Origin: Nitrospirota bacterium
GTDB taxonomy: Bacteria; Nitrospirota; UBA9217
DNA length: 64,000 bases
Assembly (NCBI GenBank): GCA_963740085.1
Contig: CAVUCU010000001.1
Coordinates: forward strand, 256,001 to 320,000
Direction: 5' to 3'
The notes under the pieces: generated by a model
Databases searched by the model: none
Seen by the model: the letters and a program-made list of their open reading frames with translations, nothing else
Told to the model about the DNA's origin: nothing
Translations under genes and position numbers: made by a program
In this document: positions 1 through 64,000 of the stretch, in pieces
Layout of the letters: the number at the start of each line of letters is the position of its first letter
Numbering within the stretch: position 1 is the stretch's first letter

Positions 1-285
1 GGCGTCCGGCTCATACAGGTCAAGGGCTGCATCGCCTGCCATACAACGGATGGTACGCCGAAGATCGGGCCGACTTTCAAAGGTGTCTTTGGAAGGAAGG
101 AGACCGTAGTCCGCGATGGGAAGGAACGGGAGATCGTCGTTGACGAATCCTTCATTAAACAGTCGATCCTTCAGCCGGAACTTGATCGGGTTAAGGGCTT
201 TCCTCCGATCATGCCTTCACAAAAAGGTGTTCTCTCGGACGCTGAGGTCGATGCGATTACTGATTATTTGAAAGCATTGAAGTAA
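1..285 (+). CDS. coxB: Cytochrome c oxidase subunit II, C-terminal cytochrome c domain (5' partial)
   Basis: Frame 1 translates GVRLIQVKGCIACHTTDGTPKIGPTFKG...MPSQKG...YLKALK*. It has a CxxCH heme motif and a distal Met, and lies directly upstream of heme o synthase. Confidence 0.75.
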   Translation, partial: GVRLIQVKGCIACHTTDGTPKIGPTFKGVFGRKETVVRDGKEREIVVDESFIKQSILQPELDRVKGFPPIMPSQKGVLSDAEVDAITDYLKALK

Positions 286-367
286 GCTTTTCTGCGGTAA
301 AGCCCCCTTTTGTGAACGCAGCTCGGGGACGATTTATAGTAATGATCCTGAAATAACCTCCTGGATC

Positions 368-460
368 GTCATCCGGTGAAAAGAGGAACTCAGAGTCCTG
401 TCAAACGTCACTGGATTCCCCGGAACATATGCTGGGCAGGCTTATCAAGCCCGGAATGGC
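368..460. repeat. Degenerate REP-like palindromic element (GTCATCCGG...CTGGATTCCCCG...CCGGAATGGC)
   Basis: Imperfect inverted repeat in the coxB-ctaB gap, resembling the element at 38908. Confidence 0.4.
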
Positions 461-491
461 GACAGGGCGAATGATTGCCTTCATAAATTCC

Positions 492-1361
492 ATGTTATTT
501 TTAAAACGATACCTCATACTATGCCGGATCACTATTTCCCTCTTCACCGCTGCTTCCGCGGCAACAGGGTTCCTCCTCGTCCCCCATCACCGGATCACCG
601 CTGTATTTGTCGTTGCTCTTGCGGTATTTCTTCTGGCCTGCGGAGCGTCTGCCTTGAACCAGTACCAGGAGCATGACGTCGACGCGAGGATGGAACGAAC
701 CCGCAAAAGGCCCCTCCCGTCCGGAAGCATTTCCCCGTCTCAAGCCGTGGCCCTCTCTCTTGCACTGGTCCTCGCGGGACTGGCCCTCCTTGCGTACGCG
801 GGTGGTGCGAAGGCGGCGCTCCTGGGTCTCTTCGCTCTTCTCTGGTATAACGGCATCTATACCTATCTTAAGAAGAAGACGGCCTTCGCCGCCGTTCCGG
901 GCGCGGCCGTGGGCATGGTTCCCCCGGCCATCGGCTGGGTATCGGCGGGCGGCGCCCTGCTCGACCTTCGTATCGCCGCGGTTTGTTTTATCTTCTTCAT
1001 GTGGCAGGTCCCTCACTTCTGGCTTCTCCTCCTGCGCCATGGACAGGAATATGAAAAAGCCGGGCTGCCGTCGCTCACCACGGTGATGAGCAAGTCACAG
1101 ATCGCGCACATCACCTATGCCTGGATCTTCTCCGCAGCGGTCGCAACCTTGCTGCTTCCGCTCTATGGCGTTGTCAGGTCGCCGGTCCTATACGTTGCTT
1201 TCGTTCCGTCCGCCGCATGGCTTGTCTGGAGCGTGAGGTATCTCGCTGCACAACGACCGCTGCTTTCTTCCTCCCCCCTGCTTTTCAGAAAAATAAATGT
1301 CTACCTCTTCCTTATCATGTCACTGCTCGTTCTCGAGAACATATTTTTCAGTACGCCATGA
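492..1361 (+). CDS. ctaB: Protoheme IX farnesyltransferase (heme o synthase), UbiA family
   Basis: Motifs NQYQEHDVDARMERTRKRPLPSG, YTYLKKKT and WQVPHF; multi-TM. ATG 492 preferred over 429. Confidence 0.9.
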   Translation: MLFLKRYLILCRITISLFTAASAATGFLLVPHHRITAVFVVALAVFLLACGASALNQYQEHDVDARMERTRKRPLPSGSISPSQAVALSLALVLAGLALLAYAGGAKAALLGLFALLWYNGIYTYLKKKTAFAAVPGAAVGMVPPAIGWVSAGGALLDLRIAAVCFIFFMWQVPHFWLLLLRHGQEYEKAGLPSLTTVMSKSQIAHITYAWIFSAAVATLLLPLYGVVRSPVLYVAFVPSAAWLVWSVRYLAAQRPLLSSSPLLFRKINVYLFLIMSLLVLENIFFSTP

Positions 1362-1753
1362 TGAGCGACCGCGCTGCTGCAGCTGAAAAGCTCAAACAAC
1401 TCTTGATCGAATCTTCACCGCTTATCGAGGAATATACCGCTGCGGTCTGTCCGGATTGCAAGGCCGTCTGCTGCAGACAGAAGCATGGACTATTTCGGGA
1501 GGGTGATAGAGCGTATCTGAAGGCGCTCGGTGTTCCCGAGCCGCGACGTGATGAGTCAAGGCCGCTGGAAGGACCTTGTGAATTGATGGGACCACGGGGT
1601 TGCGATCAACCGCGATGGCTGCGGCCCTTAAAATGCACCTGGTATTTCTGCGAACACCTTCTCAAAGCCCTGAACGACGGCCCTGCCCGAAAGGCAAGAC
1701 GACTGTCCGCCCTGCTCCAGGAGATAGCGGACATTTATCGCGAACTGGCGTAA
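1358..1753 (+). CDS. Cys-rich hypothetical protein (CxxCxxxCC, YkgJ-like putative Zn/Fe-S)
   Basis: CPDCKAVCC...C...GC...RPLKCTWYFC; ATGA overlap with the ctaB stop. Confidence 0.65.
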   Translation: MMSDRAAAAEKLKQLLIESSPLIEEYTAAVCPDCKAVCCRQKHGLFREGDRAYLKALGVPEPRRDESRPLEGPCELMGPRGCDQPRWLRPLKCTWYFCEHLLKALNDGPARKARRLSALLQEIADIYRELA

Positions 1754-1844
1754 GGACAGGTCCTGGACCGACAGTGAACGCCATTCTCCCAAAAGCGCAG
1801 CGTAAATAGGGGAAAAGCATGATCTGAACCGCGTCAACGTTCGA

Positions 1845-1873
1845 TTGACATCTCCGGAAAATTATCTTATGCT
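1845..1873 (+). promoter_or_regulatory. Sigma70-type promoter
   Basis: TTGACA-17 nt-TATGCT upstream of ORF 1906. Confidence 0.55.
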
Positions 1874-1905
1874 CATGACAGCGCTGAAGCGGGAGGATTT
1901 GACCT

Positions 1906-2376
1906 ATGAGATTGTTTCTGATATGTTCCGTGGTTGTTCTGATCCTCGTTGTCCGCGGCGCCTCTGCAGGCGGGCTCCGGGAGATCGAGCTGAGAGACGG
2001 CAGTATCATCACCGGAGATGTCGTTTCCCTGAGCAATGGAATTTACACGATCAAGTCCGATAGCCTCGGTACGGTCAGGATCGAAGAATCAAAGATCAAT
2101 GTGATCCGGCCAAAATCATCTGCTCAAGGCGCAGGAGCAATGCAGAGCGCTGCCGGCGAGGTACGGTCCATCCAGACCAGGATGATGAACGATCAGGAGG
2201 TCCTGGGTTTGATCAAGTCCCTGCAAAATGACCCTGATTTTAAAAAGATACTGGAAGACCCCGACATTTTGAAAGCGGTCAATGACGGCGATATCCCGGC
2301 ACTCATGGCCAATCCAAAGTTCTCGAAACTGCTGAACAACTCCACCGTGCAGGAGATCCAAAAGAAGGTCAAATAA
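1906..2376 (+). CDS. Exported hypothetical protein with STI1/DP-like helical C-terminus
   Basis: Signal peptide, LRDGSIITG beta-motif, repeated NDP/EDP helices; GGAGGA RBS. Confidence 0.65.
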   Translation: MRLFLICSVVVLILVVRGASAGGLREIELRDGSIITGDVVSLSNGIYTIKSDSLGTVRIEESKINVIRPKSSAQGAGAMQSAAGEVRSIQTRMMNDQEVLGLIKSLQNDPDFKKILEDPDILKAVNDGDIPALMANPKFSKLLNNSTVQEIQKKVK

Positions 2377-2546
2377 CGCGTATCGGAACAGGCATAACTA
2401 CGCGATCATCCTTCGGAATGCGCAATTATCACCTGATATATTGACATCTTGACCCCGTTATTGCTTAACCTCACAGAGTATTCACTGAAAATAACGTGCC
2501 CTCGAGCATAGGTACCCGTTCTTTTTCATGGGGTGCAATAACGGGG

Positions 2547-2575
2547 TTGACAACCCTCCGCATTACAGGTACTAT
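2547..2575 (+). promoter_or_regulatory. Sigma70-type promoter of purMN
   Basis: TTGACA-17 nt-TACTAT. Confidence 0.65.
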
Positions 2576-2602
2576 CTCCGAAAAATCGAGAAGGGAAACA
2601 CC

Positions 2603-3634
2603 ATGGCAATAACCTACAAAGAAGCTGGTGTGGACATCGATGCAGGCGACCTCTTCGTTGAGAAGATAAAACCTTACGTCAAATCCACGTTCAGGCCCGA
2701 GGTCATGACGCACATCGGCGGGTTCGGCGGGCTCTTTGCACTCAAAAAATACAAGGCCCCGGTCCTCGTTTCCGGCACCGACGGCGTTGGTACCAAGCTC
2801 AAGATCGCCTTTCTCATGAACCGGCACGATACCGTGGGGATAGATCTCGTTGCCATGTGCGTGAACGACATCATCGTCCAGGGAGCCGAGCCGCTCTTCT
2901 TCCTCGACTATTTTGCCATGGGCAGGCTGAAACCGCAGGAGCACGCCGACATCGTCAAGGGCATTGCGGAAGGCTGCAGGCAGGCCGGCTGTGCGCTCAT
3001 CGGAGGCGAGACCGCGGAAATGCCCTCCTTCTACAGCGAGAATGAATACGACCTCGCGGGTTTCGCCGTGGGCGTCGTTGAAAAACAAAAGATCATCAAC
3101 GGATCAAAGATCAAGCCGGGCAACGCGCTCATCGGCCTCGCCTCTTCAGGTCTCCACAGCAACGGCTTTTCGCTCGTGCGCAAGGTCCTGCTCGAACGAT
3201 CCGGCTACGGTGTGAACGACACCCTTTCCGAACTCGCCAACAGGCCACTGGGCGAGGTGCTGCTGACGCCGACAAGGATCTACGCGAAATCCGTTATGGC
3301 CCTGATGAAGGATTTCGATATCCGCGGTATGGCGCACATCACCGGCGGCGGCATCACCGGGAACACACCGCGCATGCTTCCGAAAGGAACACAGGCCCTG
3401 ATCCGTAAAGGGACCTGGGACATTCATCCCATCTTTCCCCTGGTCAGAAAGAAGGCCGGCGTGAACGACGACGAGATGTACCGGGACTTCAATATGGGTA
3501 TCGGCATGATCCTCGCGGTGCCGGCAAAACAGGCTGAAGCGGTGATGAAGAAGGCAAAGAAACTCGGCGAGACGGCGTATCTCATCGGCGAGATCGTAAC
3601 AGGCAGGCAGGGTGTGAAGTACGAAGAAAGATAG
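2603..3634 (+). CDS. purM: Phosphoribosylformylglycinamidine cyclo-ligase (AIR synthase)
   Basis: TYKEAGVDI, GTDGVGTK, GGETAEMP, HITGGG, FNMGIG; ATG 2603 follows AAGGG. Confidence 0.97.
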   Translation: MAITYKEAGVDIDAGDLFVEKIKPYVKSTFRPEVMTHIGGFGGLFALKKYKAPVLVSGTDGVGTKLKIAFLMNRHDTVGIDLVAMCVNDIIVQGAEPLFFLDYFAMGRLKPQEHADIVKGIAEGCRQAGCALIGGETAEMPSFYSENEYDLAGFAVGVVEKQKIINGSKIKPGNALIGLASSGLHSNGFSLVRKVLLERSGYGVNDTLSELANRPLGEVLLTPTRIYAKSVMALMKDFDIRGMAHITGGGITGNTPRMLPKGTQALIRKGTWDIHPIFPLVRKKAGVNDDEMYRDFNMGIGMILAVPAKQAEAVMKKAKKLGETAYLIGEIVTGRQGVKYEER

Positions 3635-3671
3635 GGTTCAAGGTTCAGGTCCCCACGCTCAAGGAGTTTTC

Positions 3672-4322
3672 ATGCACAAAGTACGCATCGGCGTTCTCGT
3701 TTCCGGTCGCGGTTCGAACCTCCAGGCCATCATAGACAATATTGGAAAAGGCCTTCTCCCGGCCGAGATCGCTGTCGTGATCAGCGACCGGCCCGATGCG
3801 TATTCCCTCGAGCGCGCACGCAAGCACGACATCCCCGCCATCCATATAAGCGCTAAAGGGTACCGGGGAAAACGGGACGAATACGACGCCTTGCTCGTAA
3901 AAGAGCTCAAAAAAAATAACGCGGAACTTGTCTGCCTCGCGGGTTTTATGCGCATTATTACGCCGACCCTCATCAAGGCATTCTCCAACAGGATCCTGAA
4001 CATCCACCCCGCCCTCCTGCCCGCATTCCCCGGTCTCCATGTGCAGAAAGCTGCTCTGGACCACGGCGTTAAGTTCTCGGGCTGTACTGTTCACTTTGTT
4101 GACGAAGGCATGGATACCGGCCCGATCATCATCCAGGCTGTAGTGCCCATCCTTGACAACGACACCGAGGACAGCCTGTCGGAACGCATCCTTAAGCAGG
4201 AGCACAAGATATATTCCCGGGCCATCCAATTGTACGCCGAGGGAAGGCTGAAGATCGAGGGAAGGCGGGTCCTCGTCATTGGCGGGAAAGCGATCGCTGA
4301 CGAATTTTTATTGAACCCCTGA
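3672..4322 (+). CDS. purN: Phosphoribosylglycinamide formyltransferase
   Basis: SGRGSNLQA, LAGFMRI, NIHPALLP, GCTVHFVD, DTGPII. Confidence 0.97.
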   Translation: MHKVRIGVLVSGRGSNLQAIIDNIGKGLLPAEIAVVISDRPDAYSLERARKHDIPAIHISAKGYRGKRDEYDALLVKELKKNNAELVCLAGFMRIITPTLIKAFSNRILNIHPALLPAFPGLHVQKAALDHGVKFSGCTVHFVDEGMDTGPIIIQAVVPILDNDTEDSLSERILKQEHKIYSRAIQLYAEGRLKIEGRRVLVIGGKAIADEFLLNP

Positions 4323-4865
4323 CCCGGACCAACACGCAGAAACCGATATGCCGCGTTGGACACCCCCTCTTTATTAAAGTTATTTTAATTCCTGCCGCTC
4401 TTTCTGGTCCACTCTTTCTGTCGTAGCAAATCTGCAACTAAGCTTTCAAATAATCTATTTTACCAAACACCTGTCCTGTTGCGATCAAAGAGTGAAGTCG
4501 GTTTTGAGATTAAGGCGCATGGTTGCCGCAATATCGATGCGGTGTTCGCTTGGGCAGTCCAAGCGATCATTTCCCTGTTGCCGAAAAGAAGAAGATGAGC
4601 AGAATATCGATGTGCAGGGGTAACCGTGCCGTCCATAGCAAAGACGCGAGACCGCGGATTCAAGATGCGACCCTATTGTCGCGAGGCGTCAAGGACTTCA
4701 CGCACTAGCCGCCGTATCCGCCAGCATGCGGAACTTCTTTTCACTCTATCACTGCCTTGTGATGAACGCCTACTATTCTGGAACGGATGATTTGTCAACG
4801 GAGTTGCAGAAAACTGGATGAAATCTATACATGCGCGAACAGGGTGTCAATAGATTCTCAGCCAA

Positions 4866-4892
4866 TAAAAAAGCCCCCTTTTCCCGGAGGCC
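4866..4892 (-). terminator. Possible intrinsic terminator downstream of the pagL-like gene
   Basis: Minus strand GCCTCC-GGGAAAA-GGGGGC followed by TTTTTT. Confidence 0.4.
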
Positions 4893-5051
4893 GCATGCCC
4901 TTTTTATGCCCGTCAGACCGAGAACCTGCCATATTACCCCATACCCTGCCAACACAGGAAGCAGGATTACTCCTCGTCCCCAGGATTGCGCGCTTAAAGT
5001 AATTAATCAGATACCCATAACATCAAATCGCACATAGGTTGCAGCACCATG

Positions 5052-5789
5052 TTACTGAGTCCAAGTGAACGCATACCCCACGTAGAATAAATTAGAATCC
5101 ACACCCGGATTCTGGGGGGCGGTGTATCCGTTGGAGATGTGCTGATATTTATATCCGAGGACGATCGATTGGTTCTCTAAATGCCAGATTTCGAACCCCC
5201 CGCCAAATCCGAATGTGAAATTAAAATTTGAAGATCCGGCCACCGGCACGTTTTCCGTAAAGTAGAGGACCCCGGCCGTTCCGTTGACGTAAGGTTGGAG
5301 CACGGAACCCCGTCGGAAGTTCATCTGCAACCCAATCGGAGAAATACCGGCACCATAGATCTTCTCTTTTGAGCCGGGTAAATCAACTGGATTTCCGTTC
5401 TCTGCAGAACCCTGCTGCGGCTGCTTGATGAGCACCACAGGAATGATTTCAGCAGTGTATTTCAGCGCCCAGTTGTCGCCCGTTTTCAGGACGCGCGCAT
5501 ATTGCACGTTAAACTCAAATAAAGGGCGGTCTGTGGTACGCCCGATCAGCGTGGGATTATCCGCAGAATATCCCCCCCAGAAGCCCAGTTGGCTAGTGCC
5601 CAGTTCGAGCGACTTTCCCTGATTCCTCGACACGTCAGCTCTCTGAGCGTTGGGGGAAACCGAATCCTGCGCAGTAGCCACAGTGACAAAAATAAGCAAG
5701 AAAAGGAACGTAAGTAAACATTTCCGTGCCGGGGAACCAGTGAGTAAATCGGTAAATAGTTTTAGCGTCATTCTGGACTGAACTCTCAA
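5052..5789 (-). CDS. Lipid A 3-O-deacylase PagL-like outer-membrane beta-barrel (acyloxyacyl hydrolase)
   Basis: Signal peptide, alternating beta strands, YQHISNG (H-x-S) and NPGVD motifs near the C-terminus. Start may be 5771. Confidence 0.75.
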   Translation of the reverse strand: MRVQSRMTLKLFTDLLTGSPARKCLLTFLFLLIFVTVATAQDSVSPNAQRADVSRNQGKSLELGTSQLGFWGGYSADNPTLIGRTTDRPLFEFNVQYARVLKTGDNWALKYTAEIIPVVLIKQPQQGSAENGNPVDLPGSKEKIYGAGISPIGLQMNFRRGSVLQPYVNGTAGVLYFTENVPVAGSSNFNFTFGFGGGFEIWHLENQSIVLGYKYQHISNGYTAPQNPGVDSNLFYVGYAFTWTQ

Positions 5790-6040
5790 TCTGGAATGTT
5801 ATTTTTTCAAAATATGAAAACTTTTAATGATACGGGATGTACTTGTGATTGAATACTTCAATTAGAATACTTCGCGTCATTCAGAATATATCAAAACCAT
5901 AGACCACCCACGACTCTGCGTCGCCAATATTCTGACAACGGCAAAAAATACCGGTTGTATCATGCACAGGACCCGCATGTTGGCACATTGTGGCGGGCTA
6001 CACGCTCTTTTACCCAACCTACTCACTCAAATATCCCACA

Positions 6041-6403
6041 TCACCTTCGGGGCCGCACCACCAGTACGCGTCCTGATTTTGAAGCGTCACGAATTACTGG
6101 GCGCGCATTACCAAATTTGAAATTGAAGACATAGGCGGACGAAAGATCCAAACACTCATTAGTCCATGCCCACTTTTCATCAATGTCAAATGCAGGATCA
6201 GCATTCCCATTAAAAGATTTATAAAGGTCTATAAGTTCCGATCTTGTCGGCAGTCTCCACCCGCCGCCATCCAAAGTAAGGCCTTTGGCATAATCTTCGG
6301 CTTCATAGTGATCCATTGATTGCCCCTTTGGCGAAGCCCACTGAAGACCAAGCCAGGAATCCTTGATCACACTACATTGAACAGAGCTAGATTTATCAGA
6401 CAT
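6041..6403 (-). CDS. DUF1566 (Lcl C-terminal) domain protein
   Basis: GLQW...A..YA..L...GGWRLPTRSEL..L...WT...VRP signature; AAGGAGG RBS. Confidence 0.8.
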   Translation of the reverse strand: MSDKSSSVQCSVIKDSWLGLQWASPKGQSMDHYEAEDYAKGLTLDGGGWRLPTRSELIDLYKSFNGNADPAFDIDEKWAWTNECLDLSSAYVFNFKFGNARPVIRDASKSGRVLVVRPRR

Positions 6404-6467
6404 GTGATTTCCTCCTTGATTAATTGGCTCGCTTATTCCCTTTTGAAAATATGAATAAGCATAACGA

Positions 6468-7268
6468 TTAATAAAGGCTCATTAACGTTAAGACCTCGGA
6501 ACATGCCTTTCGGGAAACATCGCGAAATCTTTGTTGGAAATCTTTAAAATTAAAGCCTTCCTGTAATTCAGGAATATTATACTTAGTACCACCCCATCCA
6601 TAACCTGTCCATCCTATGGATATCTTTTCATTTGAGGACGTGTTGTTCAATTTCATCATTAGGCCTAAACGAATATAATTTTTTTTAAAATACAACCCAA
6701 AATCAAAGATTTCTAAATACCAATCCGAATTTATTTGAGGATGATTTTTTTTGTATTCAATAAGGGAAAAATCCGTATCGCGGAAATCACGCCAAATGCT
6801 TTCCCAATCCGAACTCCAGTATGAATTAGTTTCAGTGAAAATTCTGGGATCTTCTTTACGTAGGCGGTCGGCACCTGGTATTTCACTTAATTCTCCAATT
6901 GACGAATTAACAATAGTTACCTTAGAACTATTTTTAAAAACCTTTATACACTCTTCGGCAGTGGTCAAGGAAGGATTCCATGCCCCTCCAGCGTCATTAT
7001 TGAAATTTGCAGCTAATCTACCTCTTTCGTTCGATGTGGCTGCCTGATTAGCTGCATTTATAAGTGTGCTAAAAGGTACTAGAACACCAACACCATTCGC
7101 TTCTATCTTTATTGGACTTGATTTGTAAGGAATTACTGTAATATTATGGGTTGTTTTTAGCTCATCTTGTGAAATAGTCGCTTTGCCAAAACTGGCAACA
7201 CTGCATGCAGTTGTTATGGTACAAAAAAAAACCAGCAAAACGATCTTACTTATTCTATTTGTCATCAT
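6468..7268 (-). CDS. Hypothetical lipoprotein, AT-rich
   Basis: ATG 7268 follows AAGGAG; signal peptide with lipobox-like TTAC. Confidence 0.65.
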   Translation of the reverse strand: MMTNRISKIVLLVFFCTITTACSVASFGKATISQDELKTTHNITVIPYKSSPIKIEANGVGVLVPFSTLINAANQAATSNERGRLAANFNNDAGGAWNPSLTTAEECIKVFKNSSKVTIVNSSIGELSEIPGADRLRKEDPRIFTETNSYWSSDWESIWRDFRDTDFSLIEYKKNHPQINSDWYLEIFDFGLYFKKNYIRLGLMMKLNNTSSNEKISIGWTGYGWGGTKYNIPELQEGFNFKDFQQRFRDVSRKACSEVLTLMSLY

Positions 7269-7375
7269 TAAATGCTCCTTCTTATGTTCTTTTGGTAGCG
7301 CCGCAGTTGTAAACGCAATTCGTAACAATGCTTCAACCGCCCAGAATCAGCTTTTAGGCAATTTGCTAGACTTAT

Positions 7376-8098
7376 TTACTGTGCAAGATTGATATCTCCA
7401 TTGTACTTATTGTTGGAGTTATTCCACGGAGGCAGAATTGATTTTTCAATGACAACATTTATTAATCCGGGGTATGCAGTATTGAACAGTTTCACATCCT
7501 CCTCATAATTATCGGTAATCGTAACCTCCAAAAAACCAGAAGGATAAAAGCCCACGGTTGCTTGGTCAATAAAACTCAACAACCCACCCGACAGCGATTG
7601 ACAACTTGATTCCTCTCCATCCTTCTTTTCACGAATAACAGCATCTATATGTCCTAAATAAACTACCGAGTTTGGTTTGATGTTTTTTTGCATGTTTAGA
7701 TTTATAAGACACTTTGCACTTAATGCAACATTATTATATACCATCTGAAGATATTGAAAATGGTGGATGCCCGGATTAAGACTGAAGCTTAGAAGGTACT
7801 CATTGTAACTATCAGGTTCGCTTTGGTAAGGCTTGTCAGTTTCAAATATATATTTCCGCATTGCCATTGGTATCGTTGAAGGATTATCCTTGGGAACAAT
7901 AAACGCATGGTCAATGTTTGGCTGATAGGTAGGTTTATTTTTGTTTGATATTTTGACAGAAAGCAATGCAATTGATTTTTTAGAAGTGTCAATGCTGGAC
8001 TGACCGTCAGCGAGTGCCATATGTGATATCTTGAAGCAACCAGACAAGCTTAATGCAAGCAGCAAACATATTACAGTCGACTTAATGCCATTCCTCAT
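7376..8098 (-). CDS. Hypothetical lipoprotein, AT-rich
   Basis: Signal peptide with LSGC lipobox; AAGGAG RBS. Confidence 0.7.
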   Translation of the reverse strand: MRNGIKSTVICLLLALSLSGCFKISHMALADGQSSIDTSKKSIALLSVKISNKNKPTYQPNIDHAFIVPKDNPSTIPMAMRKYIFETDKPYQSEPDSYNEYLLSFSLNPGIHHFQYLQMVYNNVALSAKCLINLNMQKNIKPNSVVYLGHIDAVIREKKDGEESSCQSLSGGLLSFIDQATVGFYPSGFLEVTITDNYEEDVKLFNTAYPGLINVVIEKSILPPWNNSNNKYNGDINLAQ

Positions 8099-8640
8099 TT
8101 CACCTTCTCCTTTATGATATAATCTACTTGTCCTGATCTTGCCTTACATCGTGCACTCACAAAGATACATTCCGGGTCCAAATTGCAAAGTTGCAAACTT
8201 GGCAGCAGGCTTTCCTTTAAGCTTGCAATCCTGACCCCACTTGATCCATCTTGTAAATGCAATCGGATTTCGCTTTGCTTTACCCAACCTGCCATTTTCA
8301 CAACTGACGCTAAATGCCGCTAGATTAGGCTGTATGCAGCGAAATGTCAACTAATTAGGTGGGGTATTAGGTGGGGTATTTAGGTAGGGTATATTAAGGG
8401 TATGCGCTATTGAATTCTGGTTGATAATTACATTGTTGCTAAGAACGGAAACTCGTTTGATACAGGAAGTTTTAGTGGTTACAAATAACCGCAACGATAA
8501 TAAATTCTCAAGGTAGTGTATTCTACGCAATTAATACTGTCAATATTTTTAATATTGCAATGTCTATTTATTTGCATTCCTGATAACGCAAACCTGCTTT
8601 TCTCACTTCTGCCAAACAGATTGAAATCTGTTTATCATTA

Positions 8641-8674
8641 ATTCAAACAGTTACCTGTTGGCACGCAACCTGCA
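8641..8674 (+). promoter_or_regulatory. Sigma54 (-24/-12) promoter with adjacent IHF-like site
   Basis: TTGGCACGCAACCTGCA at 8658-8674 matches YTGGCACG-N4-TTGCW. ATTCAAACAGTTA at 8641-8653 has 1 mismatch to WATCAANNNNTTR. Confidence 0.75.
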
Positions 8675-8708
8675 ATATATCAGGCAAGACTGAGCGAAAA
8701 AGGAGGAC

Positions 8709-9038
8709 ATGACCATGAAGACCACAATAGCAAGAAAGACAGCATACATCGGGGCAGGCGCAGGACTGGTGCTCTTCGCGCTCTTCGGGCTTATGCCCGG
8801 CAGCCTGTTAGGCGGTGCCATGGGTATCAATATTGCGGGATGGCTATTCGGGCTTCCCCTCCATCCAGGACTCGTAGCCAGGGTCATCGTGCTCGCATCC
8901 ATGCTTATGGGTGTTCTCGTATCCGGCATCGTGATGGTGACAGCCACATCGACCATTGGTTGGCTCGTGGGCAAGGTCCTGGAACCGGGCACTCATCCCA
9001 AGGAAGAGGCTGGCGAAGCAAAGGCTGCACACAGATAG
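8709..9038 (+). CDS. Gly-rich small membrane protein
   Basis: AGGAGG RBS; GAGAGLVLFALFGLMPGSLLGG hydrophobic Gly-zipper helices. Confidence 0.8.
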   Translation: MTMKTTIARKTAYIGAGAGLVLFALFGLMPGSLLGGAMGINIAGWLFGLPLHPGLVARVIVLASMLMGVLVSGIVMVTATSTIGWLVGKVLEPGTHPKEEAGEAKAAHR

Positions 9039-9085
9039 CAACCGCGATCAAAGACTATACAGCTGAGGCTGAAAGGAGATTTGCC

Positions 9086-9397
9086 ATGAAGAACGAGACA
9101 GTAAAAACAGGGATGAAGATCGGTGCAACTGCAGGTGGTTTGGTCTTCCTGGTGTTCGGGATCATGCCGGGATTCTACTTCGGGAGCTTCGGGACCTTGA
9201 TCCTGCTCCAGAAGCTCATGGGTGGTGCGGTCGAACCCACGCTTTTTGTCAGGGCGGCTGTGGTAATGGGCATCATAGTGGGGATAGCCTGCGCGGCAAC
9301 GGTAAGCCTCATTGTCGGCGGCCTGATCGGCACGGTTTTGGGATATATCGTGTCCTTACCGTCAGCGGGAAGAGAGAAAGCGGCAGAGAAAGCATAA
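9086..9397 (+). CDS. Gly-rich small membrane protein, paralog of the upstream gene
   Basis: AAAGGAG RBS; GATAGGLVFLVFGIMPGFYFG aligns with the previous ORF. Confidence 0.8.
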   Translation: MKNETVKTGMKIGATAGGLVFLVFGIMPGFYFGSFGTLILLQKLMGGAVEPTLFVRAAVVMGIIVGIACAATVSLIVGGLIGTVLGYIVSLPSAGREKAAEKA

Positions 9398-9437
9398 GCG
9401 CAAACAAGTAGTCGTTCATAGTGAATGATAAATTGGA

Positions 9438-9461
9438 GGGGCAGCCCCGAGTGGCTGCCCC
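9438..9461 (+). terminator. Stem-loop after the Gly-rich pair
   Basis: Perfect 9-bp stem GGGGCAGCC-ccgagt-GGCTGCCCC; U-tract is weak. Confidence 0.5.
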
Positions 9462-9745
9462 CGTATCAACTTTACGTACTGATCGCCTCCCAAGCGCTCG
9501 AGTGCGGACGATAATCTATGCGCTCTCTCCACCTCGATATACATATTCTGGTCCGCGTAAGGAGTTGACGGATAAGGTGAGCGTCATCGTTGTTGTCTTC
9601 GACTAATAATAGTCTAATCTGGTTCTCAGCAGCCATAGTTTCACCTCGTGCGTCAGCCTTGAATGTCTACCCGTCTTATCCTCCTATCAGTGCAACACCG
9701 ACGTGAGAGGCGATACCAGGATGATAAAGTTCGCGGTCAATTTCT

Positions 9746-10807
9746 TTATTGCAGGGTAAAGTAAAAAGTCGTACCTGCATTCACTCTGCTCTCGGCCCAG
9801 ATACGGCCACCATGACGTTGAATGATACGCATTACTGTAGCAAGGCCTATACCAGTGCCTGGGAAGTCAATTTGAGAGTGAAGTCGTTGAAACGGCCTAA
9901 ATAATCTTTCAGCATTATCCATGCTGAACCCCGCGCCATTGTCCTTCACGAAATAGACATCTTTTCCGTTTATTTTCGTCATGCCAAATTCAATTTTTGA
10001 GATGGATCGATGCTTAGTGAATTTCAAAGCATTTTCCACGAGGTTGAAGATTATCACTTGAAGCAACGCAGGATCGCCATTTGCGGTTACTCCCTCTGTC
10101 GCAACAAATTCTATTTTGCGTCCAGGCCAGAATTTTACACTTTCTTCTACTGCTCTTTTTACCATAGCGGTCAGGTCTACGCTGGATCGGTTCGGATCGC
10201 CGCGAGCATAATGTGACAAATCAAGCAAAGCATCTATAAGCTCCTTCATTCTTCTGGCGTTGACCTGTATGCGCTCGATGTAATCGTCACTCGTTTCATC
10301 GAGCTTGCCGGAGTATTGATCGGCAAGCATCTGCGCATAACTTTCAATGCGCCAGAGAGGAGAAATCAAATCATGAGACACCGAGTAGGAAAAAGCATCC
10401 AGATACTCATTTGCGGTCTTAACATCATTCATACTTTTTTGAAGTTCTACTGACAATTGGTTTTGCTTGTGTAATAAATATTGTAATTTTGTCAGCATGA
10501 AAGAGGCAAGAACGAATAGAATAAAGATCAGGAACAAGTTCCACATATCAAGAAAACGAATATGATAACCTGGGTCAGATAAATGGTCTGAAAAGTAAAT
10601 GGACAGGCAAGAGATCGTGGAGATGATAATTCCGGCTTTATTACTTATATACCAGACAATAAATGATATGGGCAATATATAGGCAACATCTATTCTTATT
10701 TCGCTGCCCGTAATGTAATCCAGAACTCCTACTCCCAAAGTAAGCGCCATACCGATAGCCATCAGACTTGTCTTTGACTTCTTTTTTAAATAGGTATCGA
10801 TACTCAT
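9746..10807 (-). CDS. Membrane sensor histidine kinase
   Basis: N-terminal TM bundle; H-box FSYSVSHDL, NLVENALKF, DNGAGF, GTGIGLA. Confidence 0.92.
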   Translation of the reverse strand: MSIDTYLKKKSKTSLMAIGMALTLGVGVLDYITGSEIRIDVAYILPISFIVWYISNKAGIIISTISCLSIYFSDHLSDPGYHIRFLDMWNLFLIFILFVLASFMLTKLQYLLHKQNQLSVELQKSMNDVKTANEYLDAFSYSVSHDLISPLWRIESYAQMLADQYSGKLDETSDDYIERIQVNARRMKELIDALLDLSHYARGDPNRSSVDLTAMVKRAVEESVKFWPGRKIEFVATEGVTANGDPALLQVIIFNLVENALKFTKHRSISKIEFGMTKINGKDVYFVKDNGAGFSMDNAERLFRPFQRLHSQIDFPGTGIGLATVMRIIQRHGGRIWAESRVNAGTTFYFTLQ

Positions 10808-11033
10808 ATGTAAATATCTCCAGAAATTCGTGAAGATGTCTATTGCCTGTTGATCATATCAGACACCGGAAACACAAAAAGGATGCTATTGTTATAGAAG
10901 TGCAAAATTATTTATTTACCTTTTTTGTGGCAATGGTGTCACATATTATGTGATTCGATTCTTATTGTACGCCATTACGACAAAAGAATTTTGAGGGCAT
11001 GAAGAAAGACCATTCATAAATGGGAGGGAATCC

Positions 11034-11459
11034 ATGGAAAAGATTGAAGGATTAGACCGTGTTCAAGTTAACGCAGATAAAAGAATGCCAACCATTCTGA
11101 TAGTTGACGATGAATCTGAAAATCGGAAAATTATTGCCACTCTGCTTGGTGATTTAGGTTATAACGTTATTGCTGAGGAGGACGGGACATCAGCGCTATC
11201 GAGAATCCAGCAAGGAGCTAAAATCGACCTAGTTCTTACCGATGAGCGGATGCCTGACATGAGCGGCCTGGAGCTCATCGAAACGTTAAGAACGGTGGTC
11301 CCTTCTCTCCCGGTGATTCTTATCACTGCATACGGTAGTATAGAAAACTATCTCCGGTCATCGAGTCTCGGCGTGTTCGAGTATGTAAATAGGCCTGTAG
11401 GTAAACGAGAACTCGGGAAGATCGTAAAAACCGCTCTTCGTCCCTTTGCAATAAATTGA
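11034..11459 (+). CDS. Single-domain response regulator (receiver)
   Basis: ILIVDDE, LTDERMPDMSG, ITAYG. The conserved KP is replaced by RP (YVNRP). Confidence 0.85.
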   Translation: MEKIEGLDRVQVNADKRMPTILIVDDESENRKIIATLLGDLGYNVIAEEDGTSALSRIQQGAKIDLVLTDERMPDMSGLELIETLRTVVPSLPVILITAYGSIENYLRSSSLGVFEYVNRPVGKRELGKIVKTALRPFAIN

Positions 11460-11667
11460 TTCCACTGTGTCCTAATATTTTATGAAAAGCTTGCACGATG
11501 ATATTGAATACGTCATGTACTCTGCAGATTCCACGTGACGCAACTGCTGCGGGGTACAGGAAGAAGGTCTTGACTGCGATCATGTCATAAAACATAAAGT
11601 TACAGACAGTTTTATTGATTATGTAACCCTCACAGGCTACGCCTTCCGCAATTTGACAATCTCTCTA

Positions 11668-11871
11668 CTATCTCTTATGGTTCTCCTCCGGATCCGGCTT
11701 GCTTCCCCGTGTTACTTCCGCGTCATAGCATTCGTTATTGTTCAGTCCTCTATCAAGTTCTTCGTCTGTCCATTCGGGTGAAATAGCTGCAAACGCATCG
11801 GTGCCTTCAACCTTCCAACGACTGATCTCAATACCTCTCTTGGCTTTTTCATTTACAGTAAATTCCGGCAT
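11668..11871 (-). CDS. Small acidic hypothetical protein
   Basis: 67-aa ORF only, no recognisable motif. Confidence 0.3.
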   Translation of the reverse strand: MPEFTVNEKAKRGIEISRWKVEGTDAFAAISPEWTDEELDRGLNNNECYDAEVTRGSKPDPEENHKR

Positions 11872-12440
11872 TCTATTGTTGAATTATGCTGACCCTTGAT
11901 TCAGAACAAAGATAATTTTTGCGATCTGATAGTTCTGTATGCTTTCTCTAAATACGTTTCTCTGATCCGCTGTCATCTCGTCCAATGCAGCCTGGACATA
12001 CAGAATATCTCATGGGCTCCATTTATATTCTTGATTGTGCGGATGCCCTTCCTTTATCTTGATAAACTGCGTCAACATGACAGAGAAGGCATCGGCGGTT
12101 TCTGTGAAATTATCCATGCGCTGAACAGTATCAAAATCCCGATGTTTCGTCAACGGGAATGCATAGGAAGGCGGATTGTGCGTCGAATGGATAGGCTGGT
12201 ATTCGAGGATTGCCTTGATGGGGTGCGTGCCGAGAGTGTGGGCGACATCATTACACGCCATTAAAGATTCGGCGGACAATCAGCTCCGACGAAGGAGGAT
12301 AGCAGACAATGGCGGAAGCGGGAGAGCCTTACACTCGAACTCGCGTTTGCGGCCCATTTTGTGCACCTTTTGTGTACCAACATCATGAGATTTCGGGCGA
12401 GGTAAGAGATTGATTTGAAAGAAAATGGAGCAGATAAAAT

Positions 12441-12516
12441 TGGTGGACGAGAAGGGGATCGAACCCTCGGCCCCCGCATTGCGAACGCGGTGCTCTCCCA
12501 GCTGAGCTACTCGCCC
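12441..12516 (-). tRNA. tRNA-Ala (anticodon CGC)
   Basis: Reverse complement GGGCGAGTAGCTCAGCTGGGAGAGCACCGCGTTCGCAATGCGGGGGCCGAGGGTTCGATCCCCTTCTCGTCCACCA; 76 nt, G3-U70 pair, encoded CCA. Confidence 0.97.
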
Positions 12517-12672
12517 ACTCGAGTTGGGAGTTTTAATTTAATCTATCACGTAAAATAAATCAAGGGAAAAAATCAGATGACATACTACGGAGGACAGAAC
12601 TCAGACTGGATCTTGCGGCATATCTGAGCCTTTCCGCTGACGCCTCTCCCCTGTCTTCCGTGCTCTCTCTTA

Positions 12673-12701
12673 TTGACAAATCGGTCCATCTTCGTTATAG
12701 T
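12673..12701 (+). promoter_or_regulatory. Sigma70-type promoter
   Basis: TTGACA-17 nt-TATAGT. Confidence 0.65.
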
Positions 12702-12747
12702 GTGCAGGCTTAGAATACATATTATCCGTTGAAAGGAGAACCACCAG

Positions 12748-12858
12748 ATGCGAGAAAGACAGAAAGAACTGAAACGCAAACGTAAACGAAAAGAAGAGAC
12801 CCTGAAGGCCAAGAACAAGACTGCAATGGCCGAGGCCGCGGCCAAAAAAGGAAAATAA
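12748..12858 (+). CDS. 36-aa highly basic small protein (absent from ORF track)
   Basis: GAAAGGAG RBS; MRERQKELKRKRKRKEETLKAKNKTAMAEAAAKKGK*; 3 nt before the next ATG. Confidence 0.7.
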   Translation: MRERQKELKRKRKRKEETLKAKNKTAMAEAAAKKGK

Positions 12859-12861
12859 CAG

Positions 12862-14787
12862 ATGCCGTTCAGGCGTATTCGCTCCACAGCCTCATTCATT
12901 CTGCCCGTACTACTCATCCTGTCTGTGCTGATTCCCGCGGGTTGCGCTCCCAAGCTGTCACCGGAACCGGTATGGGAAAAAAATGCCCGCGAGCTTCTCG
13001 ACCAGGCCGACTCCCTGTTATCCAAAAAACAGTACAGCCAGTCCTCGAAGACCGTGGATGTTTTTTTCTCCCGCTTCCCGACGAGCAAGTACCGGGACCG
13101 GGCGTTCTATATCCAGGGCGAGGTTCGCTTTACACAGCGAGACTACCAGCGGGCGCTGAGCTATTACAAGGAAGTCATCGAGAAATTCCCCTCGTCATCT
13201 TTCATTATCCAGGCGCGCTATAAACTCGGCCTGTGCTATTTCGAGCTCAAGGAATATGAACTCGCCATCGCCAACCTCCAGGACCGCAGTAAGATCACCG
13301 ATCCGGCGCAACTCAGGCGTAGCGCGGAAGTCCTCTCCGCCGCCTATGTGATAAAAAAGGACTTTCTGCCGGCCGTCAAGGAGCTCTTATCGCTCGCCGA
13401 GACCGCGCAGAACGAAAGACAGAAGACCGGATTCCGGGACCGGATCCGCGAGATCATCGACAAGAACCTGACGGAACAGGAGCTCAGGACCCTCGCGGAT
13501 GGATCCAAGTACCCTTCGGACATCGCCCGGTTGCGACTCGCCGCGCTTTTAATCGAACAACGGCAGTACCGGGAAGCCGTATCGGTGAGCAAGAATTTTC
13601 TCGAACAATTTCCTAAACACCCCGAGAGAATGCGTGGGGAGATGCTCCTGAATGAGGCAACTTCAAAGCTCTCCTCTCCAAGATACTATCTGGGAGCGCT
13701 CCTTCCCCAAACGGGCCAGCTTGCCTTTTTCGGAGACCGGGTGTTGAAAGGCATCCAGCTCGCGGTGCATATGTACAATCTCCAGGCCCCTGACAGCCGC
13801 GTGGAGCTTCTGGTAAAGGACACCGAAGGCTCGCCGGAAAAGGCCGTTGCAGCGCTCACCGAGCTCTCGTCCAAAGACATCGTGGCGGCGATCGGGCCTT
13901 TGCTGACAAAGGAGGCGGAAGCGCTTGTTCCCTTCCTCGAAAATCTAAAGGTCCCCGTTATTACACCGGCAGCCTCCGGCGAAGGCATCGGAACGATCAG
14001 TCCCTGGCTGTTTCGAAACGCCCTGACGAATTCCAGTCAAGCGACGGCAGCAGCCCGGTTCGCGCTCGGGCTCAATCTTAAAAAGTTCGTGATCATTCAC
14101 CCCGACGATGCCTACGGCAGGGACCTGGCGCGACTCTTCGCCAAGGAGTTGGAACAGAAGGCAGAGATCCTCGCTACCATATCCTACCCGCCTGACGTGA
14201 AGGACTTCGGCCCGTATATACGGAAGATCATCGAGATCGATCTTCGCTCCCGGAAGATAGTCATCCCCGAGGATGACCTCGAGAGAAAAAAGCTCTTCAC
14301 TGAGTTTATACCGAGCTTCGATGCACTGTACCTCCCCGGCCATGCCGAGAAGGTCGGCTTGCTCATCCCCCAGCTCGCTTTTTACAACATCAAGGGCATT
14401 GCGATGATCGGCTCCAACGACTGGCATTCACCCGACTTGATCGAGCGGGCAGACCGGTTTGCCGACGGAGCGGTCTTCATAGACGGGTTCTTTCCCGAGA
14501 GTGAGAACCCCGTGATCAAACCCGTCATCGAGGCTTACCGTTCGGCATATCAGGAAGAGCCGGACATCCTCTCGGCCCAGGCCTATGACGCGGCCATGAT
14601 GGTCTTCACGCTCCTGAAAGAGCACAAGGACACGCCCCGGGCCGTCAGGGACGGTCTGCTCGCGATGAAGGACTATCCCGGCATTTCAGGCACGACCACC
14701 TTCCCGGGAAACGGCGAGGCCCTGAAGAAGCTGTTCATCATAAAGATCCAGGACGGAAAGTTCGTGCCGTACACCGACGGGAAATAG
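12862..14787 (+). CDS. LpoA-like lipoprotein: BamD/TPR repeats plus periplasmic binding-protein fold (penicillin-binding protein activator)
   Basis: Lipobox PAGC, TPR helices, GALLPQTG...IGPL...AQAYDAA type I PBP-fold motifs. Confidence 0.75.
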   Translation: MPFRRIRSTASFILPVLLILSVLIPAGCAPKLSPEPVWEKNARELLDQADSLLSKKQYSQSSKTVDVFFSRFPTSKYRDRAFYIQGEVRFTQRDYQRALSYYKEVIEKFPSSSFIIQARYKLGLCYFELKEYELAIANLQDRSKITDPAQLRRSAEVLSAAYVIKKDFLPAVKELLSLAETAQNERQKTGFRDRIREIIDKNLTEQELRTLADGSKYPSDIARLRLAALLIEQRQYREAVSVSKNFLEQFPKHPERMRGEMLLNEATSKLSSPRYYLGALLPQTGQLAFFGDRVLKGIQLAVHMYNLQAPDSRVELLVKDTEGSPEKAVAALTELSSKDIVAAIGPLLTKEAEALVPFLENLKVPVITPAASGEGIGTISPWLFRNALTNSSQATAAARFALGLNLKKFVIIHPDDAYGRDLARLFAKELEQKAEILATISYPPDVKDFGPYIRKIIEIDLRSRKIVIPEDDLERKKLFTEFIPSFDALYLPGHAEKVGLLIPQLAFYNIKGIAMIGSNDWHSPDLIERADRFADGAVFIDGFFPESENPVIKPVIEAYRSAYQEEPDILSAQAYDAAMMVFTLLKEHKDTPRAVRDGLLAMKDYPGISGTTTFPGNGEALKKLFIIKIQDGKFVPYTDGK

Positions 14788-14878
14788 GGCCCCGCCCTGG
14801 TTTCCCTTGACAAGGCCTCATGCTTTCTTTTAGTATCAAGTCCTCTTTTACTTCCCGATTCGGAGAAAAGACGTTCCC

Positions 14879-15550
14879 ATGGAAGAAATGAATATTATAC
14901 AAAAGATCGTCATCATGGCCCCGCCGCTCATATTCGCCATTGTATTGCATGAAGTGGCGCACGGCTGGGTTGCGGACAAGCTTGGCGATCATACAGCCAA
15001 GGATATGGGCAGGCTCACGCTGAATCCCATCTCGCACATTGATCTCTTCGGCACGATCATCATACCAGTCGTATGCATCCTTGCCCACGGCCCTATTTTC
15101 GGCTATGCCAAACCGGTGCCGATCAACCCCTCCAACTTCAAAAATCCAAAAAAAGATATGGCGCTTTCGTCGCTTGCGGGCCCGGGTGTCAACATCATCA
15201 TGGCTCTCGCATTTGCGTTCCTGTTCCGAATCATCATGCCTGCACTGGAAGGCAAGCTGTCCACGCAGTCTTGGCAACAGTTTGCTAATCCCCTCAGTTT
15301 GATGTTCGGTTATGGTATCATCATCAACGTCGCTCTCGCGGTACTCAACATGATACCCATTCCCCCGCTTGATGGGAGCAGAATAGTCTATTGGATGCTT
15401 CCGGATAAGTATGCAACTGCGTACTATCGACTGGAACGATATGGACTGATCATACTCGTTTTTCTCCTCGTCACCAATATTCTGAGCAAAATCATAATGC
15501 CTATCCTCCAGCCGATCCTGTCGTTGCTGCTGGGCGGGGATATTATGTGA
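14879..15550 (+). CDS. Site-2 protease, peptidase M50
   Basis: HEVAH, AGP, NMIPIPPLDG. Confidence 0.92.
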   Translation: MEEMNIIQKIVIMAPPLIFAIVLHEVAHGWVADKLGDHTAKDMGRLTLNPISHIDLFGTIIIPVVCILAHGPIFGYAKPVPINPSNFKNPKKDMALSSLAGPGVNIIMALAFAFLFRIIMPALEGKLSTQSWQQFANPLSLMFGYGIIINVALAVLNMIPIPPLDGSRIVYWMLPDKYATAYYRLERYGLIILVFLLVTNILSKIIMPILQPILSLLLGGDIM

Positions 15551-15625
15551 AACAGGGTCCGGGGTTCAGATTTCGATTCTTATCCGTGTCAATCCGTGTC
15601 CATCCGTGGTAAAAGAGGATTTCTT

Positions 15626-16609
15626 ATGCCCAAACAACGCGTCTTAAGCGGAATGCAGCCAAGCGGTCTCCTGCACCTCGGGAATCTCATGGGCGCCCTG
15701 GACAACTGGCGCAAGCTCCAGGACCAATACGAGTGCTATTACTTCATCGCGGACTGGCACGCACTCACCACGAACTACGCCGACACGTCGAATATCCGTG
15801 CGAACCGCAGCGAAATGGTGATCGACTGGCTCGCGGCCGGGCTCGACCCCGAGAAGTCCGTGCTCTTCCAGCAGTCCCTCGTGCCCGAGCACGCCGTGCT
15901 CCATGTGCTCCTGTCCATGTCCACGCCGCTCCCCTGGCTCGAGCGCGTTCCAACGTACAAGGAAAAAATAGACCAGATCCAGGACCGGGAGATGAACACC
16001 TACGGCTTTCTCGGTTACCCCGTGCTCCAGGCCGCCGATATCCTCATTTACAAGGCGCATTTCGTTCCGGTCGGCATCGACCAACTCCCTCACCTGGAAC
16101 TCACTCGGGAGATCTGCCGCAGGTTCAACCAGCTCTACGGCGGGGTATTCCCCGAACCGCAGCCGCTCATGACCGAGTACCCCAAGCTGCCGGGCACGGA
16201 CGGCCGCAAGATGAGCAAGAGCTACAACAACTGTCTCTACCTTTCCGAAAGTCCTGAAGCAATCACGAAAAAGGTGATGCAGATGATCACGGACCCGGCG
16301 CGTATCCGCCGGCAGGACCCGGGCAATCCCGATATCTGTCCTCTCTTTGCTCTCAATAAGATCTTCGCTCCCAAAGAATGGTGCGATCAGGTGAATGTGG
16401 AGTGCAGGCGCGCCGGGATCGGGTGCGTGGATGACAAGAAGGAACTGCTGAAGCACCTCCTTACCTATCTCAAGCCCATGCAGGACCGGCGGAAGGAACT
16501 GGCAGCGCATCCGGAGAGGGTCACCGAGATCATTCAGGAAGGCTCGCGCAAGGCCCGGGTCATCGCCGCCAGAACGCTCGCGGAAGCCAACGAAGCGATG
16601 AAGCTGTAG
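15626..16609 (+). CDS. trpS: Tryptophan--tRNA ligase
   Basis: SGMQPSGLLHLGN, YPVLQAADIL, VPVGIDQ, KMSKS. Confidence 0.97.
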   Translation: MPKQRVLSGMQPSGLLHLGNLMGALDNWRKLQDQYECYYFIADWHALTTNYADTSNIRANRSEMVIDWLAAGLDPEKSVLFQQSLVPEHAVLHVLLSMSTPLPWLERVPTYKEKIDQIQDREMNTYGFLGYPVLQAADILIYKAHFVPVGIDQLPHLELTREICRRFNQLYGGVFPEPQPLMTEYPKLPGTDGRKMSKSYNNCLYLSESPEAITKKVMQMITDPARIRRQDPGNPDICPLFALNKIFAPKEWCDQVNVECRRAGIGCVDDKKELLKHLLTYLKPMQDRRKELAAHPERVTEIIQEGSRKARVIAARTLAEANEAMKL

Positions 16610-16733
16610 GTGTTCAGGATGACGCACCTTCAGCGGTCGCATAATATACCCATGTGTCCTGCCGCACCTCTTGCGTGGCCGGTGGATTGCGCGCAATGAC
16701 CCTCGAAACCGCATATCGTATCCACAAAAACCC

Positions 16734-16762
16734 TTGACAATGCTCGGCGTCTCCCCTATTAT
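16734..16762 (+). promoter_or_regulatory. Sigma70-type promoter
   Basis: TTGACA-17 nt-TATTAT upstream of the polyprenyl synthase. Confidence 0.6.
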
Positions 16763-16792
16763 TCATGCAGATTTCACTCAGGAAATGACCGC

Positions 16793-17776
16793 ATGACAAC
16801 CACCCTTCAAGATGTCTTAAAAGAATACAGGTCTGACATGGAGCGAATGGAGCACAGGATCCATGAGAGCCTGGGCACCGACGTTCCGCTCATCCAGCAG
16901 GTCAGTAAATACATCCTCGGCGCGGGCGGCAAGAGGTTCCGGCCTTTGCTGCTCCTGCTTTCGGCCCGGCTTTGCGGATACCGCGAGCATAACGCCGAAT
17001 ATCTCCTCGGAAGCGTCGTGGAATACATACACACTGCCTCGCTCCTGCACGATGATGTCGTTGATGATGCCAATGTAAGACGGGGCCGGTCCTCGGCAAA
17101 CTCCCTCTGGGGAAACCAGGCGAGCATTCTCGTCGGCGACTACCTTTACTCCAAGGCGCTCTATCACGCCGTCAGGATCCAGAATCAGCGGATCATGGAC
17201 GTCCTGTCCGAGACCACGACCACCATGTCCGAGGGAGAGGTCCTCCAGCTTACCCAGATCCAGAACGCGGACCTCACCGAGGCGGAGTATTTCCGTCTCG
17301 TGGAATGCAAGACCGGTGTGCTCATTTCGGCCGCTTGCCGGCTTGGCGCGATCATCAGCAAGGCGCCGCTGTCGCAGGAGGACGCACTCACCGCCTTCGG
17401 CAAAAAGCTCGGTCTTTCGTTCCAGATCACCGACGACACCCTCGACTACGCGGCCGACCAGAAGCAGCTCGGCAAGGTCCTCGGCAAGGACCTGGCTGAA
17501 GGCAAGGTAACCCTCCCCCTCATCTACCTTATGCGCAAGGCGAACGCCGGGGAAAAGGACAACCTGAGAAACATTCTTGATGCCGATACCGTCAGCGAGA
17601 ACGATCTGACGTATACGCTCGGATTGATGACGAAGCACGGCGCCGTTGAAGAAGCGCTCGACGTTGCGCAGTCGCTCTCCAATGATGCGAAAGCAGCACT
17701 GATGGCATTCCCCAATTCACTGCCGCGCCGGGCTCTTATGGCGCTTGCCGACTACGTGGTACAGCGGGAGATGTGA
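16793..17776 (+). CDS. ispB: Long-chain polyprenyl (octaprenyl-type) diphosphate synthase
   Basis: GGKRFRP, first Asp-rich motif ASLLHDDVVD, FQITDDTLD, KDLAEGKVTLP. Confidence 0.9.
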   Translation: MTTTLQDVLKEYRSDMERMEHRIHESLGTDVPLIQQVSKYILGAGGKRFRPLLLLLSARLCGYREHNAEYLLGSVVEYIHTASLLHDDVVDDANVRRGRSSANSLWGNQASILVGDYLYSKALYHAVRIQNQRIMDVLSETTTTMSEGEVLQLTQIQNADLTEAEYFRLVECKTGVLISAACRLGAIISKAPLSQEDALTAFGKKLGLSFQITDDTLDYAADQKQLGKVLGKDLAEGKVTLPLIYLMRKANAGEKDNLRNILDADTVSENDLTYTLGLMTKHGAVEEALDVAQSLSNDAKAALMAFPNSLPRRALMALADYVVQREM

Positions 17777-17962
17777 TGCCTCGCATGATGCTCACGGCCC
17801 TCACAGAATATGTCGTTCAGCGGGAGAGGTGATGTGATGCCTCGCATGATGCTCACGGCCCTCACAGAATATGTCGTTCAGCGGGAGAGGTGATGTGATG
17901 CCTCGCATGATGCTCACGGCCCTCACAGAATATGTCGTTCAGCGGGAGAGGTGATGTGATGC
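17770..17962 (+). repeat. Tandem repeat, 61-bp unit x3 plus partial
   Basis: Identical units GATGTGATGCCTCGCATGATGCTCACGGCCCTCACAGAATATGTCGTTCAGCGGGAGAGGT start at 17770, 17831 and 17892. Confidence 0.95.
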
Positions 17963-18468
17963 ATCCTCTTGTAAGAATGGCCAGGGAGGCCGTCGAGCTG
18001 TACATCCGCGAGGGCAAGGTGCTGCAGGTTCGCGACGAGGACCTCACGCCGGAAATGAAAGAACAGGCCGGGGTCTTCGTCTGTCTGAAGATCCGGGGCA
18101 TGCTTCGCGGGTGCATCGGCACCTTCGAGCCGACAGAGCGCGATGTGGCGCACGAAGTGATCAGGAATGCCGTAAGCGCCGCGACCTGCGACCCCCGTTT
18201 TCCGGCAACGTGCATTGGAGAACTTGACACTCTCGAGTATTCGGTGGACGTTCTCACACCTCCGGAGCGGGTGGATGACCGCCGTGAGCTCGATCCCCGC
18301 CGCTACGGAGTGATCGTGCGGTCGGGATCCCGCCGGGGCCTGCTCCTGCCTGACCTCGAAGGCGTGGACACCGTGGAATACCAGATCAGCATCGCCATGC
18401 AGAAGGCCGGGATCCCGCCGGGGACGCCGGTCGAGCTTTCACGGTTTGAAGTAAAACGCTATCATTAG
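17959..18468 (+). CDS. amrA: AMMECR1-family protein (AmmeMemoRadiSam protein A)
   Basis: GVFVCL, LRGCIGT, DPRF, SVDVLT, GLLLPDL. Confidence 0.9.
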
Positions 18469-18513
18469 CCATGACATTTCACTCTATTTCACTTAAGGAG
18501 GGCATAACAACTG

Positions 18514-18858
18514 ATGGAACGACCGGACAGGACCGAAAAAGACGATGCACAGAAGGCAAAGCTCATATTCTTTTCACTCGCCGTTCTGGTGACCATTCTC
18601 CTCGTCTGGAGCTTTTACACGGCGAACAACGCAAGACAGGAACGGGACAAGGCCAGACAGGAGACCGAGCAACTCAGGCAGGACAATGCCAAACTGGAAG
18701 AGATGCTGAAGGACCAGAACCAGAGCAACGATGAACTGAAGAAAAAGCTTGAAGTGTGCGAGACCAAGCCAAAGCCAAAACCCAAGCCCGTCGCAAAAAA
18801 GACGCCAAAAAAGAAAGTGACCAAGAAATCATCCAAGGCGAAAAAAAAGACCCGATAG
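18514..18858 (+). CDS. Single-TM coiled-coil protein with Lys-rich tail
   Basis: AAGGAGG RBS, TM helix, heptad region, KPKPKP...KKSSKAKKK. Confidence 0.7.
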   Translation: MERPDRTEKDDAQKAKLIFFSLAVLVTILLVWSFYTANNARQERDKARQETEQLRQDNAKLEEMLKDQNQSNDELKKKLEVCETKPKPKPKPVAKKTPKKKVTKKSSKAKKKTR

Positions 18859-18945
18859 TCAGAGACCGGCCGCAGGGCCTTAATGTCCTGCCAACCGCGT
18901 TCCCGGTGGCTTTCTTCTCTGTTCGAAACCGGGCTGGAGATCATC

Positions 18946-19485
18946 ATGAAAAATCCGCAGACCGTGCGTTCTTTTGAATATAAAAATGACTATCTGTACA
19001 TCATCATCCGCCAGGCGCCTGAACTTGGGCCGAAGACGTATGTTTACTGCTGCGGAATCAACATAGCCCGGTTCGATCCCATCTGCTGGGGCAAGGCGGG
19101 TATCTGCTCGAACCCCGCGTTCAAGGGCCTGCAGTTGCTGCGGGCCGATGTCTCGGCGTTCGGGCTGAAACTCGGCATCCAGACGAAAAATGCCGAACAG
19201 ATCCCCTGCGGTCCCCTGTCTCCGCGGACGGGGAACGCCTGGTACCGTGAGAACACCCTCCTGATCGTCGCGGCGTCTCCAAAAGACGTTCAGAAGATCC
19301 TTGATTTCAGCGTCAGGGACCTCGTGCAGACCGTGCTTGCTATCTGCGCCCCGGATGTAAAGCTCCCGGCAAAGCTTCCGAACCCGCCGCAGATGCAGAA
19401 GTATCTCGAGTCCCTGAGCGTGAAAAATTACAAGCAAATGGCGCCGCCACCGATCGCGAGAAGGCAGGACCAGGAGAAGGGCTGA
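18946..19485 (+). CDS. Hypothetical protein, several Cys
   Basis: GGAG RBS before ATG 18946; host-like codon usage. Confidence 0.6.
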   Translation: MKNPQTVRSFEYKNDYLYIIIRQAPELGPKTYVYCCGINIARFDPICWGKAGICSNPAFKGLQLLRADVSAFGLKLGIQTKNAEQIPCGPLSPRTGNAWYRENTLLIVAASPKDVQKILDFSVRDLVQTVLAICAPDVKLPAKLPNPPQMQKYLESLSVKNYKQMAPPPIARRQDQEKG

Positions 19486-19546
19486 CGCGGTGATGCCTGA
19501 ATGACTTGTCAAAGCACAAGTGGTTGTTGGAAAACGGTCCCATGCC

Positions 19547-19616
19547 GTCATCCTGAACAAAGTGAAGGATCTCAAGTATTCGGAAAAGCAAGATTCTTCG
19601 CTGCACTCAGAATGAC
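19547..19616. repeat. REP-like double-stem palindrome
   Basis: Outer arms GTCATCCTGA/TCAGAATGAC and inner arms GAAGGATCT/AGATTCTTC. Confidence 0.7.
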
Positions 19617-19668
19617 ATTATTGATGTTCATCCCGGCAAATTGAGCCCAGCCGCCGAAGGCTACCAGC

Positions 19669-20718
19669 ATGCCATCCCTCGCGCTCATCAAAGACGACCG
19701 CTATTTGGAGCACAACCCCGGCGACGGCCATCCCGAGAGCCCGGACCGGCTGCGCGTGATCCACGAGCTCATTGACCGGGAATTCAGCGGCCTGCCGCTC
19801 ATCCCGCCCCGTCTCGCAACAGCGAGCGAGCTCGCCCTGGTGCACGACCCCATTTATATTCGAACCGTCGCGAATACCGAAGGGAGAATGCACTCCCGGC
19901 TCGATCCTGATACCGGTCTTTCCGCGCGGTCCTACGAGATCGCACGCCTTGCGGCCGGCGGCCTGCTCCAGGGAGTGGATGCCCTTCTCCAGACTCCGAA
20001 CTCCGAACTCCACGCTCCGAACTCTATCTTCGCCTTCGTCCGCCCCCCCGGTCACCATGCCGAGCCTGATCGCGGCATGGGTTTCTGCCTCTTCAACAAT
20101 GTGGCGATTGCCGCGGCGTACGCAAAGAAAAAATACGGATTGAGAAGGATCTTGATCGTGGACTGGGACCTGCATCACGGCAACGGCACTCAGCGCGCGT
20201 TCTATGACGATCCGAGTGTTCTTTTTTTCTCCTCCCACCAGTACCCGTACTATCCGGGCAGCGGCGGTTTCAGCGAGGCCGGGAACGGCAAGGGAGCGGG
20301 CTTCACGGTGAACGCGCCTTTCCCCAGGGGATTCGGCGACGCGGAGTACCTCTCTGTGTATTCTAAAATACTGGAACCCATCGCGCTCGAGTATCTGCCT
20401 GAACTTATCCTGGTATCCGCCGGTTTCGACCCCTTCGTGAAGGACCCGCTGGGAGGGATGAAAGTGACCGCGGAAGGCTTCGGCGCTCTCGCCGGACTGG
20501 TACAGGATATCGCGCGCCGGGCCTGTGACGGCAAGGTCCTGATCACGCTCGAAGGCGGGTACGATCCCGAAGGCCTGCGGGACGGGGTGCGTGCCGTTCT
20601 CCAAACCTTGCTCGGCCGGCCCGCCCCTAAGCCGGTGAACGCCCCGTCTGCAGACGTCGATGGAGTGATCGAGCGGATCGTCAGCGTACATAAAAAATAC
20701 TGGAAGTGCCTGAAATAA
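19669..20718 (+). CDS. Histone deacetylase family (class II-like) amidohydrolase
   Basis: HPESPDRL, RPPGHHA, GFCLFNN, DWDLHHGNGTQ, SAGFD, LEGGY. Confidence 0.95.
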   Translation: MPSLALIKDDRYLEHNPGDGHPESPDRLRVIHELIDREFSGLPLIPPRLATASELALVHDPIYIRTVANTEGRMHSRLDPDTGLSARSYEIARLAAGGLLQGVDALLQTPNSELHAPNSIFAFVRPPGHHAEPDRGMGFCLFNNVAIAAAYAKKKYGLRRILIVDWDLHHGNGTQRAFYDDPSVLFFSSHQYPYYPGSGGFSEAGNGKGAGFTVNAPFPRGFGDAEYLSVYSKILEPIALEYLPELILVSAGFDPFVKDPLGGMKVTAEGFGALAGLVQDIARRACDGKVLITLEGGYDPEGLRDGVRAVLQTLLGRPAPKPVNAPSADVDGVIERIVSVHKKYWKCLK

Positions 20719-20816
20719 CATCCCCGATCACACCGGAACACGACACCTGAAGATCCCCTCAGTGTATACCATACGTTTTGTTGACTTGAGTCTCTTTCTT
20801 CTGGTATTATAACCGC

Positions 20817-22007
20817 ATGGCATTTTTCACCTATAAAGCCGTGCGCGAAGACGGCACCTCGGTCATTGAGGAGGCCATGGCGGCGGATGCCGAGGAACTC
20901 AGAAAAGAGCTTGAGGGCCGTGGTTACCTGATACTGAGTCTTGAGAAAAAACGCCCGTCCCTGCAGCGCGGCCGCGGAAGCACGAAAAATTTCCTCATTT
21001 TCAACCAGGAGTTCTCCACGCTCATAAAGGCGGGGCTGCCCATCCTTCAGGCGATCGAACTATTGCACAAGCGGACGGAACACTCGGGGTTCCGGATCAC
21101 CCTCGAGAGCCTCATCCACGACATCAAGGGCGGGTTGGCGCTCTCGGACGCCATGGCCCGGCACCCGGCATACTTCTCTCCCCTTTACACCTCCACGGTG
21201 CGAGCGGGCGAAAAAAGCGGCGCACTCGTCGAAGTGCTGAAACGCTTCATCGCGTATCAGAAGAGAATGATCGCCGTGCTGAGCAAGTTGAAGATGGCGC
21301 TTGCCTATCCGATCTTTCTGGTCATCGCGCTGATAGCGGTTCTCCTGCTCTTCTTCCTCTATATCATCCCGAACTTCACTCAGATGTACAGCGACCAGGC
21401 CGGTTCGCTCCCCTTTTTGACCTCGATGCTCGTGGCATTCACTTCAGCGCTTACCCGCTACGCGCCGTTTCTCTTTGTCGGTCTCCTGGGCGCGGGTGCC
21501 GGAATATACCTCTGGCAGAAGACGGACAAGGGCAAAGAGACGATCGACGGCCTGAAGCTCAAAATACCGTTTGTCAGGTCGCTCATGGTGCAGTACCTGC
21601 TCGCGCAGATCACGCGGACCCTCGCCACGGTGCTCCGGGGCGGTATCCCGCTGGTGCAGGCCCTCGACACCACCGCCGGGGTGATCAGCAACAGGGTCAT
21701 GGCGCGGCAATTGGCGGAGTCCAGGGCGCTCGTAACCGAGGGCGTGAGCCTTGCTGATGCGTTCGAGCGCACCAAACTCGCGCCGGATATGACCATCCGC
21801 ATGATCACCGTGGGAGAGTCGTCGGGAGATCTTCCGCAGATGCTTGAGGACGTGGCGGACTTCTACGACCAGGAGGTCGAGAACAGACTGACGGTGCTCA
21901 CTACCATGATCGAGCCGGTGTTGATGCTGACTATGGGGCTTGTGATGGCGGTCATCGTGGTGGCTCTTTACCTCCCGATATTCGAAATGGGGGCGCGACT
22001 CAAATGA
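20817..22007 (+). CDS. Type II/IV secretion system F-family platform protein (GspF/PilC)
   Basis: Two T2SSF repeats, GEKSG/GESSG, AYP, IEP...LYLPIF. Confidence 0.92.
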   Translation: MAFFTYKAVREDGTSVIEEAMAADAEELRKELEGRGYLILSLEKKRPSLQRGRGSTKNFLIFNQEFSTLIKAGLPILQAIELLHKRTEHSGFRITLESLIHDIKGGLALSDAMARHPAYFSPLYTSTVRAGEKSGALVEVLKRFIAYQKRMIAVLSKLKMALAYPIFLVIALIAVLLLFFLYIIPNFTQMYSDQAGSLPFLTSMLVAFTSALTRYAPFLFVGLLGAGAGIYLWQKTDKGKETIDGLKLKIPFVRSLMVQYLLAQITRTLATVLRGGIPLVQALDTTAGVISNRVMARQLAESRALVTEGVSLADAFERTKLAPDMTIRMITVGESSGDLPQMLEDVADFYDQEVENRLTVLTTMIEPVLMLTMGLVMAVIVVALYLPIFEMGARLK

Positions 22008-23728
22008 CATCGTCCAGAAGAAAACGGATCTGCGAGATCATTGTGGCGAAGGGCGTGGTGACCCAGGAGCGGATCAACGAGATCCTGCTCAGGGCTGACG
22101 GTCGCCAGAAGCGCATTGGCGAGCGTTTGATGAACGAAGGTCTGATCACCGAAGAGGTCCTGGCCCAGGCGCTGGCGGAGCAGCGAGACCTGCGCTACAC
22201 CGACCTCATGGACTTCCGCGTCACGCCGAAGTTCTTTGAGACCATCCCCGTGGAGCTGATGCAACGCTATCAGTTCATCCCGATTGAAGTGGCCGATGAA
22301 ACGCTCATCGTTGCCATGAGCGATCCCAACAACCTTCCTGCAATTGACGAGCTCGAAATGATCCTGAACCGGCAGATCGAGATCCGCGTGAGCACACCCT
22401 CGGCCATTCAGGCCGTCCTGAAGCGAAGCGGCAGCTCGGAGCAGGTGATGCACGCGGTCTCCGAGGATTTCAAGCTCCACATCGTCAAGGAACAGGAGAA
22501 CGGCGAGGGAGAGGAGGTCCTGTCGATCGAGAGCATTGACAAGGACGAGAGCCCGATCATCAAGCTCATGCATACGACCATCTTCGACGCCATCCAGCGC
22601 CGGGCGAGCGACATCCACATCGAATCCACGGACAAGAATGTTCTGATAAAATATCGCATCGACGGCGTGCTCTATCCCGCGACCGAGCCCATCGACATCA
22701 AGTTCCACAGCGCCATGGTTTCCCGCATCAAGGTCATGAGCGACCTCGATATCGCCGAGCGCCGGGTGCCGCAGGACGGCAGGTTCAAGCTCCGTACAGG
22801 CGGCAAGACGATAGATTTTCGCGTTTCGATCCTGCCCTCCGCCTTCGGGGAGGACGTTGTCATCCGTATCCTTGACAAGGAGTCCATCGCCGCCGGGGTC
22901 AACACGCTCCGGCTCGACAGCCTCGGGTTCGACGAAGACGACCTGCGCAGGTTCCGGAAAAGCATCCGGGAGCCCTACGGCATGGTTCTCGTTACCGGAC
23001 CGACCGGGAGCGGCAAGACCACGACCCTGTACGCCGCCCTGACGGAGATCAATACCGGCGAGGACAAGTTCATCACCATCGAGGACCCGGTTGAGTACCA
23101 GCTCGGGGGTGTCGTGCAGATCCCGGTGAACGAGAAAAAAGGCCTCACCTTCGCGCGCGGGCTCCGCTCCATTCTCCGGCACGACCCGGACAAGATCATG
23201 GTCGGCGAGATACGCGACGCCGAGACCGGCCAGATCGCGGTGCAGTCAGCCCTCACCGGGCACCTGGTCTTCACCACCGTGCATGCGAACAACGCCTTCG
23301 ACGTGCTCGGCCGCTTCCTGAACATGGGCATCGAACCCTACAACTTTGTTTCATCGCTCAACTGCATCCTGGCGCAGCGGCTCGTGAGGATCCTCTGCCC
23401 CCGGTGCAAAAAACCGGTCAGGCTCTCCCGAAAAGAGTTCGAGGAATCAGCGCTGGACTACGAAAAGCACAGGGACCGGCCGTTCTTTGATGCCGCGGGA
23501 TGCAAGGAATGCAATTACTCCGGATTCCGGGGCAGGCAGGCCATCACGGAATTCCTCGACCTCTCCGACCACGTCAGGGAAATGATCCTCAATAAACGTC
23601 CGTCGTCGGAGATTAGAAAGGCCGCCATGGCGGAAGGCATGACCAGTCTCCGCCAGTCAGCCATCTTAAAGATCCTTGCCGGTACGACGACCTTGAAGGA
23701 GATCAACCGGGTAACGTTTATAGAATAG
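22004..23728 (+). CDS. Type II/IV secretion assembly ATPase (GspE/PilB)
   Basis: ASDIHIE, GPTGSGKTTTLY, TIEDPVE, DPDKIMVGEIRD, tetra-Cys Zn site. Confidence 0.95.
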   Translation: MTSSRRKRICEIIVAKGVVTQERINEILLRADGRQKRIGERLMNEGLITEEVLAQALAEQRDLRYTDLMDFRVTPKFFETIPVELMQRYQFIPIEVADETLIVAMSDPNNLPAIDELEMILNRQIEIRVSTPSAIQAVLKRSGSSEQVMHAVSEDFKLHIVKEQENGEGEEVLSIESIDKDESPIIKLMHTTIFDAIQRRASDIHIESTDKNVLIKYRIDGVLYPATEPIDIKFHSAMVSRIKVMSDLDIAERRVPQDGRFKLRTGGKTIDFRVSILPSAFGEDVVIRILDKESIAAGVNTLRLDSLGFDEDDLRRFRKSIREPYGMVLVTGPTGSGKTTTLYAALTEINTGEDKFITIEDPVEYQLGGVVQIPVNEKKGLTFARGLRSILRHDPDKIMVGEIRDAETGQIAVQSALTGHLVFTTVHANNAFDVLGRFLNMGIEPYNFVSSLNCILAQRLVRILCPRCKKPVRLSRKEFEESALDYEKHRDRPFFDAAGCKECNYSGFRGRQAITEFLDLSDHVREMILNKRPSSEIRKAAMAEGMTSLRQSAILKILAGTTTLKEINRVTFIE

Positions 23729-23737
23729 AAGATTCGA

Positions 23738-25093
23738 ATGACTACGTTTCTCTTAAAAAATAAGATCATTCTTGTATCCCCGGTGCTGCTTTGTCTCTTC
23801 ATGGTTCCCGTCTCACCGCTCAGTGCCGCTCCGTCTGCTGCCAATGCCTCCCCCTCCCTGATGCTGATCGGAGACCTCAACGAGACGCCCCAAACAGCTA
23901 TTGTCTGTAATCCCCTGGTGATCAAGTACGACGTTAAGAACGCTGGCACGGTCCCCGTGCCATCAGGTAAACTCGAGATCGAGATCAAGGCAGCAGATTC
24001 AGGCCAGTCGGTCTTTGCACGGAATCTCCCCCTCACCGCGGACGTCGGTTCGGTCACGATCGAACAGGTGACCTTTCCCCAAGGCGCCTATACAATTCTC
24101 CTGAAGGCAGCGGTCATGACCCAGGAGCACGGGATCGGCCCCGAGTTCACGCTCGCCGAACAGGAGCTGACAGTGTCCGCCCCGATCGTGGTAATAAAAA
24201 GCAGCGACGCAATCCCCCGCGTCCTTCTCTGGATCGACCGGAACGATACCGCGGTGCAGCAGGCATTTGCCGCGAAGATCGTGAAGCAGGCATTTGAAGG
24301 AGACGACGTGTATTACGGGACCGTGGACTCGGAGGAGGATTTCACGGACCGGGCGATGAGCGGGGAATTCAATACGCTCGTGCTGTTCGAAACCGATGTA
24401 CTTCCCGAACGGACTGACTGGCTGATGGACCGCATCTCACGCGGCCAAGGGCTGGTGATCATCGGATCTGAAGACAGGACCAGAATGATCGCGGAGATCT
24501 TCGGCTTCAGGTTCAGAGAGGCGCCGCCCGCAGCGGGCACGATGCTCCTGCTTACCGATAAATCGGGGATGGGGCTCTCGGGCACGATCGCGGTAAGCGG
24601 ACGGCTCCTGCAGCCTCAGAAGAAAAGCGCGAAGGTAGCGGCCCTGTTTGCCGGAGACAAAAAGCCTGCAATGCTCATTGATGAGGTTGGGAAGGGACAG
24701 GTGATCGTGATGCCCTTTTCCTTCACTCGCTCGGCGCTTGATACGGGGTCGACCTCGATTTACAGCCTGTTGCTCCGCACCGCCGTCCGTATCGCTGCGC
24801 CGGAGAACGGCGAACAGACCGGCGTATCCTCGATAGAGCTTCTCGTTTCAGCGCCCTCGGGTCCGATAAGGACACGCATCGTTGAAACGTTGCCCCCGGA
24901 GACCAGGGTCATCTGGATGAACGCCAGGGGGATTGAGCAGAACAATACCATACTCTACGATCTGTCCGCAGACAAAGAACCGAAGAAACTCCTCTCCCTG
25001 TATCGGATTCCGGCCGGCAGCAACACCCCGGCCTTCACGGACGTGTTCTTCGAATGCAACGGGAAGCTCATGAGACAGGGAAAGATAGAATGA
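23738..25093 (+). CDS. Exported hypothetical protein (Ig/CARDB-like N-part, flavodoxin/GATase-like C-part)
   Basis: Signal peptide; VKNAGTVP Ig-like motif; GQGLVIIG and GKGQVIV motifs. Confidence 0.6.
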   Translation: MTTFLLKNKIILVSPVLLCLFMVPVSPLSAAPSAANASPSLMLIGDLNETPQTAIVCNPLVIKYDVKNAGTVPVPSGKLEIEIKAADSGQSVFARNLPLTADVGSVTIEQVTFPQGAYTILLKAAVMTQEHGIGPEFTLAEQELTVSAPIVVIKSSDAIPRVLLWIDRNDTAVQQAFAAKIVKQAFEGDDVYYGTVDSEEDFTDRAMSGEFNTLVLFETDVLPERTDWLMDRISRGQGLVIIGSEDRTRMIAEIFGFRFREAPPAAGTMLLLTDKSGMGLSGTIAVSGRLLQPQKKSAKVAALFAGDKKPAMLIDEVGKGQVIVMPFSFTRSALDTGSTSIYSLLLRTAVRIAAPENGEQTGVSSIELLVSAPSGPIRTRIVETLPPETRVIWMNARGIEQNNTILYDLSADKEPKKLLSLYRIPAGSNTPAFTDVFFECNGKLMRQGKIE

Positions 25094-25761
25094 ACACGCA
25101 TATGGCAAAGAGCATCGGGCACAGGAAAACGCGTTGCGCCCGAGGACCCGCCCCCGGTTTCGCCTACATCGCGCTGCTCGTGGCGATCATCATCATCGGG
25201 ATCAGTCTTGGCGCGGCAGGTAAATACTGGAGCAACGTGGTGCTCCGGGACAAGGAGGCAGAGCTGATCTTTCGGGGTGAACAGTACCGGCAGGCCATCG
25301 ATCAGTATTATTATGCCCTTCCCGGCAGACAACAGTATCCCGAGAGCATCGACGAACTGCTCCACGACAGCCGGTCCCCGGAAGGCAGGCGTCATCTGCG
25401 CCAAAAATATAAAGACCCGATCACCGGTGAAGATTTCGTGGAAATAAGAGATCCCCTCACCAGACGCATCGTCGGCGTGCGAAGCTCCAGCGACAAAGAG
25501 CCCCTCAAACAGGCGAATTTTCCGGCAACGGTTCGGGTTCCCAACTCGGCAGGCGCCTATCCTTATCCGGCATATGTATCTCCAAATGATGCGCAATCAG
25601 ATGATGCCGGTTCAGGCGGGGCTAAATACAGTGATTGGTTGTTTTATACCGCTATCACGCCGACGCGGCAACTGAATATCCCCGGTCAACCGGTTATCCC
25701 CGGTCAACCGGTTATCCCTGGTCAACCGGTTATCCCTGGTTTTCTTCCGCCACAAAAATAA
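25090..25761 (+). CDS. Pseudopilin-like type II secretion protein
   Basis: Prepilin site G|FAYIALLVAIIIIG; YP.S..ELL, HLRQKYKDPIT; C-terminal IPGQPV repeats. Confidence 0.8.
   Translation: MNTHMAKSIGHRKTRCARGPAPGFAYIALLVAIIIIGISLGAAGKYWSNVVLRDKEAELIFRGEQYRQAIDQYYYALPGRQQYPESIDELLHDSRSPEGRRHLRQKYKDPITGEDFVEIRDPLTRRIVGVRSSSDKEPLKQANFPATVRVPNSAGAYPYPAYVSPNDAQSDDAGSGGAKYSDWLFYTAITPTRQLNIPGQPVIPGQPVIPGQPVIPGFLPPQK
25678..25740 (+). repeat. In-frame 18-bp tandem repeat (IPGQPV) x3.5
   Basis: ATCCC(C/T)GGTCAACCGGTT units. Confidence 0.9.
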
Positions 25762-25807
25762 TTTTTTCCTGCCCCGAAAAACCGTGTTGCCCTCATTCCG
25801 CGAAATA

Positions 25808-26566
25808 TCATAGATCGCCTGTCATCGAATACCATCTTAAGCTGAGATGTTCCGCCAGAGCAAGAGAAGACGTATCCAAATTGCCTTCAGAAGGAATAAA
25901 TGAATAAAGCGTAAGCTGTCTCTGTTCGTTCCTGAACCCAGCCGGGGCCGGTACCACATCAAGGCCCTGCTTCCGGAACAATGCAACCGATCGTTTCATG
26001 TGATATGCGGAGGTCACCAGAATGATACGGCTTCCATCGAGCATTGCCTTTACTGCCCGTGCGCTCTCCAGGGTATTTCGGGACTTATTTTCAATAAGCA
26101 TATCCTTTTCCGGAATACCAAGGTCCACTGCTGTCCGTGCCATGGCCTCCGCATCAGACAGATGCGTTTGAGCAGGCTCGCCGGATCCCCCGCTGAGCAG
26201 GACAGGGATATGAAGCGCACGGTACAGTTTGACGGCTTCGACCACGCGCTGAATCGAGGCTGCACCCGGCTCCGGCCCGAGTCCGAGCCAGGAACGATCG
26301 CGGACCCCGCCGCCGAGCACCACAATGACGTCGGCATTCACAAACTTCAGGTTCACGGGCAGGAAGCCCCTCTCCAGGGGCGCGATCAGTGCGGAGGCCA
26401 CGGGGCTGATGCTCAATCCGTATAACAAAAGAAAACCAGCGGCGATGAATAAGCGGCCGAGATTACGACGAAAGCGGACCAGCAGGAACCCGAACAGCAT
26501 CAGGATCAGAATGCCCGCCGGAGGCAGGATAAGACGCTGCAGTATTTTTAGAAACTTAAACCCCAC
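25808..26566 (-). CDS. YdcF/ElyC (DUF218) family protein
   Basis: IVVLGGG, LSGG, SRNTLESA, LVTSAYHMKRS. Confidence 0.9.
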   Translation of the reverse strand: MGFKFLKILQRLILPPAGILILMLFGFLLVRFRRNLGRLFIAAGFLLLYGLSISPVASALIAPLERGFLPVNLKFVNADVIVVLGGGVRDRSWLGLGPEPGAASIQRVVEAVKLYRALHIPVLLSGGSGEPAQTHLSDAEAMARTAVDLGIPEKDMLIENKSRNTLESARAVKAMLDGSRIILVTSAYHMKRSVALFRKQGLDVVPAPAGFRNEQRQLTLYSFIPSEGNLDTSSLALAEHLSLRWYSMTGDL

Positions 26567-26590
26567 GAGTTCCTGTCCTTTCTATTTTAT

Positions 26591-29158
26591 TCATGACTTG
26601 CCTAAAGCGGACTGACCGTGACGAGCGCTCATGGCCTTCAGGACCTCGAACCACAGTACGCTCACTACGCCTGCGGTAACGCAAATGAAGATATCGAGCG
26701 GATGGAGGACCGAGAACCGGAAAAGGTCCCGAAGCACCGGAACGTATAATGCCAGACTCAGGATCACGACCGCACCGCCGGTGACCCACCAGAGCGAGGC
26801 ATTCGGCGAACGCAGCGTGGCGAGGACAGTGCGCGACCAGGAGCGGTTCACAAAGATCAGTCCCAGGTTGGCGATGATGAGCGTGGTAAAGGTCAGTGCC
26901 CGGGAGTCCGCCTCGCTTTGGCCGCGTTTGAGCGAAATTACGTACACCAGCAAGAGCATAGCAAGCACGCTCATACCCTGAAGCAGGCTCAGGAAAATGG
27001 TCCGTTTACCGAACAACGGAGCATCGGGCCGGCGCGGAGGACGGGTCATCACGTCCGCTTCCTCGGGTTCGGCCTCGAACACCACGGAACACGCCGGATC
27101 GATGATGAGCTCAAGGAACACGATGTGCACGGGCAAGAGCACGAGCGGCCACGTGAACAACACCGGTATGAGCGACATGCCCGCGATCGGCACATGCACG
27201 GCGAAGATGTAGGCAACGGCCTTCTTGAGATTGTCGAAGATCCTGCGTCCCACGCGCACGGCCTGCACGACGGACGAAAAATCGTCGTCGAGCAGCACGA
27301 GCGCAGAGGCCTCACGCGCCACATCCGTACCGCGTCCTCCCATGGCAATGCCGATGTGCGCGGACTTGAGCGCAGGCGCATCGTTCACCCCGTCACCGGT
27401 CATGGCCACTACCTCGCCGACGGCCTTGAGCGCGTTCACGATCCTGAGCTTCTGCTCGGGAACGACACGGGCGAAAATGTTCACGGTCCGGATACGGTCC
27501 CGAAGCCGCTCCTCGTCCATACCGTCGAGCTCCGGCCCGGTGATGATCTGATCGATGTCCTGAAGACCGATCTGACCCGCGATGTTCGCGGCCGTTCCCG
27601 GGTAATCGCCCGTTATCATCACGATCCGGATGCCCGCAGTATGACATTCCCTGACCGCCTCGGCCACGCCGGGCCGTACGGGATCGGCAAGACCCACGAG
27701 CCCCACGAACTCGAAGGTGAAGTCGTGCTGTTCTCCGGGAAGGTCGGTGACCGAGAAATAGGCCTTGGCCACGCCGAGGATGCGCAAACCTTCATTCGCC
27801 ATGATCTCGATGGCGCTGGAGATCTCCTGCTTCCGGGATGCGTCGCAATGGCACAGGTCCGCGACCGCCTCGGGAGATCCCTTGGCCGCGATCACATACT
27901 CATTGCTCTTGGGGGACTTCCAGACATGGGACAGCGCGAGCAGGCTGTTCGATAAGGGATATTCCCGGATGAGCGTCCAGTCGTCATGGAGATGTTCGGT
28001 GCGGGCAAGATAATGAATGCCCAGCTCCTTGAACGCTTTTTCCATTGGATCGAACGGGTCCCTCTGACTTGCCAGGATGCTGAACTCTACCGCCTCATGG
28101 AAGTGCTCGGGGATGGACTTTTCAATGAGATAATCCACATCGTAGAAAGCGCCGCGTGAGTATATGGTCTTGACCGACATCCGGTTCTGTGTGATCGTCC
28201 CGGTCTTGTCCACGCAGATCACCGTGGCCGCCCCCAGCGTCTCTACAGCCGGTACACGGCGGGTGAGCACGCGCTTTTGGGAGATGCGCCAGGCGCCCAG
28301 GGCGAGGAAGATCGTGAGCACGACGGGAAATTCCTCGGGCAACAAGGCCATGGCGAGTGTGATCCCGGCGAGGAATCCGTTCAGCCAGTTGCCTCTCGTG
28401 AACCCGTACACGATGACCACAAGCGCGCACATGAAGAGTCCGATGAACGCCAGATTGCGAACGATCTTTCCGGTCTCCTTCTGAAGCGGCGTTTCCTCGA
28501 TCTCAACGCTCTGGAGCGCCTTTCCGATCTTGCCCATCTCGGTATTCACTCCAACAGCCAATACCGTTGCGATCCCCTGCCCTTTGACCACGAGCGTTCC
28601 GGAATATACAAAGGGCAGATCGTCACCACCTGGACGGGCCATCGCGGGTATCTCGTCGCACGAGGTCTTGCGGACCGATACGGATTCTCCGGTCAAGAGC
28701 GCTTCGTCGAGCGAGAGATTGGTGCAGGACAGGACCGCGGCATCGGCAGGCACGCGGTCGCCTTCGTTCAGAACGATGACGTCTCCCCTCGCCACCTCTC
28801 GACCGGCAATGCGTTTTTGCCTGCCATCCCGGATGACCAGGGCGCGCGGGCTCGACAGGTCACGCAGCGCTTCAAGGGCACGTTCTGTCTTTCGCTCCTG
28901 GTAAAGGGTGATTCCCACGACCGCGAATACGAAGCCGAGCAGCATGATCGCTTCCCGCACGTCGCCGAGTATGAGATAGATCGTCCCGCAGGCAACGAGG
29001 AGCAGGAACATGGGCTCGCGAACCACATCGAAGGCGATGGCAAAGATGCTGCGCTGCTTTGATGAAGGCAGTTCGTTGAATCCCTCGCGCCTGAGCCGTT
29101 CTGCCGCTTCCTGCTCAGAAAGGCCCGTGATTGCATTGATATCGAAGAGCGTGATCAA
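26591..29158 (-). CDS. Cation-transporting P-type ATPase (P2A, Ca2+-like)
   Basis: LTGES, PEEFP, DKTGT, TGD, TGDGVNDAPAL. Start estimated at TTG 29158; the ORF extends to 29344. Confidence 0.92.
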   Translation of the reverse strand: MITLFDINAITGLSEQEAAERLRREGFNELPSSKQRSIFAIAFDVVREPMFLLLVACGTIYLILGDVREAIMLLGFVFAVVGITLYQERKTERALEALRDLSSPRALVIRDGRQKRIAGREVARGDVIVLNEGDRVPADAAVLSCTNLSLDEALLTGESVSVRKTSCDEIPAMARPGGDDLPFVYSGTLVVKGQGIATVLAVGVNTEMGKIGKALQSVEIEETPLQKETGKIVRNLAFIGLFMCALVVIVYGFTRGNWLNGFLAGITLAMALLPEEFPVVLTIFLALGAWRISQKRVLTRRVPAVETLGAATVICVDKTGTITQNRMSVKTIYSRGAFYDVDYLIEKSIPEHFHEAVEFSILASQRDPFDPMEKAFKELGIHYLARTEHLHDDWTLIREYPLSNSLLALSHVWKSPKSNEYVIAAKGSPEAVADLCHCDASRKQEISSAIEIMANEGLRILGVAKAYFSVTDLPGEQHDFTFEFVGLVGLADPVRPGVAEAVRECHTAGIRIVMITGDYPGTAANIAGQIGLQDIDQIITGPELDGMDEERLRDRIRTVNIFARVVPEQKLRIVNALKAVGEVVAMTGDGVNDAPALKSAHIGIAMGGRGTDVAREASALVLLDDDFSSVVQAVRVGRRIFDNLKKAVAYIFAVHVPIAGMSLIPVLFTWPLVLLPVHIVFLELIIDPACSVVFEAEPEEADVMTRPPRRPDAPLFGKRTIFLSLLQGMSVLAMLLLVYVISLKRGQSEADSRALTFTTLIIANLGLIFVNRSWSRTVLATLRSPNASLWWVTGGAVVILSLALYVPVLRDLFRFSVLHPLDIFICVTAGVVSVLWFEVLKAMSARHGQSALGKS

Positions 29159-29414
29159 ATGAGGTTCCTTCGTGGAAATGGAGATTTTTTTTTGTTCAAA
29201 GTATACCGAAACCCCGCTGGATTGAAAAGGTAATTCTGCGGCATTCCTTTCAGGAAATGCTGGCCGCCGGATGCTGGTCAAGATTTGCTGTTGGAAACAT
29301 GCTTTTTGTGATATAGTTGCCCGGTAGCGGGGTCCCAACAACATGGTTGCTCAATCCGCTTTATTTTTGTATAATATCCTTTCGATCTTAAAACCCTTAT
29401 GAACGGAGGGCGTT

Positions 29415-29909
29415 ATGTCTATTGACCATGATGATGGCAAGCATATAAAATCCACAATAGGATTCGAGATGCTTGTCCGAGATGTGATGACCAAAGGGGT
29501 CATCTCTATTTCTAAATATGAACCCGTCATAAAGGTTGCGGACATCTTGAACGAGAAGAACATAAGCGGTCTTCCGGTCGTGGATAAGAATTACCGGGTG
29601 ATCGGCATTATAACTCAAGCCGACATTCTCTCCATGATCGGCGTGAGCAGAGAGCATACGTTCAAGGACCTGTTAAAACACATACTGGGAGAAACGCTGC
29701 CTGAACGCCGGATGGGAGACCATGTCGGAGACATTATGACGTCCCCTGCTCTCACCATAAAGCCTGATGCGAATATTGCCGAAGCGGTGCGGATCATGGA
29801 CGAAAAAAAGATCAGAAGACTGACCGTCGCGGATGAAAATGAAACTCTCATCGGGATCATTACGAGGGCCGATATTCTGAAGGCTGTCATCAACAAAATA
29901 AGGTCTTAG
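29415..29909 (+). CDS. CBS-pair domain protein
   Basis: VRDVMT...SGLPVVD...GIITQADI; IMT...IRRL...GIITRADI. Confidence 0.9.
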   Translation: MSIDHDDGKHIKSTIGFEMLVRDVMTKGVISISKYEPVIKVADILNEKNISGLPVVDKNYRVIGIITQADILSMIGVSREHTFKDLLKHILGETLPERRMGDHVGDIMTSPALTIKPDANIAEAVRIMDEKKIRRLTVADENETLIGIITRADILKAVINKIRS

Positions 29910-29950
29910 TCAGTTACAAATCAAATTCTTCTATAAATGGCAAGGAATTT

Positions 29951-30051
29951 AACCGCTAAGGCGCAAAGGTCGCGAAGGAAGGCAAAAGTTTTCTAATTGT
30001 TTAAAACTAAGAACAAAAGGTTTTCTTGGCGTTCCTCGCGTCTTCGCGGTT
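29951..30051. repeat. Empty GxxExxY-type inverted-repeat element
   Basis: AACCGCTAAGGCGCAAAGGTCGCGAAG, AT-rich spacer, CTTGGCGTTCCTCGCGTCTTCGCGGTT. Confidence 0.75.
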
Positions 30052-30081
30052 CCAATTGAGCGCCAGTTTGTCCAGGTTAAG

Positions 30082-30300
30082 ATGATTGAATATATTGCCA
30101 AAATGCCATGGGGACTCGTCATCTTCGCCTGTCTGACCCTCGGGCTCGCCCCCTTTTCTCCGCCTCATATCTGGGAAAAGCTCCAGATGCTGGTGAAAGG
30201 CCAGCTGGTGAGGCCCATAGACTGGTTCGATTTCTTGATGCACGGAACACCCTGGGTGTTGCTTGTTCTGAAAGGCATTTTGTCATTGATGAAGAAATAA
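30082..30300 (+). CDS. Small membrane protein
   Basis: LGLAPF.PPHIWEKL..L..G.L.RPIDWFD..MHG.P conserved-looking motif. Confidence 0.75.
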   Translation: MIEYIAKMPWGLVIFACLTLGLAPFSPPHIWEKLQMLVKGQLVRPIDWFDFLMHGTPWVLLVLKGILSLMKK

Positions 30301-30482
30301 GATTGACCCGGAGGGTGATGCTGCTTCGGAACCACCGTTCGTATTAAAAATGAATTCATGGCGAACAATCCACAAAACCCTTGACCGAAAATAATCATTC
30401 TGAGATTCTCATCCAAACTACTCCGTCAAATCGCTTTTCACAGAACAGGTAAATCCAGGGGAAAGAGCAAATATCCGTAAAG

Positions 30483-31229
30483 ATGAGTGACCCTAATCAT
30501 TTAAAATGGAGAACATCCGGAGAAATCTCCCCGGGCGATTCCTGTCGACGCTCTGGCCGGACAGTAATGCTATGGATCGCACTTTTTGCACTCCTTGCAC
30601 TCTTAGTGCACCAAAGCCATGCTTCTGAATGGTATTCAGTAGACAATACGACCGACGGGATCCAGATTCTCAGGAAAGAAGTGAAAGGCAACGGGCTGAT
30701 CGCATTTCGGGGTATCGGCGTTGTCGCAGCGCCATTGCCCTTAGTAGCGACGGTTATCTTTGATACTGACAGGCGGATGGAATGGATAGAAGGCCTGATC
30801 GAATCCAGAATCATCCGCCGGGAAGACAAAGACTTTTTCATTGAATACGACCACATTGACATGCCGTTATTCTTCAAAGATCGTGATTTTGTGTCGAAGA
30901 TAAAAATGAGCTTCGACCGGTCCAGGAAGGAGTTGGTTTTCCATTATCAGCCATCAGACGATCCCGCTGCTCCGCATACCGATTATCTTCGCGGCGAATT
31001 GCTCAACACGACGTTTATTCTCAGTTCTATCGAGAATGATACTAAGACCAGGGTTGATGCGCAGTTCCTTTGCGATCCGAAAGGGTGGATCCCGACATGG
31101 CTCGTTAACTTTTTCGTTAAAGACTGGCCGAAGACCACATTCAGGAATTTACGGAAGGAGGTCTCGAGATCTGACCTCCTGGTTGACCCCCGTTTCTCCA
31201 AGATGCTTCAACGGGGGACAATCAAATAG
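30483..31229 (+). CDS. START/SRPBCC lipid-binding domain protein
   Basis: DGIQI, EW, P....RDFV, DPKGWIPTWLVN. Confidence 0.85.
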   Translation: MSDPNHLKWRTSGEISPGDSCRRSGRTVMLWIALFALLALLVHQSHASEWYSVDNTTDGIQILRKEVKGNGLIAFRGIGVVAAPLPLVATVIFDTDRRMEWIEGLIESRIIRREDKDFFIEYDHIDMPLFFKDRDFVSKIKMSFDRSRKELVFHYQPSDDPAAPHTDYLRGELLNTTFILSSIENDTKTRVDAQFLCDPKGWIPTWLVNFFVKDWPKTTFRNLRKEVSRSDLLVDPRFSKMLQRGTIK

Positions 31230-31409
31230 AAGAAACGTGCAAGACTTAAGTCAATTCTTCCTGAATCATGCACCAGACGTTTGACTTGAAAATGTGTAAG
31301 TTTCATGTTATATATTTTACGCTGTTTGCGTAATCGGCTTTGTAGACATGAGTTCCCAGAATGAGTATTCTGGGAACAATAGACCAACCCGCTCCACATT
31401 GCAAAGGAA

Positions 31410-32210
31410 ATGCTTATGACGGCATGTGATATCAATACGTCGGTGCTATTCTGGTCTTTAATCAAGCAATTCTCGCAGGTCGATCTCTTTATGGATGTCG
31501 GAAGTCTTGACGGCACTCAGTCGTTCAACGCAGAACGGTCCTTTCCCGAAGCCACGGTTATCGCGTTCGAGGCGAACCCAGCAAATGCCGCACAGATACG
31601 TCGAGAAGTCAAGCGTCGCCGCTCGCGGGTGCTCCTGGAAGAAATTGCTGTCGGCAATACCAGCGGGAAGGCGGTGTTCCATCTGGCTACGCCCGACAAA
31701 GGGAACAAGGGAATGTCCTCGCTGCTCGACCGAACTGATTCACCAACGGGGGGAGATGGAGATAAAATCAGCGTCGACCTGCGGCGACTCGACAGCTTTC
31801 CCGTCGGCGACGCCAGGAACATTGTTCTCTGGATCGACCTTGAAGGAGCGGGGTTCCATGCGCTGGAGGGAATGGCCGGAATAAGCGACCGCGTAAAATT
31901 CGTGCATATTGAAGTGGAGACTGAGGAGGTCTGGAAAGGCCAGAAAATGGCGCGGGACATCGTCACCTTGATGAGGGGATATGGGCTCGTCGTGGCCGGC
32001 ACCAGTCTGAATGAAACATTAGATAACAAGCAGCAGGGCGATATTGTATTCATGCGCCCAGATAGCCTTCCCGAAAAAGGACTCCTGCGGGCTGTCTCCA
32101 AGGCGCGTATGACCCAGCGCCTTCGTGTATTCGGCGGAGTAGTACGCAACGTTCTGCCACTGTCTTTGTATGAAAAAATACGAAACAGCATTTATAAATA
32201 TATCTCGTAA
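31410..32210 (+). CDS. FkbM-family methyltransferase
   Basis: DVGSLDG, AFEANP, IAVG, RRLD, WIDLEGA. Confidence 0.85.
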   Translation: MLMTACDINTSVLFWSLIKQFSQVDLFMDVGSLDGTQSFNAERSFPEATVIAFEANPANAAQIRREVKRRRSRVLLEEIAVGNTSGKAVFHLATPDKGNKGMSSLLDRTDSPTGGDGDKISVDLRRLDSFPVGDARNIVLWIDLEGAGFHALEGMAGISDRVKFVHIEVETEEVWKGQKMARDIVTLMRGYGLVVAGTSLNETLDNKQQGDIVFMRPDSLPEKGLLRAVSKARMTQRLRVFGGVVRNVLPLSLYEKIRNSIYKYIS

Positions 32211-32464
32211 AAGGAAAGGCTCATGCAACAAGACTTTTTCTGACACGCTTCAGATGCAGGAGTTCCTCTCCAAAGCTGAACCGCCGATTCTTAAACTGAA
32301 GCCCATTGGCGCAAGTTACAGTGTAATTTTCAACATCAAGATGTTGACAGTTTCATAGAATAAGAACTGCACACTTGCTGGTGAAGGTGCGTTGTGTGTA
32401 TTAATTGCAATAAGGCTCGCACGATATTGTACACCACAACTCCTGTCCTTTCCCCTTTTCTCCC

Positions 32465-32998
32465 CTAACCTCCCCCTTTCTCCTTGCCTTGCTGCTCCTG
32501 ATCCAATATCTCTTCCAATATCTCCGCCGCATCCCGGACGAACTTCGGACAGCGCTTCTTAAAATGCTTTTCCCTCTTTGCCGCCCTGAGGCCCTCGACC
32601 GAACTTACATCACAGCCGAGCAATTCCCTGCACTCCGTGGTCCCGTTCCTCGCTTTGAATCGTGCCGCAAATTCCCGGGCAACTTCTTCGGTCCTGTCTT
32701 TTGAGAACAAACTTCTGCCTTTCAGCCCGGCATGCTTCAGACCGATGACCATCAGCGCGCCGGTCACCGCTCCGCAGGTCTCTCCCATTCCCATTCCCGA
32801 TCCGAAGGCCCTGGCAATCCTGAGCGCGGTCTCGCGGTCCAGGCCGAATTGCGAACCGTAGGCGGACAATATCGCCTGGGCGCAGTTGAATCCTTCCTTG
32901 AAACATGCGGCAGTTTGCTCGATCTCCTCCGACTTTGCTCTTTCGGTATCTTGTTTTTTGGATAACACGTTTATTCCTTCTGCCTCTCCATGCGACAC
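32465..32998 (-). CDS. C-GCAxxG-C-C family putative redox protein
   Basis: FNCAQA, FGSGMG.GETCGAVTG, CRELLG, CPKFV. Confidence 0.88.
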   Translation of the reverse strand: MSHGEAEGINVLSKKQDTERAKSEEIEQTAACFKEGFNCAQAILSAYGSQFGLDRETALRIARAFGSGMGMGETCGAVTGALMVIGLKHAGLKGRSLFSKDRTEEVAREFAARFKARNGTTECRELLGCDVSSVEGLRAAKREKHFKKRCPKFVRDAAEILEEILDQEQQGKEKGGG

Positions 32999-33196
32999 TT
33001 CCCCGGTTCTTTGATGAAACTCGCTTTCATAAGACTCTACTATACACTTTCAGTCCATTTTTTCAAGCCTCGACCTGCTCACTTCTCCTGCCCGCTTCAC
33101 TGCGACTCATTTTTTCCCCTTGATTTATTTCAATGCTTACATTAGATTATATCCCTGTTTACCAATCACTTCACGGGCTCGCAAGGAGGCGTTCCA

Positions 33197-34072
33197 ATGG
33201 CAGAGCAGGACTTTTCAAAAAAAGAAAAAAAATATTATACCGACGTCCCGCAAAAAAGCGAGGCATTTTTCCTGAAAGGATCGAACGGCTATGATTGGGG
33301 CATGCGGAACCGTCTGGCGCGCATCTTCAGTCCGAAATCGGGTAAAACCGTGATGCTGGCGTTCGATCACGGGTACTTCCAGGGGCCCACGACAGGGCTC
33401 GAACGGGTCGATGTCACGATCCGGCCACTCATCCCCTACGCAGACGCCTTGATGCTGACGCGCGGGGTCCTGCGCTCCATGATCGAGCCGTCCGTGACCA
33501 ATTCCATAGTCATGCGCGCGAGCGGCGGGCCGAGCGTTCTGAAAGAACTTTCGAACGAACAGATCGCCGTTGACATGGAGGACGCGCTGCGCATGAACGT
33601 ATCCGCTGTCGCGGTGCAGGTCTTCATCGGCGGAGAACACGAGACACAGTCCGTACACAACATGACCCGCCTCGTGGACAAAGGCATGCGCTACGGCATT
33701 CCCGTTCTCGGGGTCACTGCCGTGGGCAAGGAACTCGTGCGCGATATCCGGTATATCAGCCTCGCAACCCGGATCCTTGCGGAGCTGGGCGCGGCGATCG
33801 TCAAGACCTATCATGTCCCGGGATTCGAACAGGTCGCGGCCGCGTGTCCGGTTCCGATCGTTATCGCGGGAGGGAAAAAGCTTCCCGAACGCGAGGCGCT
33901 TCAGATGGCCAGGGATGCGATCAACCAGGGCGCCTCGGGAGTGGACATGGGCAGGAACATCTTCCAGTCCGATGCTCCGGTTGCCATGATCGGGGCGGTT
34001 CGCAAGGTCGTGCATGAAAACAGCAGCGTCAAGGAAGCGTATGAATATTACCAGGACATGAAGAATAAGTGA
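33197..34072 (+). CDS. lsrF: LsrF-type thiolase / class I aldolase
   Basis: [48 protein letters not shown]. Confidence 0.88.
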
Positions 34073-34107
34073 ATCACATGAGAGATATTCATATAGGGCA
34101 TAATAAT

Positions 34108-34195
34108 TCCCCCTCACCTCGGTCCTCTCCCCGGTGGGAGAGGATGGGAATAAAGGTTCCTCTCCCCGTCGGGGAGAGGGTTAGGGTGAGGGGGA
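34108..34195. repeat. REP-like compound palindrome (CCCCTCACC...CCTCTCCC/GGGAGAGG...GGTGAGGGG)
   Basis: Two internal hairpins enclosed by TCCCCCTCACC/GGTGAGGGGGA arms; the right arm doubles as the RBS of the next gene. Confidence 0.8.
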
Positions 34196-34202
34196 TCCTG
34201 AC

Positions 34203-35231
34203 ATGAAGGTCGGCGTCTATTACCGCAACAGCGACGTCCGGGTGGAAGAGCGTCCGGAGCCAAAGGCCGGAGACCGCGACATCGTGGTCAAGGTCATGGC
34301 CTCCGGCCTGTGCGGTTCCGATCTCATGGAGTGGTACCGCATCAAGCGCGCGCCGCTGGTGCTGGGTCACGAGCCGTCCGGCATTGTTGTTGAAACGGGA
34401 AAACTCGTCAAGACCGTCAAACCGGGAGACCGCGTCTTTGTCACCCACCATGTCCCCTGCAATACCTGCTACCACTGCCGCATTGGACACGAAACCGCCT
34501 GCACGACCTTCCAGAGCACAAATAATTTCGATCCGGGCGGTTTTTCCCAGCTCCTGCGCGTGACCGGCAAAAGCGTCGAGACCGGCACCTTCTTGCTTCC
34601 CGACTCCGTGAGCTTCGAACAGGCGACCTTTATCGAACCGCTCGGGACCGCGGTGCGGGCACTCCGGACCGCGGTGCTGAAACCTGCCCAGAGCGTGCTC
34701 GTCTTCGGCAGCGGCGTCGCGGGTCTGCTCATCATCAAACTGGCCCGTGCCATGGGAGCAGGAACCATCATCGCTACCGATGTGAGCCCTTATCGCCTTG
34801 GGAAGGCGCGCGAATACGGGGCCACGCACACGATCGCGGCAAATGAAGATGTCCCCGCATTTGTGAGGACGGTCAATGACAACAGGCTGGCCGACGTCGT
34901 CATCCTGTGTACCGGAGCGCTGCCGGCCGCCCGTACCGCGCTCAAGTCGGCCGAGCGCGGCGGCACCATCCTGTTCTTCGCAGTGCCGAAGCCGGGCGAG
35001 AGCGTAGAGGTGGATTTCAACTCCTTCTGGCGGGACGATATCACGATAAAAACCTGCTACGGGGCCGCCCCCATCGACAACAGTCAGGCCCTCGATCTCA
35101 TCAAGCACGGCACCATAACGGTGACGGACATGGTTACGCACCGGTTCGGCATCGACCGGATCGGCGAGGCCTTCATGACCGGCGCCATGCCCGACGGCTG
35201 TGTGAAGGTCATCATCGAGCCGAACCGATAA
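34203..35231 (+). CDS. Zn-dependent medium-chain alcohol/polyol dehydrogenase
   Basis: GLCGSD, GHE, CNTCYHC...C structural Zn site, GSGVAG. Confidence 0.9.
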   Translation: MKVGVYYRNSDVRVEERPEPKAGDRDIVVKVMASGLCGSDLMEWYRIKRAPLVLGHEPSGIVVETGKLVKTVKPGDRVFVTHHVPCNTCYHCRIGHETACTTFQSTNNFDPGGFSQLLRVTGKSVETGTFLLPDSVSFEQATFIEPLGTAVRALRTAVLKPAQSVLVFGSGVAGLLIIKLARAMGAGTIIATDVSPYRLGKAREYGATHTIAANEDVPAFVRTVNDNRLADVVILCTGALPAARTALKSAERGGTILFFAVPKPGESVEVDFNSFWRDDITIKTCYGAAPIDNSQALDLIKHGTITVTDMVTHRFGIDRIGEAFMTGAMPDGCVKVIIEPNR

Positions 35232-35308
35232 GATACTTCACGAACAAGTATCCTCTATCCTTCATTTTAGGAAATCATGTTCTCACGAAAACCGAAAGAC
35301 AAACCAGT

Positions 35309-35401
35309 CACCGCAAAGACATCAGGAGCGCAAAGAAAGTAGTTAAACCATAGGGCATTTACATACTGAAGCATATTCGCGTCCTTCGCGTCTTCGCGGT
35401 C
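35309..35401. repeat. Empty GxxExxY-type inverted-repeat element
   Basis: CACCGCAAAGACATCAGGAGCGCAAAG ... ATTCGCGTCCTTCGCGTCTTCGCGGTC. Confidence 0.65.
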
Positions 35402-35488
35402 AAAGATCTGGTTTTATTTTTATTGGTCTAAATCGTTGATCCGCTGATATTTGAAATGCTCCTTTATCTTTATTGATCCGAGGTCCTT

Positions 35489-36730
35489 GTGAAACAGCAT
35501 TCCGCAGGTACGTTTCGCCATGTATTCAGCCTGCCCGTCATCGTCGCCGCCCTTGGCTACTTCGTCGACATCTACGACCTGGTGCTCTTCAGCATCGTCC
35601 GTGTGCCGAGCCTGAAATCGCTCGGACTTTCCGGTCGTGACCTGATCGACAACGGCGTATTTCTTCTCAACATGCAGATGGCGGGCATGCTCATCGGGGG
35701 CATTCTCTGGGGCGTTCTGGGCGACCGCAAAGGCCGGCTCAAGATCATGTTCGGCTCGATCTTTCTGTATTCCATCGCGAACATCGCGAACGGGATGGTC
35801 GCGTCCCTTCCTGCCTACGCGGCCCTGCGCTTCATCGCCGGCATCGGGCTTGCGGGCGAGCTTGGGGCGGGGATCACCCTCGTGTCCGAGGTCCTGCACA
35901 CCAGCATCCGGGGGTACGGCACCATGCTCGTGGCCGCCGTGGGCGTATCGGGTGCGATCCTCGCGAACCTCATTGCCAATACCTATGACTGGCGGAACGC
36001 CTTCATCATCGGAGGTGTTCTCGGCCTCGTGCTGCTCATCACCCGGATCAGCGTGGCAGAGTCAGGCATGTTCCGGGCCATGAACAGAAAGGCCGGGGTC
36101 AGCAGAGGGAACCTGCTCGCCCTCTTCTCGGAACGGAAGCGTTTCCTCCGCTATCTCAACTCCATCCTGATCGGCGTCCCGATCTGGTTCGTCGTCGCGA
36201 TCCTGATCACCTTCTCGCCGGAGTTTGCCAGGGCCTTCGGAACGACCGGACCGGTCTCCGCCGGGAATGCGGTCATGTTCTGCTACCTGGGGCTGGTCTT
36301 CGGCGATCTTTCGAGCGGCCTGCTGAGCCAGGCCTTGAAGAGCAGGAAAAAGGTGGTATTCCTGTTCATGCTCCTGACCCTTGCCGCCATCGGCCTCTAT
36401 TTCCTGCAGGGAAGCAGGAGCCCGGAATTCTTTTACGGTGTGTGCCTCACGCTCGGATTTGCCAGCGGCTACTGGGCCATCTTCGTGACCATTGCCGCCG
36501 AGCAGTTCGGCACGAACCTGCGCGCTACGGTTGCCACGACCGTTCCCAATTTCGTGCGCGGGATGGTGGTCCCCATCACCCTTCTCTTCCAGTTGTTCCG
36601 CCGATACCTCGGCCTTGAGGGCGGCGCGCTTGCCGTCGGGGCCATCTGCTCGATTACGGCGTTCATCGCCCTCGCCTCACTGGAAGAGACGTTTCATAAG
36701 GATCTGGACTATTATGAGGAGTTCCCCTAA
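35489..36730 (+). CDS. MFS transporter
   Basis: 12-TM pattern, GDRKGR motif A, RFIAGIGLAGE. Confidence 0.92.
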   Translation: MKQHSAGTFRHVFSLPVIVAALGYFVDIYDLVLFSIVRVPSLKSLGLSGRDLIDNGVFLLNMQMAGMLIGGILWGVLGDRKGRLKIMFGSIFLYSIANIANGMVASLPAYAALRFIAGIGLAGELGAGITLVSEVLHTSIRGYGTMLVAAVGVSGAILANLIANTYDWRNAFIIGGVLGLVLLITRISVAESGMFRAMNRKAGVSRGNLLALFSERKRFLRYLNSILIGVPIWFVVAILITFSPEFARAFGTTGPVSAGNAVMFCYLGLVFGDLSSGLLSQALKSRKKVVFLFMLLTLAAIGLYFLQGSRSPEFFYGVCLTLGFASGYWAIFVTIAAEQFGTNLRATVATTVPNFVRGMVVPITLLFQLFRRYLGLEGGALAVGAICSITAFIALASLEETFHKDLDYYEEFP

Positions 36731-36757
36731 TGCGCGGGACAAACCATAAAAATCTTC

Positions 36758-36873
36758 TCTCGCAGAGGCGCAGAGTACGCAGAGACAGCAATACTTAATA
36801 AAGCAACGCCTTGGTCTTTGTCTTAATGCAAAAAGATTAAGCCTTTCTCTGCGAGCTCTGCGTCTCTGCGAGA
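36758..36873. repeat. Empty GxxExxY-type element, closest match to the filled copy
   Basis: TCTCGCAGAGGCGCAGAGTACGCAGAG, 62-nt spacer, CTCTGCGAGCTCTGCGTCTCTGCGAGA. Confidence 0.9.
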
Positions 36874-36894
36874 AACAGCCTTTCTACATTTCTT

Positions 36895-36923
36895 TTGACT
36901 CTTTCTCCTATTCCCTTTATAAT
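36895..36923 (+). promoter_or_regulatory. Sigma70-type promoter of gpsA
   Basis: TTGACT-17 nt-TATAAT, 9 nt before the ATG. Confidence 0.7.
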
Positions 36924-36932
36924 TCACGCACT

Positions 36933-37934
36933 ATGACTGAAAAGATCGGCGTCATCGGCGCAGGGGCATGGGGCACGGCACTTGCCATGCTGCTTGCCCA
37001 CAACGGGCATGACGTGACCCTTTGGATGTATGAAAAGGACCTCGCCGAGGAGACGGCGCGGACGAGAGAGAATCGCGTTTATCTCCCGGGGTTCATCCTG
37101 CCCGGCTCCATCCTGGTGACCTCATCTCTTGAAACCGCGGTCAGGAACAAACCGATCGTTCTTTCCGTCGTTCCCTCTCACACGGTCCGTGCAGTGGCAA
37201 ACCAGCTTGCTCCTTTTCTATCGAAGGACGCCATCATCATCAGCGCATCCAAGGGCATCGAGCTCGAGACGCTCATGCCGCTCTCCGAAGTGTTCAAGGA
37301 CATTCTCCCCAAACAGTTTCACGACCGGCTCTGCTTCCTTTCCGGGCCCAGCTTTGCCAAAGAGGTCGCCCGGCAGATGCCCACCGCTGTTGCCCTCGCT
37401 TCGTACGACCCGGCTGCGGGCAAAAAGGCGCAGGAGGCCTTCAGCAACCCCTACTTCCGCGTCTATACTAATCCCGATGTCCTCGGTGTGGAACTCGCGG
37501 GAGCGCTCAAAAATGTAGTAGCCATTGCGGCGGGAGTGATCGAAGGCATGGGCTTCGGATATAACACCATGGCCGCCCTGCTCACCCGCGGGCTCGCGGA
37601 GATGGCGCGGCTCGGCGTGGCCATGGGAGGAGAACTTCAAACCTTCTCCGGCCTTGCGGGCATGGGAGATCTCGTCCTTACCTGTACAGGAGGCTTGTCG
37701 AGGAACCGCGCCCTCGGGTCCCGGCTCGGCAAAGGTGAGAAGCTGGCTGACATCCTGACAGGAACAAAGACCGTTGCCGAAGGCGTCAAGACCGCCAGGG
37801 CCGCTCGCGACCTTGCGCAAAAATACGATATCGCGATGCCGATCGTCGAGGAGGTCTATCAACTCCTGTACGAAGGCAAAGACCCGAAGCTCGCCGTGAA
37901 GGACCTGATGAGCCGTGAGCTCCGGGGAGAATGA
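36933..37934 (+). CDS. gpsA: NAD(P)H-dependent glycerol-3-phosphate dehydrogenase
   Basis: GAGAWGTALA, SKGIE, SGPSFA, GALKNV, GDLVLTC...SRN. Confidence 0.97.
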   Translation: MTEKIGVIGAGAWGTALAMLLAHNGHDVTLWMYEKDLAEETARTRENRVYLPGFILPGSILVTSSLETAVRNKPIVLSVVPSHTVRAVANQLAPFLSKDAIIISASKGIELETLMPLSEVFKDILPKQFHDRLCFLSGPSFAKEVARQMPTAVALASYDPAAGKKAQEAFSNPYFRVYTNPDVLGVELAGALKNVVAIAAGVIEGMGFGYNTMAALLTRGLAEMARLGVAMGGELQTFSGLAGMGDLVLTCTGGLSRNRALGSRLGKGEKLADILTGTKTVAEGVKTARAARDLAQKYDIAMPIVEEVYQLLYEGKDPKLAVKDLMSRELRGE

Positions 37935-37972
37935 TTTATTTCTATGAAGTGACTGCCCGGTCAAAACCGGTC

Positions 37973-38062
37973 GTCCGCAGAGAACGCAAGGATCTCAGAG
38001 AAAAAACCGGATCTTGAACTTTTACCGTATAGGCTTTTGTGTTCCTTTCGCTCTTTGCGGTT
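37973..38062. repeat. Degenerate empty GxxExxY-type element
   Basis: CCGCAGAGAACGCAAGGATCTCAGAG ... TTTGTGTTCCTTTCGCTCTTTGCGGTT. Confidence 0.55.
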
Positions 38063-38116
38063 AATGCGTCTTTCCCGAGATCATCCTGAGTTGTAACGCG
38101 GTGAACACGATAAGCT

Positions 38117-38890
38117 ATGAAGACATCAGACATCTCTAAACTTCTCCAGGGAGTCCGATCGGGCAAGATCGATGTCGAGACCGCGCTCAACCGGCTCAGG
38201 CACCTGCCTTTTGAGGACGTGTCATACGCCCACATCGACCATCATCGTCATCTGCGCCACGGCATGCCCGAGGTCATCTACTGTGAAGGAAAGACCCTGG
38301 AGCAGGTTGTCGGAATCACCGGTCGGATGCTCAAAGCCGGGAGCGACATCCTCGCCACCCGCGCGTCTGAAACAGTTTATAAGGCAGTCAAGAAACTCGA
38401 TCGCCGCGCACTCTACCATAAAGCCTCACGCACAATCGTGATACAGGATAAGAAGAAGACCCTGACCGCGGGTATCGTGCTCGTACTGACCGCGGGGACC
38501 TCGGATATCCCTGTTGCCGAGGAAGCCGCGGTGACGGCGGGCATGCTCGGCAGCACCGTTCAGACCGTGTACGACGTGGGAGTGGCGGGGATCCACCGAA
38601 TCCTGAGCAAGCGGGAGATGCTCGACTCCGCCAGGGTGATCGTTGTCGTAGCAGGCATGGACGGCGCGCTCCCGTCTGTCGTGGGCGGGCTCGTGGACAA
38701 ACCTGTGATCGCTGTGCCTACGAGCGTCGGCTACGGTGCGGGTTTTCAGGGGCTTGCCCCGCTCCTCACCATGCTCAACTCCTGTGCCTCGGGCGTCGCG
38801 GTCATGAACATCGACAACGGCTTCGGCGCCGGCGTGCTGGCGCACAGGATAAACCTGTTGGGAGAAAAATCCTGCTGTAGTGCGTCATAA
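38117..38890 (+). CDS. larB: Nickel-pincer cofactor biosynthesis protein LarB
   Basis: PEVIYCEGKT, AGTSD.PVAEEA, DVGVAGIHR, AGMDGALPSV, PTSVGYG, NIDNGFGA. Confidence 0.93.
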   Translation: MKTSDISKLLQGVRSGKIDVETALNRLRHLPFEDVSYAHIDHHRHLRHGMPEVIYCEGKTLEQVVGITGRMLKAGSDILATRASETVYKAVKKLDRRALYHKASRTIVIQDKKKTLTAGIVLVLTAGTSDIPVAEEAAVTAGMLGSTVQTVYDVGVAGIHRILSKREMLDSARVIVVVAGMDGALPSVVGGLVDKPVIAVPTSVGYGAGFQGLAPLLTMLNSCASGVAVMNIDNGFGAGVLAHRINLLGEKSCCSAS

Positions 38891-39015
38891 ATCCCTATCC
38901 TTTGATCGTCATTCCGGGCTTACCCCGAATCCGGTCTTTTCGATCTGGATTCCTGCTCCTGTTTTCTCCGTTGCTTTACGGTAGATTTCAGTTCTGTTCG
39001 ACAGGTAATTGTTCA

Positions 39016-40269
39016 ATGTCCCACAGGAAACAACATCGAAAAAGTTCGCATCACGCCGTTTTACCCGCGGGTTTGTCCCGCTTTATACCGGGCAATCAGG
39101 TCAGCCTGTTGCAGAACGGCGAGGCCTATTTCCCCGCGCTCGAAGCGGCGTTCGACCGTGCACGTCATGAAATATATCTTGAAACATATATTTACGAAAA
39201 TGACGCCACCGGACAGCGGATCGCGGACGCGCTGAAGCGGGCTGCCTTGCGCGGCGTACACGTCCATGTGCTGATCGACGGCTACGGTTCCAAGGACCTG
39301 CCGCGAAGCATGCTGGACCGTCTGCGGGCGGACGGGGTGAAGGCGCTCATCTACCGGCCCAAGATATCCCCCTGGACGTTTCGACGCAAGCGCCTGCGAA
39401 GGATGCACCGGAAGATCGCGGTCGTGGACCGGGAGATCGCCTTTGTCGGAGGGATCAATATTATTAATGACCGCGAAGCGACGGGCGACATGCCCCCTCG
39501 CTACGACTACGCGGTCGCCGTGGAAGGGCCTCTGGTGGACGTGATCCGTCTTCCCGTCCAGCGTCTGTGGTCAATGGTGGCGTGGAGCTATTTTCGCAAA
39601 GGGGCTGTCCGGGGCGCGCCACTGCCTGTTTCAGCCTCCGCCGGGGGGCGAATGAGCGCGGCATTCCTGGTGCGGGACAATTTTCACCATCGCCGGGACA
39701 TTGAAGCGGCGTATATGCGCGCGATCGAACAGGCAAAATCCGAGATCATTCTTGCCCATGCCTACTTTTTGCCGGGGCTTGATTTTCGTCATGCGCTTAT
39801 CAATGCGGCCGGGCGCGGCGTCCGGGTGGTTTTGCTGCTGCAGGGAAAGGTGGAATATTATCTCCAGTATTATGCATCGCGGGCCCTCTATGGCCATTTT
39901 CTCGATGCGGGAGTTGAGATTTACGAATACCGCAAGAGCTTCCTGCACGCCAAAGTCGCGGTGATCGACGGGCATTGGGCGACGGTGGGGTCTTCGAATC
40001 TCGATCCGTACAGCCTGCTGCTTTCACGCGAAGCGAATGTTGTCGTCGACGACGAAGAATTTGGCGCGACCCTGACGCAAAGCCTGAAACAGACCATGGA
40101 GATCGACGGCCGGCGGATCCTCAGGGACAGCTGGAAACGGCAGCCCTTTTTTTCCAGGTTCATGAGCTGGCTCAGTTATGGTCTGGTGCGCTTAATGATG
40201 GGAGTGACCGGGTATGCCCGTGAAGACATCCGGACCGGGAACGATCGAACGACTGCGCATGAGGACTGA
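39016..40269 (+). CDS. clsB: Cardiolipin synthase ClsB-type (two HKD motifs, no N-terminal TM)
   Basis: MHRKIAVVD...GGIN; LHAKVAVID...GSSNLD. Confidence 0.85.
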   Translation: MSHRKQHRKSSHHAVLPAGLSRFIPGNQVSLLQNGEAYFPALEAAFDRARHEIYLETYIYENDATGQRIADALKRAALRGVHVHVLIDGYGSKDLPRSMLDRLRADGVKALIYRPKISPWTFRRKRLRRMHRKIAVVDREIAFVGGINIINDREATGDMPPRYDYAVAVEGPLVDVIRLPVQRLWSMVAWSYFRKGAVRGAPLPVSASAGGRMSAAFLVRDNFHHRRDIEAAYMRAIEQAKSEIILAHAYFLPGLDFRHALINAAGRGVRVVLLLQGKVEYYLQYYASRALYGHFLDAGVEIYEYRKSFLHAKVAVIDGHWATVGSSNLDPYSLLLSREANVVVDDEEFGATLTQSLKQTMEIDGRRILRDSWKRQPFFSRFMSWLSYGLVRLMMGVTGYAREDIRTGNDRTTAHED

Positions 40270-40396
40270 CACACACTCCTTCGAGGATATCCTGCTATAA
40301 TTCAAAGAAGAACCTGGAGAGAAGAAATGACCGGTTCTTTCTCCGTGATCAGCCGACATCATATTACTATTTGTCTATGGAGCCTTCATCCCTGTA

Positions 40397-41254
40397 ATGA
40401 AGAAGCATCAAAACATACGTATGCTCCTCAGTCGGTTCATTGCTTTCCTGACCAGTGTACTGAGTGACTTCAGACGCAATCAGGGTCTCTTGCTGGCCGG
40501 CGCTCTCGCCTATTATACCCTGCTGTCAATTGTACCCCTGTCGATCCTCGCCCTGATTGTGCTGTCACATTTTATCGGGAAGGCCGAGTTATTTTACACC
40601 TTGTCGACCTATATAGAAATGATGATACCGGGCTATTCGGCTACCTTGAGTGATCAAGTTCGGGTATTTCTGGAACACAGCAGTACGGTCGGGGGTTTTG
40701 TATTTTTGATTATGCTTTTTTTCAGTTCCATAGCCTTTACCGTGCTCGAAAGCGCCATGTCGGTGATCTTTTTTCATCGTTTTCGAACGAAACAGCGTCG
40801 CCTGCTCCTCTCCGCCATTATTCCTTATGTGTATATCTTCTTGATCGGCCTTGGTATCCTGCTGGTGTCGTTTATTGCGGGCGCCATAGAGACCTATAGC
40901 GGCAGGCAGTTAATCATATTCGGATGGGGTTTCAGCCTTCAGGGCCCTTCCTTCGTTGCGCTGTATTTAATCGGGATACTCGGCGAGGTACTGCTGCTGA
41001 CGTCCTTCTATCTGGTCATGCCCGTGGCGCGTATCACATTCCGGTACGCTCTGATGGGAGGGACGATCGCGACGGTCTTATGGGAGATCACCCGCCGCGT
41101 ATTGGTCTGGTATTACTCAGTCCTCTCAACGGTAAATGTAATCTACGGTTCTTTTGCCACGTCAGTGGTGGCACTGCTCAGTTTAGAGGCGATTGCTGTT
41201 ATCGTCTTGCTGGGGGCCCAGTGCATTGCGGAACTAGAGCGCAGAAAGGCTTAG
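40397..41254 (+). CDS. YihY/BrkB family membrane protein
   Basis: AGALAYYTLLS.VP, YGSF, LLGAQ. Confidence 0.88.
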   Translation: MKKHQNIRMLLSRFIAFLTSVLSDFRRNQGLLLAGALAYYTLLSIVPLSILALIVLSHFIGKAELFYTLSTYIEMMIPGYSATLSDQVRVFLEHSSTVGGFVFLIMLFFSSIAFTVLESAMSVIFFHRFRTKQRRLLLSAIIPYVYIFLIGLGILLVSFIAGAIETYSGRQLIIFGWGFSLQGPSFVALYLIGILGEVLLLTSFYLVMPVARITFRYALMGGTIATVLWEITRRVLVWYYSVLSTVNVIYGSFATSVVALLSLEAIAVIVLLGAQCIAELERRKA

Positions 41255-41359
41255 GATCTCCAGCTGCTATATCCCGGTCCCGGGCTCATGTGATATACTT
41301 GGTCCATAACACGACCGGCTTCTGATGAGGTCGAACATTCTTTCCAGGGAGGTTTTATC

Positions 41360-41713
41360 ATGAGATCCGCAGTGTATGTCCTGAAAACGTTGTTTTTCCT
41401 GAGTATAGCATTGACATCGGTATTAGCTGGTTTTTCGGTCTATGCCGCTGACCAGACAATTTGTCATCCTGGTGCGAATGTTTTACTTTATGACAACGGT
41501 TCGCTTAAAGGTTGCCAACTCAAAAATGATTACGAAGCGAATGGCATCAAATGTAAAAGCAATGGTCCTGCCAGTTTTTATAACAACGGCAACCTGGAAT
41601 CGTGTGTGCTCGCCACGCCGGTTACCCTGGACGCGAATAAATGCAAGGAAGATGGTCTGATTACTTTTTACATCGATGGCAAACTGAAATCATGCGTGAA
41701 ACCAAGTAACTGA
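41360..41713 (+). CDS. Small exported protein with three Cys-containing beta-hairpin repeats
   Basis: Signal peptide; YDNGSLKGC / YNNGNLESC / YIDGKLKSC. Confidence 0.7.
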   Translation: MRSAVYVLKTLFFLSIALTSVLAGFSVYAADQTICHPGANVLLYDNGSLKGCQLKNDYEANGIKCKSNGPASFYNNGNLESCVLATPVTLDANKCKEDGLITFYIDGKLKSCVKPSN

Positions 41714-41873
41714 AGAAGAGGATCGAGGGGAATGTTTTTCAGTGAAACATCCTGTCACAAGAATTTAATTTTCCCATCAACTTTTTTTAGCAGGAGTTGG
41801 GAGAAAAATATAACTCGCGCCATGCCACCTCAAGCGAAGCCTGGCGTTTCCGGCGCACGCTCAGCACCACATC

Positions 41874-43304
41874 ATGGTGCGCGGGATCGACAAATCGACT
41901 ATCGTGACAATCAATCCCTTCTTTAAACCTTTCTTTCTGTTCTTCCTGACCGTATCCCTCCTGGGCCTCGGCAATGGATGTGCGACCTTGCCGAACGTTT
42001 CCGAAATGATTAATGAGACGCCGGCTGCACAGAAACCCCGTCAAATCGTTTCGTCCAAAGGGCTGTTGTCTCCCCAGAAAAGCAAAGCTATCATGGAACG
42101 GCTGAAGCGATCGGTCGACCCGACCGACATTCTGGAGCGCCACACTGCCGTGGTAGAATCGGTCACCGAAAGCCCGCTGACGAAGGGGAACAAAGTCACA
42201 CTGCTCGCCGATGGTCAGGCTGCCTATGCCGCCATGTTCAAGGCAATACAGATTGCCAAAGACCACATCAACCTTGAAAGCTATATCATTGAAGATGATG
42301 AAGCTGGCCGAAAATTTTCCGATCTGTTGCTGCAAAAACAGGCGGAAGGTGTCCCGGTAAATCTCATCTATGACAGCATCGGCAGTTTCAGTACCCCTAC
42401 TGCATTTTTCCAGCGCCTGCGGGACGGGGGAATTCAGGTGGTCGAATTCAATCCAATAAATCCGTTCAAAGCCCACGGGCACTGGCTCCTGGCGCATCCG
42501 GACCACCGCAAGATTTTGATCATCGACGGCAACGTCGCCATTGCAGGGGGTATCAATATCAGTTCGGTTTATTCGAGCGGTCTTTCAGGAAGGCGAGTAG
42601 TGGAAGGAAAACCCCTGCCCTGGCGTGACACCGACGTTCAAATCGAAGGCCCTGCGGTGGCTGAATTCCAGAAGCTATTTCTTGACACCTGGCAGAAGCA
42701 GAGCGGCCCGAAACTCCCTGAACGGAACTATTTCCCTGAGCTGAAAGAAAAGGGAAATGCCCTGGTGCGGGTGGTCGGCAGCACGCCGGGACAGAACAAC
42801 AGGATCACTTTTATCGTCTATGTGTCCGCCATCACTTTTGCAGAGCATTCGATTCACCTGACGAATTCCTATTTTATCCCCGACGACCAGATACTGGATG
42901 CCTTCACTGATGCCGCCAGGCGGGGTGTTGACGTAAAGATCATTCTGCCCTCAACCAGCGATTCCTCGCTGTCCTTAGATGCGGCACGGTATAATTATTC
43001 CGAGCTTTTGAAATCGGGGGTGAAGTTGTACGAACGCCGCAACGCCCTGTTGCATGCGAAAACTGCGGTGATTGACGGCATCTGGTCGACCGTCGGTTCT
43101 ACCAACATGGACTATTGGAGCTTGTTAAGCGATGACGAGGTGAATGCCGTTATCCTGAGTCGCGAGTTTGCCGTCGAAATGGAGAAGATGTTTGCCAGGG
43201 ACCTCGCAGAATCACAGCAGATTCAATGGGAAGAGTGGAAAAAAAGACCCTTGTTTCCAAGGATCAGGGAGTGGTTTGCACACGTATTTTCCCATTGGAT
43301 GTAA
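41874..43304 (+). CDS. cls: Cardiolipin synthase / PLD-family lipoprotein
   Basis: GNGCA lipobox-like site; DHRKILIID...GGIN; LHAKTAVID...GSTNMD. Confidence 0.85.
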   Translation: MVRGIDKSTIVTINPFFKPFFLFFLTVSLLGLGNGCATLPNVSEMINETPAAQKPRQIVSSKGLLSPQKSKAIMERLKRSVDPTDILERHTAVVESVTESPLTKGNKVTLLADGQAAYAAMFKAIQIAKDHINLESYIIEDDEAGRKFSDLLLQKQAEGVPVNLIYDSIGSFSTPTAFFQRLRDGGIQVVEFNPINPFKAHGHWLLAHPDHRKILIIDGNVAIAGGINISSVYSSGLSGRRVVEGKPLPWRDTDVQIEGPAVAEFQKLFLDTWQKQSGPKLPERNYFPELKEKGNALVRVVGSTPGQNNRITFIVYVSAITFAEHSIHLTNSYFIPDDQILDAFTDAARRGVDVKIILPSTSDSSLSLDAARYNYSELLKSGVKLYERRNALLHAKTAVIDGIWSTVGSTNMDYWSLLSDDEVNAVILSREFAVEMEKMFARDLAESQQIQWEEWKKRPLFPRIREWFAHVFSHWM

Positions 43305-43460
43305 GACATCGCCGCCTTACCGCCGCCTATATACTTAAAGAGATTGCAGATCATCCCGAAATTCATTATACTACGGTAGTCAAAAGAGGTTATTACGGGT
43401 TTTGAGACGACCTGATGTTTCAGGACCTGTTTCTACTCTTGATACTATCCAGATATAACC

Positions 43461-44666
43461 ATGACCATCGCTTACTTCGATTGTTTTTCCGGCATATCCG
43501 GCGACATGACCCTCGGCGCGCTTGTGGACGCGGGCGTCTCGATCGACGCCTTGCGCGCGGAACTGGCGAGACTCGATCTTCCCGGCTACGAGATCACGTC
43601 TGACAAGGTTAAACGTTCCGGAATTGCCGCCACCAGGGTCCATGTCATCATTGATCAGAAAGACCAGACATCGCGCCATCTCTCGGAGATAGAAAAGATC
43701 ATAGAAGGTTCTTCACTGCCTTTAGCGGTAAGAAAGAACAGCCTGCGGATATTCAAACGGCTGGCGGACGCGGAAGCAAAGGTGCACGGCACGACGCCCG
43801 ACAAGATCCACTTCCATGAGGTCGGCGCGGTCGATTCGATTGTGGATATCGTCGGTTCGGTCATCGGTCTTGAGCTTCTGGGCGTCTCGAAGATCATGGC
43901 ATCCGCGATCAATGCCGGCTCAGGCATGGTCCAGACTTCTCACGGAATGCTTCCCATTCCCGCCCCGGCGACGGCTGAGCTGCTTGCCAATATCCCCCTG
44001 TATCAATCAGCAACCCTGTTTGAGCTCACCACGCCCACGGGTGCGGCGATCATCAGCACGCTCGGGTCCTCCTTCGGCCTCATGCCTCCGATGAAGGTCG
44101 AGCGGACCGCCTACGGCGCGGGTGATAAAGATTTTCCGGGACAGCCGAATGTCCTGCGGCTCATGATCGGGGAGCCGGTTGCCGGGTACGATGAGGATAC
44201 GTCCATCGTCATCGAGACGAATATTGATGACATGAACCCGCAGATGTATGATTATGTCGTCGAGAAGCTCATGCAGCAGGGCGCGCAGGATGTGTATCTC
44301 ACTCCGATCATCATGAAAAAAGGCAGGCCCGCGATCCTGTTGTCGGTATTAACCGATCGGTCGAAGACTGATATCCTGCTCAACACCCTGTTCCGGGAAA
44401 CGACCAGCATCGGCGTCCGGATCAAGGAAGCGGGGAGGAAGAAACTCTCCCGCGAGATGCGTGAAGTCGAAACCCCGTATGGCAAGATCGGGATAAAGAT
44501 CAGCAAGAACGGCAATGAGATACTCACGGTGACCCCTGAGTATGAGGATTGCAGAAGGATCGCGGAGGAAAGGCGAATACCTTTGAAACAAGTGATAGAA
44601 GAAGCGAAAGCCATCTTTTCTCGCAGAGGCGCAGAGGGCGCAGAGAAAAGCGATGACAGAAAATAA
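43461..44666 (+). CDS. larC: Nickel-pincer cofactor nickel insertase LarC
   Basis: YFDCFSGISGDMTLGAL, HFHEVGAVDSIVDI, PAPAT, ETNIDD, MKKGRP, PEYEDC. Confidence 0.95.
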   Translation: MTIAYFDCFSGISGDMTLGALVDAGVSIDALRAELARLDLPGYEITSDKVKRSGIAATRVHVIIDQKDQTSRHLSEIEKIIEGSSLPLAVRKNSLRIFKRLADAEAKVHGTTPDKIHFHEVGAVDSIVDIVGSVIGLELLGVSKIMASAINAGSGMVQTSHGMLPIPAPATAELLANIPLYQSATLFELTTPTGAAIISTLGSSFGLMPPMKVERTAYGAGDKDFPGQPNVLRLMIGEPVAGYDEDTSIVIETNIDDMNPQMYDYVVEKLMQQGAQDVYLTPIIMKKGRPAILLSVLTDRSKTDILLNTLFRETTSIGVRIKEAGRKKLSREMREVETPYGKIGIKISKNGNEILTVTPEYEDCRRIAEERRIPLKQVIEEAKAIFSRRGAEGAEKSDDRK

Positions 44667-45087
44667 TATAACGGGTAATATCATAGACTGCTGCCTTAAA
44701 ATTCATAAGACGTTAGGCCCTGGACTTTTGGAATCGGTCTATGAGGAAGCACTGGCATACGAATTAAAAAGAAGAGGTCTTCCTTGCGACAGGCAGGTTG
44801 AAGTTCCAGTTGTTTATGACGGGATCAAGATGAATATTGGCTTTCGCGCCGATATTATCGTGGATGGCGAGGTCATTGTAGAACTGAAATCCATTGAATC
44901 GGTTCACCCTGTTCACAAGAAGCAGCTTCTGACTTATTTGAAGTTATCACAAAAGAGAGTCGGACTGTTAATCAACTTTAACGAAGATTTCATCAAGAAC
45001 GGAATTGCTCGGATTGCGAATGGCATTTAACCGCTGACCTTTTGAATTTTATTTGCATCACTCTGCGCACTCTGCGCCTCTGCGAGA
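44619..45087 (+). mobile_element. Putative element: GxxExxY nuclease gene between 27-bp inverted arms
   Basis: Left arm 44619-44645 TCTCGCAGAGGCGCAGAGGGCGCAGAG; right arm 45061-45087 CTCTGCGCACTCTGCGCCTCTGCGAGA (26/27 complementary). Mobility is inferred. Confidence 0.6.
44653..45030 (+). CDS. GxxExxY protein (PD-(D/E)xK nuclease fold)
   Basis: LGPGLLESVYEEAL; RADIIVDGEVIVELK; QLLTYLK...GLLINF. Confidence 0.93.
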   Translation: MTENNITGNIIDCCLKIHKTLGPGLLESVYEEALAYELKRRGLPCDRQVEVPVVYDGIKMNIGFRADIIVDGEVIVELKSIESVHPVHKKQLLTYLKLSQKRVGLLINFNEDFIKNGIARIANGI

Positions 45088-45097
45088 TAAAAAGAGA

Positions 45098-46810
45098 ATG
45101 AGAACGATCCGCATTTCCATGGCACAGATCAACCCCGTCGTCGGCGATCTCGCGGGCAACCGGGATAAGATCATCGACGCGATCAATAACGCGAAAAAGC
45201 TCGATGCCGACATTGTCGCGCTGCCGGAGCTTGCCGTGACCGGTTATCCGCCGGAGGACCTGCTGCTGAAGCCCCGGTTCGTGCAGGACAGCATCAGGAC
45301 CCTCAAAGAGATCCAGCGGACTACGAGGGGTATCATCGCGATCGTCGGGTTCGTTGACAAGAGCCGCGACAACCTCTTCAATGCAGCCGCCATATTGACC
45401 CAGGGGAAACATATCTACACCTATCGCAAGGTCTTCCTGCCGAATTACGGCGTGTTCGATGAATATCGGTACTTCACTCCGGGAGGACGCTACCCCGTCA
45501 TCACGGTCAAGGGCGTCGGCGTGGGCGTGAATATCTGCGAGGACATCTGGTATGAAGAAGGGCCCACGCGCGTCCAGGCGCTGGCGGGCGCGGAGGTTAT
45601 CGTGAACATCAACGCGTCTCCCTACCATAAAGGCAAGGGCAAAGAGCGCTTGAAAATGCTTTCCGAGCGGGCGAAAGAGAACAACATCGTTATCTCATAT
45701 ACCAATACCGTCGGCGGTCAGGACGAGCTCGTTTTTGACGGCCAGAGCATGATCATCGATCGGAGCGGTAAAATTATCGCTCGCGGGAGGCAATTCGAAG
45801 AGGAACTGCTGACCATGGATATCCCTGTTCCCGGGGACATGGTCCGCTTTCCCGATAACCGGGAGCAGTTCAGCGATTTCCTCGATTATGTCTCTCTGTC
45901 GGAGTATCCGGCAGGAGCAAAGAAAAAGCTTCCTGTTGTAAGCCCCACCAAACCCCTCTCCGAGTGCGAGGAGGTGCACCGTGCCCTCGTGCTCGGCACG
46001 CGGGATTATATGCGCAAGAACGGTTTCAAGTCCGCGGTCATCGGCCTCTCAGGCGGCATTGATTCGTCGCTCGTAGCCGCGATCGCCGTGGAGGCCATGG
46101 GAAAAGAGAATGTGTTCGGCGTGTTCATGCCGTCACCGTACAGCTCGGACGAGAGCCGCGAAGACGCCGGCGATCTTGCCCGCAACCTCGGCATCAGGAT
46201 CCTGGAGATCCCCATCAAGCAGACCTTTGAATCGTATCTCACGACGCTTCGCCGGGTGTTCGAGAAAACAACGACCGACGTAACCGAAGAGAACCTCCAG
46301 GCCAGGATCCGGGGCAATATCCTTATGGCCCTCTCGAACAAGTTCGGCTGGCTCGTGCTCACCACGGGCAACAAGAGCGAGATGTCCGTTGGATATGCCA
46401 CATTATACGGTGACATGGCCGGGGGCTTTGCCGTGATCAAGGACGTTCCCAAGACCCTGGTCTATGAAGTATCACGATGCGTGAACAAGCTCGCGGGGAA
46501 GACCGTGATCCCGAGGCGCGTTATGACCAAGGCGCCGACCGCGGAACTCAGGCCGAACCAGAAGGACAGCGATTCCCTCCCCCTGTATTCGGAACTCGAC
46601 CCGATCCTGAAGGCCTATGTTGAGCAGGACAGAGAACGCACCGAGATAATCAAGATGGGATTTGACAGAAAGACCGTGGAACGCGTGATCCGTCTCGTGG
46701 ACTCAAGCGAGTACAAACGCCGCCAGGCCCCTCCCGGGGTCAAGATCACCCAGCGGGGACTGGGCAAGGACCGAAGGTTCCCGATAACGAACAGGTACAA
46801 GAGCTCTTAA
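45098..46810 (+). CDS. nadE: Glutamine-dependent NAD+ synthetase
   Basis: Nitrilase domain (PEL..TGYPPEDL, ICEDIW) plus GLSGGIDS, ENLQARIRG, TGNKSE, PTAEL. Confidence 0.96.
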   Translation: MRTIRISMAQINPVVGDLAGNRDKIIDAINNAKKLDADIVALPELAVTGYPPEDLLLKPRFVQDSIRTLKEIQRTTRGIIAIVGFVDKSRDNLFNAAAILTQGKHIYTYRKVFLPNYGVFDEYRYFTPGGRYPVITVKGVGVGVNICEDIWYEEGPTRVQALAGAEVIVNINASPYHKGKGKERLKMLSERAKENNIVISYTNTVGGQDELVFDGQSMIIDRSGKIIARGRQFEEELLTMDIPVPGDMVRFPDNREQFSDFLDYVSLSEYPAGAKKKLPVVSPTKPLSECEEVHRALVLGTRDYMRKNGFKSAVIGLSGGIDSSLVAAIAVEAMGKENVFGVFMPSPYSSDESREDAGDLARNLGIRILEIPIKQTFESYLTTLRRVFEKTTTDVTEENLQARIRGNILMALSNKFGWLVLTTGNKSEMSVGYATLYGDMAGGFAVIKDVPKTLVYEVSRCVNKLAGKTVIPRRVMTKAPTAELRPNQKDSDSLPLYSELDPILKAYVEQDRERTEIIKMGFDRKTVERVIRLVDSSEYKRRQAPPGVKITQRGLGKDRRFPITNRYKSS

Positions 46811-46814
46811 ATTC

Positions 46815-46896
46815 AGGGTACAGGGGCAAGGGTACAGGGTTCAGTCGTTCTGGTTTTACCTGTTTCCTTAACCCTTAACCCTGAACCCTGATCCCT
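46815..46896. repeat. Inverted arrays of 7-bp units (AGGGTAC/AGGGTTC ... CCTTAAC/CCTGAAC)
   Basis: Four heptamers, a short spacer, then four complementary heptamers abutting the rsmI ATG. Confidence 0.75.
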
Positions 46897-46897
46897 T

Positions 46898-47779
46898 ATG
46901 ACTTTCGGAACTCTCTACATAGTCGCCACCCCTATCGGGAACCTCGAGGACATGACCCTCCGGGCGATCCGCACGATGAAGGAAGCCGATCTCGTTGCCG
47001 CGGAAGACACCAGGCATACCAGACATCTGCTCGACCGGTATCAAATAGAGACGCAGCTCACCAGCTACCACGACCACAACAAGGAAGAAAAGGCCCCGGT
47101 CCTGGTCGCGCGAATGCTCGAAGGAAAGAGCGTGGCCCTCGTTTCCGACGCAGGTACTCCCGGCATCTCGGACCCCGGCTATTTCCTCATCAATCTTGCC
47201 ATAGACCGAAAGATCCCTGTCGTTCCCATCCCCGGGGCAACCGCTGCTATCGCCGCGCTCTCGGTCTCGGGCATGCCGACCGACCGGTTTATATTCGAAG
47301 GTTTTCTCCCGGCAAAACATCTGGCACGGCTCAAGCGTTTGAAGGAACTTGCCGCGGAAGAACGCACCATTGTCTTTTACGAAGCCCCGCACAAGATCAT
47401 CAGGGCAGTCGAGGACATGTTCGAGGTCTTTGGCGACCGTCGTGCGGTCATTACCCGCGAGTTGACCAAGATCCATGAAGAAACCATCCGCGGAACGCTT
47501 TCGAAATGTCTCAAACGCCTCCAGGAAGGCACCATCAAAGGCGAATTCACCGTCATTGTTCACGGTGCAACGAAGGATCCGAAGACGCAGAACCTCGATA
47601 CCGCCGCGTATCTCAAAAATCTCATCCTCCACCGCGGCCTGAGCAGAAAAGAAGCTATTTCAGTTGCCGCAGATGAACTTGGCATACCGAAGAAGGACGT
47701 GTACAGGGAAAGCCTGAAGATGGAGGCTACACCGGGTAATTCGAAGGGAAGCGAGGATGGAGAAGAAAAGACGTCGTAA
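46898..47779 (+). CDS. rsmI: 16S rRNA (cytidine1402-2'-O)-methyltransferase
   Basis: LYIVATPIGNLEDMTLRA, AEDTR, SDAGTPGISDPG, RELTKIHEE. Confidence 0.96.
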   Translation: MTFGTLYIVATPIGNLEDMTLRAIRTMKEADLVAAEDTRHTRHLLDRYQIETQLTSYHDHNKEEKAPVLVARMLEGKSVALVSDAGTPGISDPGYFLINLAIDRKIPVVPIPGATAAIAALSVSGMPTDRFIFEGFLPAKHLARLKRLKELAAEERTIVFYEAPHKIIRAVEDMFEVFGDRRAVITRELTKIHEETIRGTLSKCLKRLQEGTIKGEFTVIVHGATKDPKTQNLDTAAYLKNLILHRGLSRKEAISVAADELGIPKKDVYRESLKMEATPGNSKGSEDGEEKTS

Positions 47780-47791
47780 ATGACCGCTGCC

Positions 47792-48235
47792 TCAGAGATA
47801 CACCCCGAGCCCTATTACGACATTCACGAGATAAAGGCAGAGGATGGCAACGCCGAGAATGAAATGAGGAGTGCGATAGGGAGAGTCCGGTCCTTTAATG
47901 TCGCGTGTTATCTTATAAGTCGCAATCAGCAGGACAACGATGGTGAACCCGGTGAAGAGATGAGGCGGAAATTCAAGAACGTTGCCCGTATCAAGAAGGA
48001 CAAGGGTGAGCCCTTCCAGGAACCCGAGCCCACCCAGGATCACCAGAACAGGCCCCATCCTCCGATGACGCTTGATCAATGGAAACGGTAATGGCGCGCG
48101 TCCCCTTCTCTCCCGCCGGATCCTGAGCCCGAGCCATCCCTGATACAGGAAAAGCAGCATCACGACCGCGTTATAGATGCCGTGCACCGGCCGGAGATCA
48201 GCGAGTAATTGTCTGTCGATCAGGGGATATTGCAT
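47792..48235 (-). CDS. DUF4079-like four-TM membrane protein with His residues
   Basis: Four hydrophobic helices, each with a His (VHG, RHR, PHL, PHF). Confidence 0.7.
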   Translation of the reverse strand: MQYPLIDRQLLADLRPVHGIYNAVVMLLFLYQGWLGLRIRRERRGRAPLPFPLIKRHRRMGPVLVILGGLGFLEGLTLVLLDTGNVLEFPPHLFTGFTIVVLLIATYKITRDIKGPDSPYRTPHFILGVAILCLYLVNVVIGLGVYL

Positions 48236-48288
48236 AAATATATTTACTCTGTACTCCGAACTCCGAACGCTAAACTCCGAACTGCAAT

Positions 48289-48789
48289 CTACTCCACCAC
48301 CTCGATCGTACCGTCCATGCCACGATCTTTATGGCTCTTGAACCACAGAAGCCTCTTGTCGCAGAACATATCGTACTTCCCAACTTTTGTCGGAGTGAAT
48401 TTAATTATCTCCGGCTTTTTGTCACTGAGATTCGCTTTAAAATCGATGCCTGCTTCAGGAGCTTTTACGATCATATCATGCGGGATGTATCCCGGCGCTT
48501 TCTTGACCGTCAGCTCGACCGGTACATTCACCTTCACGACAATATAGTTTGGATCGAAATAGTAGTCACCTCCGGTGACCTCTACGCGCTGTACTCCATC
48601 AGCTCCTACTGTCGCGACCACACGGTTTATCTTCCCCATTGCATGATCATGCTGCTCCACCCCTGCTGCCGGCGCCATGGTCGAATTCACGTCTTGCTTC
48701 ATCTCGACCTTGGGTTCCTCACCGAATGCGACAAAGCTGAATGGCAATACTACTACCAACGCAACGACCAGAAACTTGACGTACTTCAT
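48289..48789 (-). CDS. Exported cupredoxin-domain protein
   Basis: YFDPNYIVV, PHD, GKYDMFCDK...SH...GM type-1 Cu ligand set. Confidence 0.85.
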   Translation of the reverse strand: MKYVKFLVVALVVVLPFSFVAFGEEPKVEMKQDVNSTMAPAAGVEQHDHAMGKINRVVATVGADGVQRVEVTGGDYYFDPNYIVVKVNVPVELTVKKAPGYIPHDMIVKAPEAGIDFKANLSDKKPEIIKFTPTKVGKYDMFCDKRLLWFKSHKDRGMDGTIEVVE

Positions 48790-48865
48790 ACCGTTCCTCC
48801 TTGATTGATGAATTGACTTCTGACTTTAAGTATAGCACCAGCTGTACGACTTTATTGCTTCCCTT

Positions 48866-50068
48866 TCAACAGACAGGATATTTGCCTTTGCTTAGTGCCG
48901 TGCAGAACCGGTTGATGTTCGCAAACTCCCGCTTAAAGATGTCCTCGGACGGGCCGATGATCTCGCTCATCTTTTTCCCCCGCTCGAGCAGGACCTGCGC
49001 CGCGGCCACCTGCGGCATGTTGATCGGCGTACCGATGCGGCTCAGAAGCAGGACATACACCTCGCGGATCCCCTCGATCGTTTCATACAGATTTTTTGCG
49101 ATCTTGTGTGCAAGCACATTGTAGATCTTTCCCACATGGCTCACCGGATTCTTGCCTGCCGCAGCTTCAGTGCCCATTGGCCGGTTCATGGAAATAAGCC
49201 CGTTCACCCGGTTCCCTCGCCCCACCTGGCCCGAGTCGGCGTCTTCCGCTGATGTTCCGAGGAGGGCCAGATACACACCTCCGAGACCCCGGCCCTTTTC
49301 GTCAAGGGTATTATAGCTGATTCGAATATCCCTGAAACCTCCGAACCGCATGACAAATTTCCGCATCTCCTGCACGAGCATTTCTTTGTGCTCAAAATAG
49401 TCCTTTTCGGAACGGATATACCTGCAGATCAGCGGCATGGCAACCGTGAGGTCCAGCACCCGCTCCGTCCTCAGACCCATCACCTTGATATCCTCGCCGG
49501 TCTCGGGGTGCGTTCGTTTAAAAGGTCTTGAATTGAGATATCGCTCTAATCCGAGCACAACCTTTTCACAAGGGCTGAGCGGATAATAACCGACGGCCGC
49601 TGATGTATCATTTGCGCCGCGTATTTGCCCCGGGCGGGAAAAGATGTCCTTGAGTTCTTCCGAACCCGGAGCGAGCACCACGCGGTACTTCACGTGCTTC
49701 TGCGGATCAACAAAACGCATATGTTGCTTCAGCCATGCCTGCGCCGCGTTCACGGCAATCTCCGCGACGGGAACTTTTTTCCGGCCGACGGATAAGGTGG
49801 CCCGGTCGCCGATAGTAAGTTCCATGGGTCTCAGGACCCTGCCCCCTCCGAACCTTTTCTCGACCCGTCCGGCGGCAAGCAGCCCCTTGTCGATATTGTG
49901 ATGCAGAATGGCCCCGAACTCCCGCACATACTCCTTCGAGAGCGCGATGGAAATCGCCTCCATCATGGAGTCGCACAGGTAATCCGGATGGCCTGTGCCT
50001 TTTCGCTCAACGATCTCCACACGGTGTTCTGCAACCGATGTTCCCTGATAGGGCTCGATAAGAATCAT
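48866..50068 (-). CDS. mat: Archaeal-type methionine adenosyltransferase (SAM synthetase)
   Basis: [64 protein letters not shown]. Confidence 0.92.
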
Positions 50069-50214
50069 GATATACAGTTTAGCATAACCCTGTCTGCAAT
50101 TCCGTCCCTGGCGAGAATATCTTTTTTGACAAAGTTCCTTAATTGGGTAATAATGATATACGTACGATAGGAATTCCCGGTTCATCATCTCTCTGGCCAG
50201 CGAGTCCGTTCACC

Positions 50215-50910
50215 ATGATCACAAAAAAAATACTTATCGTCGATGACGAGCCGGACATTGTGGAACTCATCTCTTACAATCTGAAAAAAGAGGGATTTCA
50301 CCTCTCTGCGGCCATGGACGGCGAGGATGCGCTCAAGAAGGTGCGTACGGACCATTTCGACCTCATCATCCTTGACCTCATGCTGCCGGGCATCCATGGC
50401 ATGGAACTTTGCCGCATCCTGAGAAATAACCCGAAGACCGCGCACATTCCCATCATCATGCTGACCGCCAGGGGAGAGGAGTCAGACAAGGTCCACGGCC
50501 TCGAGACCGGCGCCGACGATTACATGACAAAACCGTTCAGTCCAAAGGAGCTCATCGCGCGCGTGAAGGCGATCCTTCGGCGGTCGAAAGAACGGACAGC
50601 GGAGGATCGAACGATCCGGCTCGGCGAGCTGACCATCAATACCGGGACCTTCTCCGTCTCCAAAGGCGGCGCTCCGCTCAACCTGAGCGCAACGGAATTC
50701 AGGCTCCTTCTCTATCTCGTGCAGCGAAGGGGACGGGTCTTCAGCCGCGACCAGCTCCTTGATGCGGTCTGGAAAGAAGAGACCTTCGTCGAATCCCGGA
50801 CCGTTGACGTGCACATCAGGCGTCTCCGCACGCAGATCGAAGACGATCCGTCCAATCCCCGCTATCTCAAGACACGGCGGGGGGTCGGCTATTACGTGGA
50901 GTCCGCATGA
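50215..50910 (+). CDS. phoB: OmpR-family phosphate response regulator
   Basis: LDLMLPG, MLTARGEE, GADDYMTKPFS, RTVDVHIRRLR; adjacent to phoR and near pst genes. Confidence 0.88.
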   Translation: MITKKILIVDDEPDIVELISYNLKKEGFHLSAAMDGEDALKKVRTDHFDLIILDLMLPGIHGMELCRILRNNPKTAHIPIIMLTARGEESDKVHGLETGADDYMTKPFSPKELIARVKAILRRSKERTAEDRTIRLGELTINTGTFSVSKGGAPLNLSATEFRLLLYLVQRRGRVFSRDQLLDAVWKEETFVESRTVDVHIRRLRTQIEDDPSNPRYLKTRRGVGYYVESA

Positions 50911-52643
50911 ACCGCGGGGTCTTTAAGCGAATATTTATCCTCTATGCCGTCCTTATTCTCCTGGCGTTCCTCTTCGTTGAGCTCTCCATCACCAGCGCGA
51001 TCCGGGAACGTTACCTTGCCGGCCTGAAGCGGAACCTTTCCGTTCAGGCATCCCTGATCGCTGACAGCATAACGTTCGACAGCCGCAGCCTCGACGATCT
51101 GTGCAGAAAATTGAAAGAGAAGACGGGCGCGCGCATCACGGTCATTGCGCTTGATGGCCGGGTCATCGGAGATTCTGACAGCGATTCATCGATCATGGAG
51201 AACCATGCCCACCGGCCTGAGATCCAGCAGGCGGCGCTGAACGGCACCGGGTCTTTCATTCGTACCAGCGACACGCTGAAGCATGATTTTCTGTACGTTG
51301 CCCGCCGGGTGACCTCCGGTGAGATGCCGACCGGTTATATCCGGCTGAGCGTCCCGCTTCTGGATATCGATCATGCCGTGAATGCGGCCCGGCTGAACAT
51401 CCTCTTCATCGTTGGTTTCGTCCTTGCGGGCACGGGGCTGTTCTCGCTCTGGCAATTTGAATACCTGCGGAGACTTACCCGGGAGATCAATGACTTTGCC
51501 AGATCGCTCGTTCCACGTGGCATGGGAACTAAATTATTCTTAAAGGACGCCGGAGAATTCAGCGACATCGCCGACAGCTTGAACACCATGTCGGCGGAAT
51601 TGAAGACGGTCATCGGGGAACACGAAGAAGAGCGGAAAAGGCTCAACGAGATCCTGAGGAGCATCCCCGATGCGCTGATCATCACGGACAGCAACGGGGT
51701 CGTCCTCCTGTCGAGCGCCGCAACAAGGACTTTCTTCGGCGATACACCCCTCCTGGGCAGGCCGTTCATCCAGGTGGTCCGGAACAGCGAATTTTTTTCG
51801 CTCCTGGATGATGTCCGAACCAGCAGAAAACCGGGTGTCTCCGAGTTCAAGATCGAATACCCTGTTGAACGATATTGCATCGTCCGGATATCCCCGCTCT
51901 TTCACGGCAGGGATGAACTGACTGGCTTTGTCGCCATTTTTCATGACATCACCGAGCTTAAAAAAATAGAACAGGTCAGAAAAGATTTTGTCGCGAATGC
52001 CTCCCATGAGATCAAGACGCCGATCACCGCCATCAAAGGTTTTGCGGACACGCTCCTGGAAGGAGCTCTGGATGACAAGGAACATGCCGTTAAATTCCTC
52101 AAAGCAATTCAGTCCAACAGCGAACGGATCAACAGCCTCGTCGATGACCTCATGATCATCTCTAAAATTGAGATGGGAGTCGTTAAGATCGAGAAAAAGT
52201 CTGTCTCGTTTGTCGATATTGCGGAAGCGGTGCAGGCTATCCTCAGGGAAAGGGCAGAGGCAAAGGACCTTACCCTCGCCATCTCCATCGGTCCGGATAT
52301 GAATGAGATCGTTGCCGACCGCGACCGTCTTACGCAGATACTGACGAACCTTGTCGAGAACGGCATAAAGTTTACCGATCAGGGCGGCGTAACGTTCGGG
52401 ATGGATAAGGAGAACGGTAAAGCGGTCATCTTTGTTGAAGATACGGGCGTCGGAATTCCCAAACAGCACCTCTCACGGATCGGTGAACGGTTCTACCGGG
52501 TTGATCCCAGTCGTTCAAGGCAAATGGGCGGGACCGGACTCGGCCTCGCCATCGTGAAGCATCTGGTGAAGGCGCATGGATGGGACATGCAGATAGACAG
52601 TACGCCGGGAAAAGGGACGAGGGTAAGGATTATTGTGGCGTAA
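50907..52643 (+). CDS. phoR: Phosphate sensor kinase (Cache-HAMP-PAS-HisKA-HATPase)
   Basis: ENHAHRPEI, RKDFVANASHEIKTP, RFYRVD.SRSR..GGTGLGLAIVKH. Confidence 0.9.
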   Translation: MNRGVFKRIFILYAVLILLAFLFVELSITSAIRERYLAGLKRNLSVQASLIADSITFDSRSLDDLCRKLKEKTGARITVIALDGRVIGDSDSDSSIMENHAHRPEIQQAALNGTGSFIRTSDTLKHDFLYVARRVTSGEMPTGYIRLSVPLLDIDHAVNAARLNILFIVGFVLAGTGLFSLWQFEYLRRLTREINDFARSLVPRGMGTKLFLKDAGEFSDIADSLNTMSAELKTVIGEHEEERKRLNEILRSIPDALIITDSNGVVLLSSAATRTFFGDTPLLGRPFIQVVRNSEFFSLLDDVRTSRKPGVSEFKIEYPVERYCIVRISPLFHGRDELTGFVAIFHDITELKKIEQVRKDFVANASHEIKTPITAIKGFADTLLEGALDDKEHAVKFLKAIQSNSERINSLVDDLMIISKIEMGVVKIEKKSVSFVDIAEAVQAILRERAEAKDLTLAISIGPDMNEIVADRDRLTQILTNLVENGIKFTDQGGVTFGMDKENGKAVIFVEDTGVGIPKQHLSRIGERFYRVDPSRSRQMGGTGLGLAIVKHLVKAHGWDMQIDSTPGKGTRVRIIVA

Positions 52644-52786
52644 ATATTGATGGTTTCTTTAAGAAATCTGGTTTAACCGCAGAGCCGCGGAGGCCGCAGA
52701 GGTAACCAATCAAATTATTAAGGTTTTATTCTCCGCGTCCCAGCGTCTCTGCGGCAGATAATTATTTTTACGATTGCATCAATATT
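52643..52786. repeat. Nested palindromes: outer AATATTGATG/CATCAATATT enclosing an empty GxxExxY-type element (52675-52755)
   Basis: Inner AACCGCAGAGCCGCGGAGGCCGCAGAG ... CTCCGCGTCCCAGCGTCTCTGCGG; lies between convergent genes. Confidence 0.7.
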
Positions 52787-52795
52787 GAGTTTGCA

Positions 52796-53365
52796 TCAGA
52801 TCCACTTCACCCTCGGTTCTTTCTTCGGCGGCCGGGCGGACTCCGCCTTTGGATAACCGAGGAGGATGGGGCCGAAGATCGCCTCGTCCTCTTTTAATTC
52901 AAGGAGCCTTCTCACTTCCGGGTCTTCGGTCACCATCGCGCCGAAGCCGACCCAGCAGCTCCCCAGTCCCAGCGATTGCGCGGCGAGCATCATATTCTCG
53001 CAGGCCAGCGGACAGGAATGAGCGGCATAGCGCCCGTTGCCGATGACGAAAACGATCGTCGGCGCGGAGTAATAAACAGGGTCAGGCAGCTCGGCATACC
53101 GTTTTTTGATCGCTTCATACCGTTCCGGATCGATATCCTTCACCAGATCGGTTATCTTTTTTGCCTGCGGCAATGCGGCGCCAAGGAGCTTTTTTTTCGC
53201 TGCCTCGTCTTCTACCACGACGAACCTCCAGGGCTGGCTGTTCATCGCGGACGGCGCCTCGTTCCCCGCGTCCAGTATCGTATTCAACGCGTCCCTCGGG
53301 ATGGATTTCGCCTCATAGGCCCTTACAGCGCGTCTTTTTCTTATTGCTTCAATAACTGCATTCAC
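52796..53365 (-). CDS. Nitroreductase family protein
   Basis: RRAVRAY, APSAMNSQPWRF, NMMLAAQSLGLGSCW. Confidence 0.92.
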   Translation of the reverse strand: MNAVIEAIRKRRAVRAYEAKSIPRDALNTILDAGNEAPSAMNSQPWRFVVVEDEAAKKKLLGAALPQAKKITDLVKDIDPERYEAIKKRYAELPDPVYYSAPTIVFVIGNGRYAAHSCPLACENMMLAAQSLGLGSCWVGFGAMVTEDPEVRRLLELKEDEAIFGPILLGYPKAESARPPKKEPRVKWI

Positions 53366-53402
53366 AGTAACTCCTCCCGGCGATTATTATATTTTCAAGA
53401 TT

Positions 53403-53499
53403 TACCACAGAGCACACAGAGAAGGAGTTGAATATATCCTCAGTGCCCTCTGCCTGCGCCCAGCGTTTACGAGTGGAACCGCGAGTGCGGGGTGTGGTT
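53403..53499. repeat. Empty GxxExxY-type element with an interrupted right arm
   Basis: TACCACAGAGCACACAGAG ... CTCAGTGCCCTCTG[42 nt]TGGTT. Confidence 0.6.
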
Positions 53500-53520
53500 T
53501 CATTTCTTCTTTGCCCACCC

Positions 53521-54177
53521 CTACTGTTTCTTGAACATCACATCCGCAAAATAGCCCTCACCCGAGGTCCCGGTATGCTGTGAGTTTGACTGGAGCCTGA
53601 TCCCGCTCACGGGCGGAGGCTCTGAACCGTACATCTTCTTGTAATCATCATAAACGTTCCTTGCTTCAGTGATCCATTTCCCCAATTCAGCCGGACCCGA
53701 TCGCAGCACCACGACCTTGACCGTCATAAAAGGGACCGGAGACGTATCTTCCATGAGCCCCGCAGGCGCCGTCGTATCCCAGATGTACACGATGGCCTTG
53801 GTCTTGGTGAACGCGACAAAGAGCTGGGCCGCCTGATCATCCGTTTTCGACTTCCTGAAGTCGCCGCCCACGGGCAGTTTGGTTACTTTCCATTTCCACG
53901 TGAGCCAGGGAAATTGTTTGAGGTCCACCTTCACCTCTTTTTGAAGCGAAAAGGACGAGTCGACGCTCCGGAACCTGCCCGCGGCGATGTTTCCGTCCTT
54001 GACCACGGCGAAGTCCGCCTTGCCGGATTTTTCCTTGAGCTGCCACCCCGCGGGGACCCCCGGTACGCCGACAGCGGATGAGAAGTCCGCGATTACGATC
54101 CGGTCTTCGGCCCGTACCATTGGGGCAAAGATGAGCATGAAAAACAAGGCACTGTTGAACATTATGGTAAAAGACAT
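53521..54177 (-). CDS. DUF3047 family exported protein
   Basis: AGGAGG RBS; P.LTWKWKV, DD.AAQLFVAF, IVYIW, W..EARNV..DY. Confidence 0.8.
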   Translation of the reverse strand: MSFTIMFNSALFFMLIFAPMVRAEDRIVIADFSSAVGVPGVPAGWQLKEKSGKADFAVVKDGNIAAGRFRSVDSSFSLQKEVKVDLKQFPWLTWKWKVTKLPVGGDFRKSKTDDQAAQLFVAFTKTKAIVYIWDTTAPAGLMEDTSPVPFMTVKVVVLRSGPAELGKWITEARNVYDDYKKMYGSEPPPVSGIRLQSNSQHTGTSGEGYFADVMFKKQ

Positions 54178-54287
54178 TGCACACCTCCTAAAAATATGGT
54201 TAGGGAATGATTCAATTACAGTTTTTAAAAACAAATCCATGACGACCTTATTGAAATCCCCCGGTAAATCATCCTGCTCTTTAATAT

Positions 54288-54331
54288 TGTAACAGAATTT
54301 TATTATCTCTGTAATGTTCCTGTAACAATTT
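54288..54331 (+). promoter_or_regulatory. Pho-box-like 11-bp-period direct repeats
   Basis: TGTAAC 54288, TGTAAT 54310, TGTAAC 54321. Confidence 0.65.
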
Positions 54332-54365
54332 TTAGATACTCTTCCAACAAACAAAGGAGGTGCAT

Positions 54366-54620
54366 ATGCAGACATCGCAGTCGATCAGTGAAATAAATCA
54401 AAAATCCGCCGGTGTTCATGAATCAACCTGTCCCTTCGAATCGGAATCAGGTCATTTTTGTCACGCAGCGGTCATGACCGTTGTCATGAGCAGCCATCAA
54501 AAGAAGAGCTATTGCTGGACGGACAATTACTCAAGCTGTCCAATATTCCTTGCGAAGATATTGCGCGGCAGAAAGCAGGGAGCTTTCATGGAACTGAGGA
54601 GGAGGAATATATATGCCTGA
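54366..54620 (+). CDS. Small Cys-rich protein (CPF...C...C...CPIF)
   Basis: AAGGAGG RBS; four Cys. Confidence 0.65.
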   Translation: MQTSQSISEINQKSAGVHESTCPFESESGHFCHAAVMTVVMSSHQKKSYCWTDNYSSCPIFLAKILRGRKQGAFMELRRRNIYA

Positions 54621-54723
54621 ACAATCGATAAACAATCTTGACCTGCGTCTCGATGAAAATGAATCCGCTCTGCTTGCCAGCGCTGTTGAATGGCTCGTGA
54701 CACGAGCTTGGATTCCCCCCTGA
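54613..54723 (+). CDS. 36-aa small protein (absent from ORF track)
   Basis: GGAGGAGG RBS; MPEQSINNLDLRLDENESALLASAVEWLVTRAWIPP*. Confidence 0.45.
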   Translation: MPEQSINNLDLRLDENESALLASAVEWLVTRAWIPP

Positions 54724-54830
54724 CGATGTCAATCGCTCTTACCGGGACAGTTTTGCGTTTTTTTTAAAGAACCCGGGACAATAAAGGCATTCTTTGACGT
54801 GACGAGAATGCGGAGAAAAAGCCTGCTTAA

Positions 54831-55256
54831 GTGAAATACTTTACCAGGATCGTTGACACTATTATAAAATTCATGATCCCGCTCGTGATCCTCGCACTTT
54901 TGATGGGTATCGCGCGGGTCATCATAGACCTGCGCGCGGTATTCGGGAGCCAGACCATAGCGGCGGCCTTTGACATGATGGTGACCAATATCCTCTCGAT
55001 GTTCATCGTCATCGAACTGCTCCGGAGTGTCATCGAATACTTTGCCGTGCATCGTCTCAAGATAACGTTCATTACCGATGCCGCCCTGGTCTTCGTGCTG
55101 CGCGAAATCATGATCGGGCTCTATGAGCACAATCTTAAGCCCGGCATGATCATATCGCTTTCGGTCCTGATTTTCGTGATCGGCGGCCTGAGGACGCTGG
55201 CGGTCATTTATTCACCGGAAAAGTACCTGGAAAAAGGGGAGGCGCACTATGGATAA
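54831..55256 (+). CDS. psiE: Phosphate-starvation-inducible PsiE family membrane protein
   Basis: FIVIELLRS..EY, ITDAALVFVLREIMI. Confidence 0.8.
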   Translation: MKYFTRIVDTIIKFMIPLVILALLMGIARVIIDLRAVFGSQTIAAAFDMMVTNILSMFIVIELLRSVIEYFAVHRLKITFITDAALVFVLREIMIGLYEHNLKPGMIISLSVLIFVIGGLRTLAVIYSPEKYLEKGEAHYG

Positions 55257-55353
55257 CAGTATGAAAAAGAATGACCTGACAAAGTTCGAAGAGATTCTCC
55301 TGGTCGTTGTGGCGATGGCGGGTTTACTTGTTATGGTGGTCTATTGGAAATAG
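55249..55353 (+). CDS. 34-aa single-TM small protein (absent from ORF track)
   Basis: GGGGAGG RBS; MDNSMKKNDLTKFEEILLVVVAMAGLLVMVVYWK*; overlaps the psiE stop. Confidence 0.5.
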   Translation: MDNSMKKNDLTKFEEILLVVVAMAGLLVMVVYWK

Positions 55354-55367
55354 TGAAAGGAAAAACC

Positions 55368-56651
55368 GTGCCTATCGTAAAGGAACTGTGGAAGAAAAAG
55401 TTCTTTCCGCCCGATTTCCAGTGGGGCGTGGCGACCTCTGCCTTTCAATTGGAAGGCTCTCCTAATGCGGACTGGACGGCCTGGGACCCTCTCCTGTGCA
55501 AGAACCCGGATATCACGGACCACTACAGGCTTTTCAGGGAGGACCTCAAGCTGCTTAAAGAACTGGGCGTAAATGCCTACCGATTTTCCCTTGAATGGAG
55601 CCGGATCCAGCCACGCATGGACACCTGGGACCATGAGGCCATCGCGCACTATCAGGAGATCATCGACATCCTCCGAAGCTACAACATCGAGCCGATGGTC
55701 ACCCTTCACCATTTCACGCATCCTCGCTGGTTCATGGAGCGCCGGCCCTGGCATCGGTCCGAGTCGATCGAGCAGTTTCTCCGATTTACGGAAATGATGG
55801 TCTCCACCCTGAAGGGCATCCGCTACTGGATAACGTTCAATGAACCCTATGTCATCCTGCTCGGCGGCTATCTGGAAGGCTGCACCCCGCCCGGCCTGAA
55901 AGATCCCCCCCGCTCGCTCGTTGCCCTGAAAAACATCTTCACCTGTCACGGCAAAGCCTACGACATCATCCACCGGTATGTTCCCGACGCGCAGGTCAGC
56001 ATTGCGCATAATATGTCCGTCTTCGCTCCCTGGAAGAGATGGAACCCCCTCGATCGTCTCCTGAAAAAGACCGCCAATTATTTCTATAATCATTCGATCA
56101 TCAATGCGTTCCGGACCGGGGTCTTTATCATCAAGTTCCCCTTTTCGCGGCCGGTCGAGATCGAAGTTCCCATCAAGGATAAGATCGACTTCTTCGGCGT
56201 GAATTACTACACCCGGATCCACCTCCGCTTCAATCCCTTCAAAAAGATGGGTGTGGAACTCCGGCACCTGGACATCGACGGACACGGCCTTACCAATATC
56301 GGGTGGGAAGTTCACCCGCGAGGCCTTGCCAAGGTCCTCCGCTATGCGTCACGGCTCAACCTACCGCTCATCATCACCGAGAACGGAATAGCGACCCATG
56401 ACACGGAAATGAAGGTCAAGTATATGAAGCAGCACGTGGATGTCATAGAACGGTGCCTGAAAGAAGGACTTGATGTCCGGGGATATTTCTACTGGACCCT
56501 CATCGACAACTACGAATGGCTCCAGGGGCTCGATGCCCGGTTCGGCCTCTACCATGTGGATTTCGATACCCTCGAGCGCACCCAGACCCATGCGGCGACC
56601 TACTATACCTACCTGATTCAAAGTCGCTCCGAAATACGGCGCGCACTGTAA
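55368..56651 (+). CDS. Glycoside hydrolase family 1 (beta-glucosidase-like)
   Basis: FQWGVATSAFQLEG, YRFSLEWSRI, TFNEP acid/base, ITENG nucleophile, DNYEW. Confidence 0.93.
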   Translation: MPIVKELWKKKFFPPDFQWGVATSAFQLEGSPNADWTAWDPLLCKNPDITDHYRLFREDLKLLKELGVNAYRFSLEWSRIQPRMDTWDHEAIAHYQEIIDILRSYNIEPMVTLHHFTHPRWFMERRPWHRSESIEQFLRFTEMMVSTLKGIRYWITFNEPYVILLGGYLEGCTPPGLKDPPRSLVALKNIFTCHGKAYDIIHRYVPDAQVSIAHNMSVFAPWKRWNPLDRLLKKTANYFYNHSIINAFRTGVFIIKFPFSRPVEIEVPIKDKIDFFGVNYYTRIHLRFNPFKKMGVELRHLDIDGHGLTNIGWEVHPRGLAKVLRYASRLNLPLIITENGIATHDTEMKVKYMKQHVDVIERCLKEGLDVRGYFYWTLIDNYEWLQGLDARFGLYHVDFDTLERTQTHAATYYTYLIQSRSEIRRAL

Positions 56652-56701
56652 CACAAACTTAATATTCCCGTAATACTCCCGTAACGGTCGACCTGTATGA
56701 T
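56647..56701 (+). promoter_or_regulatory. Pho-box array plus -10 element
   Basis: TGTAAC/CTTAAT/CGTAAT/CGTAAC at 56647/56658/56669/56680; TATGAT lies 10 nt after the last hexamer. Confidence 0.65.
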
Positions 56702-56708
56702 TTCCTTA

Positions 56709-57401
56709 ATGATGCTGTGTGACTTCCATATTCACACCACCTTTTCGGACGGTTCACTGGAAATGAGAAAGACCATTGACCTTTTTGGCCAGGCCGGCTT
56801 CGATGTCATTGCCATTACGGACCACGTCGTGAACGGCGACAACGTGATGGGTAAATTCGCGCGACAATTCAACTTGTCTATCCGTGGAGACAATTTTGAT
56901 GAATATCTTTCCACTCTGCGTAAGGAGGCGGAACGGGCGTGGAACAAATACGGCATGCTCGTGGTCCCCGGCGTGGAAATAAGTAAGAACTACATTTCCA
57001 ATGAGAGATCGGCCCACCTCCTTCTTCTTGATATCAAGGAGTTCATTCCGGCCTGCTTGACCTATGAAGAGATCTTCCTCGAAGCGCGGCGGCAGGATAC
57101 GGTGACCGTTGCCTGCCACCCTCATAACACGCCGGATGTCATGAATAAGGACACCCTCTTTCTCTGGAGGAACCGGGATAAGTACGCAAAGTACATCGAT
57201 GCCTGGGAGATCGCGAACCGGGATGACGTTTTTAATGTGATCAGCCTTAAAAAATATCCTTACATCGCCAACAGCGATTTTCACAAGGCGCGCCACCTCT
57301 ACTCGTGGAAAACCCTGCTGAACTGCGAAAAAAACGTTGAATCCGTGAAGAACTGCATTCGGCACAATAAAGGCGTGGCGATCACGCTTTTTAGGAATTG
57401 A
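56709..57401 (+). CDS. PHP-domain metal-dependent phosphoesterase
   Basis: DFHIHTTFSDG, AITDH, GVE, CHPH, NSDFH. Confidence 0.9.
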   Translation: MMLCDFHIHTTFSDGSLEMRKTIDLFGQAGFDVIAITDHVVNGDNVMGKFARQFNLSIRGDNFDEYLSTLRKEAERAWNKYGMLVVPGVEISKNYISNERSAHLLLLDIKEFIPACLTYEEIFLEARRQDTVTVACHPHNTPDVMNKDTLFLWRNRDKYAKYIDAWEIANRDDVFNVISLKKYPYIANSDFHKARHLYSWKTLLNCEKNVESVKNCIRHNKGVAITLFRN

Positions 57402-57413
57402 AGGAGGAGCCAG

Positions 57414-58655
57414 ATGAACCTATTTCTCATATGCACTTTGGTCTCGATCGCGGGAACCATCCTCTACTTGCTTCAGGTTGGGGCAACGTGCTCCCTGGTG
57501 AAAAGGAACAGGGCCTCTGAGTGCCGGGTAACAACCGCCCCTGCGGGCCCCCCTCACCCCGTCTCGGTCCTGAAGCCCCTCCGGGGGCTTGACGACAACC
57601 TTTTCGACAACCTCGCGAGCTTCTGCACCCAGGACTATCCCTCCTACGAAATAATCATCGGCCTGCAGGATTTCAACGATCCGGCCTACAAAGTCGCAAA
57701 AAAGATACAGGACAAGTACCCGGACCGCAACATATCCATCGTGGTGGAAAAATGCAATGCCGGGCTCAACCCCAAGGTCAACAACCTCATACCTGCCTAT
57801 AGAAAAAGCCAGCATCCCTATATACTGATCAGCGACAGCAATGTGATGGTAGAAAAAAACTATCTTCAGGAGATCATGCGCCACACCAATGACCCGCAAG
57901 TCGGGCTGGTGAGCAACCTTATCCGCGGTATTGGCGGGCGCAGTATCGGGGCCGTACTCGAGAACCTTCACTTGAATTCGTTCATCATCGGCAGTGTCAG
58001 CTTCCTCGACCGGTTCCTGAAGATGCCTTGTGTCATCGGGAAGTCGATGCTCATGAAAAAGGACGACCTCGCGGCGCTGGGGGGACTTGAGGCCTTCAAA
58101 GACATCCTGGCAGAGGATTTTATCATCGGCCGCGAGATGAAGCGTGCCGGGAAGAAAGTCGTCCTGTCGAGCTATCTGATCAGCAACGTCAATGAGTACT
58201 GGAATATAAAACGCTTCCTGAACCGCCACACGCGATGGGGAAAGCTCAGATGGCAGATCGGCGGGGTCAGGTATTTCTCTGAGATTCTCGCCAATCCCTT
58301 TTTTGTCGCCACCCTTCCGGTATTGTTCAAGGGGCCATCGCGAGAAGCGCTTTCCTTTGCGGCCCTCGTTGGATTGATCAAGGTCCTGGGAGATTCCGTG
58401 ATGGGAAGAAGGATCACCTCATTGTCCGGGGAACAGGCCATTCGGACGCCTTCATCGCTTACCTACTTTTTATCTCCCCTCAAGGACCTTATAATCGGCA
58501 TTGTGTGGTTCGTGCCGCTCTTTAGTTCAACAATAGTCTGGCGCGGTAACCGGTATATCATTGGAAAAGATTCCCGGCTTTCACCTTGTTCGGAGGGCGG
58601 GGCCTGGTCATGGGGGTACCGGATCACGGAAAGCATAAGGGCACGTGTTGCTTGA
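57414..58655 (+). CDS. Ceramide glucosyltransferase-like GT21/GT2 (HpnI-like)
   Basis: SVLKPLRG, NPKVNNL, ISDSNV, GKSM, LAEDF, RHTRW. Confidence 0.88.
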   Translation: MNLFLICTLVSIAGTILYLLQVGATCSLVKRNRASECRVTTAPAGPPHPVSVLKPLRGLDDNLFDNLASFCTQDYPSYEIIIGLQDFNDPAYKVAKKIQDKYPDRNISIVVEKCNAGLNPKVNNLIPAYRKSQHPYILISDSNVMVEKNYLQEIMRHTNDPQVGLVSNLIRGIGGRSIGAVLENLHLNSFIIGSVSFLDRFLKMPCVIGKSMLMKKDDLAALGGLEAFKDILAEDFIIGREMKRAGKKVVLSSYLISNVNEYWNIKRFLNRHTRWGKLRWQIGGVRYFSEILANPFFVATLPVLFKGPSREALSFAALVGLIKVLGDSVMGRRITSLSGEQAIRTPSSLTYFLSPLKDLIIGIVWFVPLFSSTIVWRGNRYIIGKDSRLSPCSEGGAWSWGYRITESIRARVA

Positions 58656-58740
58656 CAGGGAAAAAGTACAAGGCATATATCTTTAAGTGCTGAGTTCAGA
58701 ATCCATTGCTACAGTCTCTGGAAAAAACAGGAGTGAAGAT

Positions 58741-59310
58741 ATGAAAATCTTGGACGATCTAGAAATGACTAAACCACAGAACATTGCAACAACCCATACT
58801 GCAGGACAACGTCGCACAATGAGACCGTTAAGACCGCGCGGTGCAAGTCAAGCCCATGATCCTGTCGATTTCGTTGCACTCCTCCAACCTCTCGTCGACC
58901 GGGGCCGCGAACACGCGTCGAACAAGTCTGTTCGCGTCGAATTCGTCCATGATGAGGCCCGGACTGTCTGCATATTCGACGAAAATAAATTTTTTCAGAT
59001 CTCAGCCTGCCTGTTGCAAAATGCGATACGTTCCACAAGCCGTGGGACGATTGCGGTCATTGCAAAGCGCGAGCGCTGCTGGTTTCACATGACGATCGCG
59101 GACACGGGCCACGGGGATGCGGGTGCCGGTGGCTTGATCACGGCTCGGAAACTCACAGGCCTTTTCGGCGGCTCGCTGGCGGTAGCGAGCAAGACAGGCG
59201 AAGGGACCATCGCGCAGGTCTGCCTGCCTGTCATCTGCTTGACGGGACAGGACGTGACTGCAGTTCCTCTTGACGTCATTGTCAATGGAAGACGCTATGA
59301 CGCCGGTTGA
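58741..59310 (+). CDS. Stand-alone degenerate HATPase_c protein
   Basis: LLQNAIRST (N box), DTGHG (G1), GGSL...GEGT; no H-box; start uncertain. Confidence 0.55.
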   Translation: MKILDDLEMTKPQNIATTHTAGQRRTMRPLRPRGASQAHDPVDFVALLQPLVDRGREHASNKSVRVEFVHDEARTVCIFDENKFFQISACLLQNAIRSTSRGTIAVIAKRERCWFHMTIADTGHGDAGAGGLITARKLTGLFGGSLAVASKTGEGTIAQVCLPVICLTGQDVTAVPLDVIVNGRRYDAG

Positions 59311-59430
59311 CGTCTCCTCTTTTCAATGCGCCAGAGAAACTTCAATCGAGAGGTCAATCCCAGCGAATACAGAAGGGAGCGGCGGCATCATACCGGGCTT
59401 GCGCTTCAGATCTGCGTTATTTCACGAAAA

Positions 59431-59475
59431 TGCAACATCGTTGTCATTACCATGTAATACAGACAATGCTACGAT
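59431..59475 (+). promoter_or_regulatory. Pho-box-like repeats
   Basis: TGCAAC/TGTCAT/TGTAAT at 59431/59442/59453, then TACGAT at 59470. Confidence 0.55.
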
Positions 59476-59510
59476 AATTATAAAATTCAACGGAAAAAAG
59501 CGGAGGATAT

Positions 59511-59792
59511 ATGAGCGACCTTCAAAAGCGGTGTCAGGCAATCTGCGGAAAGTACACCCATCGATGCTACACACCCGACGGAAACCGATTTGAATGTCTA
59601 TCGGACACGTTGACAGACAAAATGCGGGCGATGCGTGAGGTCATCGCGATCGGCATTGAGCGGAATGCCTGCCCTCAGGTGGCCGGTATTCTCAACGTAG
59701 CCACTGAGAATGTCGACGAGGTGCTGGAGTGGCTGAATTACCTTCACTCCATGCGGGACGGAGTCATGCGGGAAAATTACCGTATGCAGTAG
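59511..59792 (+). CDS. Hypothetical protein
   Basis: GGAGGA RBS, 93 aa, several Cys. Confidence 0.55.
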   Translation: MSDLQKRCQAICGKYTHRCYTPDGNRFECLSDTLTDKMRAMREVIAIGIERNACPQVAGILNVATENVDEVLEWLNYLHSMRDGVMRENYRMQ

Positions 59793-59884
59793 CGCAGCGA
59801 TAAAATGAAGCGGGAAATCACGATCTGCCGGTGTTATACTCTTTGGAGAAATCAATTTCGACTTAAGTCTTTTCTTTATCGAAA

Positions 59885-59917
59885 TGTAATGTGATTGTAA
59901 CATAATTGTAACAATTC
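59885..59917 (+). promoter_or_regulatory. Pho box of the pst operon
   Basis: TGTAATGTGAT-TGTAACATAAT-TGTAACAATTC, 11-bp period, directly upstream of pstS. Confidence 0.8.
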
Positions 59918-59957
59918 TATGATAAACAATGTGATATACAATTTAAGGAGGAAGTCT

Positions 59958-60971
59958 ATGAAAAAAGTCTTAGCAGCATTGGCAGTGGCAACAGTTTTGA
60001 TGTTCAACGGCAGCGCGTTACAAGCGGAAGAAATGTTAAACGGTGCAGGGGCCACATTCCCCTATCCGGTGTATTCCGCATGGGCGAATGAGTACAACAA
60101 GATAACGGGGATGAAACTCAACTATCAATCCATCGGCTCAGGCGGCGGGATCAAGCAGATCACCGAACGCACCGTGGACTTCGGCGCATCGGACAAACCG
60201 CTCAAACCTGAAGAGCTGGCCAAGGCAAACCTGCTCCAGTTCCCGGCGGTCATCGGCGGCGTTGTACCCGTGATCAATATCCCCGGGATCAAGGCCGGAG
60301 AATTGAGGCTCGATGCTGACGCAGTTTGCAAGATCTATATGGGTGAGATCAAGAACTGGAACGATCCCAAGATCAAAGGGATGAATCCCAAGCTCAACCT
60401 CCCCGCAAGCGAGATCACCGTGGTCCATCGCTCGGACGGCTCCGGAACGACGGCGATCTTCACGGATTACCTGAGCGACGTGTGTCCGGCCTGGAAGGAA
60501 AAGGTCGGCGCCGGCACCTCCGTCAGCTGGCCGGTCGGCATCGGCGGCAAAGGGAACGAGGGTGTTGCCAACTACGTACAGCAGCAGAAAAACTCGATCG
60601 GATACGTGGAATTCGCCTATGCCAAGCAGAACAACCTCAGCCATACGGTCCTTAAGAACCATGCAGGCACGTTCGTGGAACCGAGCTTCGCGAGCTTCGA
60701 AGATGCGGCCGCAACGGCCAGTTTCGACCCTGCCAAACACTTCTATCTCTGGCTGAACGACGCGCCGGGCAAGAAGGCATGGCCCATCGCGGGGGCCACG
60801 TTCATTCTCCTTGCCAAGGAGAAAAAGGAATCGAACATGAAGGTGGTCAAATTCTATGAGTGGGCGTTCAAGAACGGAGATGGCAAGGCAAAGGAACTGA
60901 TCTATGTCCCCCTCCCAAAATCGTTGAAGGCCAAGGTTGAAGGCTACTGGAAGTCGAACGGCATCCAGTAG
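59958..60971 (+). CDS. pstS: Phosphate ABC transporter substrate-binding protein
   Basis: GAGATFP.P, YQSIGSGGG, DFGASD, RSDGSGTT, GKGNEGV. Confidence 0.97.
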   Translation: MKKVLAALAVATVLMFNGSALQAEEMLNGAGATFPYPVYSAWANEYNKITGMKLNYQSIGSGGGIKQITERTVDFGASDKPLKPEELAKANLLQFPAVIGGVVPVINIPGIKAGELRLDADAVCKIYMGEIKNWNDPKIKGMNPKLNLPASEITVVHRSDGSGTTAIFTDYLSDVCPAWKEKVGAGTSVSWPVGIGGKGNEGVANYVQQQKNSIGYVEFAYAKQNNLSHTVLKNHAGTFVEPSFASFEDAAATASFDPAKHFYLWLNDAPGKKAWPIAGATFILLAKEKKESNMKVVKFYEWAFKNGDGKAKELIYVPLPKSLKAKVEGYWKSNGIQ

Positions 60972-61009
60972 AACAGAGTCAAGAATATTAAAATAGAAGT
61001 TGAAATGTA

Positions 61010-61044
61010 CGGGTCGGGTATATATACTATTTATACCTGACCCG
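61010..61044. repeat. Intergenic hairpin between pstS and pstC
   Basis: CGGGTCGGGTATA / TATACCTGACCCG. Confidence 0.6.
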
Positions 61045-61089
61045 TTCGTTTTTATCATTATCCCCCGGCAAAGCAGAAAGGTCCGCTCC

Positions 61090-62031
61090 TTGGCCATTTC
61101 CCCCAGGAAAAATGTTTTCGATCTGTTTTTTTCATCCCTCACCGCTGTTGCGTCCATGACCGTCATCATTTTCATCATCGGAATTCTGATCGTCCTCGTC
61201 AAGGAGTCTTCGCTTGCGATCGGAAAGTTCGGGGTGATCGAATTTCTGACCTCGACCGCATGGAACCCGGTAAAGGGGATCTTCGGGGCCGCGACCACCA
61301 TTTACGGCACCTTCGTCACAACCGCCCTCGCGCTCCTCTTCGCCATACCCACTGCCATCGGCATTGCCGTTTTCGTGACCGAGATCGCGCCGAATTTTCT
61401 CAAAGGCCCCATTGGCGTCGCTATCGAGCTTCTGGCCGCGATCCCGAGCATCATCTACGGCATGTGGGGATTATTTACCCTCGCTCCCATCATGTCGAAA
61501 TACATCGAACCGGCTCTCCAAAGCACGGCAGGCGAACTGCCCCTTGTCGGCATGCTGTTCAAAGGCACACCCATGGGGATCGACCTCCTGACCGCGAGCG
61601 TTATCCTGGCTATCATGATCATTCCCTTCACGGCCAGCATCTCACGCGATTCATTCAACCTGACACCTCCGGTGGTCAAGGAATCCGCGTATGCCATCGG
61701 CGCGACGAAATGGGAGGTCGTGAAGAACGTCGTCCTCCCCTACTCCAAGCTCGGCGTATTCGGAGGGGTGGCCCTTTCGCTCGGCCGGGCCTTGGGCGAA
61801 ACCATGGCCGTTGCCTTTGTGCTCGGGAATAATCATAAGATCGCCACATCGCTCTTCGACGCCGCATCGACCATCACGGTGAGCCTCGCGAATGAATTCA
61901 CGGAAGCCGACAGCGATCTTTATCTCTCATCGCTCTACTACCTTGCGCTCGTGCTGTTTGTGATGAGCTTCATCGTTCTTGCAATCGCGAAGTTCTTCCT
62001 GCTGAAGGCGGAGAGGAAGTATTCGCGATAA
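61090..62031 (+). CDS. pstC: Phosphate ABC transporter permease
   Basis: ELLAAIPSIIYGMWG, LGRALGETMAV; start estimated at TTG 61090. Confidence 0.95.
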   Translation: MAISPRKNVFDLFFSSLTAVASMTVIIFIIGILIVLVKESSLAIGKFGVIEFLTSTAWNPVKGIFGAATTIYGTFVTTALALLFAIPTAIGIAVFVTEIAPNFLKGPIGVAIELLAAIPSIIYGMWGLFTLAPIMSKYIEPALQSTAGELPLVGMLFKGTPMGIDLLTASVILAIMIIPFTASISRDSFNLTPPVVKESAYAIGATKWEVVKNVVLPYSKLGVFGGVALSLGRALGETMAVAFVLGNNHKIATSLFDAASTITVSLANEFTEADSDLYLSSLYYLALVLFVMSFIVLAIAKFFLLKAERKYSR

Positions 62032-62160
62032 AGGATCTTTTGTCACTGAAGAGGCGGATTGACTTATGATTTTCACGGAGAGAATCACTGCAGCATCATG
62101 CTTTTTCAAAGATCGATCCGTAACAATCAGTGTCAAAGGTTTTTTGAACTTACGTATACC

Positions 62161-63003
62161 ATGACCACAGAACAGAAACGGAAAATAGAAGGAATAATCG
62201 CCCTTTCGTTGAGCGGACTCGCGGCCGCCATCGGTCTCTTCTGGCTCGTCTATATTTTGACCGATGTCATAACCCACGGCATCGGGGCCATTACGCCCGG
62301 CCTTTTTTTCAATGACCCTGCGCCCGCGGGAGTCGAAGGGGGCGGGCTCAGGAACGCCTTTGTCGGACAATTGATGATCACGGCGTTCTCGGTCCTGATC
62401 GGGGTGCCTGTCGGCGTCCTGGGAGGGACCTTCCTTGCCGAGTACGCGCGGGGTAAAAAGATCGCGCGGATCATCAGCGTTCTTTCAGACATCATGGTGA
62501 GTGTTCCCTCCATCGTCGTTGGCGCCTTTGTATATGCGATCCTTGTCCGGCCGCTCCATCACTTCAGCGGATGGGCCGGCGCATTCGCGCTTTCGATCAT
62601 TATGATCCCCGTGGTTCTCCGTACGACCGAGGATATGTTGTCTCTTGTCCCCTGGACCATACGTGAAGCAGCCTTTGCCCTCGGGGCCCCCTATTACAAG
62701 GTGATCATCCAGGTCGTCTATCGCGCCGCGGCCACAGGCATTTTTACGGGGATCCTTCTGTCGATCGCCCGCATCGCAGGAGAAACAGCCCCCCTGCTGT
62801 TCACCTCTTTTAACAACAACTTCCATTCAACGAACATGAACGGACCCATGGCGTCGCTGACGGTGACGATATTCCAGTATGCCATGGGGCCTTATAAAAG
62901 CTGGCATTCCCAGGCATGGGGCGCGGCATTAATGATCACCTTGTTTATTCTTGCCCTCACGATCGCCGGCAGATTAATCATCCGTTGGAGGTATAAACGT
63001 TGA
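62161..63003 (+). CDS. pstA: Phosphate ABC transporter permease
   Basis: [23 protein letters not shown]. Confidence 0.95.
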
Positions 63004-63764
63004 CGGTACCTATCGAGATCGAGGTCAAGGACCTGAATTTTTATTACAACGGGGACATCCATGCGTTGAACAATATTTCATTGCCGGTCTCCAGGTACAA
63101 TGTCACCGCCCTCATCGGGCCCTCGGGCTGCGGCAAGACCACGCTGCTCCGGTGCTTCAACCGGATGCACGACCTTTACCCGAAGCATCGTTACGAAGGG
63201 GAGATCATTTTTCAGGGAAAGAACATCCTCGCGGATAACATCGACCTGATCAATCTCAGAAGCCGCATCGGCATGGTCTTTCAGAAACCGACCCCGTTTC
63301 CCATGTCCATTGCCGAGAACATCGCCTATGGGCTCAGACTGAAGGGGATCAAGAACAAGTCAGAGCTTATCGGTCGCATCGAGGAGGCGCTCAAGAACGC
63401 CGCCCTCTGGGGTGAGGTTCGGGATAAATTGAACGCCAGCGCCTATGACCTTTCAGGCGGGCAACAGCAGCGGCTCGTGATAGCGCGGGCCCTTGCGGTG
63501 GAACCCGAGGTGCTCCTCTTCGATGAGCCGACCTCGGCCCTCGACCCCATCTCGACGGCAAAGATCGAGGAGCTTGTTGCGAGCCTGAAGAAGAACATCA
63601 CCATTATCATCGTAACCCATAACATGCAGCAGGCGGCCCGGGTGTCGGACATGACCGGGTTCCTCTATCTGGGCGAACTCATTGAATTCGGCGCCACGGA
63701 GAAGATATTCACGAATCCCGACAAGAAACAGACCGATGATTACATTACGGGAAGGTTTGGTTGA
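63000..63764 (+). CDS. pstB: Phosphate ABC transporter ATPase
   Basis: [45 protein letters not shown]. Confidence 0.97.
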
Positions 63765-63767
63765 TGC

Positions 63768-63842
63768 ATTGCGGAATTATGAGCGTAGATTGTCGATTAT
63801 CAGATCGGAAATCTAAAATCTGCAATCCGAAATTCGAAATCC
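63768..63842. repeat. Degenerate inverted heptamer arrays (ATTGCGG/ATTGTCG ... AATCTAA AATCTGC AATCCGA AATTCGA)
   Basis: 7-bp periodicity in the pstB-phoU gap. Confidence 0.6.
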
Positions 63843-63854
63843 AAGGAGAAAATA

Positions 63855-64000
63855 ATGTCCAGCCAGAAAGAACAGGAACTCGAAAAGCTCAAGGAACGGA
63901 TACTCGCGATGGGAGGGTTCGTCGAGGACGCAATACGGAGATCCGTCAAGGCCCTCGTTGAGCGGGATCGTGCCCTGGCGGTCCAGGTCATCGACGGAGA
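63855..64000 (+). CDS. phoU: Phosphate signalling protein PhoU (3' partial)
   Basis: AAGGAG RBS; MSSQKEQELEKLKERILAMGGFVEDAIRRSVKALVERDRALAVQVIDG; follows pstB. Confidence 0.93.
   Translation, partial: MSSQKEQELEKLKERILAMGGFVEDAIRRSVKALVERDRALAVQVIDG

What the first reader, a model, noticed from the sequence alone, without database searches (positions are those of the whole stretch)
44619..45087. GxxExxY nuclease gene sealed inside 27-bp inverted arms: candidate minimal autonomous mobile/homing element
Seen: a 125-aa GxxExxY ORF is bracketed within 7 and 30 nt by arms that are 26/27 complementary, each made of three ~9-bp CGCAGAG units. The unit is wedged into the larC-nadE junction. The left arm is read as the last codons of larC (FSRRGAEGAEK) and the nuclease ATG overlaps the larC end. 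There is no transposase and no obvious target duplication. Known: GxxExxY proteins are a widespread PD-(D/E)xK-fold family with no function known to me. Inference: arms plus nuclease form one selfish unit, co-transcribed with the host operon. In mRNA or ssDNA the arms would pair and loop out the whole gene, so the nuclease may recognise the arm hairpin and drive homing or excision.
Basis: partly seen in the sequence, partly recalled or inferred. Interest (0 to 1): 0.82.

Follow-up and report, generated by a model that had tools for sequence, protein, structure and literature searches.

The report
Nuclease gene inside conserved hairpin repeats
A small nuclease gene of unknown function sits between inverted repeat arms built from three short units, and the same gene-plus-arms design recurs across at least 15 bacterial phyla, so it looks like an undescribed, widespread repeat-and-enzyme system.

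Summary
A 125-aa GxxExxY/PDDEXK_3 ORF (44653-45030) lies between 27-30-nt inverted arms (44616-44645, 45061-45090). Each arm has three CGCAGAG units, and the unit is wedged between larC and nadE.

The arms are not private to this gene:
- The window holds three to five gene-less hairpins of the same repeat family.
- In 80 GxxExxY loci from at least 15 phyla, the genes are flanked by the same three-unit arrays (consensus TCW-CGCAAAG-N-CGCAAAG-N-CGCAAAG).
- 63 of 75 testable loci have a flanking inverted repeat, against 5 of 451 shifted controls.
- Arrays are 37 times denser within 350 nt of the gene than elsewhere.
- Arm variants follow the protein tree, not the host phylum.

The unit persists. 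Five cyanobacteria carry it at one orthologous site (dN/dS 0.10-0.21, compensatory arm changes). LarC relatives show filled and apparently empty alleles scattered over their tree.

Best reading: a hairpin-repeat system resembling REPIN/RAYT, driven by a Cas4/RecB-like PD-(D/E)xK nuclease and expressed by read-through from the host operon. The gene and arms are one unit. Homing or excision is not shown. My searches of the held library found no description of it.

The parts
44616..44645 (+). Left arm: TTT-TCT + three CGCAGAG units (start-to-start spacing 8 and 9 nt). It is translated as the last codons of larC.
   Evidence: Inverted repeat I1, 30 nt, 93%. 26/27 core. A profile of 115 arrays from other genomes hits 44617-44647 at E 5.6e-4.
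44653..45030 (+). GxxExxY / PDDEXK_3 nuclease gene, 125 aa. E27, D67, E77, K79, Q91 and Y95 are all present.
   Evidence: TIGR04256 8.8e-45 and PF13366 1.8e-42. These residues are invariant in 33 sequences. Sub-threshold Cas4 matches over residues 42-104.
45061..45090 (+). Right arm: three CTCTGCG units + AGA-TAA, the reverse complement of the left arm.
   Evidence: Profile hit 45089-45070 (minus strand) at E 2e-3.
43461..44666 (+). larC. Its stop codon is displaced, so the ORF runs through the left arm and 14 nt into the nuclease gene.
   Evidence: 16 LarC homologues at 72-86% identity end with the same arm-encoded ..AEKSDDRK-type tail. 18 others end early (..EEAKKNL/KKQL).
45098..46810 (+). 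nadE (glutamine-dependent NAD+ synthase). It starts 8 nt after the 30-nt right arm (11 nt after the 27-nt core).
   Evidence: NF010588 1.2e-224. Sequence.
36757..36874 (.). Gene-less hairpin of the same subtype (TCT + 3x CGCAGAG ... 3x CTCTGCG + AGA), 62-nt loop, between an MFS transporter gene and gpsA.
   Evidence: DNA fold -32.8 kcal/mol, z -5.67. Profile hits at E 8.6e-4 and 1.8e-3. Neighbours.
29951..30051 (.). Gene-less hairpin, 'AACC' subtype (AACCGCTAAGGCGCAAAGGTCGCGAAG ... CTTGGCGTTCCTCGCGTCTTCGCGGTT), between a CBS-domain gene and a START-domain gene.
   Evidence: Fold z -2.86. Profile hit at E 0.036.
52675..52756 (.). Gene-less hairpin, 'AACC' subtype, partly decayed, 29-nt loop, between convergent histidine-kinase and nitroreductase genes.
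   Evidence: Fold z -2.84. Profile hit at E 0.02.
37975..38062 (.). Probable decayed hairpin (CCGCAGAGAACGCAAGG ... CTCTTTGCGGTT) between gpsA and a larB-like gene.
   Evidence: Read from the sequence. Two-unit array at 37976. Weak.
53406..53452 (.). Probable decayed hairpin of CACAGAG units.
   Evidence: The fold is no better than shuffles (z -0.13). Weak.

Best explanation
The ORF and its arms are one conserved module, and the window holds a local copy of a family-wide system. GxxExxY nucleases (PD-(D/E)xK fold, Cas4/RecB-like core) live together with a cognate family of hairpin repeats. Each arm of such a repeat is TCW plus three 8-nt units (CGCAAAG / CGCAGAG / CACGGAG ...).

Shown: the gene and arms are co-inherited across phyla. 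The same arrays occur gene-less elsewhere in the same genomes. The module persists at fixed sites under purifying selection, with arm complementarity maintained. Filled and apparently empty alleles turn over among relatives.

Inferred mechanism:
1. The gene has no promoter of its own. It is transcribed by read-through from larC. In the transcript the arms close a 27-bp stem around the cistron. Ribosomes finishing larC run through the left arm and stop 14 nt past the nuclease ATG. This opens the stem and allows coupled, low-level translation.
2. The nuclease acts as a dimer. It recognises the triple-unit arrays, most likely as a folded-back hairpin in single-stranded DNA, and cuts at or near their TCW ends.
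3. That cleavage drives the copying, loss or homogenisation of hairpins, including the pair around its own gene. The result is a persistent, mostly vertically inherited repeat-plus-enzyme system. It works like REPIN/RAYT but uses a different enzyme class.
For: Association:
- 63 of 75 testable loci have a flanking inverted repeat scoring at least 12, against 5 of 451 shifted controls.
- There are 157 three-unit arrays within 350 nt of the gene (1.87/kb), 56 elsewhere (0.051/kb), and 0.010/kb in shuffles.
- An unbiased 7-mer count recovers CGCAAAG at 44-fold enrichment, in 53 of 80 loci.
- 152 of 159 arrays have exactly three units.

Specificity: none of the 16 other ORFs that lie between arrays belongs to a family that recurs.

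Co-inheritance: the CGC/CAC arm type changes 3 times on the protein tree, against a mean of 7.65 and a minimum of 6 in 300 shuffles. CAC arms occur in at least 5 phyla.

Gene-less members:
- The window has three clear and two decayed copies.
- In other genomes, far arrays share the unit type of the resident gene in 17 of 20 loci.
- Arrays cluster next to the gene, for example eight upstream in L033.

Persistence:
- Five cyanobacterial loci are orthologous.
- In those loci, 5 of 26 arm pairs show changes on both sides, 97.6% of cells are paired, and 0 of 500 shuffles reach the covariation score.
- dN/dS is 0.10-0.21 with dS up to 1.6.

Turnover:
- Of 121 LarC tails, 60 are arm-encoded, 18 are short and 43 are unclear. 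Filled/empty changes 13 times on the tree.
- L038 has two copies 92% identical including the arms.
- 7 of 81 genes carry stops or frameshifts.

Enzyme:
- E27, D67, E77, K79, Q91 and Y95 are invariant.
- Cas4 models match below threshold.
- Natural two-domain fusions with a degenerate second domain argue for a dimer.

Expression.
Against: - No activity has been measured. Nothing here shows that the protein binds or cuts the arrays.
- PD-(D/E)xK enzymes hydrolyse DNA and are not known to join strands (recalled knowledge), so a copying route needs host repair or replication.
- Unlike RAYTs, the gene itself duplicates with its arms.
- Gene-less hairpins outnumber genes only modestly in the DNA I could see. 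There are three to five per gene in the window. In 1.1 Mb of flanks there are 56 far arrays, about 12 expected by chance, and several lie beside extra gene copies.
- The array-to-gene polarity switches often ('><' 44, '<>' 15, other 22 of 81; 10 changes on the tree against a mean of 13.3). No simple model predicts this.
- Distant family members carry other flanks. Fusobacteria and Prevotella have direct repeats, Treponema has a 12-bp inverted repeat, and Persicobacter has none seen.
- Arm covariation could come from gene conversion rather than selection for pairing.
- The 'empty' LarC alleles are inferred from protein tails only.
Confidence: 0.5

Rival explanations
1. Autonomous mini-element. 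Arm-gene-arm moves as one piece. It either excises and re-inserts, or it homes: the dimeric nuclease cuts empty palindromes at their centre, and repair copies the gene in using the arms as homology. Gene-less hairpins are targets or internally deleted derivatives, as MITEs are.
For: - The gene and arms are transferred together across phyla.
- L038 has two copies 92% identical over 476 nt, arms included.
- Pseudogenes and fragments exist.
- Filled and short LarC tails are scattered on the LarC tree, including 93%-identical relatives of each kind.
- Gene-less palindromes of both polarities exist with short spacers (window 36757-36874; L003 15701-15777; L021 14616-14678). These would be the empty sites for the two gene-bearing polarities.
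- Homologues often lie on very short contigs.
Against: - The unit holds one orthologous site in five cyanobacteria, with dS up to 1.6 and dN/dS 0.10-0.21. A fixed homing gene is expected to decay.
- 16 LarC relatives down to 72% identity keep the same overlapping junction.
- No target duplication is visible.
- 27-nt arms are very short homology for repair-mediated copying (recalled knowledge).
- Arrays accumulate in multiples next to the gene. A unit with fixed ends does not predict this.
- The family is absent from phages and rare on plasmids: 0 of 50,697 and 8 of 72,556 records.
Confidence: 0.22
2. RNA-level cassette, like a ribosomal intervening sequence placed in an operon. The arms matter as a long double-stranded RNA stem in the read-through transcript. 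RNase III cuts the stem, which releases or silences the enclosed cistron and uncouples the flanking host messages. The nuclease's own job is unrelated to the arms.
For: - The anatomy nearly matches the Coxiella 23S intervening sequence. That element is 428 nt, has a 28-bp terminal stem with one mismatch, three tandem heptamers before the ATG and a small ORF in the loop, and is excised by RNase III in vitro (passages of PMC4990558).
- The unit has no promoter of its own. The ATG lies 0-8 nt from the arm in 14 of 27 loci with the window's polarity.
- The upstream gene is co-directional in 57 of 73 loci.
- The arms are the closing stem in both the minimum-energy and the centroid RNA folds, z -4.71.
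- Compensatory arm changes occur at an orthologous site.
Against: - Arm mismatches show no bias to sense-strand G-U wobble: 33 G.T against 50 A.C among 148 non-Watson-Crick positions.
- The unit motif is conserved in sequence across phyla, with exactly three units. A stem alone does not need this.
- Arm type tracks the protein lineage.
- Gene-less copies also lie between convergent genes (52675-52756).
- None of the three cyanobacterial loci scanned, nor the window, lies in rRNA.
Confidence: 0.18
3. Host-serving nuclease with operator-like sites. GxxExxY has a cellular role such as repair or defence. The triple-unit arrays are simply its autoregulatory binding sites or insulators, with no propagation involved.
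For: - Strong purifying selection and long persistence at fixed sites.
- Very high protein conservation across phyla, with 31 invariant columns in 33 sequences.
- Insertion inside housekeeping operons without obvious harm, for example fabD-[gene]-fabG in Sphingomonas and radA-[gene] in Bacteroides.
Against: - Gene-less arrays are dispersed far from any GxxExxY gene.
- There is presence/absence turnover.
- Pseudogenes and tandem fragments exist.
- The gene sits at unrelated junctions in different lineages.
- No defence-system model matches above noise.
Confidence: 0.08

Closest known systems
REPIN-RAYT systems (REP doublets and REP-associated tyrosine transposases)
   Same: - A small enzyme gene is flanked by, and clustered with, inverted palindromic repeats.
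- The same repeats are dispersed gene-less as hairpin-forming doublets in intergenic DNA.
- The repeat flavour matches the enzyme lineage.
- Inheritance is largely vertical and persistence is long.
- A dimer acting on the doublet is proposed.
Source: passages of PMC3116915 and abstract listings, compared.
   Different: - The enzyme here is a PD-(D/E)xK (Cas4/RecB-like) nuclease, not an IS200-like HUH tyrosine transposase.
- The repeat motif is conserved across phyla instead of being lineage-specific.
- Each arm is three tandem 8-nt units rather than one palindrome.
- The gene can duplicate with its arms.
- Gene-less copies look far fewer than the hundreds typical of REPINs, as far as 64 kb plus 1.1 Mb of flanks can show.
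23S rRNA intervening sequences that carry an ORF (Coxiella/Leptospira type, S23p four-helix-bundle protein)
   Same: An element of about 430-470 nt whose terminal inverted repeats form a 27-28-bp stem with one mismatch. The stem encloses an ORF of about 120 aa, which is preceded by three short tandem repeats. The element has no promoter of its own, is called selfish and has no known means of spread (PMC4990558 passages).
   Different: - Our unit sits in a protein-coding operon, not in rRNA.
- The ORF is a nuclease, not S23p.
- The ORF is under purifying selection, whereas the Coxiella ORF is reported to be decaying.
- RNase III cleavage is untested here.
- Whether S23p genes share these arms could not be tested. 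No such gene was found among 150 small ORFs of the loci.
MITEs and Correia repeat-enclosed elements
   Same: Short intergenic elements with terminal inverted repeats of about 26 nt and no transposase of their own, found at gene junctions. Correia elements bind or are cut by RNase III and alter neighbour expression (abstract of PMC2649163, listing).
   Different: No target duplication is seen. The arms are triple tandem units. One class of copies carries a dedicated, conserved nuclease gene.
Insertion sequences that target REP palindromes (for example ISPpu9)
   Same: A gene-bearing element found inside palindromic repeats that also exist empty (abstract of PMC12288879, listing).
   Different: Those elements carry a recognised transposase and their own ends. 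Here the only gene is a 125-aa nuclease, and the palindrome arms travel with it between phyla.
Homing endonuclease genes, including PD-(D/E)xK types
   Same: A small nuclease gene interrupts a symmetric site. Filled and apparently empty alleles occur among relatives.
   Different: There is no intron or intein. The gene persists under purifying selection at fixed sites. The site itself is a dispersed repeat. That PD-(D/E)xK homing enzymes exist is recalled knowledge and was not checked here.
Cas4 / RecB-family nuclease domain
   Same: The same catalytic core order (E ... D ... ExK ... QxxxY). There are weak matches to Cas4 models: E 0.0034 and 0.0069 against PADLOC, and E 0.015 and 0.09 against Pfam for two homologues. 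The QxxxY label is recalled.
   Different: All matches are below the curated cut-offs. No cas genes are nearby. The protein is a bare domain of 125 aa.

Membership tests
GxxExxY protein (TIGR04256) / PDDEXK_3 (PF13366) | Profile score above the curated cut-off over the full length | tested here: met
   151.8 bits against cut-off 35, profile positions 2-115 of 116. 144.9 bits against cut-off 22.
GxxExxY protein (TIGR04256) / PDDEXK_3 (PF13366) | GxxExxY motif and PD-(D/E)xK catalytic residues intact | tested here: met
   G24-L-L-E27-S-V-Y30, D67, E77-L-K79 and Q91..Y95 are all invariant in 33 aligned sequences.
REPIN-RAYT system | The enzyme is an IS200-like HUH tyrosine (Y1) transposase | tested here: not met
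   The only Pfam or NCBIfam match is PDDEXK_3/GxxExxY. No Y1 transposase was found among the 61 window ORFs scanned.
REPIN-RAYT system | The enzyme gene is flanked by its repeats in inverted orientation, with repeat clusters next to the gene | tested here: met
REPIN-RAYT system | The same repeats are dispersed as gene-less hairpin doublets in extragenic DNA | tested here: met
   Window copies at 29951-30051, 36757-36874 and 52675-52756. Other genomes. Genome-wide numbers were not obtainable.
REPIN-RAYT system | Single-copy enzyme gene, mainly vertical inheritance | tested here: inconclusive
   Orthologous in five cyanobacteria and in the LarC clade. However, two copies lie 5.5 kb apart in L038, and extra copies occur in L047 and L069.
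REPIN-RAYT system | The enzyme mobilises the repeats | not testable with these tools
   Needs biochemistry or evolution experiments.
23S rRNA intervening sequence with ORF | Located within a 23S rRNA helix | tested here: not met
   Rfam finds only tRNAs in the window and in three syntenic cyanobacterial loci. The unit lies between larC and nadE.
23S rRNA intervening sequence with ORF | Terminal inverted repeats form a long stem that encloses the ORF | tested here: met
   27-30-bp stem. It is the closing helix in both the minimum-energy and the centroid RNA folds.
23S rRNA intervening sequence with ORF | Excised by RNase III | not testable with these tools
   Needs RNA mapping.
Insertion sequence / MITE with terminal inverted repeats | A recognised transposase (autonomous form) and a target-site duplication | tested here: not met
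   No transposase family match. No direct repeat abuts the arms in the 27 loci with the window's polarity (26 related loci plus the window itself), read by eye.
Homing endonuclease gene | Filled and empty alleles of one site among relatives | tested here: inconclusive
   Of 121 LarC C-termini, 60 are arm-encoded and 18 are short. This rests on protein tails only, and no DNA of the empty sites was seen.
Homing endonuclease gene | Decay of the gene once fixed at a site | tested here: not met
   dN/dS 0.10-0.21 among orthologous copies.
Cas4 | Score above the family cut-off, and cas gene neighbourhood | tested here: not met
   Pfam Cas_Cas4 scores 13.3-15.8 bits against cut-off 22.7, and only in two homologues. 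No cas genes in the window.

The most novel reading that the evidence does not exclude
GxxExxY nucleases and their triple-unit inverted arrays are a previously unrecognised, pan-bacterial class of self-propagating hairpin elements. This would be the first REPIN-like system run by a PD-(D/E)xK (Cas4/RecB-like) nuclease instead of a HUH transposase. Together with the ORF-bearing ribosomal intervening sequences, they would define a general 'small ORF inside a 27-28-bp hairpin with three tandem units' cassette. That cassette colonises operon junctions and rRNA alike and survives by being harmlessly processed out of host transcripts.
Probability: 0.35. Interest if true: 0.9.

Novelty: new variant of a known kind. 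Interest (0 to 1): 0.8.

Why it matters
GxxExxY/PDDEXK_3 is a very large family: 22,541 clusters at 50% identity match at E of 0.001 or better. The one systematic survey I found lists its function as 'Unknown' (PMC3424549).

Tying the family to a conserved DNA motif gives it a concrete, testable substrate. It also explains several things:
- why these genes sit wedged into operon junctions;
- why gene callers mis-start them (the stored 100-aa form);
- possibly why so many homologues lie on short contigs.

If the nuclease does drive the hairpins, repeat-plus-enzyme symbioses of the REPIN/RAYT kind have arisen at least twice with unrelated enzymes. The short arrays would then be a ready marker for annotating thousands of genomes. 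A hairpin-specific minimal nuclease with a defined 8-nt repeat recognition code could also be of practical interest.

Tried and rejected
- rRNA intervening sequence. The 5-kb, 81-88% identical flanks of the cyanobacterial loci suggested an rRNA operon. Rfam found only a tRNA in L004, L006 and L017. The flanks are desaturase, Met gamma-lyase and FrhB-like genes. Rejected.
- Known RNA family for the arms. Rfam at gathering thresholds finds only a tRNA in the window.
- Other cargo genes in the same arms. The 16 ORFs lying between far arrays are ordinary host genes or spurious. 150 small ORFs of the flanks include no four-helix-bundle protein.
- Sense-strand RNA wobble bias. Not seen.
- Intrinsic terminator or own promoter. 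None at the unit.
- Target duplication. None seen by eye.
- Phage or plasmid carriage. 0 phage records and 8 plasmid or chromid records.
- Solved structures. No sequence match, by single protein or by profile, up to E = 10.
- Protein atlas. It does not hold the window protein. A stored homologue gave no usable hit and has no model.
- Defence-system models. Only sub-threshold Cas4 matches.
- Structure prediction.
- Complex prediction for a homodimer. Not available and nothing was folded.
- Literature:
  - 'GxxExxY' (3 papers), and 'PDDEXK_3', 'PF13366', 'TIGR04256' gave only incidental mentions.
  - Six arm 15-mers gave 0 papers.
  - PDDEXK combined with repeat terms gave nothing relevant.
Therefore the copy number per genome and the DNA of empty larC-nadE junctions stayed unchecked. 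Supplementary files (for example those of PMC3424549 and PMC3116915) were closed and may hold more on PDDEXK_3 or on repeat tables.
Full report
**1. The observation**

The window holds a 125-aa ORF at 44653..45030. It matches the GxxExxY model TIGR04256 (8.8e-45) and Pfam PDDEXK_3 (1.8e-42) over its full length.

It lies between inverted arms at 44616-44645 and 45061-45090. These are 30 nt long and 93% complementary, and the 27-nt core is 26/27 complementary. Each arm is TCT plus three CGCAGAG units spaced 8 and 9 nt apart.

larC (43461..44666) reads through the left arm and overlaps the nuclease ATG by 14 nt. nadE starts at 45098. The arm pattern is far above chance: 8 matches against 0.52 expected.

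**2. The arms are a repeat family in this genome**

The same triple-unit arrays occur in inverted pairs without any gene:
- 36757-36874: identical subtype, 62-nt loop, DNA fold z -5.67.
- 29951-30051 and 52675-52756: a subtype with AACC ends, z about -2.9.
- Decayed remnants near 37975 and 53406.

The window has eight three-unit arrays against 0.55 expected in shuffles. All lie in short intergenic gaps next to 3' gene ends. No transposase, integrase or RAYT was found among the 61 window ORFs scanned (58, 3).

**3. The gene-plus-arms design is family-wide**

A scan of one genome per species, using an alignment of the protein and 32 homologues, kept 80 loci at 52-65% identity. Among the 68 loci with a phylum label, 15 phyla are represented.

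- Flanking inverted repeats: scoring the best ungapped inverted repeat between the two 215-nt flanks, 63 of 75 testable loci reach 12 or more (median 17). Only 5 of 451 shifted control positions do so (median 8, maximum 14).
- Same motif: the repeats are built like the window's arms, for example TCACGCAAAGGCGCAAAGGCGCAAAG ... CTTTGCGCCTTTGCGCCTTTGCGTGA.
- Density: three-unit arrays are 1.87/kb within 350 nt of the gene, 0.051/kb elsewhere and 0.010/kb in shuffles.
- Unbiased check: a 7-mer count recovers CGCAAAG (44-fold, 53 of 80 loci), CGCTAAG and CGCAGAG as the most enriched words.
- Architecture: 152 of 159 arrays have exactly three units. Spacing is 8-8 in 115 and 8-9 in 29. 118 of the 157 arrays near the 80 related genes are preceded by TCA or TCT.
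- Reverse test: a profile built only from 115 arrays of other genomes finds the window's four TCT-type arms as its top hits, at E 5.6e-4 to 2e-3.
- Specificity: no other gene family is bracketed this way.
- More distant members: plasmid or chromid members at 44-52% identity keep the arms. Examples are Sphingomonas fabD-[gene]-fabG and Bacteroides radA-[gene]. Members at 33-43% carry other flanks or none.

**4. The gene and arms travel together, yet persist**

On a tree of 74 proteins, arm type (CGC or CAC units) changes 3 times, against a mean of 7.65 and a minimum of 6 in 300 shuffles. Seven genes with internal stops or frameshifts were left out of this tree. CAC arms occur in at least five phyla. 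So the arms follow the protein lineage, not the host.

Far, gene-less arrays share the unit type of the resident gene in 17 of 20 loci (the array-level test is not independent).

Five cyanobacterial loci are orthologous. The unit lies between the same Met-gamma-lyase-like and FrhB-like genes, with flanks 81-88% identical. Across these loci:
- 26 arm pairs stay 97.6% paired.
- Five pairs changed on both sides, and 0 of 500 shuffles reach the covariation score. With five sequences this is suggestive only.
- The gene shows dN/dS 0.10-0.21 at dS up to 1.6.

At the window's own site I looked at 120 LarC homologues at 72-93% identity, making 121 tails with the window's:
- 17, including the window, end in ..AEKSDDRK-type tails. 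This is the translation of the arm plus the overlapping MTEN start.
- 43 more have arm-encoded tails (37 of CGCAAAG type, 6 of CGCAGAG type).
- 18 end early (..EEAKKNL/KKQL). One of these is 93% identical to the window's LarC.
- 43 are unclear, and many look like decayed arms.

Filled/empty changes 13 times on the LarC tree (shuffles: mean 16.2, minimum 12). So the junction is both long-lived and polymorphic. This rests on protein tails alone.

**5. Irregularities**

- Polarity: the array nearest the gene on each side is '><' in 44, '<>' in 15 and something else in 22 of 81 loci. Polarity switches often on the tree. The '<>' cases are real, and some are genes between two complete hairpins.
- Pile-ups: arrays accumulate beside some genes. 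L033 has eight upstream.
- Duplication and decay: L038 has two copies 92% identical including the arms, plus tandem 'gene 3' end + arm' fragments. Seven of 81 genes are broken.
- RNA signature: arm mismatches show no sense-strand wobble bias.

**6. The enzyme and its expression**

E27, D67, E77, K79, Q91 and Y95 are invariant. The only other similarity is to Cas4 models and is below threshold.

An all-against-library search finds 22,541 clusters at E of 0.001 or better. It also finds natural two-domain forms whose second domain has lost the catalytic residues. This argues for a dimeric working unit, possibly a nickase in the fused forms.

There is no promoter-like site between the arm and the ATG, and no terminator-like site between larC and nadE. 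The upstream neighbour is co-directional in 57 of 73 loci, with a median gap of 80 nt. The arms close the predicted RNA fold. Read-through transcription and translational coupling to larC are inferences from this evidence.

**7. Interpretation**

Firm: arm-gene-arm is one conserved, co-inherited module, and its arms belong to a dispersed hairpin family.

Most likely (about 0.5): the nuclease acts on these arrays at the DNA level and so maintains or spreads them. This would be a system that works like REPIN/RAYT (passages of PMC3116915) but fails the RAYT membership test on enzyme class.

Rivals:
- An RNA-level cassette like the Coxiella intervening sequence, whose anatomy is strikingly similar (PMC4990558 passages; about 0.2).
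- A host nuclease with operator sites (under 0.1).

These are not fully exclusive.

**8. Novelty and limits**

The held library has only incidental mentions of GxxExxY, PF13366 or TIGR04256. No paper contains the arm sequences. The 2012 PD-(D/E)xK survey lists PDDEXK_3 as 'Unknown', with multiple transfers. Database family descriptions and papers outside the library were not visible, so prior notice cannot be excluded.

No structure could be predicted and no complex could be folded. Per-genome copy numbers and the DNA of empty sites could not be obtained.

Noticed in passing
window 29951-30051 and 52675-52756; L008 11392-11447; L043 16632-17647; L088 (Gemmatirosa): There is a second hairpin subtype whose outer ends are AACC[G/A]C...GGTT instead of TCW...WGA. 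It accounts for 12 of 56 far arrays but only 2 of 157 arrays near genes. In L088 a frameshifted GxxExxY gene sits between two complete hairpins of this type.
   Followed up: partly
proteins P0121-P0126, P0133 (266-295 aa): These are natural two-domain GxxExxY proteins. The first domain keeps E..D..ExK..QxxxY and the second has lost these residues. They look like covalent pseudo-dimers with one active site.
   Followed up: partly
L038 10380-11760 and 15452-15959: A 60-nt 'stop + TCT-arm' segment occurs five times nearly unchanged, the first four copies spaced about 234-237 nt apart, with C-terminal gene fragments lying between three of them. A second, frameshifted gene copy 5.5 kb away is 92% identical including its arms.
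   Followed up: partly
L084 (Fusobacteria plasmid), L086 (Prevotella), L085 (Treponema): Distant GxxExxY genes (38-43% identity) lack the CGCAAAG arms. L084 is flanked by 22-nt direct repeats. L086 has direct repeats of about 60 nt, each with an inner hairpin. L085 has a 12-bp inverted repeat, ACACGGATTCGG.
   Followed up: no
window 44653-45030; stored protein P0028: The stored form of the window's own protein is 100 aa and appears to start at an internal TTG. The gene caller presumably avoided the overlap with larC. The family profile and the homologues support the ATG at 44653.
   Followed up: yes
L082 (Sphingomonas parapaucimobilis, 880-kb plasmid record): The unit sits inside the fatty-acid synthesis operon, between fabD and fabG-acpP-fabF. 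The annotated 142-aa ORF reads on through the right arm.
   Followed up: partly
homologue table: Most close GxxExxY homologues come from contigs of only 0.5-3 kb. Repeat-flanked genes that break assemblies would give this, but so would ordinary metagenome fragmentation.
   Followed up: no
L001/L003, L014/L015, L020/L076 (Acidobacteriota): These pairs of loci share upstream flanking sequence and the '<>' polarity, which suggests further orthologous, vertically kept units.
   Followed up: no
window 38117-43301: A larB-like AIR-carboxylase-family gene (38117) is separated from larC (43461) by two PLD/cardiolipin-synthase-like genes, a BrkB-family gene and a small ORF of no known family (41360-41710), so the lar genes are not contiguous.
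   Followed up: no
L048 720-1040: An IS200/IS605-family transposase fragment lies 9 kb from the GxxExxY gene of that locus. No link to the arrays is apparent.
   Followed up: no
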